A stretch of DNA of 38,396 bases from a virus (Duplodnaviria > Caudoviricetes). Every line of letters starts with the position of its first letter. Position 1 is the first letter of the stretch. The translations under genes and the position numbers were made by a program. The DNA is taken from the IMG/VR virus record IMGVR_UViG_3300032074_000016, positions 1-38,396 of that record. One strand, given 5' to 3'. A model generated the notes under the pieces. That model did not search any database. It was not told the origin of the DNA and saw nothing but the letters and a program-made list of their open reading frames with translations. Shown here piece by piece: positions 1-38,396 of the stretch.

Positions 1-445
1 GCGCCGGGTCGTGCAGGTAGCACTCCTCCACCAGGCAGTTGCTGCCCGCCTTGATGGCGTCCGCGAGCTGCGCATGGATGTTGCAGCGGCGCAGCGTGTA
101 CGGGGAGTAGTGCACGATCCCGGCGCTGGCCGCCCCGATCAGCTCGCACCATTCGACGAGGGTGCCGGTGACCGGGGTGCGGCTGGCGAAGTCCACGCAG
201 TACAGGGCGCTGCCGCCGCCGTCGATGCGGCAGTTGCGGATCGTCACGTCGTTGTGCCGGATCCGCACCGCGCCGAGCACGTCCAGGCCCTCGATGATCT
301 GCCCGTCGCTGCTGGTGGTGACCGGCCCGGACGGGGTGAGGTCGGCGTAGGCGAGCCCCGCGCCGAGCGGGCCGGTGTTGGTGCCGTCGATCTGGTGGCC
401 GTGGGTGATCGTCGGCGGCCACGGCGGGGCGGGCCACCCGGTCAT
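1..445 (-). CDS. Right-handed parallel beta-helix (pectate-lyase-like) protein, 3' truncated
   Basis: Not in the ORF track because it has no stop in the window. ATG 443-445 overlaps the stop of the upstream gene (ATGA). Hand translation: MTGWPAPPWPPTITHGHQIDGTNTGPLGAG...DGQIIEGLDVLGAVRIRHNDVTIRNCRIDG...YTLRRCNIH...CLVEECYLHD, showing beta-helix stacking motifs. Confidence 0.8.
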   Translation of the reverse strand, partial: MTGWPAPPWPPTITHGHQIDGTNTGPLGAGLAYADLTPSGPVTTSSDGQIIEGLDVLGAVRIRHNDVTIRNCRIDGGGSALYCVDFASRTPVTGTLVEWCELIGAASAGIVHYSPYTLRRCNIHAQLADAIKAGSNCLVEECYLHDPA

Positions 446-2646
446 GCGCTGACGGAGAAGTCGTCGAACTTCTGCGTGGTGTCGGTGGGCTGCGCCCAGC
501 CGATGCCGTGCTTGGTCGCCGTCGAGTTGAACGCGTCGGTGGCGGTCGCGGCCTGCACCCCGTTGACCTTGATCGTGACCGACGAGCCGGACAGCACCGC
601 CTGGATCACGTCACCGGCGGTCGGGGTGACGGCGATGTCCGTGCCGAGCTGCGTGAAGGCCCCGGCCACGTTCTTGTACAACTGGTACTTCCCGGTGGAC
701 CCGCGGGCCTGCAGCATCCAGTAGTTGCTGGCGTCGGTGCAGCGGAAGATCAGCCGCGGCATGACCGAGCCGGTGGCGGTGGCGGTCAGCTTGACCTGCA
801 CCGTGCCGTCAGCCAGCCCGGAGTCGATCACGGCCACCGAGTTGGAGGTGACCACCGCGTAGGCGGCGTTGCCGTTGATGCCGAGCGTGCCGGTGAGCGC
901 GGTCCACGCCTGCCCGGTGTCGGCAGTGCCGAGGCTGGTGGTGGAGTCGGCGCGGTTGAACGAGTCGGAGACGACCGCCCCGCCTCCCCCGGAGGCCGTG
1001 GTGGCGTTCACGCCGGCGGTCTGTGGCGACTGGTTCCCGGCTGCGTCGACCGCGGACACGGTGTAGCTGTAGACGGTGGAGGCGGTCAGGCCGGTGTCGG
1101 TGAACGTCGTGCCCGTGGGGGAGCCGACGAGCGTGCCACCCCGGTACACGCGGTAGCCGGCGACGGCCACGTTGTCGGTGCTCGCCGTCCAGCTCAGCGG
1201 CACCGAGGTGGCCGTCGTGGTGCCCACGATCAGCCCGGTCGGGGTCGACGGGGCGGTGGTGTCCGTGGCGGCGCCCGGCGTGGCCGTGGCCGTGGTGCTC
1301 GCGGTGCCCGGCCCGGCCGAGTTGACGGCGGTCACCCGGAAGTCGTACAGGCTGCCGGTGGTCAGCCCGGTCACGGTCAGCGACGTGCCGGTCGGGGTGC
1401 CCGCGCGGGTCCACGTGCTGTCGGTGTCGAGCTTGTACTCCACGTAGTAGATCGCCGCCCCGGACGGCGCCGACCAGGACACGGCGACACTGGTCGAGTT
1501 CGCCGACACCGCCGTCAGGCCGGTCACCTGCCCTGGCGACGCCGGGAGCGCCGGATCCGCGGTGCCGGTGGCGATGCGCTGGTAGGCATTGAACATGTTC
1601 CGCCCGATGGTGCGCTGCGCGGCGGCGTTGAAGTGGTTGCCGTCGCCCTGGTCCTGGCCGATCGGGGCGGTGGCGAACGACGTCTTGGCCAGCCGGGACG
1701 GCGTGGCCGCCTGCACGGTGTTGATCGCGGCGCGGCTACCGGACGGCAGGTACTCGGGGACCATCTGGCCGATGACGAACGGCAGGTTGGGCAGGGCTAG
1801 GTCGGTGCGCAGCCCGGCGATGAGCGCGTCCAGGTCGGCCTGGTACTGCGCGCCGCTGGTGCCCGAGTCGCCGTCGGTCTCGCCCTGCAGCCACAGGGCG
1901 GCGGTGATGCGGGCGTTGGGCCCGGCTGCCGCAAGCGCGGCCTGCGCCTGCGCGAGCGCCAGGGCGTACAGGTTCCCGGACACTCCGCGGCGCCAGCCCA
2001 GGGGGGTCGCGTTGGTGCTCAGGGCGGTGCCGCCGTGCGCGAAAGGAACGAGAAGCACCTGCCGGTTGACCGGCACACTGTCGGCGTACCAGCGGGCGAA
2101 CGCGAGCCCGGGGCCGATGCCGGTCGGGGTGTCGTGCTGGGCCAGCGGCTCGATGGCGAGGCTGATCACGTTGGCGTAGCTGCCGCTGGCGCCGTACTGC
2201 CAGATCCGCTGGCTGGACACGTCGTAGTGGGTGGTGTCGATGGGAGCGCCGCGTCCGGACATGTTCGACTGCCCGAGCAGCAGGATCAGGTCATAGCCGG
2301 AGTCCGTCGCGTTGACCCCACCACCACCACCGCCGCTGCCGCTGCCGACGACGGTGTCCACGCCGCCGACGGTGAGGATCAGGTTCCCGTTCCCGTCGAC
2401 GTGCACGAAGGCCGCCTCTAGTGCCACCCGTGCGTCCGTGCCCGGGGTCTGCAGATCCCCCAGCCGCACCAGCTCGGACGGGTCCGGGGACGGCGGCGGC
2501 GCGGCGGCGAGCAGCGTCGCCCGGTTCGCGTCGAGCGAGCCCGTCTTCGGCCGGTAGCCGTAGCCGTAGACGAGATCGACGAACTCGGAGATGGACGAGA
2601 CGGGGACCTCTTGGCCGGTCTTCGACAGCAGCACCACAGTGCTCAC
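442..2646 (-). CDS. SGNH/SASA (sialate O-acetylesterase-like) protein with two FN3 domains and a C-terminal beta-sandwich
   Basis: LLGQSNM, WLQGETD and DGNHF catalytic blocks. Two FN3 repeats (PGQVTGL...YDFRVTAVNSAG; APSTPTGL...YSYTVSAVDAAGN). AAGGAG 8 nt before the GTG. Confidence 0.9.
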   Translation of the reverse strand: MSTVVLLSKTGQEVPVSSISEFVDLVYGYGYRPKTGSLDANRATLLAAAPPPSPDPSELVRLGDLQTPGTDARVALEAAFVHVDGNGNLILTVGGVDTVVGSGSGGGGGGVNATDSGYDLILLLGQSNMSGRGAPIDTTHYDVSSQRIWQYGASGSYANVISLAIEPLAQHDTPTGIGPGLAFARWYADSVPVNRQVLLVPFAHGGTALSTNATPLGWRRGVSGNLYALALAQAQAALAAAGPNARITAALWLQGETDGDSGTSGAQYQADLDALIAGLRTDLALPNLPFVIGQMVPEYLPSGSRAAINTVQAATPSRLAKTSFATAPIGQDQGDGNHFNAAAQRTIGRNMFNAYQRIATGTADPALPASPGQVTGLTAVSANSTSVAVSWSAPSGAAIYYVEYKLDTDSTWTRAGTPTGTSLTVTGLTTGSLYDFRVTAVNSAGPGTASTTATATPGAATDTTAPSTPTGLIVGTTTATSVPLSWTASTDNVAVAGYRVYRGGTLVGSPTGTTFTDTGLTASTVYSYTVSAVDAAGNQSPQTAGVNATTASGGGGAVVSDSFNRADSTTSLGTADTGQAWTALTGTLGINGNAAYAVVTSNSVAVIDSGLADGTVQVKLTATATGSVMPRLIFRCTDASNYWMLQARGSTGKYQLYKNVAGAFTQLGTDIAVTPTAGDVIQAVLSGSSVTIKVNGVQAATATDAFNSTATKHGIGWAQPTDTTQKFDDFSVSA

Positions 2647-2668
2647 GGATGCATCTCCTTCGGGGTGG

Positions 2669-3052
2669 TCAGAGTCGACGGCGGCGCATCAGCGCAGCCG
2701 GCCACGGCGGCGGGGGCGGCGGATCGCCACGGTCGATGTGCGCGCGCAACTGGGCGGCGTAGTCGTCCCAGGCCATCTCCCGGTCCTCGAGGCCCTCCAC
2801 GCGGCCACGGACCTCCGCTAGGTCGCGGCGCACCTCACCGATCTCCTGCTGGTGTCGCTGGTCGCGGTCGGCGATCTCGCGCAGGTGCTGCTCCTCGCGC
2901 GACTTCGCGTTCTCCTGCAACTGGTCGATGATCTGCTGGGCGTCGGTGGTGCGGGTCTGCCGGCCCTGCTGGCGGATAAGCAGCCAGGTGGTGGTGACGC
3001 CGGCGGTCGCGGTGATGAAGGTGCCGAGAAGAACCCAGAGCTGCGTGCTCAC
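2669..3052 (-). CDS. Lysis-cassette membrane protein (N-terminal TM, coiled coil, poly-Pro tail)
   Basis: GTG 3050-3052 overlaps the upstream stop (GTGA). STQLWVLLGTFITATAGVTTTWLL TM segment followed by a heptad-rich helix. 127 aa. Confidence 0.8.
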   Translation of the reverse strand: MSTQLWVLLGTFITATAGVTTTWLLIRQQGRQTRTTDAQQIIDQLQENAKSREEQHLREIADRDQRHQQEIGEVRRDLAEVRGRVEGLEDREMAWDDYAAQLRAHIDRGDPPPPPPWPAALMRRRRL

Positions 3053-3486
3053 CGGCGCCGGGCTCCGGTCGGGGGGTTGACGCACCGCCCCCAGCAGGCG
3101 ATCAGCGCGGCCAACATGCCCCACCCGAGCGCACCGGACCACTCCCGCGTCCAATGACCCCACGCTGCTCCGAAGATCAGCCAGAAAACCAGGTAGGCGG
3201 CCGACCACAGGGACAGCACGACGACGACGGGAAGGACGTCAAGGTTCCGCTGTGGAGGGGTGAGAGCCTGCCAGATCGACCACACGCCGGCGGCGATCCA
3301 CAACAGGCCCCATGCCCACGGCGGCACGATCGCGGTGAGCACCTCCAGCGGCCGCGGCAGCCGCGCGGAGTCGGCGGTGGCGTAGCCGACACCCTGCGCG
3401 GTGACCGCAACACCGAGCCACAGCAGGCCGGTCCCCCAAGGGCCGCCGGTGGAATACCAGCTGGTCTTACGCGCGGTGGTCGGCAT
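3049..3486 (-). CDS. Putative holin / 4-TM membrane protein
   Basis: Four hydrophobic segments. Lies directly downstream of the endolysin. Confidence 0.75.
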   Translation of the reverse strand: MPTTARKTSWYSTGGPWGTGLLWLGVAVTAQGVGYATADSARLPRPLEVLTAIVPPWAWGLLWIAAGVWSIWQALTPPQRNLDVLPVVVVLSLWSAAYLVFWLIFGAAWGHWTREWSGALGWGMLAALIACWGRCVNPPTGARRR

Positions 3487-3514
3487 CCCTGTTCCCCCCG
3501 TGGTCGCCAGGCCG

Positions 3515-4471
3515 TCAGGCAGACGCGGCGGCGTCGTCGAGGGAGCCGAGCACCTTCCGGAGCGCGGTCTCGACGTCGGCCTCGGACAGTTCGCCGCTAC
3601 CGGAGGGCAGCGCGGCGACCACCTGCGCGGCGATCGCGGCCGGGTCCAGGTTCCCCGACAGGTACACCGACTGCAGGAACGCGAACTCGTTGGTCGGCAC
3701 GTCCAGGTCCGGGGTCGTGGAGTTGACCAGCTTCATGCTGGCCACGAGCGTCACGTAGCCCGCATTGGACAGTCCCCGCCAGATGCCGGGCGCGGCGAGC
3801 ACCATCAGGCCGTTGTCCTTGTTGCGGATCAGGTCGAAGCGGGGCATGTCGTCCTCCGGTTGCGGGGTCGGGGCGCCACCAGCGATCTGCTTGGCGCGGG
3901 CGATGATCTGCGGTACCTGGGCGATGCGGCGGTCCCCGGGGCAGACCTTCCCGGGGTGGCTGGACCAGAGCACCCCGCCCGTGACCCGCCAGTTGTCGAT
4001 GCCGTGCCGGTGGTAGCCGACGCCGCGCCGTCCGGGCCGGTCGTCGGGGATGAGCTCGAGCGGGATGCCGGCGCCGTGGCAGGTCCACGAGGTCGGGCAG
4101 GAGGCGTGCGCGGCCGGGGAGCACACCCACGCCAGCCAGCCGGCGATCGTCTCCGCCTGCGCGGCGGTGAACTCGGGGACGTCCGAACCGGACCAGGGGG
4201 AAAACTCCGGGCCCATGTCGGCGTTCTCGCAGGAGATGACGTTGGGGTTGCCGTCGAGGTTCGCCCAGGACTCGATCTTCGTGTCGAGCCACTGCACGAG
4301 GTGACCGTCGCCGCCGGTGCCGAAGTGCGAGTTCGCGGCGCCGCTCTGGAAGTAGCCGTCCGTGCCCCAGAGGGAGCCGACCATGGTGTGCAGGCAGGCG
4401 ATGTCGTGGCCCGACATGGCCCCGCCGTGGATCTTCAGCGGCCGGTAGTCGGCGCCGGGCATGATGGCCAT
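3515..4471 (-). CDS. Endolysin, N-acetylmuramoyl-L-alanine amidase (Amidase_2-like)
   Basis: CLHTMVG, SHFG, SCENAD, GYHRH and KVCPG Zn-amidase motifs. Pro-rich linker then a C-terminal domain. Upstream of holin-like genes. Confidence 0.9.
   Translation of the reverse strand: MAIMPGADYRPLKIHGGAMSGHDIACLHTMVGSLWGTDGYFQSGAANSHFGTGGDGHLVQWLDTKIESWANLDGNPNVISCENADMGPEFSPWSGSDVPEFTAAQAETIAGWLAWVCSPAAHASCPTSWTCHGAGIPLELIPDDRPGRRGVGYHRHGIDNWRVTGGVLWSSHPGKVCPGDRRIAQVPQIIARAKQIAGGAPTPQPEDDMPRFDLIRNKDNGLMVLAAPGIWRGLSNAGYVTLVASMKLVNSTTPDLDVPTNEFAFLQSVYLSGNLDPAAIAAQVVAALPSGSGELSEADVETALRKVLGSLDDAAASA
3845..3857 (-). promoter_or_regulatory. In-frame internal RBS and start in the endolysin (GGAGG-ACGAC-ATG)
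   Basis: Perfect GGAGG 5 nt before an in-frame ATG at the end of the PTPQPEDD linker. Confidence 0.6.
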
Positions 4472-4593
4472 CAGGCGTCACCGCCCTCGGTGACGGCCTG
4501 GACGTAGGCCCACTCGTCGGCGGTGAGCTTCGGGGTGTCGTCGCACTCGCGGTCGGGGTCGTCCTGCGGTTCCGGGGCGGTCGGTTCGCTCAT
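4471..4593 (-). CDS. 40-aa acidic protein coupled to the endolysin
   Basis: MSEPTAPEPQDDPDRECDDTPKLTADEWAYVQAVTEGGDA. GGGAG upstream. TGATG overlap with the endolysin start. Below the ORF-track size cut-off. Confidence 0.65.
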   Translation of the reverse strand: MSEPTAPEPQDDPDRECDDTPKLTADEWAYVQAVTEGGDA

Positions 4594-4628
4594 ACGACTG
4601 TCGCTCTCCCTTGGGGCAGACTGGGCTC

Positions 4629-4799
4629 GTGAAGTTCACCGATGACGGGCTCGCAGTGCAGATGGCCGCCGATGAGGCCGATCGGTGGGTGGTGCATTTG
4701 GACGGGGCGACCACCGTCACCGTCATGGACCCTGAGACGGGCCACGTGTTCGCCGTCCGGAAGCCGGTGAAACCGCTCCGACTGACCGTCGAGGGCTAG
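4629..4799 (+). CDS. Small antisense hypothetical protein (56 aa), probably leaderless
   Basis: GTG AAG TTC... MKFTDDGLAVQMAADEADRWVVHLDGATTVTVMDPETGHVFAVRKPVKPLRLTVEG. High GC3. Fills a minus-strand gap. -10-like CAGACT (4617-4622) 6 nt upstream. Confidence 0.6.
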   Translation: MKFTDDGLAVQMAADEADRWVVHLDGATTVTVMDPETGHVFAVRKPVKPLRLTVEG

Positions 4800-4836
4800 C
4801 TGAGGAGGCCCGCCGGGTTCGGCTGCTGCGGTTGCG

Positions 4837-5082
4837 TCACGACGCCCGCCCGGTGATCACCCAGGAGCCGTCTCCGGTCTGGCGGAGGTTGATCCACTGC
4901 CGGCCGTCGGGGACGCCGACGGCGCGCAGTTGGGCGCGCAGCTCGTCGACGGCGGCCATCAGTTCGGCGTCGGTGGCGTCGTCGGGAAGCGACCCGGTGA
5001 CGGCATCCGGCTGCGCGGGACGGTCCGCGCCAGCGGGCGCCGGGGCTGGGATCCGAGGCTGCGGCAGGGCGTCGACGGGCAT
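4837..5082 (-). CDS. Hypothetical protein (81 aa)
   Basis: GGAG upstream. Starts 4 nt after the BppU-like stop. Protein-like C-terminal half. Confidence 0.6.
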   Translation of the reverse strand: MPVDALPQPRIPAPAPAGADRPAQPDAVTGSLPDDATDAELMAAVDELRAQLRAVGVPDGRQWINLRQTGDGSWVITGRAS

Positions 5083-5086
5083 CGGT

Positions 5087-5458
5087 TCAGGCTCCGTTCA
5101 GGTCGGCGCGGATCTCGATCGCGTAGTACGTGAGCGTGGGGAACGACTGAGGCAGGGCGCCCGGCCAGATGACCTCCCACTGACCGAGGTACAGCCCGGC
5201 GGTTGCGGTGTCCCCGGCCACCCATGCGTAGTTGACGACGCCGCTGGTCTTGGGCAGGACCATGGTTGCCGCCGCGTCGACGGTCGGGGTGGCCCCGGCC
5301 TTGGGCGTCCAGTCGGTGTTGGCGGCGAGCAGGATGAAGTTCACGGACGTCGCGTTGGTGAGGTCGACGATGCTGCCGTCGGGGTTCTTCAGGGTGGCCT
5401 GGATGCTCGGGAGCAGGTCGTGTGACTGCATCGTGAAGTCGACGGTGACGGTGGCCAT
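5087..5458 (-). CDS. BppU-like baseplate upper/Ig-fold protein
   Basis: DLLPSIQATLKNPDGSIVDLTNAT...VNYAWVAGDTATAGLYLGQWEV...SFPT matches the recalled BppU N-terminal pattern. Confidence 0.75.
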   Translation of the reverse strand: MATVTVDFTMQSHDLLPSIQATLKNPDGSIVDLTNATSVNFILLAANTDWTPKAGATPTVDAAATMVLPKTSGVVNYAWVAGDTATAGLYLGQWEVIWPGALPQSFPTLTYYAIEIRADLNGA

Positions 5459-5467
5459 GCGCGCCTC

Positions 5468-7657
5468 TCAGGTGGTGGTCGACACGGGGGCGGTGGACGC
5501 GCCGTTGTTGAGCAGGGGCGCGGTGCTCGCGCCGTTGCCGGTGAGCGGCGCGGTGCTCGCGCCGTTGCTGGCGAGCGGCGCCAGGACGTAGGTGTGCGGC
5601 AGGGCGGCCGCCAGTGGGCGCAGGAGCCCCAGCCAGTGCGTGCCGATGTTGCTGGCGGCGCTGGCCGTGGCCGTGTACGTGTAGCTGCCCGGCGAGACGG
5701 GGCCGTTGCTGTCGGACCACTCCGCGTAGATGTTCGCCGAGTTCGTCACGCCCAGGTCGGTGTCGAGCCGCTCGGTCAGCGCCGGGTCGGGTGTCCACGA
5801 GACGGGCGAGGTGCCCCGGCCGAGGACGGCGAACACCGCCCAGGCGGTGCCGTCGGTGTTGGTCAGCGTCGGGGAGGCGTGCGCGGCCACGTTGGTGGCC
5901 TGCGTGACGGCGCCCTCGGCCAGGAACGGCGCGGCGGGGTTGACCCCGCGGTAGGCGGCGGCGTGGATGATCCAGCGGGTGACCGTGGCCGTGGTGAACG
6001 CGGGCCCGATCGTCGTCTCGGTGCCGTCCGCGATCCGGTAGTACAGGTCGGTCTGCCCCGCGTTGGGGGAGGTGCCGACGTCGAGGATGTTCCGGATGAA
6101 CTTCCAGCCGGTCGGGGTGCCCTGGGTCAGCGGGTAGTCGTTGGTGCGGTCGACCGCGACGATCAGCAGATCCCCGGCGGCGATCCCCGCCGGCAGCGTC
6201 GCCGTGCAGCTCGTGGTCGTCGTCGAGGCGCCGGCCGTGGCCACCGCCGCACCCACCCGGGTGATCTGCGGCCCCGGGTCGGCGTCTGGGCCGCCGAGCA
6301 CGACGTTGGTGGGGTCGGTGCCGCCGGTGACCAGCACCGTTCCCGACGCGGCACCGTTGGAGTACAGGGAGGTGCCGCTACCCGGGGTGCCCGACGTGGC
6401 AAGCTGGGCCTGCTCGATGCGCGCGGCCGGGTCAGCGACGTTGAGGAAGTAGCCGCCCGGGTTGCCGGTCAGCTTCAATCGGGCGAAGTAGACGGGCCCG
6501 ACGCAGTTGCTGTTGACCACGCAGAACGACGACCCGGAGGCGGTGTAGGCGCCGGTCATGGTCAGGTCGTGGTAATGCCGGTAGGCGCGGGCGCGGATGC
6601 TGATCGGGGAGGCGCCCGACTGGCCGGGGCCGTCGTCGGCGGTGGAGGTCCAGCCCACGTACTTGATGTCGGACAGGCCCTCGTGCAGGTGAAGCTTCGC
6701 CGGGATGCCCGCCGCGGCGGTGCCCGAGCAGCCCTCCATCAGCCAGTCACTGCTGCCGGTGGACGGCGCCACCCACGCCGGGTCACCCGTGCTCGAGGAG
6801 CCGTAGGAGTAGAACGAGCAGTTGGCGACGTGCACGCCGCGCGTGTAGCGGGATGCCAGCCCGTACTTGCCGGACTTGATGGTGCAGGAGTCGACGACCA
6901 CGCCCCACGCCTGGTGCAGCCACACGGCCATCGCCTGACCGGACGTCGGGTCCTGCATGTCGATGGTGAGCCCGCGCAGCGTGAACCCGGTCAGACAGTT
7001 CGGGCTCATCTTCGCCACGCCGTACACGCACGCCGCACCCTGCCCGCTCGGCGACGACGTGTCGTTGGCGGTCGCCCCGGAGGTCAGCAGGAACTCGGGG
7101 ACGTAGGGCTTCTTCGTCGGGAACTTCAGGTTCAGCACGGCCCCGGACACAGCGGTGACCACGTTCAGTTCGGCGTCCGGTTCGCGCAGCAGCGCCGACG
7201 CGGTGCAGGAGCCGGTGCGGATGAACACCACGTCGCCGGCCGTGAAATGGGCAGCGTCCGCGGCGCTGGCGAGGGTGATCGACGTGGCGCCCTGCGCGAT
7301 CGCGCCGGGCGGGGTGTAGGCGGTCGCCGACGTGATCCAGGTGTTGTTGTCGACCGGGTTCGTCGGCTCGGTCAGGCCGATGCCACCGGCGACGAGCAGC
7401 CGCATCCCGGGCACGGTGCCGACGATCCCGGCGCCCGCGTCGCCGGTGAGGGTGACGTTGCTGCGGGTGATCGCCAGGCCGTAGTCGCCGCCACCGGACA
7501 CCCCGGCCGTGCCGATGAAGCACTGCCCCGTGCCGGTGGCGCCCTTCTTCAGGTAGACGGTGCCGCCGGACGTGGGCAGGGAGTCGATGGCGGCCTGGAT
7601 GACGGCCCGGTCGTCGGTCACCCCGTCCGCGACCACGTTCGGGATGACTGTGGTCAT
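5468..7657 (-). CDS. Tailspike / depolymerase-like protein (pectate-lyase-3-type beta-helix plus C-terminal beta domain)
   Basis: True start is ATG 7655-7657 (ATGA overlap), not 8212. Begins VADGVTDDRAVIQAAIDSL..GGTVYL, the canonical tailspike beta-helix cap. 729 aa. Confidence 0.85.
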   Translation of the reverse strand: MTTVIPNVVADGVTDDRAVIQAAIDSLPTSGGTVYLKKGATGTGQCFIGTAGVSGGGDYGLAITRSNVTLTGDAGAGIVGTVPGMRLLVAGGIGLTEPTNPVDNNTWITSATAYTPPGAIAQGATSITLASAADAAHFTAGDVVFIRTGSCTASALLREPDAELNVVTAVSGAVLNLKFPTKKPYVPEFLLTSGATANDTSSPSGQGAACVYGVAKMSPNCLTGFTLRGLTIDMQDPTSGQAMAVWLHQAWGVVVDSCTIKSGKYGLASRYTRGVHVANCSFYSYGSSSTGDPAWVAPSTGSSDWLMEGCSGTAAAGIPAKLHLHEGLSDIKYVGWTSTADDGPGQSGASPISIRARAYRHYHDLTMTGAYTASGSSFCVVNSNCVGPVYFARLKLTGNPGGYFLNVADPAARIEQAQLATSGTPGSGTSLYSNGAASGTVLVTGGTDPTNVVLGGPDADPGPQITRVGAAVATAGASTTTTSCTATLPAGIAAGDLLIVAVDRTNDYPLTQGTPTGWKFIRNILDVGTSPNAGQTDLYYRIADGTETTIGPAFTTATVTRWIIHAAAYRGVNPAAPFLAEGAVTQATNVAAHASPTLTNTDGTAWAVFAVLGRGTSPVSWTPDPALTERLDTDLGVTNSANIYAEWSDSNGPVSPGSYTYTATASAASNIGTHWLGLLRPLAAALPHTYVLAPLASNGASTAPLTGNGASTAPLLNNGASTAPVSTTT
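5491..5580. repeat. 3 x 30-nt tandem repeat encoding APLxxNGAST
   Basis: Units at 5491-5520, 5521-5550 and 5551-5580. Confidence 0.9.
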
Positions 7658-8604
7658 GGCAGCAACGGGAATCCGCTGATGACCCCGGCCAGCCCGGCGA
7701 CCTCGACCTCCAGGTGGATGAACCCGGAGATGGTCACCGTCCCCGATCCGGCCGCGCGCGACAGGTACGCCGAGGCGGTGTACTGGCCGCTGCTGGCCAC
7801 CGTGAACAGGTTGGTGAAGTTCAGCGGCTTCGCGCCCGGGCCGCCGGTGGCGTCCAGCGGAACCCCACCGTCGGCGATGAGCGTGTCCGTGACTGCCGGC
7901 GAGTTCGCGCCGGCCACGCAGTAGACGTTGACGCTGCAGTACGCGCCCACGGTGTCGGCCTGCGCCATGCTCTCCCACCGCACCCGGTAGGCCACACCGG
8001 CCAGCAGGGTGAGGGTCTGGTTGGTGGGACCGACGACCCGCACCTGCGTCGTGCTGTTCGCCGACTGGGTGCTGGTCTGCCCGCCCGCGCTCACCAACCC
8101 CTGGGGTCGGCCCAGGCCACCGGGGTCCACCCACTGCCGCTGGTCGATGATGCCGGTGATCGTGGTGCCCGAGTTGGGGGGCACCAGGAAGGAGTGCAGC
8201 GGGGTGTCCCACTGCCCGGTCTCCACCTGCGTCATCGCCGGCACGGTCGGCGTGGATGACGGGGTGCCCTGCAGCGCCACCGGGGTGACGGTCTTCGCCG
8301 ACAGGTCACGGCGCAGCACGATCAGGTCACGCCGGTACAGCGACGCGTTCGTGTTCGGCGCGATCGCCGGCATGGTCTTCGCCCCGCCGGAGAGCTCGTA
8401 GCCCGTACCGCGCACCCACGCCCGGCCCGCCGAGAGGGTCGGGGTCAACGCGGAGAACGTGATCCCGAGTGAGCCGGCCGACGCGGACGCGGCAGGAGTG
8501 TCGATGACACCGGACGGCGACCAGGCCGGGCCGAACCGGTACCACTGGGTCTGGTCGGCCCACGGCTGGCTGTCGAACGGCCCGTAGGTTTCAGTTCCAG
8601 CCAA
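7654..8604 (-). CDS. Minor tail protein
   Basis: TTG start with GAGGAAG upstream. YGPFDS...AGRAWVRG...RRDLIVLR...WDTPL N-terminus typical of actinophage minor tail proteins. Confidence 0.85.
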   Translation of the reverse strand: MAGTETYGPFDSQPWADQTQWYRFGPAWSPSGVIDTPAASASAGSLGITFSALTPTLSAGRAWVRGTGYELSGGAKTMPAIAPNTNASLYRRDLIVLRRDLSAKTVTPVALQGTPSSTPTVPAMTQVETGQWDTPLHSFLVPPNSGTTITGIIDQRQWVDPGGLGRPQGLVSAGGQTSTQSANSTTQVRVVGPTNQTLTLLAGVAYRVRWESMAQADTVGAYCSVNVYCVAGANSPAVTDTLIADGGVPLDATGGPGAKPLNFTNLFTVASSGQYTASAYLSRAAGSGTVTISGFIHLEVEVAGLAGVISGFPLLP

Positions 8605-8608
8605 GGCG

Positions 8609-10579
8609 TCACTTCCTCGAGATCAGTCCGGCGAGCCCCGTCGCGGCGGCGGCGAGCTGCTGCTGGGTCGGGGTCTTGCGGATGGCGGTGGCGTCGTAGG
8701 AGCCGATCGCGGGCTGCACGGACTCCTTGCCGGTGTTGTCCACCGACAGCGCGATCTGCCGCACCACATCGGAGACCGCCGCCACCTGGGTCTGCCCTGG
8801 CAGGCCGACGTAGACGGTGACCTTGTCGCCGAGATCCCAGTCCTTGCCGTAGGTGGCGGCCTCGGTGTCTGTCAGCCGCACCGTCAGCGAGACGGTCGCC
8901 GGGCCCTGGTCGATGGCGTCCTGATCGGCCTGGGCCAGCTCGGTCGTGTCGCTGGTGTCCGACCGGTCGATGTAGGACCAGATCTGCCGCCCCCACGCCA
9001 GCGCCAGCGACGACGTCGTCACCACGAGCTTGCGGACGCGGGTGTGCAGCGTGCCCGCACCGGCCGAGAGTGCGTGCGTGACCGTCGGCGCCGTCTCCCG
9101 GTAGAAGATGGCGACCAGGTTGCGCATGTCAGCGGCGAACTTCACCCCATCGGTGAGGTCCCTCGGTTGCACCACGTCCACCGTGAGCTGCCCGGCGGCG
9201 CTGGTGACCCGGATGCCGAGGTCCAGCCCGGAGGCGGCGGAGATGACCGCGAGGGCGTCCATGACCCCGTTCGGTCCGGCCGCGGAGAAGAGTTGCCGCC
9301 AGGTGCGCGAAGACCCGACACCGGGGTCGGCGCCCATGACGAGCCCGGACACCTGCCGGTCGGCGCGGGCGGTCGGCCCGGCCTGATCGGAGATCATCTG
9401 CCACATGGCGGTGGACGCGACACCGGCGAACGACCAGTAGTCGTTGACCGTCTGATCGTCACCGGCCCGCAGCCGGTCGGGCATCACCAGCCGATCGGCG
9501 AGGTGCTGCTCGTCGCCGACACATTCCAAGGTGATCAGCGGCCGAGGGTCCGTTTCGGCGTCCCAGTTCAGCTGCCGGGCGGCGATCGGCCCGGAGAACT
9601 CCTGCCTGCCGTCGCGGTGCACGATGACCCCGTTCGACGGGGCGCACGCGGCCCACGCCTCCGGGCTGAACGGGGTGGTGATCACCGCCGTGTCCACGCC
9701 CATGTGCTTGCGGACGATCTGGACGGTGTCGATCAGCAGCGCCTTCGACGGCGCGTAGTCGGTGTCCCGCGCCCACACCGCCCAGGTGTGCATCGTGGGC
9801 GGCGGCGGCAGCACCACGGCCACCTGCGCCACCGAAGCCGTCAACGTCACCGTCGCCGCGAAGGAGACGGCGACGGTGGTCGTGGCGGACGACACCACGG
9901 CCGTCAACGTCACAGTCGGGGTCAGCGAGGCGTTCACCGTCGGCGTGGAAGTGACCACCGGGCCCGGCCACGCCGAATCGTCGTCAGCAACGGCGTCGAA
10001 GAGCAGGGTGACGTCGGCAGTGGTGTTCGTGTTGTTCTGCCCCAGCCGGGCAGTGTCGATGGTGCCCTGATTGTAGGCGCGGTCCCCGGAATCCTCGGTG
10101 ACCGTCGTCGTGTGCGGGTCCGGCCCGACGTACAGCCGGGCCTGCTGCGCCCCGGCCGTGTTGTCCACCCGGTACTCCACGCGCGACCACTGGTCGACCG
10201 GCAGCACCGTCGAGGACGTCCACTCGTTCGTGCTGCCATTGATCAGCGACACGGTGCCGTTGCCGTTGAGCCGCAGACGGGACCGGCCAGTGTTCGACCC
10301 GCGCAACGCGATCAGGTCGTGCGTGTTCGACACCGGCGACACCGGCCGCACGTAGACGCGGCGGAAGAACAGCGCCGTCGGGGTGTACGTCGATTCCAGG
10401 TAGACGGCGGTGCCCGCGGCGGCGGCCACCTGCACCGCCAGCAACCCCTCCGGCAGCGGCGTCGGGGCGGCCGTGAACGCGGCCCCCGTACCGCTGACCG
10501 CCGTGAACGCCGTATTGGAGGTGGTGGCGGTGGCGCCGCCTGTGCCGCCCTCGAAGTTCTCGACGAACAGCGACGCCAC
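8609..10579 (-). CDS. Tal/baseplate-hub-like minor tail protein (ReqiPepy6 Gp37-like) with an N-terminal lectin-like domain
   Basis: C-terminal ~390 aa contains FSGPI, YGKDWDLGDKVTV and VVRQIAL. N-terminal ~205 aa (ENFEGG...WSRVEY...FDAVA) is concanavalin-like. The two are joined by a T/V-rich linker. Confidence 0.8.
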   Translation of the reverse strand: MASLFVENFEGGTGGATATTSNTAFTAVSGTGAAFTAAPTPLPEGLLAVQVAAAAGTAVYLESTYTPTALFFRRVYVRPVSPVSNTHDLIALRGSNTGRSRLRLNGNGTVSLINGSTNEWTSSTVLPVDQWSRVEYRVDNTAGAQQARLYVGPDPHTTTVTEDSGDRAYNQGTIDTARLGQNNTNTTADVTLLFDAVADDDSAWPGPVVTSTPTVNASLTPTVTLTAVVSSATTTVAVSFAATVTLTASVAQVAVVLPPPPTMHTWAVWARDTDYAPSKALLIDTVQIVRKHMGVDTAVITTPFSPEAWAACAPSNGVIVHRDGRQEFSGPIAARQLNWDAETDPRPLITLECVGDEQHLADRLVMPDRLRAGDDQTVNDYWSFAGVASTAMWQMISDQAGPTARADRQVSGLVMGADPGVGSSRTWRQLFSAAGPNGVMDALAVISAASGLDLGIRVTSAAGQLTVDVVQPRDLTDGVKFAADMRNLVAIFYRETAPTVTHALSAGAGTLHTRVRKLVVTTSSLALAWGRQIWSYIDRSDTSDTTELAQADQDAIDQGPATVSLTVRLTDTEAATYGKDWDLGDKVTVYVGLPGQTQVAAVSDVVRQIALSVDNTGKESVQPAIGSYDATAIRKTPTQQQLAAAATGLAGLISRK

Positions 10580-10580
10580 G

Positions 10581-10898
10581 TCAGCCGCTCGCGGTCGCCG
10601 TCAGGTTCACGGCCACCGACCCGGTCGACGTCACCGCGCCCGCAGCCTTGTCCAGGAAGGTGCCGCCGACGCCCGCCGTCCACAGGCCGATGTAGGCGAT
10701 GTTCGTCCCGGCGGCCACCGTGCCCGTCGCCGTGCCCGTGATCACCCCATCCACCGCGCCCGGCGTCCACGTGATCGCAGCCCGTGCCCCGGCCACCTCA
10801 TTCGCGCCCGTCGTCCCGGGGTCGCCGGTGTGGAAGGACACGTAGGCGGCGGAGTTGGCGTAGCCAGTGGCCACGTTCTCCTTCTGCGTCGCGGTCAT
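10581..10898 (-). CDS. Small tail-associated structural protein
   Basis: ATG 10896-10898 overlaps the upstream stop. YVSFHTGDPGTTGANEV...YIGLWTA..GGTFL motif common in phage tail regions. Confidence 0.8.
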   Translation of the reverse strand: MTATQKENVATGYANSAAYVSFHTGDPGTTGANEVAGARAAITWTPGAVDGVITGTATGTVAAGTNIAYIGLWTAGVGGTFLDKAAGAVTSTGSVAVNLTATASG

Positions 10899-11083
10899 CG
10901 GCACGAGAGCGGCTCCAATCTCGCGCGCATGGTGGTGGCGCCGTGGTCGTAGTTGAGTTCTCGCTCCAGGACGCGGAAGGCTCCAGTGATCTGGGGGCCT
11001 CGACCGATGTGCAGGGTGGATCCCGGGCGGTAGAACTCCCAGAGCTGCGGGTCGTACGGACGTTCCTCAGTCCACAGGCGCAC
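10895..11083 (-). CDS. Hypothetical protein (62 aa) between Dit and Tal
   Basis: Fills the gap exactly. Stop is coupled to the next ATG. Confidence 0.6.
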   Translation of the reverse strand: MRLWTEERPYDPQLWEFYRPGSTLHIGRGPQITGAFRVLERELNYDHGATTMRARLEPLSCR

Positions 11084-11092
11084 GACGTCCCC

Positions 11093-11965
11093 CTAGATCC
11101 CTGAGTAGCGCGGCTGCCACGACCCGTAGATCCGCGAGTTCGACGAGGCGCCGTTCAGCGCCGCCGTGATGTCGTTGACGTCCTCCACCAGCGGCCACAG
11201 GTCCGGGTAGCCGTCCACCGAGCCCAGCAGGTTCGTGCCGTCACCACGACGCACCGACTGATACGCGGGCCGGGTGTCGATCACCATCTGCTCACCGGAG
11301 GCCAGTGACGCCCCCACCGTCAGTGACCGGCCCGTCGTGTTGTTCGTCAGCACCAGCGAGCTGCCGGGCCCGGTGATCGTCCACACCGGGAACGCGGGCG
11401 TGTCCGAGTCCGACAGATCGACCGTGTACTGGCCCTGCACCGTGGACGACGACAGCACCAGCGGGAAGAACGGGAAGAACGGCGTAGGCGCGCCCAGGCC
11501 GATCGACACCGTCTTCTCGTCGCCCAGCCACCATGGATCGGGGGCATACAGCTTCACCACGGCCCGCCACCAGCGGCCAGGCAGCTCCGAGCTCAGCGAG
11601 GCGTCCCCCTCCAGACCGCCGATGCAGTAGCAGGTCAGGGACCGCCGCTCGCCGGTCTCGTTCGCCACGGTCAGCGTGCCCGCGCCGGCCTTCGGCCGCA
11701 TCGCGCGCACCAGCCCCCGGGCCTTCGCCCGGAACTCCGCCTCGGTGTCGGCGTTGATCTCCACCCCGAGCGTCGGATTCCGGTCCGCAGCCTTGATCGA
11801 CTGCAGCGTCTGCCCATCGATCCCGGCGTACTCAGTGGCGATCACCGAATAGGCGGGGGAACGCAGCCCGGTCGTGCCGTCCGGGGCCACCAGGTAGCCA
11901 GCGTCGGTGTCCGACAGGTTGATCACGGTCCCGTCCGCGCCGGTCCAGGTGAACCGGTCAGCCAC
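11093..11965 (-). CDS. Distal tail protein (Dit)
   Basis: Directly after the tape measure. LYAPDPWW, FPVWTITGP and LWPL..DVN motifs. 290 aa. Confidence 0.88.
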   Translation of the reverse strand: MADRFTWTGADGTVINLSDTDAGYLVAPDGTTGLRSPAYSVIATEYAGIDGQTLQSIKAADRNPTLGVEINADTEAEFRAKARGLVRAMRPKAGAGTLTVANETGERRSLTCYCIGGLEGDASLSSELPGRWWRAVVKLYAPDPWWLGDEKTVSIGLGAPTPFFPFFPLVLSSSTVQGQYTVDLSDSDTPAFPVWTITGPGSSLVLTNNTTGRSLTVGASLASGEQMVIDTRPAYQSVRRGDGTNLLGSVDGYPDLWPLVEDVNDITAALNGASSNSRIYGSWQPRYSGI

Positions 11966-14900
11966 TGGCCAACCACTCGTTCGCCGCCTGGTCCTTCGCC
12001 ATCTGGCGGGACAACTGCCGGTAGTCGACGTGCGCGTAGACCTCGCGCTGGTCGTAGATCACCGTGCGAGGTGAGCTGCCGGCGCGGTCGAGGTTCAAGG
12101 CTGCGGTGACGAGCCGCTGCGTGTACCGGTCCTCGGGTGCTGTCTGCACCCGCTCACCGACCTGCACGTACGCGGGGACGGTCGCACCGGGCGGGCCCTC
12201 GACGGGGCCGCCGCCGTGGTACCAGCCGTAGCGGGTTTCGTGTCCCCAGGCGCCGATCGGGTCGCCGTAGCGGCCCTTGATGTAACGCTCCATGCCCAGA
12301 ATCTGGGTGGCCGCGTCCGACGTCTTCCGCAGCCCGACCGTCGCCCACGTGGAGTCGAGGAACTGCGCGATCCCGTACGCGGTCGACGTCGGGTTCTGGG
12401 CGGTGTTCCGCCAGCCCGACTCCCTCTGCCCGAGCGCGTACCAGGCCGCCCATTCCGCCCCGGATCCCCAACCGAGCGCGGCGCCCATCCGCTGCGCCAG
12501 CAGCGCGTTCGCGTTCGGGTTCGACGGGACACCCGGCGCGAACGCCCGCGCCGCCGCCGCCAACTGCTTCTCCGCGGCCGCGAGCGACCCCGGGTCGATC
12601 CCGACGCGGGCAAGCAGCGACCAATCCGGAAGCATCCCGCCGGCGGCGAACCCCAGTGCCTTACGAACGCCGGACACACCACCCGAGCGAGCGGCGGCGT
12701 TGAGACCCATGAACCGGCCCGGGCCCATCGCCTGCACGACCTCCGGGCGGGCGATGCCCTCACCTCCGGACAGGTCCAGCGCAACCCCAGCGGTCGGCGA
12801 GGTGAAACGGTGCACATCCCGCCCCGGCGTCCAGCCGGGCAGCACAGCACCGGTCGCCGCCGCGAACCGGCCACCGATGCCGCCGACCCCCAGGTTGATC
12901 GAGTAGTTGTGGTAGTCCTTCGTCAGCTGAGTGATCGCGTCCCGCGCGGCCTGCGTATTCGCCGCAACCACGATCTGGTGGTTAGGCAGGTGGACGACCG
13001 TGTAGCCGAGGTCCTGCAGGTCCTTGATCTGACCGTCGGTGACGCCCTTGAGGACCGTGGCGTTGCCCTGGAACTCCTTGCGGAAACGATCGGACTCGGT
13101 GGCCGCCGTCAGGCCCATCTTGCTGACGGCATCGTTCACGTTCCCGGCCATGATCGTCGCACCGTGCAGCGCCTGGATGGCCTGCAGGATCGCGGTCGGC
13201 GTCGCGGTGCCCATCTGCTTGGCGACCTGCTCGAGCACCTGCAGCTGGGCCTGGTTCGCCGCGTTCGTGGTGTCGGTGACGCCCTTCGCCTTCGCCTGAG
13301 ACGCGGCGTACGTGCCGGCGGCCTGCGCGGCCGAGATGGCCGACTGGGCGATCGCCGACTGCTCCTCCGACAGCTGCGCGGCGGACACCTGGCCGGTGGC
13401 TGCATCCTTGTTGAACTGAGTGATCGTGTCGTTGAGGCCCTGCTGGGCCTGCTGCGCGGCGATACCGTTCTGGATCGAGGTCAGCGCCGAGGACGCCTGC
13501 TCCTGAAGCCGCTTGATCTGCGTCTTCTGCGCGTCGTTCGCCCGGGAGGTCTCGGTCGCGAGGTTCGCGTTCGCGTCCGCGAGGTTCTGTGCGGCGACCG
13601 CAACCGCGTGCGAGTTCGGTGGGTTGTTGTGCAGCGCGTCCGTCATGTCCTGGGTGGCGATCTTGACGCGCTGCGTCGCCTCCTCCACCGGGGTCATCGC
13701 CGCGGCCTGCCGCTTCCAAGCCGCGTTGCCCTGGTCTAGCTGGTTCTGGAGCTCCTTGAGCTTCATGCGTAGGCCGTCGATGTAGTTCCGGCTCGACGGG
13801 TCGTTCGGCTGGTTACCGGCGGAGGCGATCTGCTTCTGCAGGCTGGCGATGTGCTGCCGGAGCTCGTCGAGGTTCTGCCCGGCCTTGATCGCGGCCTGGC
13901 CACCCATTCCGAGCGCGATCGTCTCGTTCCACTGCTGCACGTCGCGGATGGACTTCTCCACCGCGGCGTTGTGCGCCTTGATCATCGCCACCAGACCGGC
14001 GACACCCACCCCGGCTGCGAGCAGCCCAGCGATCCACGGACCGCCGAGAACACGGAGCAGCCCCGACGCACCGGTCCGCATCGCCGCCAGCCCCCCGCGC
14101 GCGGCGGTCCCGGCTGCGGCGCCCAGACCGGCGAGCGCCCCCCGCGCCCCGGCAAGCGCCGCGCTGTCGCCCTGCACCGTCGACAGGAACGCGGCCTGCG
14201 CCGCCGTCTCCCGGTACGCGGCCTTCATCAGGCCCAGACTGGCCACCACTTTCACGCCCATCGCCTTGACCGTGTCGCCCAGGTACAGGGCGCGCAGGGC
14301 GATCCCGTCGAACCAATTCGCCGCCATCCCCAGCCGCAGCAACCCGAACGCCACCACCGCGGCCTGCACCTCGCCCGGCAGAGACCCGAAGGCGTGCACC
14401 AGCCCACCCACCGCGGGAACCGCCACCGACGACACCCCGCGGAACGCCCCGACCAGCCCGGAGAACGCTGCACCCGTGGCCACCGCGAGATCGTGCAGGC
14501 CGCCGGAGCCGACGAACTGCGACGCCAGGTGGCCGACGTCGCCGGCCAGGGCGCCGATCACCGGCGTCACCGCGGCGACCCCGGACTTCAGCCCGTCGAA
14601 CAGGCCCTTCACCGTGGAGGTGAACCCGCTCACCGCCGTCGAGTGGAAGAGGCCCTCCACCTTCCGCCCGAAGTTCTCGATCGCCGGCACGCCGGTCTGC
14701 GACAGCCAGTCGGCCACCTTCGACAGCGGCGGCAGCAGCGAGTTCCCGATCCGGATGCCGAGCACCTCGACCGAGGACTTCAGCGAGGCGAACGCGAACG
14801 CGGCGGTCTTCGTCGTGGCCTCCCACGACTTGGTGAACCCGTCCTGCCCCGCCTTCACCTCTTCGTACTTCTGCTGCAGCCGGTCGTACTGGCCGATCAG

Positions 14901-16202
14901 CAGCGCGACGCCGCCGCCGGCCTTCTTCCCGAAGGCCTGCGTGATGATCGCGCCGACCTGGTCCCCGGCGATGCCTGCCTTCAGCAGGTGGTCACGCAGA
15001 TCGGTCACGGCCTGGTTCAGGCCGCCCTGCTGCAGGTCCTTCGCCAACTGCCCGGCCTTCAGGCCCAGCGCGTCGAGGATCTTCTGACCGCCGCGCGCGG
15101 GGACCGCGAACGCCTCGACGGCGGTGCGCAGCATCGTCGCCGCGTCCGCGCCCCGCACGTTGTTGTCACCGAAGGTGGCCAGCGCCGCGCCGACGTCGGT
15201 CAGGTTGACCCCGAAGAGCTTCACCCGGGCCAGCAGCCCGGACCCGAGGGCCTCGTTCAGGTCGGACAGCTTCATGTCGCCGGCGCCGACGGTGGCGTTC
15301 AGCGCGCCGACCGCCTGGTCGTAGTTCTTGAACCCGCCGATGCCGCTCGCGACGGTCGCCGTCAGCGCGTTCGTCGTCTCCTCGAGGTCCGCTCCGGCCA
15401 CGTTCGCGGCCTTCGCCGCGGTGGCCACCACGTCCAGGGCCTGCTTGCTCCGGAGGCCCGTGGAGTAGACGTGGTACAGGCTGGTCGCCAGCTCCTCCGG
15501 GGAGTTCGTGACCAGCTTCGACGCCATGTTCAGCACGGCCGGGGACAGCTTGACGATCTCCGCCCGGGTGGCGCCGGCCTGCGTCTGGATGCGCGTCATC
15601 GCCGCGTTGAACTCCGACGCCTTCCGCACCGCCTCGACGATCGGGATCGCCGGCAGGGTCAGCGTGAACGCAGCCGTCAGTGTCTTCGACGCCAGCCCCA
15701 TCGAGCCGCGCAGCGACTTCGCGGCCAGTTCCGATTCGCCCATCCGCGTGGCCAGCAGCGCCTGCCGGTCCGCGGCTACCGTCGTCGACGCGGTCACGTC
15801 GGCCTGCACCCGGGCCTGCGCCGCCTCCGCCCGCGCGACGGCATCGGTCTGCAGGGTCAGGTTGCGCTGCGCCTTCGCGACCGCCTCCTCGGCGGCCGCC
15901 AACCGCGACGCCGAGGCCGTGCTCTTGTCAGTGAGCTCGGTCAGCCGCGTCTGAGCGACCGTCAGCCGGCCGGTAGCGTCCGCGGCGCGCTTCTGCGCCA
16001 CGGCGACCTTCGTCGACGCGGCCTCGACCGCCGCCGCCGCGGACGTGCCGAACGACGCCCCGAAAGCACGACCCGCGGCCGAGCCGCCAGCAGCCGCCTC
16101 GACGCCGGCAGCGCGCAGGCCGGCGCGAAGCTTCGGGGCGAAGCCCACCAAGGAGGGAAGGACGTCCACCCAGACGACGTCGGCATTACCGGCTGTGGGC
16201 AT
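11958..16202 (-). CDS. Tape measure protein with C-terminal lytic transglycosylase
   Basis: 1414 aa, Ala-rich and helical. Starts WVDVLPSL.GF. Ends with RESGWRNTAQNPTSTAYGIAQFL...YIKGRYGDP..AW.HE...GWY. Confidence 0.95.
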   Translation of the reverse strand: MPTAGNADVVWVDVLPSLVGFAPKLRAGLRAAGVEAAAGGSAAGRAFGASFGTSAAAAVEAASTKVAVAQKRAADATGRLTVAQTRLTELTDKSTASASRLAAAEEAVAKAQRNLTLQTDAVARAEAAQARVQADVTASTTVAADRQALLATRMGESELAAKSLRGSMGLASKTLTAAFTLTLPAIPIVEAVRKASEFNAAMTRIQTQAGATRAEIVKLSPAVLNMASKLVTNSPEELATSLYHVYSTGLRSKQALDVVATAAKAANVAGADLEETTNALTATVASGIGGFKNYDQAVGALNATVGAGDMKLSDLNEALGSGLLARVKLFGVNLTDVGAALATFGDNNVRGADAATMLRTAVEAFAVPARGGQKILDALGLKAGQLAKDLQQGGLNQAVTDLRDHLLKAGIAGDQVGAIITQAFGKKAGGGVALLIGQYDRLQQKYEEVKAGQDGFTKSWEATTKTAAFAFASLKSSVEVLGIRIGNSLLPPLSKVADWLSQTGVPAIENFGRKVEGLFHSTAVSGFTSTVKGLFDGLKSGVAAVTPVIGALAGDVGHLASQFVGSGGLHDLAVATGAAFSGLVGAFRGVSSVAVPAVGGLVHAFGSLPGEVQAAVVAFGLLRLGMAANWFDGIALRALYLGDTVKAMGVKVVASLGLMKAAYRETAAQAAFLSTVQGDSAALAGARGALAGLGAAAGTAARGGLAAMRTGASGLLRVLGGPWIAGLLAAGVGVAGLVAMIKAHNAAVEKSIRDVQQWNETIALGMGGQAAIKAGQNLDELRQHIASLQKQIASAGNQPNDPSSRNYIDGLRMKLKELQNQLDQGNAAWKRQAAAMTPVEEATQRVKIATQDMTDALHNNPPNSHAVAVAAQNLADANANLATETSRANDAQKTQIKRLQEQASSALTSIQNGIAAQQAQQGLNDTITQFNKDAATGQVSAAQLSEEQSAIAQSAISAAQAAGTYAASQAKAKGVTDTTNAANQAQLQVLEQVAKQMGTATPTAILQAIQALHGATIMAGNVNDAVSKMGLTAATESDRFRKEFQGNATVLKGVTDGQIKDLQDLGYTVVHLPNHQIVVAANTQAARDAITQLTKDYHNYSINLGVGGIGGRFAAATGAVLPGWTPGRDVHRFTSPTAGVALDLSGGEGIARPEVVQAMGPGRFMGLNAAARSGGVSGVRKALGFAAGGMLPDWSLLARVGIDPGSLAAAEKQLAAAARAFAPGVPSNPNANALLAQRMGAALGWGSGAEWAAWYALGQRESGWRNTAQNPTSTAYGIAQFLDSTWATVGLRKTSDAATQILGMERYIKGRYGDPIGAWGHETRYGWYHGGGPVEGPPGATVPAYVQVGERVQTAPEDRYTQRLVTAALNLDRAGSSPRTVIYDQREVYAHVDYRQLSRQMAKDQAANEWLASG

Positions 16203-16698
16203 CTCGCCCCTCCTTCCCGTGCTCGGCGGCGTAGGTCTCGTGCGCGGCGCGAATCAGGGAGTCGAGCTCCAGCTCGATCCGGGCCTCGGCGCGCGCCTTC
16301 GCCTTCTCGATCGCCGTCACCGGCCGGGAGAACCGCGGAGGCGCCGGCACCGGCTTCGCCACACGGCCGGAGGTGTTCACCACCGCGGTGATCAGCTGAC
16401 CGATGCGGTCGAAGATCGCCGCCTGCAACTCCGTGCCGAGGTCCCATTCCTGCGGCGGCGGCGACCAGCGGGCCCGCTCCGGCTGCGCGGCCACCCACTC
16501 GGCCACCTCGGGGTCGTCCCGGTACGCCGACACGTAGTGGCTGTGTGAGGGCAGCCCGCGGAGCAGCACCGAGAACTCCCACCACGGGCGGTCCCCGCGG
16601 AAGTAGTCGACCAGGTCGATGTGGTAGCGGCCGCGGAAGTCGATGAGGATGGCCTCGCCGTAGCGGTCGATCAGGTCGACGAGGCCGCGGTACCCCCC
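16186..16698 (-). CDS. Tail assembly chaperone, frameshifted C-terminal part (gpT of gpGT)
   Basis: The -1 frame after GGGGGGT reads GYRGLVDLIDRYGEAILIDFRGRYHIDLVDYFRGDRPWWEFSVLLRGLP and is open to 16186. Confidence 0.85.
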   Translation of the reverse strand, partial: GGYRGLVDLIDRYGEAILIDFRGRYHIDLVDYFRGDRPWWEFSVLLRGLPSHSHYVSAYRDDPEVAEWVAAQPERARWSPPPQEWDLGTELQAAIFDRIGQLITAVVNTSGRVAKPVPAPPRFSRPVTAIEKAKARAEARIELELDSLIRAAHETYAAEHGKEGRDAHSR

Positions 16699-17084
16699 GG
16701 GACGTCATCCTCACTGACGAACTCGATCGCGTTCTGCTCGTCGAAGTGCCGGCCCATGTCGTTGATCAGCGCGAGCAGCACCGGCAGCTTCTCGTGGCGG
16801 ACCAGATCCCACACCCGGCCGAACTGGTCACCGCACGCGGTCTCCAGGATCCGCCTGGCGTCGCCGATCATGAACGTGCCGTCGCTGTTGAAGAACTCGT
16901 TGAACGCCAACTGCTGCTCGGCCGAATCCGGCGCCTGGATGAGGATCGGCGGCGTCACGTCATCGATCCGGTACGGCTCGGGGGTGAACCCGGTATCGGA
17001 CTGCGCTCGCAGCCGCTCCAGCGTGCTCAGCTTCTTCGGACCGGCCTTCGTCGCCGGGGCAGCCTTGCGGGGACGCGGTGGCAT
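16671..17084 (-). CDS. Tail assembly chaperone (gpG)
   Basis: Between the major tail and tape measure genes. AGGAAGG before ATG 17082-17084. 137 aa. Confidence 0.85.
   Translation of the reverse strand: MPPRPRKAAPATKAGPKKLSTLERLRAQSDTGFTPEPYRIDDVTPPILIQAPDSAEQQLAFNEFFNSDGTFMIGDARRILETACGDQFGRVWDLVRHEKLPVLLALINDMGRHFDEQNAIEFVSEDDVPGGTAASST
16692..16698 (-). other. -1 programmed frameshift slippery site G GGG GGT
   Basis: CCG GGG GGT just before the gpG stop. The frame difference to the downstream ORF is exactly -1. Confidence 0.8.
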
Positions 17085-17135
17085 GGGTGGGCCTTCCTGC
17101 ACGCCGGTGGTGGTGGATCGGGTGGGTGGGCGCGG

Positions 17136-17417
17136 TCAGCCGGCGACGATGCTCGAGCGGTTCTTTCCCTGCCGTTCGGCGGCGACGACCGCGTCGGCCA
17201 GCTCCGGATGCTCGGCGATGAACGCGTTGACCTGGTCGACGGTGTGCCCGGCCGGGTCGAACACCTGCCGCGGCGTCCCGGCTGGGGCCGCGACGGCAAG
17301 CTGCTGCGGGGCGGTCTCGGTGTAGCCGTAGCCGGCCTTCAGGCGGGTGATCTCCGTCGGGGACGCCGTGGAGTACGGCCGGCCGTCGGGGGAGTAGAGA
17401 GTGATGCGCTCGGCCAT
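17136..17417 (-). CDS. Small tail-associated protein (N-terminal GYGY module, C-terminal helical domain)
   Basis: GGAGG before ATG 17415-17417. MAERITLYSPDGRP...GYGY...FDPAGHTVDQVNAF...AERQGKNRSSI. 93 aa. Confidence 0.8.
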   Translation of the reverse strand: MAERITLYSPDGRPYSTASPTEITRLKAGYGYTETAPQQLAVAAPAGTPRQVFDPAGHTVDQVNAFIAEHPELADAVVAAERQGKNRSSIVAG

Positions 17418-17460
17418 CGCCGGGACCTCCAGGATCATCACGTGCAGGGATGCGGGCGGG

Positions 17461-17507
17461 AGGAGAAGAGTGCGGCGGCCCGCCCCACCCAGACCGGGCT
17501 GCCGCAC
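17461..17507 (-). terminator. Stem-loop after the major tail gene (terminator or mRNA stabiliser)
   Basis: mRNA GUGCGGCAGCCCG-N12-CGGGCCGCCGCAC followed by UCUUCUCCU, just after the stop. Confidence 0.5.
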
Positions 17508-17511
17508 GACT

Positions 17512-18189
17512 TCAGGCGCCGACGGTGAAGCCCAGCGGCGTCGCGCCCAGCGATGCCAGGCCGGGGCCGGCGAAGAACGGCCGCTGCCCGGTGCCGATCG
17601 CGTCGTCGGTCAGCGTCTTGTACGTCACCGGGTAGACGAAGTCGTCGGCGTCGGAGTACGTCTGCGCGCCGATGTCGGACAGCGCGCACCTCGGCAGGAA
17701 CTGGCCGCCCCAGATCGCGTCCGCGCCGTCACCGTGCTGCCCGAGCAGCAGAATCCGCTTGTAGAACACGGGAGGCAGGTCCGGTACGTCCCAGGTGATC
17801 TCCTTGGTGGTGGACTTCGCCTGGATCGCCGACAGGTCCAGCCCGTAGTAGCCCTCGAAGACGGTCTTCTGCGACTCCTTCATCGTGAAGGCGACGGTCA
17901 GCCCACGGGCGGTCGTGTACTCGTTGATCGGCTGGACCTTGCCGTAGGCCATCGAGTCCGACGTCGTCATCGACGGCGTGAGCACCCCGCCCTGCTGCGA
18001 GTCGAGGTAGCCGACGGTCTTGTACTCGCCGGCGATCGACAGGGTGGTCCCGTCGGTCGAGTCGACGATCGTGGTGATGGCCGGGTCCGTGTAGTTGGCC
18101 ATCAGCACGGCCAGCTTCCGGAACCGGAGGACCTGCCCGGCGTTGCCGGCGGCGATCTCGTCGATGGTGCCAGTGAGCGGTGTCGTCAC
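17512..18189 (-). CDS. Major tail (tube) protein
   Basis: VGYLDSQQG, AYGKVQPI and FTMKES pattern of actinophage tail tube proteins. AAGGAG 8 nt before GTG 18187-18189. Confidence 0.88.
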   Translation of the reverse strand: MTTPLTGTIDEIAAGNAGQVLRFRKLAVLMANYTDPAITTIVDSTDGTTLSIAGEYKTVGYLDSQQGGVLTPSMTTSDSMAYGKVQPINEYTTARGLTVAFTMKESQKTVFEGYYGLDLSAIQAKSTTKEITWDVPDLPPVFYKRILLLGQHGDGADAIWGGQFLPRCALSDIGAQTYSDADDFVYPVTYKTLTDDAIGTGQRPFFAGPGLASLGATPLGFTVGA

Positions 18190-18287
18190 CGTGTTCACTC
18201 CTTCTCAGGGGATGAGTCGCCCTTCCCGGGGCGTGGTTGCTGACCGCCTCCCCTGAGCGGGGCAGCGGGGGAACAGAGGGCGGGGGC

Positions 18288-18704
18288 TCAGAGCAGGACG
18301 GGCAGGTCCAGCTCGTAGGTGGTGATCTGCCGGTCGACCGACTGGGACCAGAACCGGTGCTGCCTCGGCGCCCAGATGCGCACCGCGTTGACCCTCTGCG
18401 GGACGCCGTCAAGCTCGACGGTCTGCCCGTCCAGGGCGCGCATCCAGCCGTGCGCCAGCGAGGCGACCGGCCGCGCGGCGCCCTCGGCGCCCGGGCGGAA
18501 CGCCGCGACGTCGACCCGGAGCAGAGCGTTCGCGTAGTCCTGGGAGCCGCCGGCGAACGCCGGCTGCAGCACGTCGCCGGTGATGGCGTCGGGCAGCCGG
18601 GTGCCGACATGCACCGACGACTGGGCCTCGGCGGCCTGCGCCTTCAGCCAGGCCGCGACCAGGGCCTCGACGTCGACGTCCTTGCTGACCCGCGGTGCGG
18701 TCAC
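18288..18704 (-). CDS. Tail terminator
   Basis: DVEALVAAWL...GTRLP...AGG...RVDV pattern. Immediately upstream of the major tail gene. Confidence 0.75.
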   Translation of the reverse strand: MTAPRVSKDVDVEALVAAWLKAQAAEAQSSVHVGTRLPDAITGDVLQPAFAGGSQDYANALLRVDVAAFRPGAEGAARPVASLAHGWMRALDGQTVELDGVPQRVNAVRIWAPRQHRFWSQSVDRQITTYELDLPVLL

Positions 18705-18973
18705 GGGATCGACCGGCCCAGGATCCGGCGGCGCGCCACCTTCGACGTGCCGAACTCCTGGTCCAGGGATGCCGTCACCCGCGAGAACGGGCGGCCCGCC
18801 GGGCGGGTGCCGTCCTCCCGCCCGATCTGCACATCCTCCGCGTCATCCGCGGTGTCCTCCAACGCCAACTGCTGCGCGCGGCGCTCGATCCCGTCGGCGA
18901 CCTCAGCCAGCTTCGACCGGACCCGCTCGGACTTCATCACCCGGCGCAGCTGCAGGTACAGCGGGGAAGGCAT
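18701..18973 (-). CDS. Neck / HK97 gp10-like protein
   Basis: 90 aa with QEFGTSKVARRRILGR. Coupled on both sides. Confidence 0.75.
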   Translation of the reverse strand: MPSPLYLQLRRVMKSERVRSKLAEVADGIERRAQQLALEDTADDAEDVQIGREDGTRPAGRPFSRVTASLDQEFGTSKVARRRILGRSIP

Positions 18974-19317
18974 CAGCGGCTCCTCTGCAGGTGGGCCTGC
19001 ACGGCCGTCCCCCAGTCGCCGGGATCACCCACGACCTCGTACGTCGGGCCCGTCCACGGGGTGTCCGGGTCGCCGGTGGCGGTGGCCGGCCAGATCACCG
19101 CATCCACGTCACCGAGCGGCGTCGCCGGCGGCGCGAGCACCGTCAGCCCCGAGATCGTCGGCACCGCGCGGTCCGGGGCCTCCGACGAGGTCGCCGGCGA
19201 CACCTGACACCACCGCACCTGCAGGTAGGAGTCGACCAGGATCGGGTTACCCAGGTCGTCGTCCTGCCCCGACGGTGTGCGGGTGACGAGCACGATCGTG
19301 TCGTTGCCGAGCTTCAC
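18973..19317 (-). CDS. Head-to-tail stopper
   Basis: True start GTG 19315-19317 (GTGA). DDDLGNP...YEVVGDPGDW motif. 114 aa. Confidence 0.8.
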   Translation of the reverse strand: MKLGNDTIVLVTRTPSGQDDDLGNPILVDSYLQVRWCQVSPATSSEAPDRAVPTISGLTVLAPPATPLGDVDAVIWPATATGDPDTPWTGPTYEVVGDPGDWGTAVQAHLQRSR

Positions 19318-19757
19318 GACTGCAGCCACCACGGCACACCGTCGGTGCCACTGTCGTTGCTGCGGTTCCACCACGGAGTGACCCCGTACGCCGGATCCGG
19401 GTAGCGCTGCGCGCAGGGAAACTCGCCTCTGGGCTGCAGCAGGAACGTCCGCCGAACCTCGTCGAGGATCGCGTCCCGCCGCTCCTTGACGCCGTTGACC
19501 GGCCGCGGCCACTGCTTCGTCGTCGGCCCGACCGTCATCCGGTCCAGGCCCTCGACGTTGCTGACCTGCAGCACCGTCAGCTCGAGCGCCGGGGAGAACA
19601 GCGGGTCGTCGTCGGCCAACTGGTCGGGCAGCGCGGGCAGGCCCGCGGCCTTCTTCAGCCAGCCGGCAACCAGCCGCATCGCCGCCGTGATCTGCTCGTC
19701 AGAAAGGTCCTCCTGCGGGAGGAGGTCCTTGACGATCTGCGAATCCAGCAGAGCCAT
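19314..19757 (-). CDS. Head-to-tail adaptor
   Basis: Position in the gene order. V.NVEGLDRMTVGP motif. GGAGG RBS. Confidence 0.75.
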   Translation of the reverse strand: MALLDSQIVKDLLPQEDLSDEQITAAMRLVAGWLKKAAGLPALPDQLADDDPLFSPALELTVLQVSNVEGLDRMTVGPTTKQWPRPVNGVKERRDAILDEVRRTFLLQPRGEFPCAQRYPDPAYGVTPWWNRSNDSGTDGVPWWLQS

Positions 19758-19779
19758 GAGGACCTCCTCCCGGCAGGGG

Positions 19780-20166
19780 TCAGACGCTCGCGGGCGGGAA
19801 GCGGTCGACGAGCTCCTGCTTCGTCAGCGCCTCCGCCGCGGCCCGGTCCACGCCCTGTGCGACGGCATAGTCGACCCAGACCTCCTTCGCCGCGGCCCGC
19901 GGGGGACGCGGCGCCGCCTCGTCCCCATCGCCGGTGTCAGGCTGCTCGGCGTTGACCAGCCCCGGATCGTCCGGCTGCTCGACCTCGACCTCCGCCGCCG
20001 CCTCCACCGAGGCGACCTCAACGAGGAAGCCCTCGTCGAGGAGACGACGCACGTCGGCCGGGTCGGCGCTGCGAGGCACCGGCTTACCGGCGTACACGTA
20101 CTCCATGCCGCTGTCGACGGTGCGCACCAGGGACAGCGGGGCCTTCCCGACCAGCTGCTTCGCCAT
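19780..20166 (-). CDS. Capsid-adjacent protein (small N-terminal domain, acidic linker, C-terminal helical domain)
   Basis: TGATG-coupled to the capsid gene. Ends PPRAAAKEVWVDYAVAQG...LTKQELVDRF. Confidence 0.75.
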   Translation of the reverse strand: MAKQLVGKAPLSLVRTVDSGMEYVYAGKPVPRSADPADVRRLLDEGFLVEVASVEAAAEVEVEQPDDPGLVNAEQPDTGDGDEAAPRPPRAAAKEVWVDYAVAQGVDRAAAEALTKQELVDRFPPASV

Positions 20167-21092
20167 CAGGCCGCCACCCCCGTGATCTTCACTGCTGCGC
20201 CCGGCTCCTGCACCATCGGCACAGCCACCTTGCGGGCCTGGATCTTCCAGCCGTCGTTCTCGTCGAGCCGGATCCGCTTGGACTCCACGTCGCCGTAGTC
20301 GCCCTGGTAGCCGCCGCCGAGGTTCTCCCGCGCGATCGACCCGAGCAGCGTCGAGTCGGCCACCATCGCATCGACCCCGGCCGGCAGGTTCGTGCTCTTG
20401 CGGATGTTCAGCCCACCGATCGACACCAGGTTCCCGGTGATGGTGACCGGGGCGTTCTCGCGGGGCGTGTTCGCCAGCACCTTCGCCGAGGAGATGACCT
20501 CAGCCCACGCCGTGGGCCGGCACACGGCCGTGTCCACCACGTAGCCCTGGTTGAGCTCGTCGACCTGCGCGGCCGCGAGCAGGATGTCCCGCAGCGGGTT
20601 CGCGTTGGCCTCGTCGCTCCACGCAGCCGACGCGGTCTGCGTCTGGGTGACCGCGGTGGCGATCGCCGACAGGCACAGCGCGTCGAAGGTGAACGCGATC
20701 CGGTTCGCCAGCTTGATCAGCTTCCGGACGACCGGGTCCGGGCCCTGCACCCGGGCCCGGGCGATCAGCTCGTCGGAGATGAGGGTCGACAGGCCGCGCT
20801 TCACGGTGTCGGCCTTCGCGATCGTGCCCGGCTGGTCGGTCGACGTCGGGTACTCGGCCAGCTGGGCGACGACCTCGTCGTCCATGTCGGCGAAGATCGA
20901 CTCGGCGATCTCGTAGACGGCCGTACCGGAGCCGGTCAGGTCGACCCGCCCGGTGAGCAGCTTGTCGCCCACGAGCCGCTGCTGCACCAGGGTGCGCAGC
21001 AGACGGTAGATCAGGACCGGGTTGTTGATCAGCCGGTCGACGGTGATGAGCTGGCCATTGATCGTGGCCGGAGACGGTGCGAATTCAGGCAT
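20166..21092 (-). CDS. Major capsid protein
   Basis: GAGGAG before ATG 21090-21092. 308 aa with VAQLAEYP and PMVQEPGAAVKITGV. Follows the protease and cement genes. Confidence 0.9.
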   Translation of the reverse strand: MPEFAPSPATINGQLITVDRLINNPVLIYRLLRTLVQQRLVGDKLLTGRVDLTGSGTAVYEIAESIFADMDDEVVAQLAEYPTSTDQPGTIAKADTVKRGLSTLISDELIARARVQGPDPVVRKLIKLANRIAFTFDALCLSAIATAVTQTQTASAAWSDEANANPLRDILLAAAQVDELNQGYVVDTAVCRPTAWAEVISSAKVLANTPRENAPVTITGNLVSIGGLNIRKSTNLPAGVDAMVADSTLLGSIARENLGGGYQGDYGDVESKRIRLDENDGWKIQARKVAVPMVQEPGAAVKITGVAA

Positions 21093-21102
21093 CAGAGGCT
21101 CC

Positions 21103-21462
21103 TCAGAGGGTCCGAACCCAGATGACCGAACCCGCTCCGGAGGCAGCCTCCATCGCGACGCCAACCCGGGTGTCGGCGCTGTCGGTCCCGGACGTGTAGG
21201 TGGTCACCTGACCGTTGGCGGCGCACTTCACGAGCGCCCCCGCGGCGATGGCGCCGGCGGCGGTCAGACGCTGGTGCTCGCCGTAGAACACGGTGAAGTC
21301 GTCACCCGAGACCACGTCGTAGCCGGCAACACCGACCCAGTTGACGGCGTTCGCCCCGGCGGGGGCGCCCGCGGCCGTCACCAGCTGGCCGCCGGTGATG
21401 GTCGCCGACGCCGTGAGCGTGAACGCGTCGTCGACGTCGAACTTCGGCAGGTAGTTGCTCAC
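21103..21462 (-). CDS. Capsid cement/decoration protein (DUF2190-like)
   Basis: GTG 21460-21462 (GTGA). TLTASATITGGQLV...VGVAGYD...AAGAIAAGALV...VGVAMEAA. Confidence 0.85.
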   Translation of the reverse strand: MSNYLPKFDVDDAFTLTASATITGGQLVTAAGAPAGANAVNWVGVAGYDVVSGDDFTVFYGEHQRLTAAGAIAAGALVKCAANGQVTTYTSGTDSADTRVGVAMEAASGAGSVIWVRTL

Positions 21463-22853
21463 CGGAGCGCCTCCTTCGACACGCCGATCAGCCCCGCGAG
21501 CTCGTCGAGCTCGGCATCGCTGAGGTTGTCCTGGTCGTTGGCCGAGTCCAGGCTGCCGTGGCCGAGCTCGTTGACCGGGATCAGCCCCTTCTCCAGGCTG
21601 GCGAGGTTCTTCTCGCCGTCCGGGTCGACCTTCAGCGCGTTCAGCCACTTTTCCTTGCTCGCCGGCGCGATCCGGCCGTCCTTGACGGCGGCCTGCACCA
21701 GCTGCTCCCGCTGCGCCTGCCGCTGCTCCTCGCGGGCCTCGCGGCCGGCCGCGGCGTCGGCGCGGAGCTGCTCGAACAGCTCCTTGTCGACCGCCACGGC
21801 GCCCTCGGGCAGCGCGGCCTTGGCCGGCTCTCCGTCGGGCTCCTTGACGAACTCCTCCATCACCTCAGCCACCGTCGCGACGATCTTGTCCTCGTCGGCG
21901 TCCGCCGGGAGTCCGAGCTTCGTGCGCAGGCTGGCCAGGTGCTCGTCCGTGAAAGGCACGGGCGTGCTCCCTTCCTTGTGCGTGGACCCGTCCGCGGACG
22001 CGGCGGGGGTCTTCGTGGACCCGGCGCCAGCCGGGATCCGGGGTGGGGGCGCGTCGGCGCGGCCGGCGTGCGCGTACAGGGCGCGGACGACGTCGGCGTG
22101 ACGGTCAGCGGCGGCCAGGGAGTCCCACAGGTCCCACATGCCGGACGACTGCCCGGGCACCACCTGCTCGCCGGACGACGATCCGTTGTCGTCCTCGGTG
22201 GCGACCCGGTCGGCCAGGCCCGCGGTGACGGCCTCCTCGGCGGTGTACCAGGTCTCCGCCTGCATCACCGCGCGCCAGTCGGCCGCCGTGCCGCCCGCCT
22301 TCGCCGCGTACGTGGATGCGAGCGCGTTGCTGGTCGAGTCGAGCATCGCCGCGGCCTTGCGCATGTCGCCGGCGTCGCCGATCGACAGCGCCCACGCGTC
22401 GTGGATCATCAGCTGCGCGCCGATGCCCATCACGACCTCGTCACCGGCCATCGCGACCACCGAGGCCGCCGACGCGGCCAGGCCGTCGACCCACACGGTG
22501 ACGTCGGCCCGGTGCTGCCGCAGCACGTTCGCGATCGCCGTCCCCTCCGCGGCGTCGCCGCCGGGGGAGTTCAGGTGCAGGTTGATGTGGTCGACGTCGA
22601 GGCCGGCCACGTCACGGACGAAGTCGTCCGCGGAGACGCCGAACCAGCCGCCGATCCGGTCGAACACGTACACGTCGGCCGTCGAGCTGGCGGCTCTCGA
22701 GGAGCTCGCCGAGTCCCCGCCGCTCTGCTTGCCGACGGTCTCGGCGCGGACGTCGATCCGGTACCAGGGCGGCGGGTCGTCGGTGCGGGCGGCCCGCTGC
22801 CCGGTGAGGGCCAGCGCCGCGCGCATCCGGCGGACCCGTTCCTCGTTCGGCAT
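21459..22853 (-). CDS. ClpP-type head maturation protease fused to scaffolding domain
   Basis: LNSPGG, DGLAASAASVVAMAGD, LMIHDAW and ETWYTAEEAV..GLAD. C-terminal KLGLPADADE...AVKDGRIAPA scaffold. Confidence 0.92.
   Translation of the reverse strand: MPNEERVRRMRAALALTGQRAARTDDPPPWYRIDVRAETVGKQSGGDSASSSRAASSTADVYVFDRIGGWFGVSADDFVRDVAGLDVDHINLHLNSPGGDAAEGTAIANVLRQHRADVTVWVDGLAASAASVVAMAGDEVVMGIGAQLMIHDAWALSIGDAGDMRKAAAMLDSTSNALASTYAAKAGGTAADWRAVMQAETWYTAEEAVTAGLADRVATEDDNGSSSGEQVVPGQSSGMWDLWDSLAAADRHADVVRALYAHAGRADAPPPRIPAGAGSTKTPAASADGSTHKEGSTPVPFTDEHLASLRTKLGLPADADEDKIVATVAEVMEEFVKEPDGEPAKAALPEGAVAVDKELFEQLRADAAAGREAREEQRQAQREQLVQAAVKDGRIAPASKEKWLNALKVDPDGEKNLASLEKGLIPVNELGHGSLDSANDQDNLSDAELDELAGLIGVSKEALR
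21957..21977 (-). promoter_or_regulatory. Internal RBS and GTG for a nested scaffolding protein (21459-21959, 166 aa)
   Basis: AAGGAAGGGAG-CACGCCC-GTG, in frame, exactly at the linker/scaffold boundary. Confidence 0.65.
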
Positions 22854-24154
22854 CAGCTGTCAGCTCCTTCGCCCGTGCCCGTCGGCGCCGGCGTCGTCGA
22901 GGGCGCAGGGGCGGCCGGCGGCGGCTCCTGCCCGGGCAGCGGCTCCTTGTCGGGGATGCCGTACGTCTCGCGGATGTAGCGCTCGAGCGCCGGCTCCCGC
23001 AGCAGCACCCCGGAGTTGACGAGCAGGGCGATCGCCTCAGCGGTGACCGCGTGCCGCGACCCGATCTCCTGGAAGGTGAGCCGGGGCGCCGGCTCGTCCG
23101 GGCCGAAGTTGATGTCGACCAGGTCCTCGACGACGTGCTGCTGGGTGATGTCGCCGACCTGCTGCGCCAGCGTCTGCAGCGACATCGAGAAGAAATCCGC
23201 GAACGTGCTGCCGAGTGCCCACGACCCGGTCTGCGTGCCCAGGTTCAGGAAGTGCGCCAGCACCGACCGGCCGATCTGCTGGTCGTGGTAGTCGATCGCC
23301 GTCTGCGCGTTCGGCAACGTGCCCGTGACGCCCTTCAGCTCGAGCTTCGCGCCGGAGGCGATCGAGGCGCCCGAGTTCTCACCCGACCGGAAGCCCTGGG
23401 CCAGCTTCTTACCCGGCTCCAGATCGGCCTCTTCCGGGTCGGCCGTGTAGACCGGTACGCCCATGCCGTTGCGTTCGATCGTCTGCGCCTGCACCCGGAT
23501 CAGCCGGTCCTTCAGCAGCCAGTGCTTGTACGCCGGCCGCAGCAGCGACTGGCCCAGCCAGTTGCCGCCCTCCTGCTCGTGGATGTAGCCGACCAGCCGG
23601 CTCACCGGGATCGTCACGTCCTGCGCGGAGCCGTCGAGCGTCCCGTACTGCTGGATCGACGCCAGCCCGCCGTCGCGGTCGACGTTGATCGCCATCAGCG
23701 TCTGCGGCATCCGCGGCGCCAGCTTCCGCAGGTATGCCCGGCCGTCGTCGCCGATCCGGTACACCTGCTCGAAGAACATGTGGCCGTAGCGGATCATCAG
23801 CAGCGCCTGCGTCAGATGCTTCGACCACGAGAACCGGTCCCGCGTGCGCGGCGAGGGCGCCGCGGGCTTCCCCGACACCGGCAGCCCCAGGTTGTCCGCG
23901 ACGAACCTGGTGACCTCTTCCGACGCGGGCCCCTGCTCGATCGACCACGGGGTGCGGCGCACCGGCAGCGTCACCGCCCGCAGCACCGACTGCACCTGCG
24001 CGTCCTGCCGAGCCATCCGGTCGTAGACGAAGATCGACAGGGGCCAGCGCAGCTCCGGCGTCTGCTCCTGCTCCGCCGAGAGCCACCACGAGCTGCTGTA
24101 CGCGGTCGCGTAGCCGAGCTCCGTGACCGGGGCCGGCGGCATCTTGGTCGTCAT
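22853..24154 (-). CDS. Portal protein (Mu gp29/DUF935-like)
   Basis: Follows terL. YGHMFFEQVY, GQSLLRPAYKHW, ERNGMGVPV and GSWALG. Confidence 0.92.
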   Translation of the reverse strand: MTTKMPPAPVTELGYATAYSSSWWLSAEQEQTPELRWPLSIFVYDRMARQDAQVQSVLRAVTLPVRRTPWSIEQGPASEEVTRFVADNLGLPVSGKPAAPSPRTRDRFSWSKHLTQALLMIRYGHMFFEQVYRIGDDGRAYLRKLAPRMPQTLMAINVDRDGGLASIQQYGTLDGSAQDVTIPVSRLVGYIHEQEGGNWLGQSLLRPAYKHWLLKDRLIRVQAQTIERNGMGVPVYTADPEEADLEPGKKLAQGFRSGENSGASIASGAKLELKGVTGTLPNAQTAIDYHDQQIGRSVLAHFLNLGTQTGSWALGSTFADFFSMSLQTLAQQVGDITQQHVVEDLVDINFGPDEPAPRLTFQEIGSRHAVTAEAIALLVNSGVLLREPALERYIRETYGIPDKEPLPGQEPPPAAPAPSTTPAPTGTGEGADS

Positions 24155-24170
24155 CGCCGTCTCCTCCCGG

Positions 24171-25784
24171 TCAGAACCCAGCGGTCATAAGGTCGAGCTC
24201 GCGGTCGTCCCCGGCCGGCGCGGCCTTCACCGGCTCCGGCGGCCGCGAAGGCGGCCTTTGCGGCTGCGCGGCGTGCACCAGCAGCCCGAACCGGGCCAGC
24301 GACAGCGACACCAGCGGCGAGATCCCCGCGCCGCCCGCGCGACGCTCGAAGAACCGCAGGTCGCCGAACTCCCGCCACGTAGCGGCCTCCGCCGCGGCGT
24401 CCAGCGGCGGCATTTCCACCCCCGGCAGCTCCAGACGGTCCTGTTCGATGTCCTTCACCAGACCGTCGTCGGCCTGCGACCGCTCCGCGGACGACAGAAC
24501 CTGCGGATCGAGACCCTCCGCGCGAATATCGGCCAGCAGCGTCGACGCCGGGCCCTTCCCGTCGATGACCAGGGCCGCCGGATCGACCGCGGTGACGATC
24601 TCCAGCAGCATCGGCACCACCCACCCGGTGCCCGGCGCCGACTGCACCAGCTCCCCGTGGATCCGCCCATCCGCGCGCCAGCCGGCCACCGAGATCGACG
24701 ACACCCGCTGCGGCGACACGTCGATGCCGACCACCACCGGGTCCAGCGCCTTCGACTGGGGATCCCGCCGATCCCGCCACGTCTGCGGGGCGATCGCGAT
24801 GCTCGCGGCGTCAACCGCGTCCGGGTCCGGCCAGTGATCCGGTGCGCACAGGTCCTCGACGAGGAACTGGCGGGCACCCATGTTCTCCAGGTCGGCCCGG
24901 ATGGTCTCCTCGCCGAACAGGTAGCCCAGCGACGGATTCCCGCGGGCCCACACCGCCGGGTCGCGCAGTCGCGGATCGCCGAGCAGCTTCTGCCCCTGCT
25001 GTTCGGCGGCCGCCGTGAGCTCCTCGAGCGTCGGAACCGACCACTCCATCCACAGCCGGCGAGCGTCACCGGACTGCGCCATCGCCCGCTTGCGGATCCG
25101 CGCCAGCACCACGCCGTTCGGGTGAACATCCTCGTCCGGCGGCGTCGACGTGTAGATGACCTGCGGGTTCGCCGCGGTCTTCAGCGTCGGCCGCAGCGCC
25201 GCGAGCTCGGACTCGGTCAGGTCGTACGCCTCGTCGAGGATCAGCACGTCGGCCGGCAGACCGCGGCCGGCGTCCTTCGACCTCGTGAAGAACTTGATCT
25301 CCTGGCCGGTCTTCAGCCGGATCGTCTCGTTCCCGGCGCCGTAGGTGATGCCGCCGTCCCGGGACGTCTTGTCGAGCATCTCGGCCAGGTCGGGGCAGGA
25401 CCTGAACAGCGCCACCATGCGCTTGTGCGCATCGGAGGCGGTTCGCTGCAGCTGCGCCGTCCACAGCACCCGCCGAGCGCCGAAGAGCAGCAGGTGACAG
25501 AGGACGAGCGCCTCGAGCACCCCGCCTTTGCCGTTCTGCCGGCTGACACAGATTCCGACGTCGGAGGCGGCCCACATCTCGCCGCGGCGCGCGAACGCGT
25601 GCGACGGGATCAGCTCCTGCCAGGGCATCAGCTCGATGAGCGGCTCACCCTCGGCAGTACGCAGCCCTTCGATCAGGAATAACGCGTCGTCGCAGGCACC
25701 CCAGTCGTCAGCCTGCGGAACGATGAGGATCCGCGGATCCTGCAGCCCGACGCGTTCGGCGAGCAGCGGCTTGCTCCACGACAC
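24171..25784 (-). CDS. terL: Terminase large subunit
   Basis: Walker A VSRQNGKG, GRG, Walker B LILDEA, YTSTP, NPSLG and nuclease GIDVSP. Confidence 0.95.
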   Translation of the reverse strand: MSWSKPLLAERVGLQDPRILIVPQADDWGACDDALFLIEGLRTAEGEPLIELMPWQELIPSHAFARRGEMWAASDVGICVSRQNGKGGVLEALVLCHLLLFGARRVLWTAQLQRTASDAHKRMVALFRSCPDLAEMLDKTSRDGGITYGAGNETIRLKTGQEIKFFTRSKDAGRGLPADVLILDEAYDLTESELAALRPTLKTAANPQVIYTSTPPDEDVHPNGVVLARIRKRAMAQSGDARRLWMEWSVPTLEELTAAAEQQGQKLLGDPRLRDPAVWARGNPSLGYLFGEETIRADLENMGARQFLVEDLCAPDHWPDPDAVDAASIAIAPQTWRDRRDPQSKALDPVVVGIDVSPQRVSSISVAGWRADGRIHGELVQSAPGTGWVVPMLLEIVTAVDPAALVIDGKGPASTLLADIRAEGLDPQVLSSAERSQADDGLVKDIEQDRLELPGVEMPPLDAAAEAATWREFGDLRFFERRAGGAGISPLVSLSLARFGLLVHAAQPQRPPSRPPEPVKAAPAGDDRELDLMTAGF

Positions 25785-26055
25785 TCAGCCGCCTCCCGCC
25801 ACTGGCCTCACGCGCTTCCCGGAGGCGGGCCGACAGCTCCCGCGACAACGACGCGACGTCGCGGGCCGCGTTCGTCCGGTCGAGCGTCTCCGCGATCGCG
25901 ATGCACACCGACGCCGTCGTCGACAGATGCCCTGGGGTGGTCTCGTCCCAGCCGAGCTTCACCAGCTCGGCCCGGACCTGCGTCTCCACCGGGCCGACCG
26001 CCGGCGCGTCCTCGTCCGCCTCGTTACGCCACCGGCGACGGGTCATGACGGCCAT
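25708..26055 (-). CDS. terS: Terminase small subunit (putative)
   Basis: Helical ~115-aa ORF overlapping the terL start. IAETLD...VASLSRELSARL. Start may be 26047. Confidence 0.7.
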   Translation of the reverse strand: MAVMTRRRWRNEADEDAPAVGPVETQVRAELVKLGWDETTPGHLSTTASVCIAIAETLDRTNAARDVASLSRELSARLREAREASGGRRLSVVEQAAARRTRRAAGSADPHRSAG

Positions 26056-26184
26056 CCCTAGTTGATCTTGGTGGCCCGGGCCATTTTGGTGGTTTTTTCG
26101 GCATACGGATTTTTTTGACTGAGCGGCGGGAGTCGAGCGCGCATATCAAGATTTTCGACGCGGGGCAGGTGGCATCACCGCAGG
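26056..26184. other. Putative cos/packaging initiation region
   Basis: Most AT-rich non-coding stretch in the window, between the HNH gene and terS. T-tracts and a 12-bp palindrome TGGCCCGGGCCA (26072-26083). Confidence 0.55.
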
Positions 26185-26553
26185 TCAGACGCGCGTCGTC
26201 GTCCCGGTCCAGTCGCGCGTCCACCATTTCGGATTTGCCATTACCGAGTCGCGAGTCCCATCACCCCGACTGCGATTGCAAACCCTCAGCAATAGCCGAT
26301 CAGCACGCCTACCACCCTGTGATCGGGCCACCGTGTGGTCCGCCTCCAGCGGTGCACCATCCCGGTTACGGGCTGGGTCCTTGTACATCGGCAGCCCGTG
26401 ACCGGCTGGTCGGCACGGGCAGGCCGGGCCGCAGCGGCCGTCGTCGAGGCACGGGCACGGCGATCCGTCGCGGTGCGCCCGGAGCAGTCGCGCGCGCTGC
26501 TGCTGATGCACCCAGCCCAGGCCACGCGTGGTGGTCGTGACCTTGCGCGGCAT
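26185..26553 (-). CDS. Packaging-associated HNH-like endonuclease
   Basis: TTTRGLG..HQ, PMY and LEADH...SQGG..ADRLL...CNRSRG. Sits just upstream of terS. Confidence 0.75.
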   Translation of the reverse strand: MPRKVTTTTRGLGWVHQQQRARLLRAHRDGSPCPCLDDGRCGPACPCRPAGHGLPMYKDPARNRDGAPLEADHTVARSQGGRRADRLLLRVCNRSRGDGTRDSVMANPKWWTRDWTGTTTRV

Positions 26554-26762
26554 CAGCTGCGCCAGCTCGGCCGGCGAGGCTGCAACGCGAACCGCCGCTC
26601 GAGCAGACCGTCGAGCGCGGACTGCGCTTCGTCATGCACACGGATGCTGTCGGCGTTCGTCGAGTGCGCCAGCGCGACCCGTGCTCGGCGCACATCGGCG
26701 AGCGCATCGCGGATCCGCTGATCGAGCTCGGCCAGGCGGTGCACATCGCGGGTGGTTAGCAC
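26553..26762 (-). CDS. Hypothetical helical protein (69 aa)
   Basis: GGAGG RBS. TGATG-coupled to the HNH gene. Confidence 0.65.
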   Translation of the reverse strand: MLTTRDVHRLAELDQRIRDALADVRRARVALAHSTNADSIRVHDEAQSALDGLLERRFALQPRRPSWRS

Positions 26763-26775
26763 GCGGCACCTCCAC

Positions 26776-27348
26776 TCAGACCCGAGCTGCTCCGCGCCGG
26801 AACTGGTGACGGTGCTGCCGCGGGTCCCCGAACTGGGCGATCACCGCCGCGATGTGCTCACGCAGGTCGACCGTCTCGTTGAACCACTCGCGGCCGGCAG
26901 CTCGGCTACCGGCGAAGCGCTGGTGCATCTCGGTCTCCATCTGCGGGGTGCCCGGGTGCACGGCGAGCAGCTTCGAGTCCGGCGGGTAGGCGCGCATCCG
27001 TCGCTTCACATCCCGGCTGTAACCGATCTTGATGCGATCGCCGATGCGCAGGTAGTAGATCCAGCCCGGTGCAGTCGCACGACTACGAGCGCGCGCCTCT
27101 GCCGCTGCTCGTTCGGACTGGCGCCGGAACTCCGCAGCAACCTGCGCATTCGTGATCGGTGCGGCGCGGGCTGCGGCCAGCGCTTCGGCGACATCATTCG
27201 CGTGAGGCGCGCACAGCGGACCGATCCGGTAGTGCTGGAGCGACAGTTCACACCCTGGCCAGACGCACCGAGTCACGTCGGCGGTCTCGCGGTAGAGGCG
27301 TTCCGCGAGCCCTCGACCCGTCTCAGGGGATGCGTCGCGTGGCCTCAT
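26776..27348 (-). CDS. GIY-YIG family (T5orf172/MUG113-like) protein with N-terminal Zn motif
   Basis: GWIYYLRIGDRIKIGYS...E..MHQRF....GREWF. C-x4-C...C-x2-H near the N-terminus. Start is ATG 27348 (ATGA) or GTG 27276. Confidence 0.8.
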   Translation of the reverse strand: MRPRDASPETGRGLAERLYRETADVTRCVWPGCELSLQHYRIGPLCAPHANDVAEALAAARAAPITNAQVAAEFRRQSERAAAEARARSRATAPGWIYYLRIGDRIKIGYSRDVKRRMRAYPPDSKLLAVHPGTPQMETEMHQRFAGSRAAGREWFNETVDLREHIAAVIAQFGDPRQHRHQFRRGAARV

Positions 27349-27584
27349 GGTGTCAGACGTCGTGACGCTGCGCAATGGAGCGTCATCGCGGCGGCGCGTC
27401 GCTGGTTCGAGTCGGGTCGCTTCTCGAGGTAGTCGGCGACCTCGAGGGCGCGGTACAGGTCGCCCGGGTAGCGGGTGATGTGGCCGCGCTTGGCCCACTG
27501 CCGCAGCTGGCGGGGGGTGATGCCGCGGCCGGGCAGCCAGCGCGCGATCTCCTCGGCGGTGTCGAGAAGAACTACCTCGGTCAC
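27345..27584 (-). CDS. MerR/excisionase-like HTH DNA-binding protein
   Basis: GTG 27582-27584 (GTGA). TAEEIARWL...ITPRQLRQWAKRGHI...YRALEV. Confidence 0.75.
   Translation of the reverse strand: MTEVVLLDTAEEIARWLPGRGITPRQLRQWAKRGHITRYPGDLYRALEVADYLEKRPDSNQRRAAAMTLHCAASRRLTP
27347..27375 (-). promoter_or_regulatory. Putative late promoter TTGCGC-N17-CACCAT
   Basis: -35-like at 27370-27375, 17-nt spacer, -10-like at 27347-27352. Located at the early/late boundary. Confidence 0.45.
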
Positions 27585-28453
27585 GCTGTCGATCCTGCCC
27601 GCTGGGTGCGACGGTTCTGCTCGTCGCGCCACATGTCGTCCCGCTTCCGAACCGCCTCCGTGCCCGTCCACACCCGACGGCACGCGGCGCATCGGAACCC
27701 CGGCTCGTCCTCCGGGTCGGGAATCGACCGGGCGTCCTCGCGGATGACCTTCCCGTCGGGCTTGATCAGGACGTGCCACACCTGGCCCTCGCACAGCGAC
27801 CCGTCGGGAAGCAACGTCTCGCACATCCCGACTGGGATCCGCTGGCTGCCGTTCACCCAGCGCAGCGCGGCGAGCAGTGTGCGGATCTCGTCGTAGAACT
27901 CATCGACCCACGGCTGCTCGGCGATCCACGGCAGCTGTCGCGTGAGCAGGTCTCGTTCGCCGGTGAGCGTGGCCGGCGCCCGAATCGTGTCGGTGATCCA
28001 CGGTCCGCAGGAGTCGTGCAAGCAGAGCCGATCGCAGACCGGGCCGATGGTGCCCGGCGGCCGCGGGGCGCGGCCGAGCAGCACCGTCGTCGTCGGCACG
28101 GCGAGATCGCGCTCCTCGCGAACCTGACGGGCCCGCGAGTGCAGCGTCTCGATCGCCGAAGGAGTGTCGTCCCAGCCGAGCTCGTCGAGGTCGCGACCTC
28201 GCGTGACGCCGGTGCCGCGGCGCGGGTCGCGAATCGCCTTCGCGGTGAGCCGGATCGGGCTCTGCTGCGAGGCCAGGCCGCTGTGGCTCGCGTCGTAGCT
28301 GATGGCCATCGACGGTCGGACCTCGAGGTGAATGGCCTCGTCTTCGATGTCGCGGAGCAACTGCCCGAGCTCGTCGAAGTGCTTCCGGCAGACGAGCATC
28401 CCCGGGGCCGCCTCGTGCTCCTTGCCGGGGATGACACATGGCTGCGTCGTCAC
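27581..28453 (-). CDS. Zn-binding protein at the end of the early operon (possible late-transcription regulator)
   Basis: GTG 28451-28453 (GTGA). Several Cys/His clusters (VCRKH, GMC...CEG, RCAACRRVW). 290 aa. Function inferred from position only. Confidence 0.75.
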   Translation of the reverse strand: MTTQPCVIPGKEHEAAPGMLVCRKHFDELGQLLRDIEDEAIHLEVRPSMAISYDASHSGLASQQSPIRLTAKAIRDPRRGTGVTRGRDLDELGWDDTPSAIETLHSRARQVREERDLAVPTTTVLLGRAPRPPGTIGPVCDRLCLHDSCGPWITDTIRAPATLTGERDLLTRQLPWIAEQPWVDEFYDEIRTLLAALRWVNGSQRIPVGMCETLLPDGSLCEGQVWHVLIKPDGKVIREDARSIPDPEDEPGFRCAACRRVWTGTEAVRKRDDMWRDEQNRRTQRAGSTA

Positions 28454-28911
28454 GCGTCCCCCCGCTCGGTCGGCCAGTCGGACGTCGTCGTGCCGTCGTG
28501 GTGCAGGTACAGCCGGTCCGGCCGGTCCGACCAGCGAAGCGGGATCTGCTGGGGGTCCAGGTCGAACAGGTGCCGGGACAGCAGCCAGCCGAGCAGACGG
28601 GCCTCCGCCCGGTTCGACTCGACCCAGCCGTGGCATCCCGTCGTCCCGTCCCCGCAGAGCACGACGAGCAGCGCCGGCGAGTGGATGCCCTCCCAGCGGG
28701 TGCCGCCCATGCCGCGCGGGATCCGGTGGTGCACCGAGACGCCGCGGTCGCCGCATCGCCGGCATCGGCCCCGGTCGCGCTCGACGACGAGGCGGTGCAC
28801 GTCCGGCGGCAGCGGGTTCCGCTTCGGCCTCGGTGTCGGCCGGGAGCGGGCACGCGTCAACGGTGTGCGCCGCGGCAGGATGCTGGACCTGGCCAGCGGG
28901 GTGCGCCTCAT
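28450..28911 (-). CDS. HNH endonuclease
   Basis: ERDRGRCRRCG...HHRIPRGMGG...LCGDGTTGCHGWVE. Confidence 0.88.
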   Translation of the reverse strand: MRRTPLARSSILPRRTPLTRARSRPTPRPKRNPLPPDVHRLVVERDRGRCRRCGDRGVSVHHRIPRGMGGTRWEGIHSPALLVVLCGDGTTGCHGWVESNRAEARLLGWLLSRHLFDLDPQQIPLRWSDRPDRLYLHHDGTTTSDWPTERGDA

Positions 28912-29966
28912 CGGGTGCCTCCAGAAGCGGTGCGTCTTCGGCCCCGGCGGGTGCGCCGGGGCTCGGTGGATCGGTCGGTCGGGCCAGGAGGCGACGCGCG
29001 GCTAGGCGGCGACCCACCCGACCCGGCGACCGACCCGACCCCGACCCGTCCCGCCCCAGACCGATCGGTCACCGATCGGTGGTCGTTGCGCGACTCGGCC
29101 GCCGCTACTCCCGCGGGTGCGGGGTGCGTTGCGGCTGGTGCGTCCTGACCACCGGCCCGCGGCCGGGTCTGGGGCGGGGGCGCCGCGACTCCGGCATTCG
29201 CCGGGTGCGTTGCGCCATCGGGTACGGACGGGGTTGGGGTGTTGCGGGCCGCCGGTGCACGGTCGGCGATGACCGAACGGGAGGGGATCGTGTGGCCGGC
29301 TTCGGTCAGCCAGTCAGCGGTCGAGCGGACGAAGAACAGCTGCTTCGGTGGTGGGCGAAGGCGCGGCGCCCAGCGGGCTGCGAACTCGTCCGCCGTCTCA
29401 CCCGGGTGCTCCTGCTGGTCGCGGCCGCGTTCGCCGTTGCAGCCCCGGCAGGCAACCACCAGGTCCTCCGGGCCGCGCGCCGCCTGCCCGGGGCGCAGGT
29501 GGTCGAACTGCCGGCCGCGGCGGGAGCGCGTGTCGTTCGGCTGCACCGGGATGGCGCACCAGCGGCACGCGTCGCCGTCGCGGAGCAGTACCGGCTCCTG
29601 CAGCGCGGGGTTTCGGGTGTCCGCCTTCTGCTGCTTCTCCCAGGCGACCTCGTCCTTCAGTCGGATGTGGAACAGCTCCGGGGCGGTGTCGATCAGCTTC
29701 CAGCGTTGCTTCTGGCCGCGGCCGCCGAGCGGGATGATCAGCCCAGCGGCGATGCACCGCTTCAGCAGCTTCTGCGCGGCCTGACCGCCCGCGAGCGGCA
29801 GGAACCCAGGGTGGATCACGTAGTCGGTGAAGTGGTTCGCCGACTGCGTCCCCAGCTTCACCAGGAACCCGAAACACAGCGTCCCGAGCAGCGGATCCCG
29901 CGGGTCCTCGAGCGCGAGGATCCGAGGATCGGTCGCGGCGGTGTCGCCGACACGGAACCACGACAC
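28908..29966 (-). CDS. Replication-initiator-like protein with an HNH domain
   Basis: AAGGAGGTG RBS. N-terminal WFRVGD...DPRI resembles actinophage rep proteins. RDGDACRWC...FDH...VVACRGCN. Low-complexity C-terminus with DNA repeats. Confidence 0.7.
   Translation of the reverse strand: MSWFRVGDTAATDPRILALEDPRDPLLGTLCFGFLVKLGTQSANHFTDYVIHPGFLPLAGGQAAQKLLKRCIAAGLIIPLGGRGQKQRWKLIDTAPELFHIRLKDEVAWEKQQKADTRNPALQEPVLLRDGDACRWCAIPVQPNDTRSRRGRQFDHLRPGQAARGPEDLVVACRGCNGERGRDQQEHPGETADEFAARWAPRLRPPPKQLFFVRSTADWLTEAGHTIPSRSVIADRAPAARNTPTPSVPDGATHPANAGVAAPPPQTRPRAGGQDAPAATHPAPAGVAAAESRNDHRSVTDRSGAGRVGVGSVAGSGGSPPSRASPPGPTDRSTEPRRTRRGRRRTASGGTR
29010..29214. repeat. Repeat cluster in the rep gene (candidate origin)
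   Basis: CCGAC pentamer run 29010-29050. Palindromes GACCGATCGGTC (29059-29070) and CACCGATCGGTG (29070-29081). 33-nt imperfect direct repeat at 29101 and 29182 (26/33 identical). Confidence 0.7.
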
Positions 29967-30047
29967 CGGCGGGACACCTCCTTCAGGATCAGGGCGAACG
30001 GGTAGGACGCGCCGGGTGGCGCGGGAACGACGATGGGTGAGCAGGTA

Positions 30048-30416
30048 TCAGGGAGAGCCGCGGTCACCGTTCGCCACCTCAAGCAGGACGTCGGCGTGGC
30101 ACGGCTGATCCAGCGGGCACCAGCAGGCCAGATCGCGGCCGGCGAGCGTCTCTCGCGCTGCCTGTACGGCCGCTGGACGGCAGAGCAGCCACGCGCGGTA
30201 CAGGTCGACGGCGAGCTGCCGGGTGACAGGCATCGCGCAGCCCCAGGCGTCGGAGCTGTAGCGCTTGCCCGGCTCGTAGTCGACGACGGAGATCTCGTGG
30301 CCGACGCGGAACGGGTTGCCCCATCCTTCCTTGTCGCCACGGCCGACGTAGACCGCGGCTTCGGGCATTCGCCAGCCCTTGCGACGGCTCCGCCGGATGC
30401 GTTGCGGGGCCGTCAT
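30048..30416 (-). CDS. DUF4326-like protein
   Basis: RRKGWRMPEAAVYVGR...WGNPF...LAGRDLACWCPLDQPCHADVLLEVAN. ATG 30414-30416 (ATGA). Confidence 0.9.
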   Translation of the reverse strand: MTAPQRIRRSRRKGWRMPEAAVYVGRGDKEGWGNPFRVGHEISVVDYEPGKRYSSDAWGCAMPVTRQLAVDLYRAWLLCRPAAVQAARETLAGRDLACWCPLDQPCHADVLLEVANGDRGSP

Positions 30417-30889
30417 GGCGCCAACCTCCGGGCGCCGGTGTGTGCGGCCCACCCGGAGCACAGCTCCGCCGGGGACCCGTCCGCCTTCCACGGCCGGCCG
30501 TCGCGGATGAACGGCCGGTAGTCGTCGGTCGTGGGCGCCGGAACTACCACGTCACCGAGCGTCGGATGCCGGTAGCCGACCGCGCGAGGCATCCCCGCAT
30601 GGCAGTAGAACCGATCCGACCGGGTGAACCCGGGGGTGTCGCCGTCGAGCTCCTCCCGCTCGGGCGAGCCCGGCCGGTAGGCGCAGTCGGCGCACATCCG
30701 CCGGCGGATCAGATGCGGCCCCTCCTGGACGACCGGCGTCGGGTGGACGTCGAGCACCGCGGTCCAGCAGGTGCAACCATCACCGGCGACGGCACCCCAG
30801 CAGCACGCCCCGTCCGGATCCGCGGACGGCATGTTCGCCGGCCCCGACGGCTGCTGCAGCCGGCCCTGCTCGGTATAGATCGTGCTCAT
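30413..30889 (-). CDS. Cys-rich putative Zn-binding protein (158 aa)
   Basis: ATG 30887-30889. CCWG...CTCW, MCADCAYRPGSPE, FYCH and LCSGW. Confidence 0.8.
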   Translation of the reverse strand: MSTIYTEQGRLQQPSGPANMPSADPDGACCWGAVAGDGCTCWTAVLDVHPTPVVQEGPHLIRRRMCADCAYRPGSPEREELDGDTPGFTRSDRFYCHAGMPRAVGYRHPTLGDVVVPAPTTDDYRPFIRDGRPWKADGSPAELCSGWAAHTGARRLAP

Positions 30890-31125
30890 TCGGCGCCTAC
30901 CGTTGCGGCCGTGGCCGACGACGCGGACGTGCGGCACTTCGAAGAGCCGCGTCCGGTGCTCGTGCTCCACGGCGACGGCCGTTGGTACGCCGGGTTGTGC
31001 GAGGGCTGGTCGCGGTGGGCCGACGGGATCTGGCGGGCCTCGGTGACGTACTCGGTGGCGCCCGGGGAGAAGTACGTGCGGTCCGTGCCGCCGGAGCGAG
31101 TGCGCCCGGACGTGTAGCCGGTCAC
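30886..31125 (-). CDS. 79-aa linker ORF coupled at both ends (possibly non-functional peptide)
   Basis: GTGA overlap at 31122-31125 and ATGA overlap at 30886-30889. The product is S/T/R-rich and looks unstructured. Confidence 0.45.
   Translation of the reverse strand: MTGYTSGRTRSGGTDRTYFSPGATEYVTEARQIPSAHRDQPSHNPAYQRPSPWSTSTGRGSSKCRTSASSATAATVGAE
30911..31117 (+). CDS. Small SH3/Tudor-like beta protein (68 aa), leaderless antisense gene
   Basis: MADDADVRHFEEPRPVLVLHGDGRWYAGLCEGWSRWADGIWRASVTYSVAPGEKYVRSVPPERVRPDV. TACCGT (30898-30903) lies 7 nt before the GTG. Confidence 0.7.
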   Translation: MADDADVRHFEEPRPVLVLHGDGRWYAGLCEGWSRWADGIWRASVTYSVAPGEKYVRSVPPERVRPDV

Positions 31126-31688
31126 CGCCGGGCCGCCCAGTCCTCGGCCCAGGCGGCGAGGTCGGCCGGGCACACCTCGCCGGGCTGGCGACCGTCCGCG
31201 AAGAGGTGGACACTCTCGGCCGCGTAGACGGCGTCGACGAGCTGGGCGCACTGCACATGACCGCTGGAGGCGACGTAGCGCCGCAGCGCCTTCGAGGGCA
31301 GCTGCAGGTGCAGGGCGGCGATCGCTGCGTAGTCCAGCCACGAGTAGCCGATGCCGACGTAGTTGTGCGCCTGGGTGACGAGGTCGCGGCGCAGGGTGGT
31401 CTCGACCGCGGCGCGCCCCTTGGGATCGCCCGGCAGGACGTTCGCGGCAAGCCACTGCTGCACCGGTCCATCGCAGACGATCAGCCCGTCGCCGGCGTAC
31501 TCGGCGATGTTGGCCAGCCGAGCGCCACCAGGTTCGGCCTCGAGGATGGTGCCGTCCGCGTGGAGGATCAGGCCGCAATGCTTGTAGCGGGACGCGTCGT
31601 TGACGAGGGCCTGCGCGACGCCGATCCAGAAGCCGCCGGGCCCCGCGACGTCGACCACGAAGAATGAGCCGGGCAGGTAGTCGCTCAT
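31122..31688 (-). CDS. Permuted papain-like NlpC/P60 (YiiX/YebB-like) enzyme
   Basis: PG.., YKHCGL, ILEAEPGG, GIGYS and VQCAQLVDAVY. The His precedes the Cys. Confidence 0.82.
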   Translation of the reverse strand: MSDYLPGSFFVVDVAGPGGFWIGVAQALVNDASRYKHCGLILHADGTILEAEPGGARLANIAEYAGDGLIVCDGPVQQWLAANVLPGDPKGRAAVETTLRRDLVTQAHNYVGIGYSWLDYAAIAALHLQLPSKALRRYVASSGHVQCAQLVDAVYAAESVHLFADGRQPGEVCPADLAAWAEDWAARR

Positions 31689-32197
31689 CGGTCAGCCGCC
31701 AGCAGAGCGGTGACCAGCTCATCGACGGCCCTCTGCGCCGCCGCTGCGAGCTTCCGCACCCTGCGGCTCGGGTGATCGAGGCCGACGGCGAGGAAGTCGG
31801 CAGGCGGCGGAGGCGGCACGGCCGGGGGAGCGGCAGCGGGCACGGAGATGTCCTCTCTCGGTTCGGGAAGCGGCTTGGAGGTGATGCGCTCGACCATGCG
31901 GTCGTAGGAGACGGCGGCCGCGGCGACGGCCGGGTCGGTGCGCTCGAGTTCTTCCCCGCGGCCCCAGCGGCGGGCACGGCGGGCGGCCACCACACGCTGC
32001 AGGCGGTGCACGATCACCGGCTCCGCCGCCTCCGCCGCCGGCGACGACATCAACGCCGCCAGCCGCTGATAGAACCGCACCGGAGAGATGCCGAACCGGT
32101 CCCTGATCGCCTGCTCCTTCGCCGCGGCGTTGTTCCAGTGCTCGCCGGCCAGACGCAGCACCGCCCGGTCCTCCTCGGCCAGCCGGGCGGCGGTCAC
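31685..32197 (-). CDS. DUF3263-like protein with C-terminal extension
   Basis: DRAVL...W...AAKEQAIRDRFGISPVRFYQRLAAL...P.IVHRL. Confidence 0.85.
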   Translation of the reverse strand: MTAARLAEEDRAVLRLAGEHWNNAAAKEQAIRDRFGISPVRFYQRLAALMSSPAAEAAEPVIVHRLQRVVAARRARRWGRGEELERTDPAVAAAAVSYDRMVERITSKPLPEPREDISVPAAAPPAVPPPPPADFLAVGLDHPSRRVRKLAAAAQRAVDELVTALLAADR

Positions 32198-32850
32198 GAG
32201 TGGTCACCGGCCAGCCGGTCGAACCAGCGGCGGGCCCAGCGCGCGTCACCGAGAGCGGTGTGCCGCTCGTCCTCGGCCGGGGGTTCCACACACAGTGCTG
32301 CGGCGATCGCATCCGACTTGACCGGCAGCGGGCGGCAGGAGTCGACGACGTCGGAGGAGATATCGACGGCGCGACCCCGGAAGAAGCCCCAGCTCGCCGA
32401 CTTGAGCTCCAGCAGCGAGTAGTGCCACGGCTCCTCCGGCAGGCCGTGACGGCAGAACATCGCTGAGAGCACCGCGGCGTCGAAGTGCACGCCCACACCG
32501 ACGAGGAGCGGCTCGTCGGCCAATAGGTTGGCCAGCTGGACCGCGACCTCTTCCTCGGTGCCGGCAAGGCAGTTCACGCCGTCTGCGTTCACCTCGTCGA
32601 GGTAGGTGGCGCCCGGCGCTCCGCGTGTCAGCCACCGGCCGACGTCCAGCGCCTGGGCCATGGTCCCAGCCGGCAGCGTCGGGAAGTCGTACTCGACATG
32701 GAGGACCCACGTGTCCTCGCTGACCTCCACGCCGGGACGCGCGATCGGGCCATTCCTGGTCGACCGGCGGATCACGGCTATCTCCCACGGCCGTGCGGCG
32801 GCGCCGAGTGAAGTGGTCTCCGTGTCGACGAAGACGATGGGGCGACCCAT
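32194..32850 (-). CDS. DnaQ-like DEDDh 3'-5' exonuclease
   Basis: ExoI FVDTETT, ExoII HFD and ExoIII HTALGDARW. Confidence 0.9.
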   Translation of the reverse strand: MGRPIVFVDTETTSLGAAARPWEIAVIRRSTRNGPIARPGVEVSEDTWVLHVEYDFPTLPAGTMAQALDVGRWLTRGAPGATYLDEVNADGVNCLAGTEEEVAVQLANLLADEPLLVGVGVHFDAAVLSAMFCRHGLPEEPWHYSLLELKSASWGFFRGRAVDISSDVVDSCRPLPVKSDAIAAALCVEPPAEDERHTALGDARWARRWFDRLAGDHS

Positions 32851-33197
32851 CAGTCGTCACCGCCGAGGATCTCGCCCGTCTGCGGGTCGATCCGGCCGAA
32901 CGCCGCGCGCAGGTCCTCCTCGAGGTCGAACGGCAGCACCGTCTTCCCCGTGCGCCGCTCCAGGGCGCGGCGGAGCATCTTCGCCGCCAGGTCCTTGTCC
33001 TGCCGGTCGATCACCTCGATGCGGCGGATCCGGGCGGTCGGCTCGACCTCGCCCGAGTCGTTGTCCGTCGGCGTCTTCTTGCAGTCGACCAGCGCCACGA
33101 TGACGTGGATGGCGTGCGGCTCGTCGATCAGGGCGTGGGCGACGGCGTCGAGGCCGTTCCCGTCGCCTCGTGGAAGGTTGCCCGAGAGCTTGGTCAT
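32850..33197 (-). CDS. Hypothetical phage protein (115 aa)
   Basis: ATG 33195-33197 (ATGA) with AGGAG. MTKLSGNLPRGDGNGL...RIRRIE...ERRTGKTVLPF. Confidence 0.85.
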   Translation of the reverse strand: MTKLSGNLPRGDGNGLDAVAHALIDEPHAIHVIVALVDCKKTPTDNDSGEVEPTARIRRIEVIDRQDKDLAAKMLRRALERRTGKTVLPFDLEEDLRAAFGRIDPQTGEILGGDD

Positions 33198-34042
33198 GCG
33201 GTTCTCCTGGTGTCTGCGGAGCGGTGACGAACAACGGAGCGCTGGGTGGTGCGCAGCCGGGCGGCGATCTCCGCGGAGGAGAGGCCGGCCGCGGTCAGGC
33301 GGCGCACCACCTCGGCGCGCTCGGGCGGCAGCAGGTGGACGTCGTCGCCGTGCATCGCGCGGTGCACGGCGATCTCGTCCAGAATCGGAAGCCGGTGGCC
33401 GCGGCCGCGGTTCGGGCGGGCGGCCGGGTCGTCGATCGCCTGGTCGTCCCAGGCCAGCGGCGGCGCCCAGCCCCGGTTCCGCGCGTAGGTGCGGGTCCGC
33501 TCCGACGGGCCGACCGACATCGACAGCTGGTCGTAGGCGGCGCGCACCAGGTCGGCGGTGTCCACGTTCGCCCGGCGGCGGCGCCCGGCGGCGACGGCGC
33601 CAAGGAACGCTGGCTGGTGGCCGGTCACCGCGGCGATGTCGGCGTACCGGTGGCCCAGGGCCAGCAGCGCGCGTAGGCGCCGCACGGTGCCGATCGGGTC
33701 CACGGTGAGCGGGCCGCGGCGGGCCAGCGCCCGACGCTCCCACCGTCGGTGCGCGGCGCGGTGAGCGTCGGCGGCCGCGTCCTCGACCCGCCACGCGGCG
33801 ACATCGGCGTCGGTCGGCCACGCCCCGCCAGACAGGCGGCGGCGCTCGCGCCACCGGTACACCGTGCAGTAGGCCACCCCGGCGCGGGCGGCTGCGGCCT
33901 CGACGCCGTGCTCGTCGGCGAACTCCAGGGCTTCCCGGACCAGTTGCAGGTCGGTCTTCGGCCGTCGGGTATGACGACCCTGGGCACCGGCGGGGCGGGC
34001 GCCGCACGCTGGCCGCCCCGCCGGGAGCTCCCGGGCGGTCAC
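33194..34042 (-). CDS. Multi-HTH DNA-binding protein
   Basis: GTG 34040-34042. Three HTH-like segments (GVAYCTVYRW; RRLRALLALGHRYADIA; GLSSAEIAARL) and GWAPPLAWDD..IDDP. Confidence 0.82.
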   Translation of the reverse strand: MTARELPAGRPACGARPAGAQGRHTRRPKTDLQLVREALEFADEHGVEAAAARAGVAYCTVYRWRERRRLSGGAWPTDADVAAWRVEDAAADAHRAAHRRWERRALARRGPLTVDPIGTVRRLRALLALGHRYADIAAVTGHQPAFLGAVAAGRRRRANVDTADLVRAAYDQLSMSVGPSERTRTYARNRGWAPPLAWDDQAIDDPAARPNRGRGHRLPILDEIAVHRAMHGDDVHLLPPERAEVVRRLTAAGLSSAEIAARLRTTQRSVVRHRSADTRRTA

Positions 34043-34341
34043 TGCCGCCACCCCCCGTGCTGCTGCACCGCCGCAGGCGCGTCCTCGTACGGGTCCGGGA
34101 CGACGCGGGCGACCATCTCGGCGGTGGGTGACGGGCAGTCGTGCTCGCGGTGCGCGGGCTGGAACCTCGCCGGGGCGCCGTAGCGGCGGGCCACCCCGAA
34201 ACCCTTCAGCGTCCACAGAGTGACGTGGCCCTCGTCGACCGGATCCGCGTCCACAACCAGGGGCTCACCGGTGTCGACGTCCTCAACCAGCAACACCGGC
34301 GCGCCGCAGCCCGGGCACTCCCGGTGCAGTACCTCGCTCAC
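34039..34341 (-). CDS. Small Zn-ribbon protein
   Basis: CPGCGAPV...VDADP...HREHDC. Coupled on both sides. Confidence 0.8.
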   Translation of the reverse strand: MSEVLHRECPGCGAPVLLVEDVDTGEPLVVDADPVDEGHVTLWTLKGFGVARRYGAPARFQPAHREHDCPSPTAEMVARVVPDPYEDAPAAVQQHGGWRQ

Positions 34342-34514
34342 CGATCCACCACCAGCAGCACATCAGCGGCCGGCGGGCAGACGACCAGGTCCGGGGTCAG
34401 GTGCAGCGGCGTCAGATCCAGCGGGATCGACCACTCCCAGCGGGCACGCCCGCCCGCGACCGGCGCCAGCTCGAACCGGACCTGCTCGGGGGTCGGATCG
34501 ACCGCGGCGCTCAC
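34338..34514 (-). CDS. Hypothetical protein (58 aa)
   Basis: GTG 34512-34514 and stop both form GTGA overlaps. Confidence 0.65.
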   Translation of the reverse strand: MSAAVDPTPEQVRFELAPVAGGRARWEWSIPLDLTPLHLTPDLVVCPPAADVLLVVDR

Positions 34515-35911
34515 TTCGCTGCTCCGTCGACGATCTGCTGCTCGACGTTGGCGAGCGTGTAGCCCTGGTCGACGAGGAAGCGGAACCAGCGGGCAACATC
34601 GGTGCGGCGGTTGTCTTGCCACCGCCATGCGTCGCGGGTGATCCCGCCCTCCACAGCGCCGGCGACGTGCGCGAGCAACTGCAGCGGCAGTCGGGCATCA
34701 GGGACCGGCTCGCCGGAGGTGAGGGTGCGCACGCCCGAGTCGCGCCAGTACATGGGCTTGTTCAGGTGCAGCGACTTCGCGATCTGCTCGCTCTCGCTGG
34801 AGCCCAGGCCGCCGAACCAGTCGGCTAGGGCGCTGCGGCTTGCGGCCATCGACTCGACGGCGAACCGGAGAACGTCCTTGGAGGCCTTCGGCCTGGCGAG
34901 GAAATCGCGCACCCAGGCGCGGCGGGTGATATTCGCTGCGTCCATCGCCTTGTTGTTCTCGATGACCTCACGTCGATCAGCGCGCTGCCGCTCGAGTTCG
35001 GCATCGGACATTGACGCACCGGGGCCCGGGCCGGACTGCCAGCGGCTGGTGTGCCCGTTGCCGGCCGGGTCGGTGCATACCTCGGCCTCCATGACGTCGT
35101 CCCGCCAAGCCACGGTGGCGAGGACGACGGCGCTGCCCGGGCAGGAGGCGTGGGACTCAGCGGTGAGTGCCTCCCCGTTGTGCAGCAGGCCGGAGATCCG
35201 GATGGTCTGGTCGGGCTCTTCGATGAGAGCGGTGCGTCCGGATGCCACCAGTTCGGCCCGGCGGGTGTTGAGCCGCGCCGCCGCTTCGCGTGACCGTTCG
35301 GCCCGGGTCACGGCATGGGCGAACTCGCCCGGGCCCTCTTCGGCCGCCTCGAGGAGCTCCTCGATCGCCTCGGTGTCGTCTTCGAAGCGGGCGATGACCG
35401 CTGCCTGGTCCAGCGTCAAGCCCGCGTTGACGACGGCAGTGGCAGTTTCCTGCCCGAGCCGTGCCACGCCCGCCGCCTTGGCGACCCGCTTTCGGTCCAG
35501 GCCGGTGCGCTTGGCGACCGCGGCGATGTCTGCGCCGAGGTCGAGCATCGTCTGCACGCCCTGGGCTTCCTCGATCGGGGTGAGGCCCTCGCGGTGCAGG
35601 TTCTCCGCGAGCATCGCTCCGACGTGCAGTGCGATCGCCTCGTCGTCGACGCCGACCAGGTCGGGCCGCACGAGGCATGGCACCCGCTCCAGGCCGCCCT
35701 CGATCGCCGCGGCCGCGCGTCGGTGGCCGGCGACGATCTGCCAGCCTTCCTGTAGCGGCACCACGGTCAGCGGCTCGATCACGCCCTGGCCGGCGATCGA
35801 CGCGATCAGCCCGGTCAGGTCGCCGAGGTTCGTGCGGACGTTCCGCGGATGCACGGTGAGCTCGCGCGGATCGAGCTGCACGACGGTGAGAGTCGATTCG
35901 GTGGTGGTCAC
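34511..35911 (-). CDS. parB: ParB/RepB/Spo0J family protein
   Basis: HPRNVR, GVIEPLTV, IVAGHRR arginine patch, ENLHRE.LTPIEEA and HTH. Long C-terminal extension. 466 aa. Confidence 0.92.
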   Translation of the reverse strand: MTTTESTLTVVQLDPRELTVHPRNVRTNLGDLTGLIASIAGQGVIEPLTVVPLQEGWQIVAGHRRAAAAIEGGLERVPCLVRPDLVGVDDEAIALHVGAMLAENLHREGLTPIEEAQGVQTMLDLGADIAAVAKRTGLDRKRVAKAAGVARLGQETATAVVNAGLTLDQAAVIARFEDDTEAIEELLEAAEEGPGEFAHAVTRAERSREAAARLNTRRAELVASGRTALIEEPDQTIRISGLLHNGEALTAESHASCPGSAVVLATVAWRDDVMEAEVCTDPAGNGHTSRWQSGPGPGASMSDAELERQRADRREVIENNKAMDAANITRRAWVRDFLARPKASKDVLRFAVESMAASRSALADWFGGLGSSESEQIAKSLHLNKPMYWRDSGVRTLTSGEPVPDARLPLQLLAHVAGAVEGGITRDAWRWQDNRRTDVARWFRFLVDQGYTLANVEQQIVDGAAK

Positions 35912-36495
35912 CAGGACAGTCCTTTCTCCCGGCGGCCACGCGCGGACAGCACGTAAACCTCTTCCGGGGGGTAGCCGGGGCCGCGCACGCTGCGCGTCGC
36001 CCCGGTCTTCGTGGCCCAGCCGTCGGCGACCATCTCCGACAGCCGTGGGGCGACGGAGTAGCGCTCGACGGTGGGGGAGTAGGTGGCCTGGTACCAGCGC
36101 CAGGCCTCGATCGCCGTCGTCCCGCGCTGGCCGGCGTCGGTGAGGTGCTCGAGGACGCGGGCGCGGATCTTCCCCGCCTTGTAGGCGACGAGGCGGGCGG
36201 CGTTGGCCTCACCCGGCGCGGCGTCCACGTGTGCCGAGGCGGCGGGGCGGGCCGGGTCCGGCAGACCGAGGGCGTCGAGGATCGCGGTCTGCGCCGGCGT
36301 GGTCGGGCCGGCCATGGCCGCGGCCAGGTCCACCTCCGCGTCGGGGGTCCAGCCAAGCCATTCGAGGACCTCCGCGCCGAACAGCTGATGCTCCGAACAC
36401 ACCGGGCCCACGCGGTAGCGGACAATCGGCGGCCGCGTGCAGCACCGGACCCCGTCGCGCTTCACACACGCCAGCCCGACGTCGACGGCGTTCAT
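35908..36495 (-). CDS. Winged-helix DNA-binding protein with Cys-rich N-terminus
   Basis: RARVLEHL...GTTAIE...SVAPRLSEMVADGW..KTG.TR...VY. Confidence 0.75.
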   Translation of the reverse strand: MNAVDVGLACVKRDGVRCCTRPPIVRYRVGPVCSEHQLFGAEVLEWLGWTPDAEVDLAAAMAGPTTPAQTAILDALGLPDPARPAASAHVDAAPGEANAARLVAYKAGKIRARVLEHLTDAGQRGTTAIEAWRWYQATYSPTVERYSVAPRLSEMVADGWATKTGATRSVRGPGYPPEEVYVLSARGRREKGLSW

Positions 36496-36740
36496 GCCGA
36501 CGGGTCCTCGGTCGGCACGACCTCGACCGACAGCACCTCACGGGCCCGCACCCAGCAGTCGATCGCACCGTCGATGTCGAAACCGACCAAGCCGGCCGCG
36601 TCTCCCTCCCGGGAGAGCTGATCGACCGCAGCCTTAGCGGTGAGCCGGGCCTGGCCGATCGGCATCGGAAGCGACGCGACCCACGAGCCCGGACCGAACT
36701 GGATCCGGACCACGCCCAGCGCGGCGGGGAAACCGCTCAC
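36492..36740 (-). CDS. Hypothetical protein (82 aa)
   Basis: GTG 36738-36740. Coupled on both sides. Confidence 0.7.
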   Translation of the reverse strand: MSGFPAALGVVRIQFGPGSWVASLPMPIGQARLTAKAAVDQLSREGDAAGLVGFDIDGAIDCWVRAREVLSVEVVPTEDPSA

Positions 36741-37012
36741 GACCAGGCCTCCCACGTGAACTCCGGCTCGAGGATCTGCCGGAAACGGTCATGGAGCGTG
36801 TCGCCCGTGAGAACGGTGGCCGGCTGGTCGCCGAGCAGGTCGAGGTCGACGTCCTCCGGTTCGGGCTCCCGGGCGGCCTCCGGCGTTGGCTCCGGCGCGT
36901 ACTCGGGGCCCCGGCCAGCCTTGATGGCCTTGCCGATCGCGATCGCGACCAACGTGCCCAGCACCCCGTAGCCGACGCCGATCAGCAGCGCCCAGAACAA
37001 CAGCCTGATCAC
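36737..37012 (-). CDS. Small membrane protein (91 aa)
   Basis: GTG 37010-37012. IRLLFWALLIGVGYGVLGTLVAIAIG TM followed by an acidic tail. Confidence 0.75.
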   Translation of the reverse strand: MIRLLFWALLIGVGYGVLGTLVAIAIGKAIKAGRGPEYAPEPTPEAAREPEPEDVDLDLLGDQPATVLTGDTLHDRFRQILEPEFTWEAWS

Positions 37013-37155
37013 GACGGCACCGACTGCCACGTGACCGCCTCGTTCACCGAGCGGTCGAACCAGCGCAGCGCCCCCAGGACGCCAGCGGAGACGACGATCA
37101 GGACGGCCGACGCGAGCGCCACCTTCCGCTCCGGCGGCAGGTACGGGACCCTCAT
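37009..37155 (-). CDS. Small membrane protein (48 aa)
   Basis: Not in the track. MRVPYLPPERKVALASAVLIVVSAGVLGALRWFDRSVNEAVTWQSVPS. ATGA and GTGA overlaps. Confidence 0.7.
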   Translation of the reverse strand: MRVPYLPPERKVALASAVLIVVSAGVLGALRWFDRSVNEAVTWQSVPS

Positions 37156-37502
37156 GCCGGCACCTCCGCCAGTTCACCGTCGAGCACCCGGCGGTCAGGG
37201 CACGGATGGGCGCCGGCCCCGCAGGTGCACACGAAGCCGGTCGACGACCCCCGCCACGGACGCGGCTGGTGGCGGGCGTCGAGCTCGGCGACGGTCCGCG
37301 CAGCCTTCAGCCCATCGGCGATCTCCGGTGCGGCGAGCACGCGGAAGGCGGCGGCCTCGGCCGCGTCGTACGTCCAGCGGAAACGCAGGTCGGCGACGTG
37401 ACGGAGGACGATCTCCCGGATCTCCGCGACCAGCGGCGGCACCGGCGCCGGGGCCGCGGCCGGGATCGGCAGGTGCTTCGGCAGGGCGTGGCGGGCGGTC
37501 AC
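37152..37502 (-). CDS. Hypothetical protein with C-terminal H..CxC..PC motif (116 aa)
   Basis: GTG 37500-37502 (GTGA). RHQP...FVCTCGAGAHPCPDRRVL. Confidence 0.7.
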   Translation of the reverse strand: MTARHALPKHLPIPAAAPAPVPPLVAEIREIVLRHVADLRFRWTYDAAEAAAFRVLAAPEIADGLKAARTVAELDARHQPRPWRGSSTGFVCTCGAGAHPCPDRRVLDGELAEVPA

Positions 37503-37687
37503 TTCGCACCTGCCCGCAGCTGGGCTGCGTAGGCCCGGTACTCCTCGGCCCGCTCCGCGAACGTCGCGGCCCGGGCGGCGAACTCGTCGGCGAACACGGT
37601 CAGGTCGCGGGCGATCTTCTCCATGCGGGCAGCGGCCTCGACAGCCGACTCGTCCCGGCGCACGGCCAGCGGCACGGTGGCGTTCAT
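37499..37687 (-). CDS. Small coiled-coil protein (62 aa)
   Basis: Ala/Glu/Arg helix. Coupled on both sides. Confidence 0.7.
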   Translation of the reverse strand: MNATVPLAVRRDESAVEAAARMEKIARDLTVFADEFAARAATFAERAEEYRAYAAQLRAGAK

Positions 37688-37773
37688 CGGACGATCCAGG
37701 GCGCGAGCAGGCCACCGGCGATCAGGCCGACCAGCCAGCCGTGGCTACGGATCACCTGCAGTCGCCGGCTCAC
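37684..37773 (-). CDS. 29-aa single-TM microprotein
   Basis: Not in the track. [33 protein letters not shown] and ATGA overlaps. Confidence 0.65.
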   Translation of the reverse strand: MSRRLQVIRSHGWLVGLIAGGLLAPWIVR

Positions 37774-38396
37774 CGTGCACCTGCCGGCGTGCGCAGCGGC
37801 GCACCGCTGATCGTCACCTCACGGACCACCGTGCAGGACTCGAACTTCACCTTGTCGTCGAGTAGCACCAGGCCCTCGACCGGCACGGCGAGCTCCAGGT
37901 ACCGGCAGGGCCCCTGACCGGAGTAGTACGTCTCCGACAGGCCCGGGTCGCCAGTCGCGTGGAGGCCGCCGCCGCACACCGCCCGCGGGTCCCAGTCCTT
38001 CGCGACCACGGTGGCGCCGATGGGGTACTGCGTCGGCGTGTAGCCGTGGCCGGCGAACAGGCCCGAGTCGACCGCCTTGTAGAAGGTCGCGACCCCGTCT
38101 GCGACCTGGATGCCCTTGTACTCAAGCCAGGTCGAGCGGTCGGACAGGTCGACGTCGGTGTGGTCGATCAGCACCCCGCCCTGGATGTGCGCGTCACCGG
38201 AGTGCAGGTGCACCGCGACACGAGACGAGGCGCGGACCGAAGCCGATCCCGAGGCGCTGACCGAAGCCGAGTCCCAGGCGCTGACCGAAGCCGATCCCGA
38301 GGCGCTGACCGAAGCCGAGTCCCAGGCGCGGACCGAAGCCGATCCCGAGGCGCTGACCGAAGCCGATCCCGAGGCGCTGACCGAAGCCGATCCCGA
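37770..38396 (-). CDS. Octapeptide-repeat phage protein with FYKAV...CGGGLH...DKVK domain, 5' truncated
   Basis: The frame is open to the window edge: (SGSASVSA)n...RVAVHLHSG...FYKAV...YPIG..V...WD...CGGGLH...DKVK..C.V. Confidence 0.85.
38226..38396. repeat. At least 7 x 24-nt coding tandem repeat
   Basis: Minus-strand unit [TCGGGA|TGGGAC]TCGGCTTCGGTC[AGC|CGC]GCC, running to the window end. Confidence 0.95.

What the first reader, a model, noticed from the sequence alone, without database searches (positions are those of the whole stretch)
30886..31125. Fully nested antiparallel genes: a leaderless SH3-like gene inside a coupling-preserving ORF
Seen: the plus ORF 30911-31117 looks like a folded Trp-rich beta protein and has a textbook TANNNT (TACCGT) 7 nt before its GTG. 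It lies wholly inside minus ORF 30886-31125, whose start and stop form exact GTGA and ATGA overlaps with its neighbours. The two frames share third codon positions. The minus product looks unstructured. Inference: an inverted moron was accommodated by a 'bridge' ORF that carries ribosomes across it, so the early operon stays coupled. The plus transcript would also be antisense to the lytic operon. This is a possible case of de novo gene birth by overprinting.
Basis: partly seen in the sequence, partly recalled or inferred. Interest (0 to 1): 0.7.

Follow-up and report, generated by a model that had tools for sequence, protein, structure and literature searches.

The report
Ribosome bridge across inverted phage gene
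A small gene sits backwards inside a soil phage's tightly linked gene cluster, and the opposite strand stays readable from one neighbour to the next; unrelated phages show the same layout more often than chance, so it likely lets ribosomes ride across inserted cargo rather than making a useful second protein.

Summary
Plus ORF 30911-31117 is a real gene: about 230 homologue clusters, 64 of 401 Actinomycetes genomes, a confident five-strand SH3/Tudor-like barrel model, and the window's only TANNNT-6/7-nt-RTG start. Minus ORF 30886-31125 has no homologue, mirror-image codon composition and stops in 40 of 44 relatives, so its peptide is very likely junk, although public gene callers recorded it instead of the real gene. 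At this locus alone the bridge is weak evidence: chance gives it 16-44% of the time, depending on the null, and RTGA junctions are the operon's norm (15 of 17). As a class it holds. In 147 other GC-rich phage loci, 7 of 21 operon-internal inverted cassettes carry complete restart chains against 1.5 expected (p about 1e-5; strict single-bridge definition 3 versus 0.35, p 0.002), up to 475 codons over three genes. Chromosomal controls show no excess (2 of 53 versus 1.0). Best reading: insertions that leave a translatable path on the operon strand are preferentially kept, through coupling or protection from Rho. Translation is untested, the coupled chain here ends two genes downstream, and de novo gene birth is unsupported. 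Closest known: noncontiguous operons and MIRU coupling.

The parts
30911..31117 (+). Real inserted gene: 68-aa stand-alone SH3-fold (Tudor/chromo-barrel-like) beta-barrel protein of an unnamed actinobacterial family; predicted leaderless
30898..30903 (+). -10 hexamer TACCGT, 7 nt before the GTG (predicted leaderless promoter); same TACCGT-7nt-GTG layout in relative L029
30886..31125 (-). 79-codon bridge ORF in the third-position-sharing antisense frame; likely translated spacer, peptide without homologues
31122..31125 (-). GTGA junction: stop of the upstream gene overlaps the bridge start
30886..30889 (-). ATGA junction: bridge stop overlaps the start of the downstream gene
30890..31121 (.). 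232-nt insert between the two operon genes (gene, -10 box, 4 and 8 flanking bases); operon-strand RNA is C-rich (C100, G72; best 78-nt C/G 2.11, top 7% of operon windows)
31122..31688 (-). Upstream operon gene, 188 aa, relative of Streptomyces phage 'peptidase/cysteine protease' genes (phrog_1128)
30413..30889 (-). Downstream operon gene, 158 aa, Cys-rich, relative of Gordonia phage Savbucketdawg gene 70; weak ribosome-binding site; all 4 relatives examined start in an overlap with an unrelated upstream frame
30048..30416 (-). DUF4326 gene, coupled by ATGA to the downstream gene; last gene of the overlap chain before an 81-nt gap
30413..31471 (-). Codon-on-codon antisense frame, also stop-free across the insert and in frame with the downstream gene (a second open path; shows how easily frames stay open here)

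Best explanation
A 68-codon SH3/Tudor-like gene with a predicted leaderless promoter lies backwards in the phage's early operon, and the 79-codon frame opposite it likely acts as a translated spacer that would hand ribosomes from the upstream gene to the downstream one, its peptide likely being of no use. Shown: the geometry, the reality of the plus gene, the junk signature of the bridge, and the excess of such bridges in other phages. Inferred: ribosomes ending the upstream gene restart at GTGA, cross the insert, and restart at ATGA. This would feed the downstream gene's weak start and cover a C-rich stretch on which Rho could otherwise load. The junctions are probably relics of the operon's usual coupling, and the frame is a filtered accident: insertions that leave such a path are kept, polar ones are lost. 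Also inferred: the plus gene is expressed when the operon is silent and is damped by convergent transcription when it fires, as in noncontiguous operons.
For: Plus gene: 5 homologues at 61-78%, 234 clusters (three long repeat proteins among them are false hits), 64 of 401 genomes, pLDDT 91, unique TANNNT-RTG, same layout in L029. Bridge as a class: 7 of 21 operon-internal cassettes in viral contigs complete versus 1.49 expected, p 9e-6; 9 of 61 overall versus 2.52; cassettes with a leaderless promoter 6 of 25 versus 1.12; all chains discrete. Strict definitions give 3 versus 0.35 (p 0.002) and 5 versus 1.02 (p 0.001), and positive loci share at most 2.3 kb. Chromosomal control 2 of 53 versus 1.02, p 0.27. 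0 of 12 bridges but 8 of 17 cargo genes hit Pfam or PHROGs, 5 of them clearly. Here: the downstream start ties for second-weakest of 19 in the operon (-5.7 kcal/mol), the insert is C-rich, and both codons that could close the frame (T46, V68) use the open choice. Literature: RTGA overlaps couple translation (PMC6728339) and may suppress Rho termination in M. tuberculosis (10.1101/2022.06.01.494293).
Against: This locus alone is not significant (0.16 recoding only; 0.23 discrete; 0.44 any path). RTGA junctions are the default (15 of 17), and all 4 relatives of the downstream gene start in an overlap anyway. The chain ends after two accessory genes, so little may be at stake. Across phages, bridged downstream genes do not have weaker ribosome-binding sites (median -7.9 versus -4.6; unbridged starts are less reliably placed), which argues against ribosome delivery as the general benefit. 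14 of 21 internal cassettes have no complete chain. Genes were called by my own codon model; one false positive (L152r, an integrase) was dropped; chain depth was raised after seeing L093. The chromosomal control is small (11 cassettes with a restart). No close relative of this phage allows dN/dS.
Confidence: 0.66

Rival explanations
1. Chance shadow. The plus gene landed between two pre-existing RTGA junctions; the antisense frame is open and in register by luck; any translation is incidental and was never selected.
For: Probability 0.16-0.44 at this locus; only two codon choices matter; 4 of 44 relatives have the frame open without any bridge role; all three minus frames are open over the gene's coding part; the coupled chain ends two genes later.
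Against: Complete chains are about five times more frequent than this null in phage operons and not in chromosomes; with that prior the posterior for selection at this locus is about 0.75 (my arithmetic).
Confidence: 0.26
2. The bridge is a young functional gene born by overprinting, for example an inhibitor of the plus product made when the lytic operon fires.
For: It would be made at the right time; an antisense-encoded inhibitor exists in S. aureus phage 80alpha (Ith/Tha, PMC11087260); its codon score is slightly positive (0.09 per codon).
Confidence: 0.06
3. The minus ORF is an ordinary operon gene, as public gene callers recorded, and the plus ORF is its shadow.
For: JGI/IMG, Logan and ENA hold the minus protein, and the plus protein is not in the collection; perfect overlaps on both sides.
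Against: Only the plus protein has relatives, a conserved aromatic core and a confident fold.
Confidence: 0.02

Closest known systems
Noncontiguous operons of S. aureus phages (ith-1/tha-1 and orf11, orf17, orf72 of 80alpha; PMC11087260, abstract and passages read)
   Same: An antisense gene with its own promoter nested within an operon; expression of the two is predicted to alternate.
   Different: In the passages read, no operon-strand ORF spans the nested gene with start-stop overlaps at both ends; there the antisense product has a shown function.
Mycobacterial interspersed repetitive units, MIRUs (as described in the review PMC12548453, section 11 read; the original paper was not read)
   Same: [quoted passage not shown]
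   Different: MIRUs are short repeats without cargo; here the coupling frame is the antisense of a real, unrelated protein gene and differs at every site.
RTGA-coupled small ORFs of mycobacteria (PMC4633059, passages read)
   Same: The linkage, not the peptide, appears to be what is kept; leaderless starts are common in the group.
   Different: Those ORFs begin transcripts; this one is internal, coupled at both ends and overlies an antisense gene.
Long antiparallel (shadow) ORFs (10.1101/724807, abstract read)
   Same: Stop-free antisense frame without protein-level selection.
   Different: Ends are fixed to both neighbours, and such chains are enriched only inside phage operons in my test.
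Chromo-like/Tudor superfamily of SH3-fold barrels, including bacterial versions (PMC5906684, parts 1-3 of 7 read); plus protein only
   Same: Five-strand barrel; best structural matches are Tudor, PWWP and chromo-barrel domains (Z up to 7.0); 8 of 88 members hit Pfam Agenet (best E 1.3e-6).
   Different: The described bacterial versions are secreted, multidomain and nearly absent from actinobacteria; this family is mostly stand-alone, 55-100 aa and actinobacterial; Z under 8 may be only a common fold.

Membership tests
Noncontiguous operon | Antisense gene nested between co-oriented operon genes | tested here: met
Noncontiguous operon | Nested gene has its own promoter | tested here: inconclusive
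   Unique TANNNT-7nt-GTG, shared with relatives; no start-site mapping
Noncontiguous operon | One transcript runs across the nested gene and the two are mutually regulated | not testable with these tools
   Needs stranded RNA data; only 4 nt lie between the convergent stops, no terminator-like site found
Translationally coupled (termination-reinitiation) gene chain | Stop-start overlaps at -4 or -1 | tested here: met
   GTGA and ATGA
Translationally coupled (termination-reinitiation) gene chain | Downstream translation depends on upstream translation | not testable with these tools
   Weak ribosome-binding site is only consistent with it
Protein-coding antisense overlapping gene pair | Both frames conserved and under purifying selection | tested here: not met
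   Minus frame has stops in 40 of 44 relatives and no homologue; dN/dS not possible without close relatives
MIRU-type element | Short repeat found at many sites | tested here: not met
   Bridges lie over unrelated cargo in unrelated phages
Chromo-like/Tudor superfamily (plus protein) | Five-strand SH3-fold barrel | tested here: met
Chromo-like/Tudor superfamily (plus protein) | Significant sequence or structure match to a member | tested here: inconclusive
   Window protein has no Pfam hit; 8 of 88 relatives hit Agenet; PDB profile hits E 0.6-0.9, all four Tudor/Agenet/chromo; Z at most 7.0
Chromo-like/Tudor superfamily (plus protein) | Aromatic cage | tested here: inconclusive
   H20, Y26, Y47 aromatic in 66, 74, 85 of 88 and align with H, Y, Y of MRG2; that these are cage positions, and that a further cage residue is missing, is recalled; geometry not measured
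LexA (SOS)-regulated gene | SOS box at the promoter | tested here: not met
   None in the window; 1 of 44 relatives (L008) has one (motif recalled)

The most novel reading that the evidence does not exclude
Bridge ORFs are a general, selected design rule of phage mosaicism: backwards cargo is tolerated inside a coupled early operon mainly when the operon strand stays translatable across it. Many 'hypothetical proteins' in phage early operons are then translated spacers that hide real antisense genes, and they form a standing pool of translated junk from which new genes can arise.
Probability: 0.55. Interest if true: 0.8.

Novelty: new variant of a known kind. Interest (0 to 1): 0.62.

Why it matters
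If true, translation without a useful product shapes where phages can carry extra genes. It would explain a class of annotation errors in which the spacer is called and the real gene is missed, as happened here. It also gives a simple test of whether ribosome traffic, by coupling or by shielding from Rho, is what a phage operon needs. The hidden gene belongs to a widespread, unnamed actinobacterial family with a Tudor-like fold, in a group where such domains were reported to be nearly absent.

Tried and rejected
Close relatives of the locus for dN/dS: none in viral contigs with the plus protein, its alignment or two homologues, none in GenBank phages, none in 167 phage or prophage loci searched in part (searches cover the viral loci). 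Metagenome scan gave the same phage (L007), one true homologue (L008) and two false hits; the genome scan gave one false hit, L006. Expression: no RNA holder listed. SOS regulation of the family: suggested by L008, rejected (1 of 44; none in the window). PafBC-type promoter: not at this gene (motif recalled). Conserved gene neighbourhood: none seen in 15 loci. Defence system or named family: no PADLOC hit for 7 proteins, one weak NCBIfam hit among 88. Rfam: nothing in the window or the leaders of 18 loci apart from tRNAs. Sigma-70 and terminator scan: nothing. Fold search: no match with E under 0.001 in PDB or BFVD; Sm/Hfq was not among the listed rows. L152r was dropped from the bridge count because its 'bridge' is an integrase. 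My first reading, pure chance shadow at 75%, was lowered. Whether the phage is temperate is open: no integrase or repressor was among the ORFs scanned, and a longer contig of 45,675 bases is on record. No complex prediction was run. Eight literature searches listed no paper describing coupling-preserving ORFs across inverted phage genes; subscription papers and supplements were not seen.

Full report
Setting. The window is a 38,396-base virus record, about 70% G+C, with terminase, portal, capsid and tail genes and an early region all on the minus strand. Its best cultured matches are distant actinobacterial phages (terminase about 32%). The finding lies in the early region, between a peptidase-like gene (31122-31688) and a Cys-rich gene (30413-30889).

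Observation. Every coordinate is right. The insert between the two operon genes is 232 bases: the plus gene, a -10 box, and 4 and 8 flanking bases. TACCGT at 30898 is the only one of 9 TANNNT sites in the window with ATG or GTG 6-7 bases later. The sequence is the same in a second assembly and in contigs of two runs that may be its source.

Which frame is the gene. The plus protein has 5 relatives at 61-78% and 234 clusters by profile (three long repeat proteins among them are false). The family occurs in 64 of 401 Actinomycetes genomes (three of the 64 are unpublished). AlphaFold2 gives five strands at pLDDT 91. The nearest solved folds are Tudor, PWWP and chromo-barrel domains and the integrase C-terminal domain, Z at most 7.0, which the tool says may be only a common arrangement. 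Eight of 88 members hit Pfam Agenet. Members stand alone in varied neighbourhoods (15 loci viewed). A leaderless layout recurs in L008, L023 and L029, the last with TACCGT-7nt-GTG exactly. Four close protein records (P0006, P0008, P0010, P0016) begin three codons earlier, as expected if the last T of a -10 box supplies a false start; this is inference. In mycobacteria an ATG or GTG at the 5' end is enough for translation (PMC4633059, passages). The minus protein finds only itself, no Atlas look-alike and no family. Its GC1 and GC2 are the plus gene's swapped, and its frame holds stops in 40 of 44 family loci (one locus, L024, is unpublished). Yet it is the protein on record in JGI/IMG, Logan and ENA, and the plus protein is not in that collection.

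Is the bridge more than chance here? Not alone. 15 of the 17 other junctions in the operon are RTGA, and all 4 relatives of the downstream gene start in an overlap with unrelated upstream frames, so both junctions can be relics. The frame has 1.8% stops per codon in this phage's genes, and 30% of 79-codon windows are open. Synonymous recoding keeps it open 15-19% of the time, through two codon choices, T46 and V68. With a random frame shift a discrete chain arises 23% of the time and some path 44%, because the codon-on-codon frame is also open and in frame with the downstream gene.

Is it a class? Two earlier notes of this scan reported bridges in other phages (unchecked, not evidence), so I tested the idea. 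I fetched viral loci by a DUF4326 and a WhiB motif, kept those of 5 kb or more and at least 60% G+C, and added eight loci from other calls (147 besides the window) and 20 genome regions around DUF4326 (20 of 31 places). Genes were called with a codon model of my own. For each inverted cassette I asked whether start-stop overlaps lead from the upstream to the downstream gene. The null recodes the cargo and shifts frames at random but keeps the junction sequences. Of 83 cassettes 11 were complete; one was false, an integrase, and was dropped. In viral contigs 9 of 61 were complete against 2.52 expected (p 4e-5). Inside operons it was 7 of 21 against 1.49 (p 9e-6), outside 2 of 40 against 1.03 (p 0.28), and with a leaderless promoter 6 of 25 against 1.12. 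Against recoding alone, 7 against 3.18 (p 0.002). Forty chromosomal regions gave 2 of 53 against 1.02 (p 0.27). I raised the chain depth from 2 to 5 after seeing L093. With one bridge and only -4 or -1 overlaps the counts are 5 against 1.02 and 3 against 0.35 (p 0.001 and 0.002), and the positive loci share at most 2.3 kb. Examples: 475 codons over three genes (L281), 209 over two (L218), 227+159+18 over two (L093), and 222 in the same hard frame as the window (L121, recoding probability 0.02). None of 12 bridges hits Pfam or PHROGs; 8 of 17 cargo genes do, 5 clearly.

Mechanism. Start-stop overlaps couple translation (PMC6728339, passages), and in M. tuberculosis they go with less Rho-dependent termination (10.1101/2022.06.01.494293, passages). 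Here the bridge and downstream starts tie for second-weakest of 19 ribosome-binding sites, and the insert's operon-strand RNA is in the top 7% for C over G. So a ribosome leaving the upstream gene would restart, cross the insert, feed the downstream gene and cover a possible Rho loading site. All of this is inferred. Against a large effect: the overlap chain ends two genes later at an 81-base gap before a strong site; across phages bridged downstream genes do not have weaker sites; and 14 of 21 internal cassettes lack a complete chain. Taking the class rate as prior and 0.23 as the local chance, the odds that this bridge was selected are about three in four (my arithmetic). The plus gene's job is unknown. 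The fold and the conserved H20, W25, Y26, W41, Y47 and Y55 make a small binding module most likely; I would bet on nucleic acid or modified-peptide binding, expressed while the operon is silent (about 50%).

Known relatives. The transcription layout is that of noncontiguous operons in S. aureus phages (PMC11087260, abstract and passages). The coupling trick resembles MIRUs (review PMC12548453, section 11) and RTGA-coupled small ORFs. The peptide behaves like a shadow ORF (10.1101/724807, abstract). Eight searches listed no paper on coupling-preserving frames across inverted phage cargo; the library lacks most subscription papers, and no supplement was read. Bacterial chromo-like domains were described as secreted and nearly absent from actinobacteria (PMC5906684, parts 1-3 of 7), unlike this family; membership is not shown.

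Verdict. Observation confirmed. Interpretation partly supported: real leaderless gene, probable spacer, no sign of a new protein. New variant of a known kind; interest 0.62.

Noticed in passing
L012, L014, L017, L020, L027, L030, L044, L046, L058, L066, L067 and others, just upstream of the family gene: A conserved leader begins GGGTCGAG a few bases after a -10-like hexamer and often closes a hairpin with GG(C/T)CGACCC right before the start codon, hiding the ribosome-binding site. 27 of 45 loci matched the pattern (at least one match lies in coding sequence). No Rfam match. Possible new cis-regulatory RNA; absent from the window's copy.
   Followed up: partly
L032, L033, L036, L038, L039, upstream of the family gene: A leaderless mini-ORF of 4-5 codons (TANNNT, 6 nt, ATG) ends in TGA overlapping the gene's GTG.
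   Followed up: partly
L008 about 595-635: Perfect SOS-box-like palindrome before a leaderless family gene, near a tRNA and an excisionase-like ORF.
   Followed up: partly
L281:10360-11787 +: 475-codon bridge, GTGA to GTGA, over three inverted genes (DUF6042, GIY-YIG with Phd-like part, small unnamed), all in the codon-on-codon frame; chance 0.016. Best test case.
   Followed up: partly
L121:10080-10748 + and 13651-14526 +; L093:14245-15457 -; L218:6292-6921 +; L094:7080-7475 +: Further bridges over unrelated cargo (membrane protein, ribbon-helix-helix and Arc-like genes); the second L121 frame stops inside the cassette.
   Followed up: partly
P0048, P0080, P0115, P0143, P0153, P0087: Family domain fused behind a roughly 65-aa N-terminal part that looks HicB-like by eye (no Pfam hit), or behind an HNH nuclease.
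   Followed up: partly
window 31122-31688 -: Peptidase-like gene with His before Cys, the order of permuted papain-like enzymes (recalled); relatives in 113 Streptomyces phage records.
   Followed up: no
window 30886-31995 -: The bridge frame stays open for 369 codons upstream, through the whole peptidase-like gene.
   Followed up: no
window 4629-4799 +: Short plus-strand ORF (56 aa) with a positive codon score between lysis-region genes; possibly a second inverted gene.
   Followed up: no
window 442-2646 - and 5468-7657 -: Tail-associated proteins with a sialic-acid-acetylesterase-type domain plus fibronectin repeats, and a pectate-lyase-like start.
   Followed up: no
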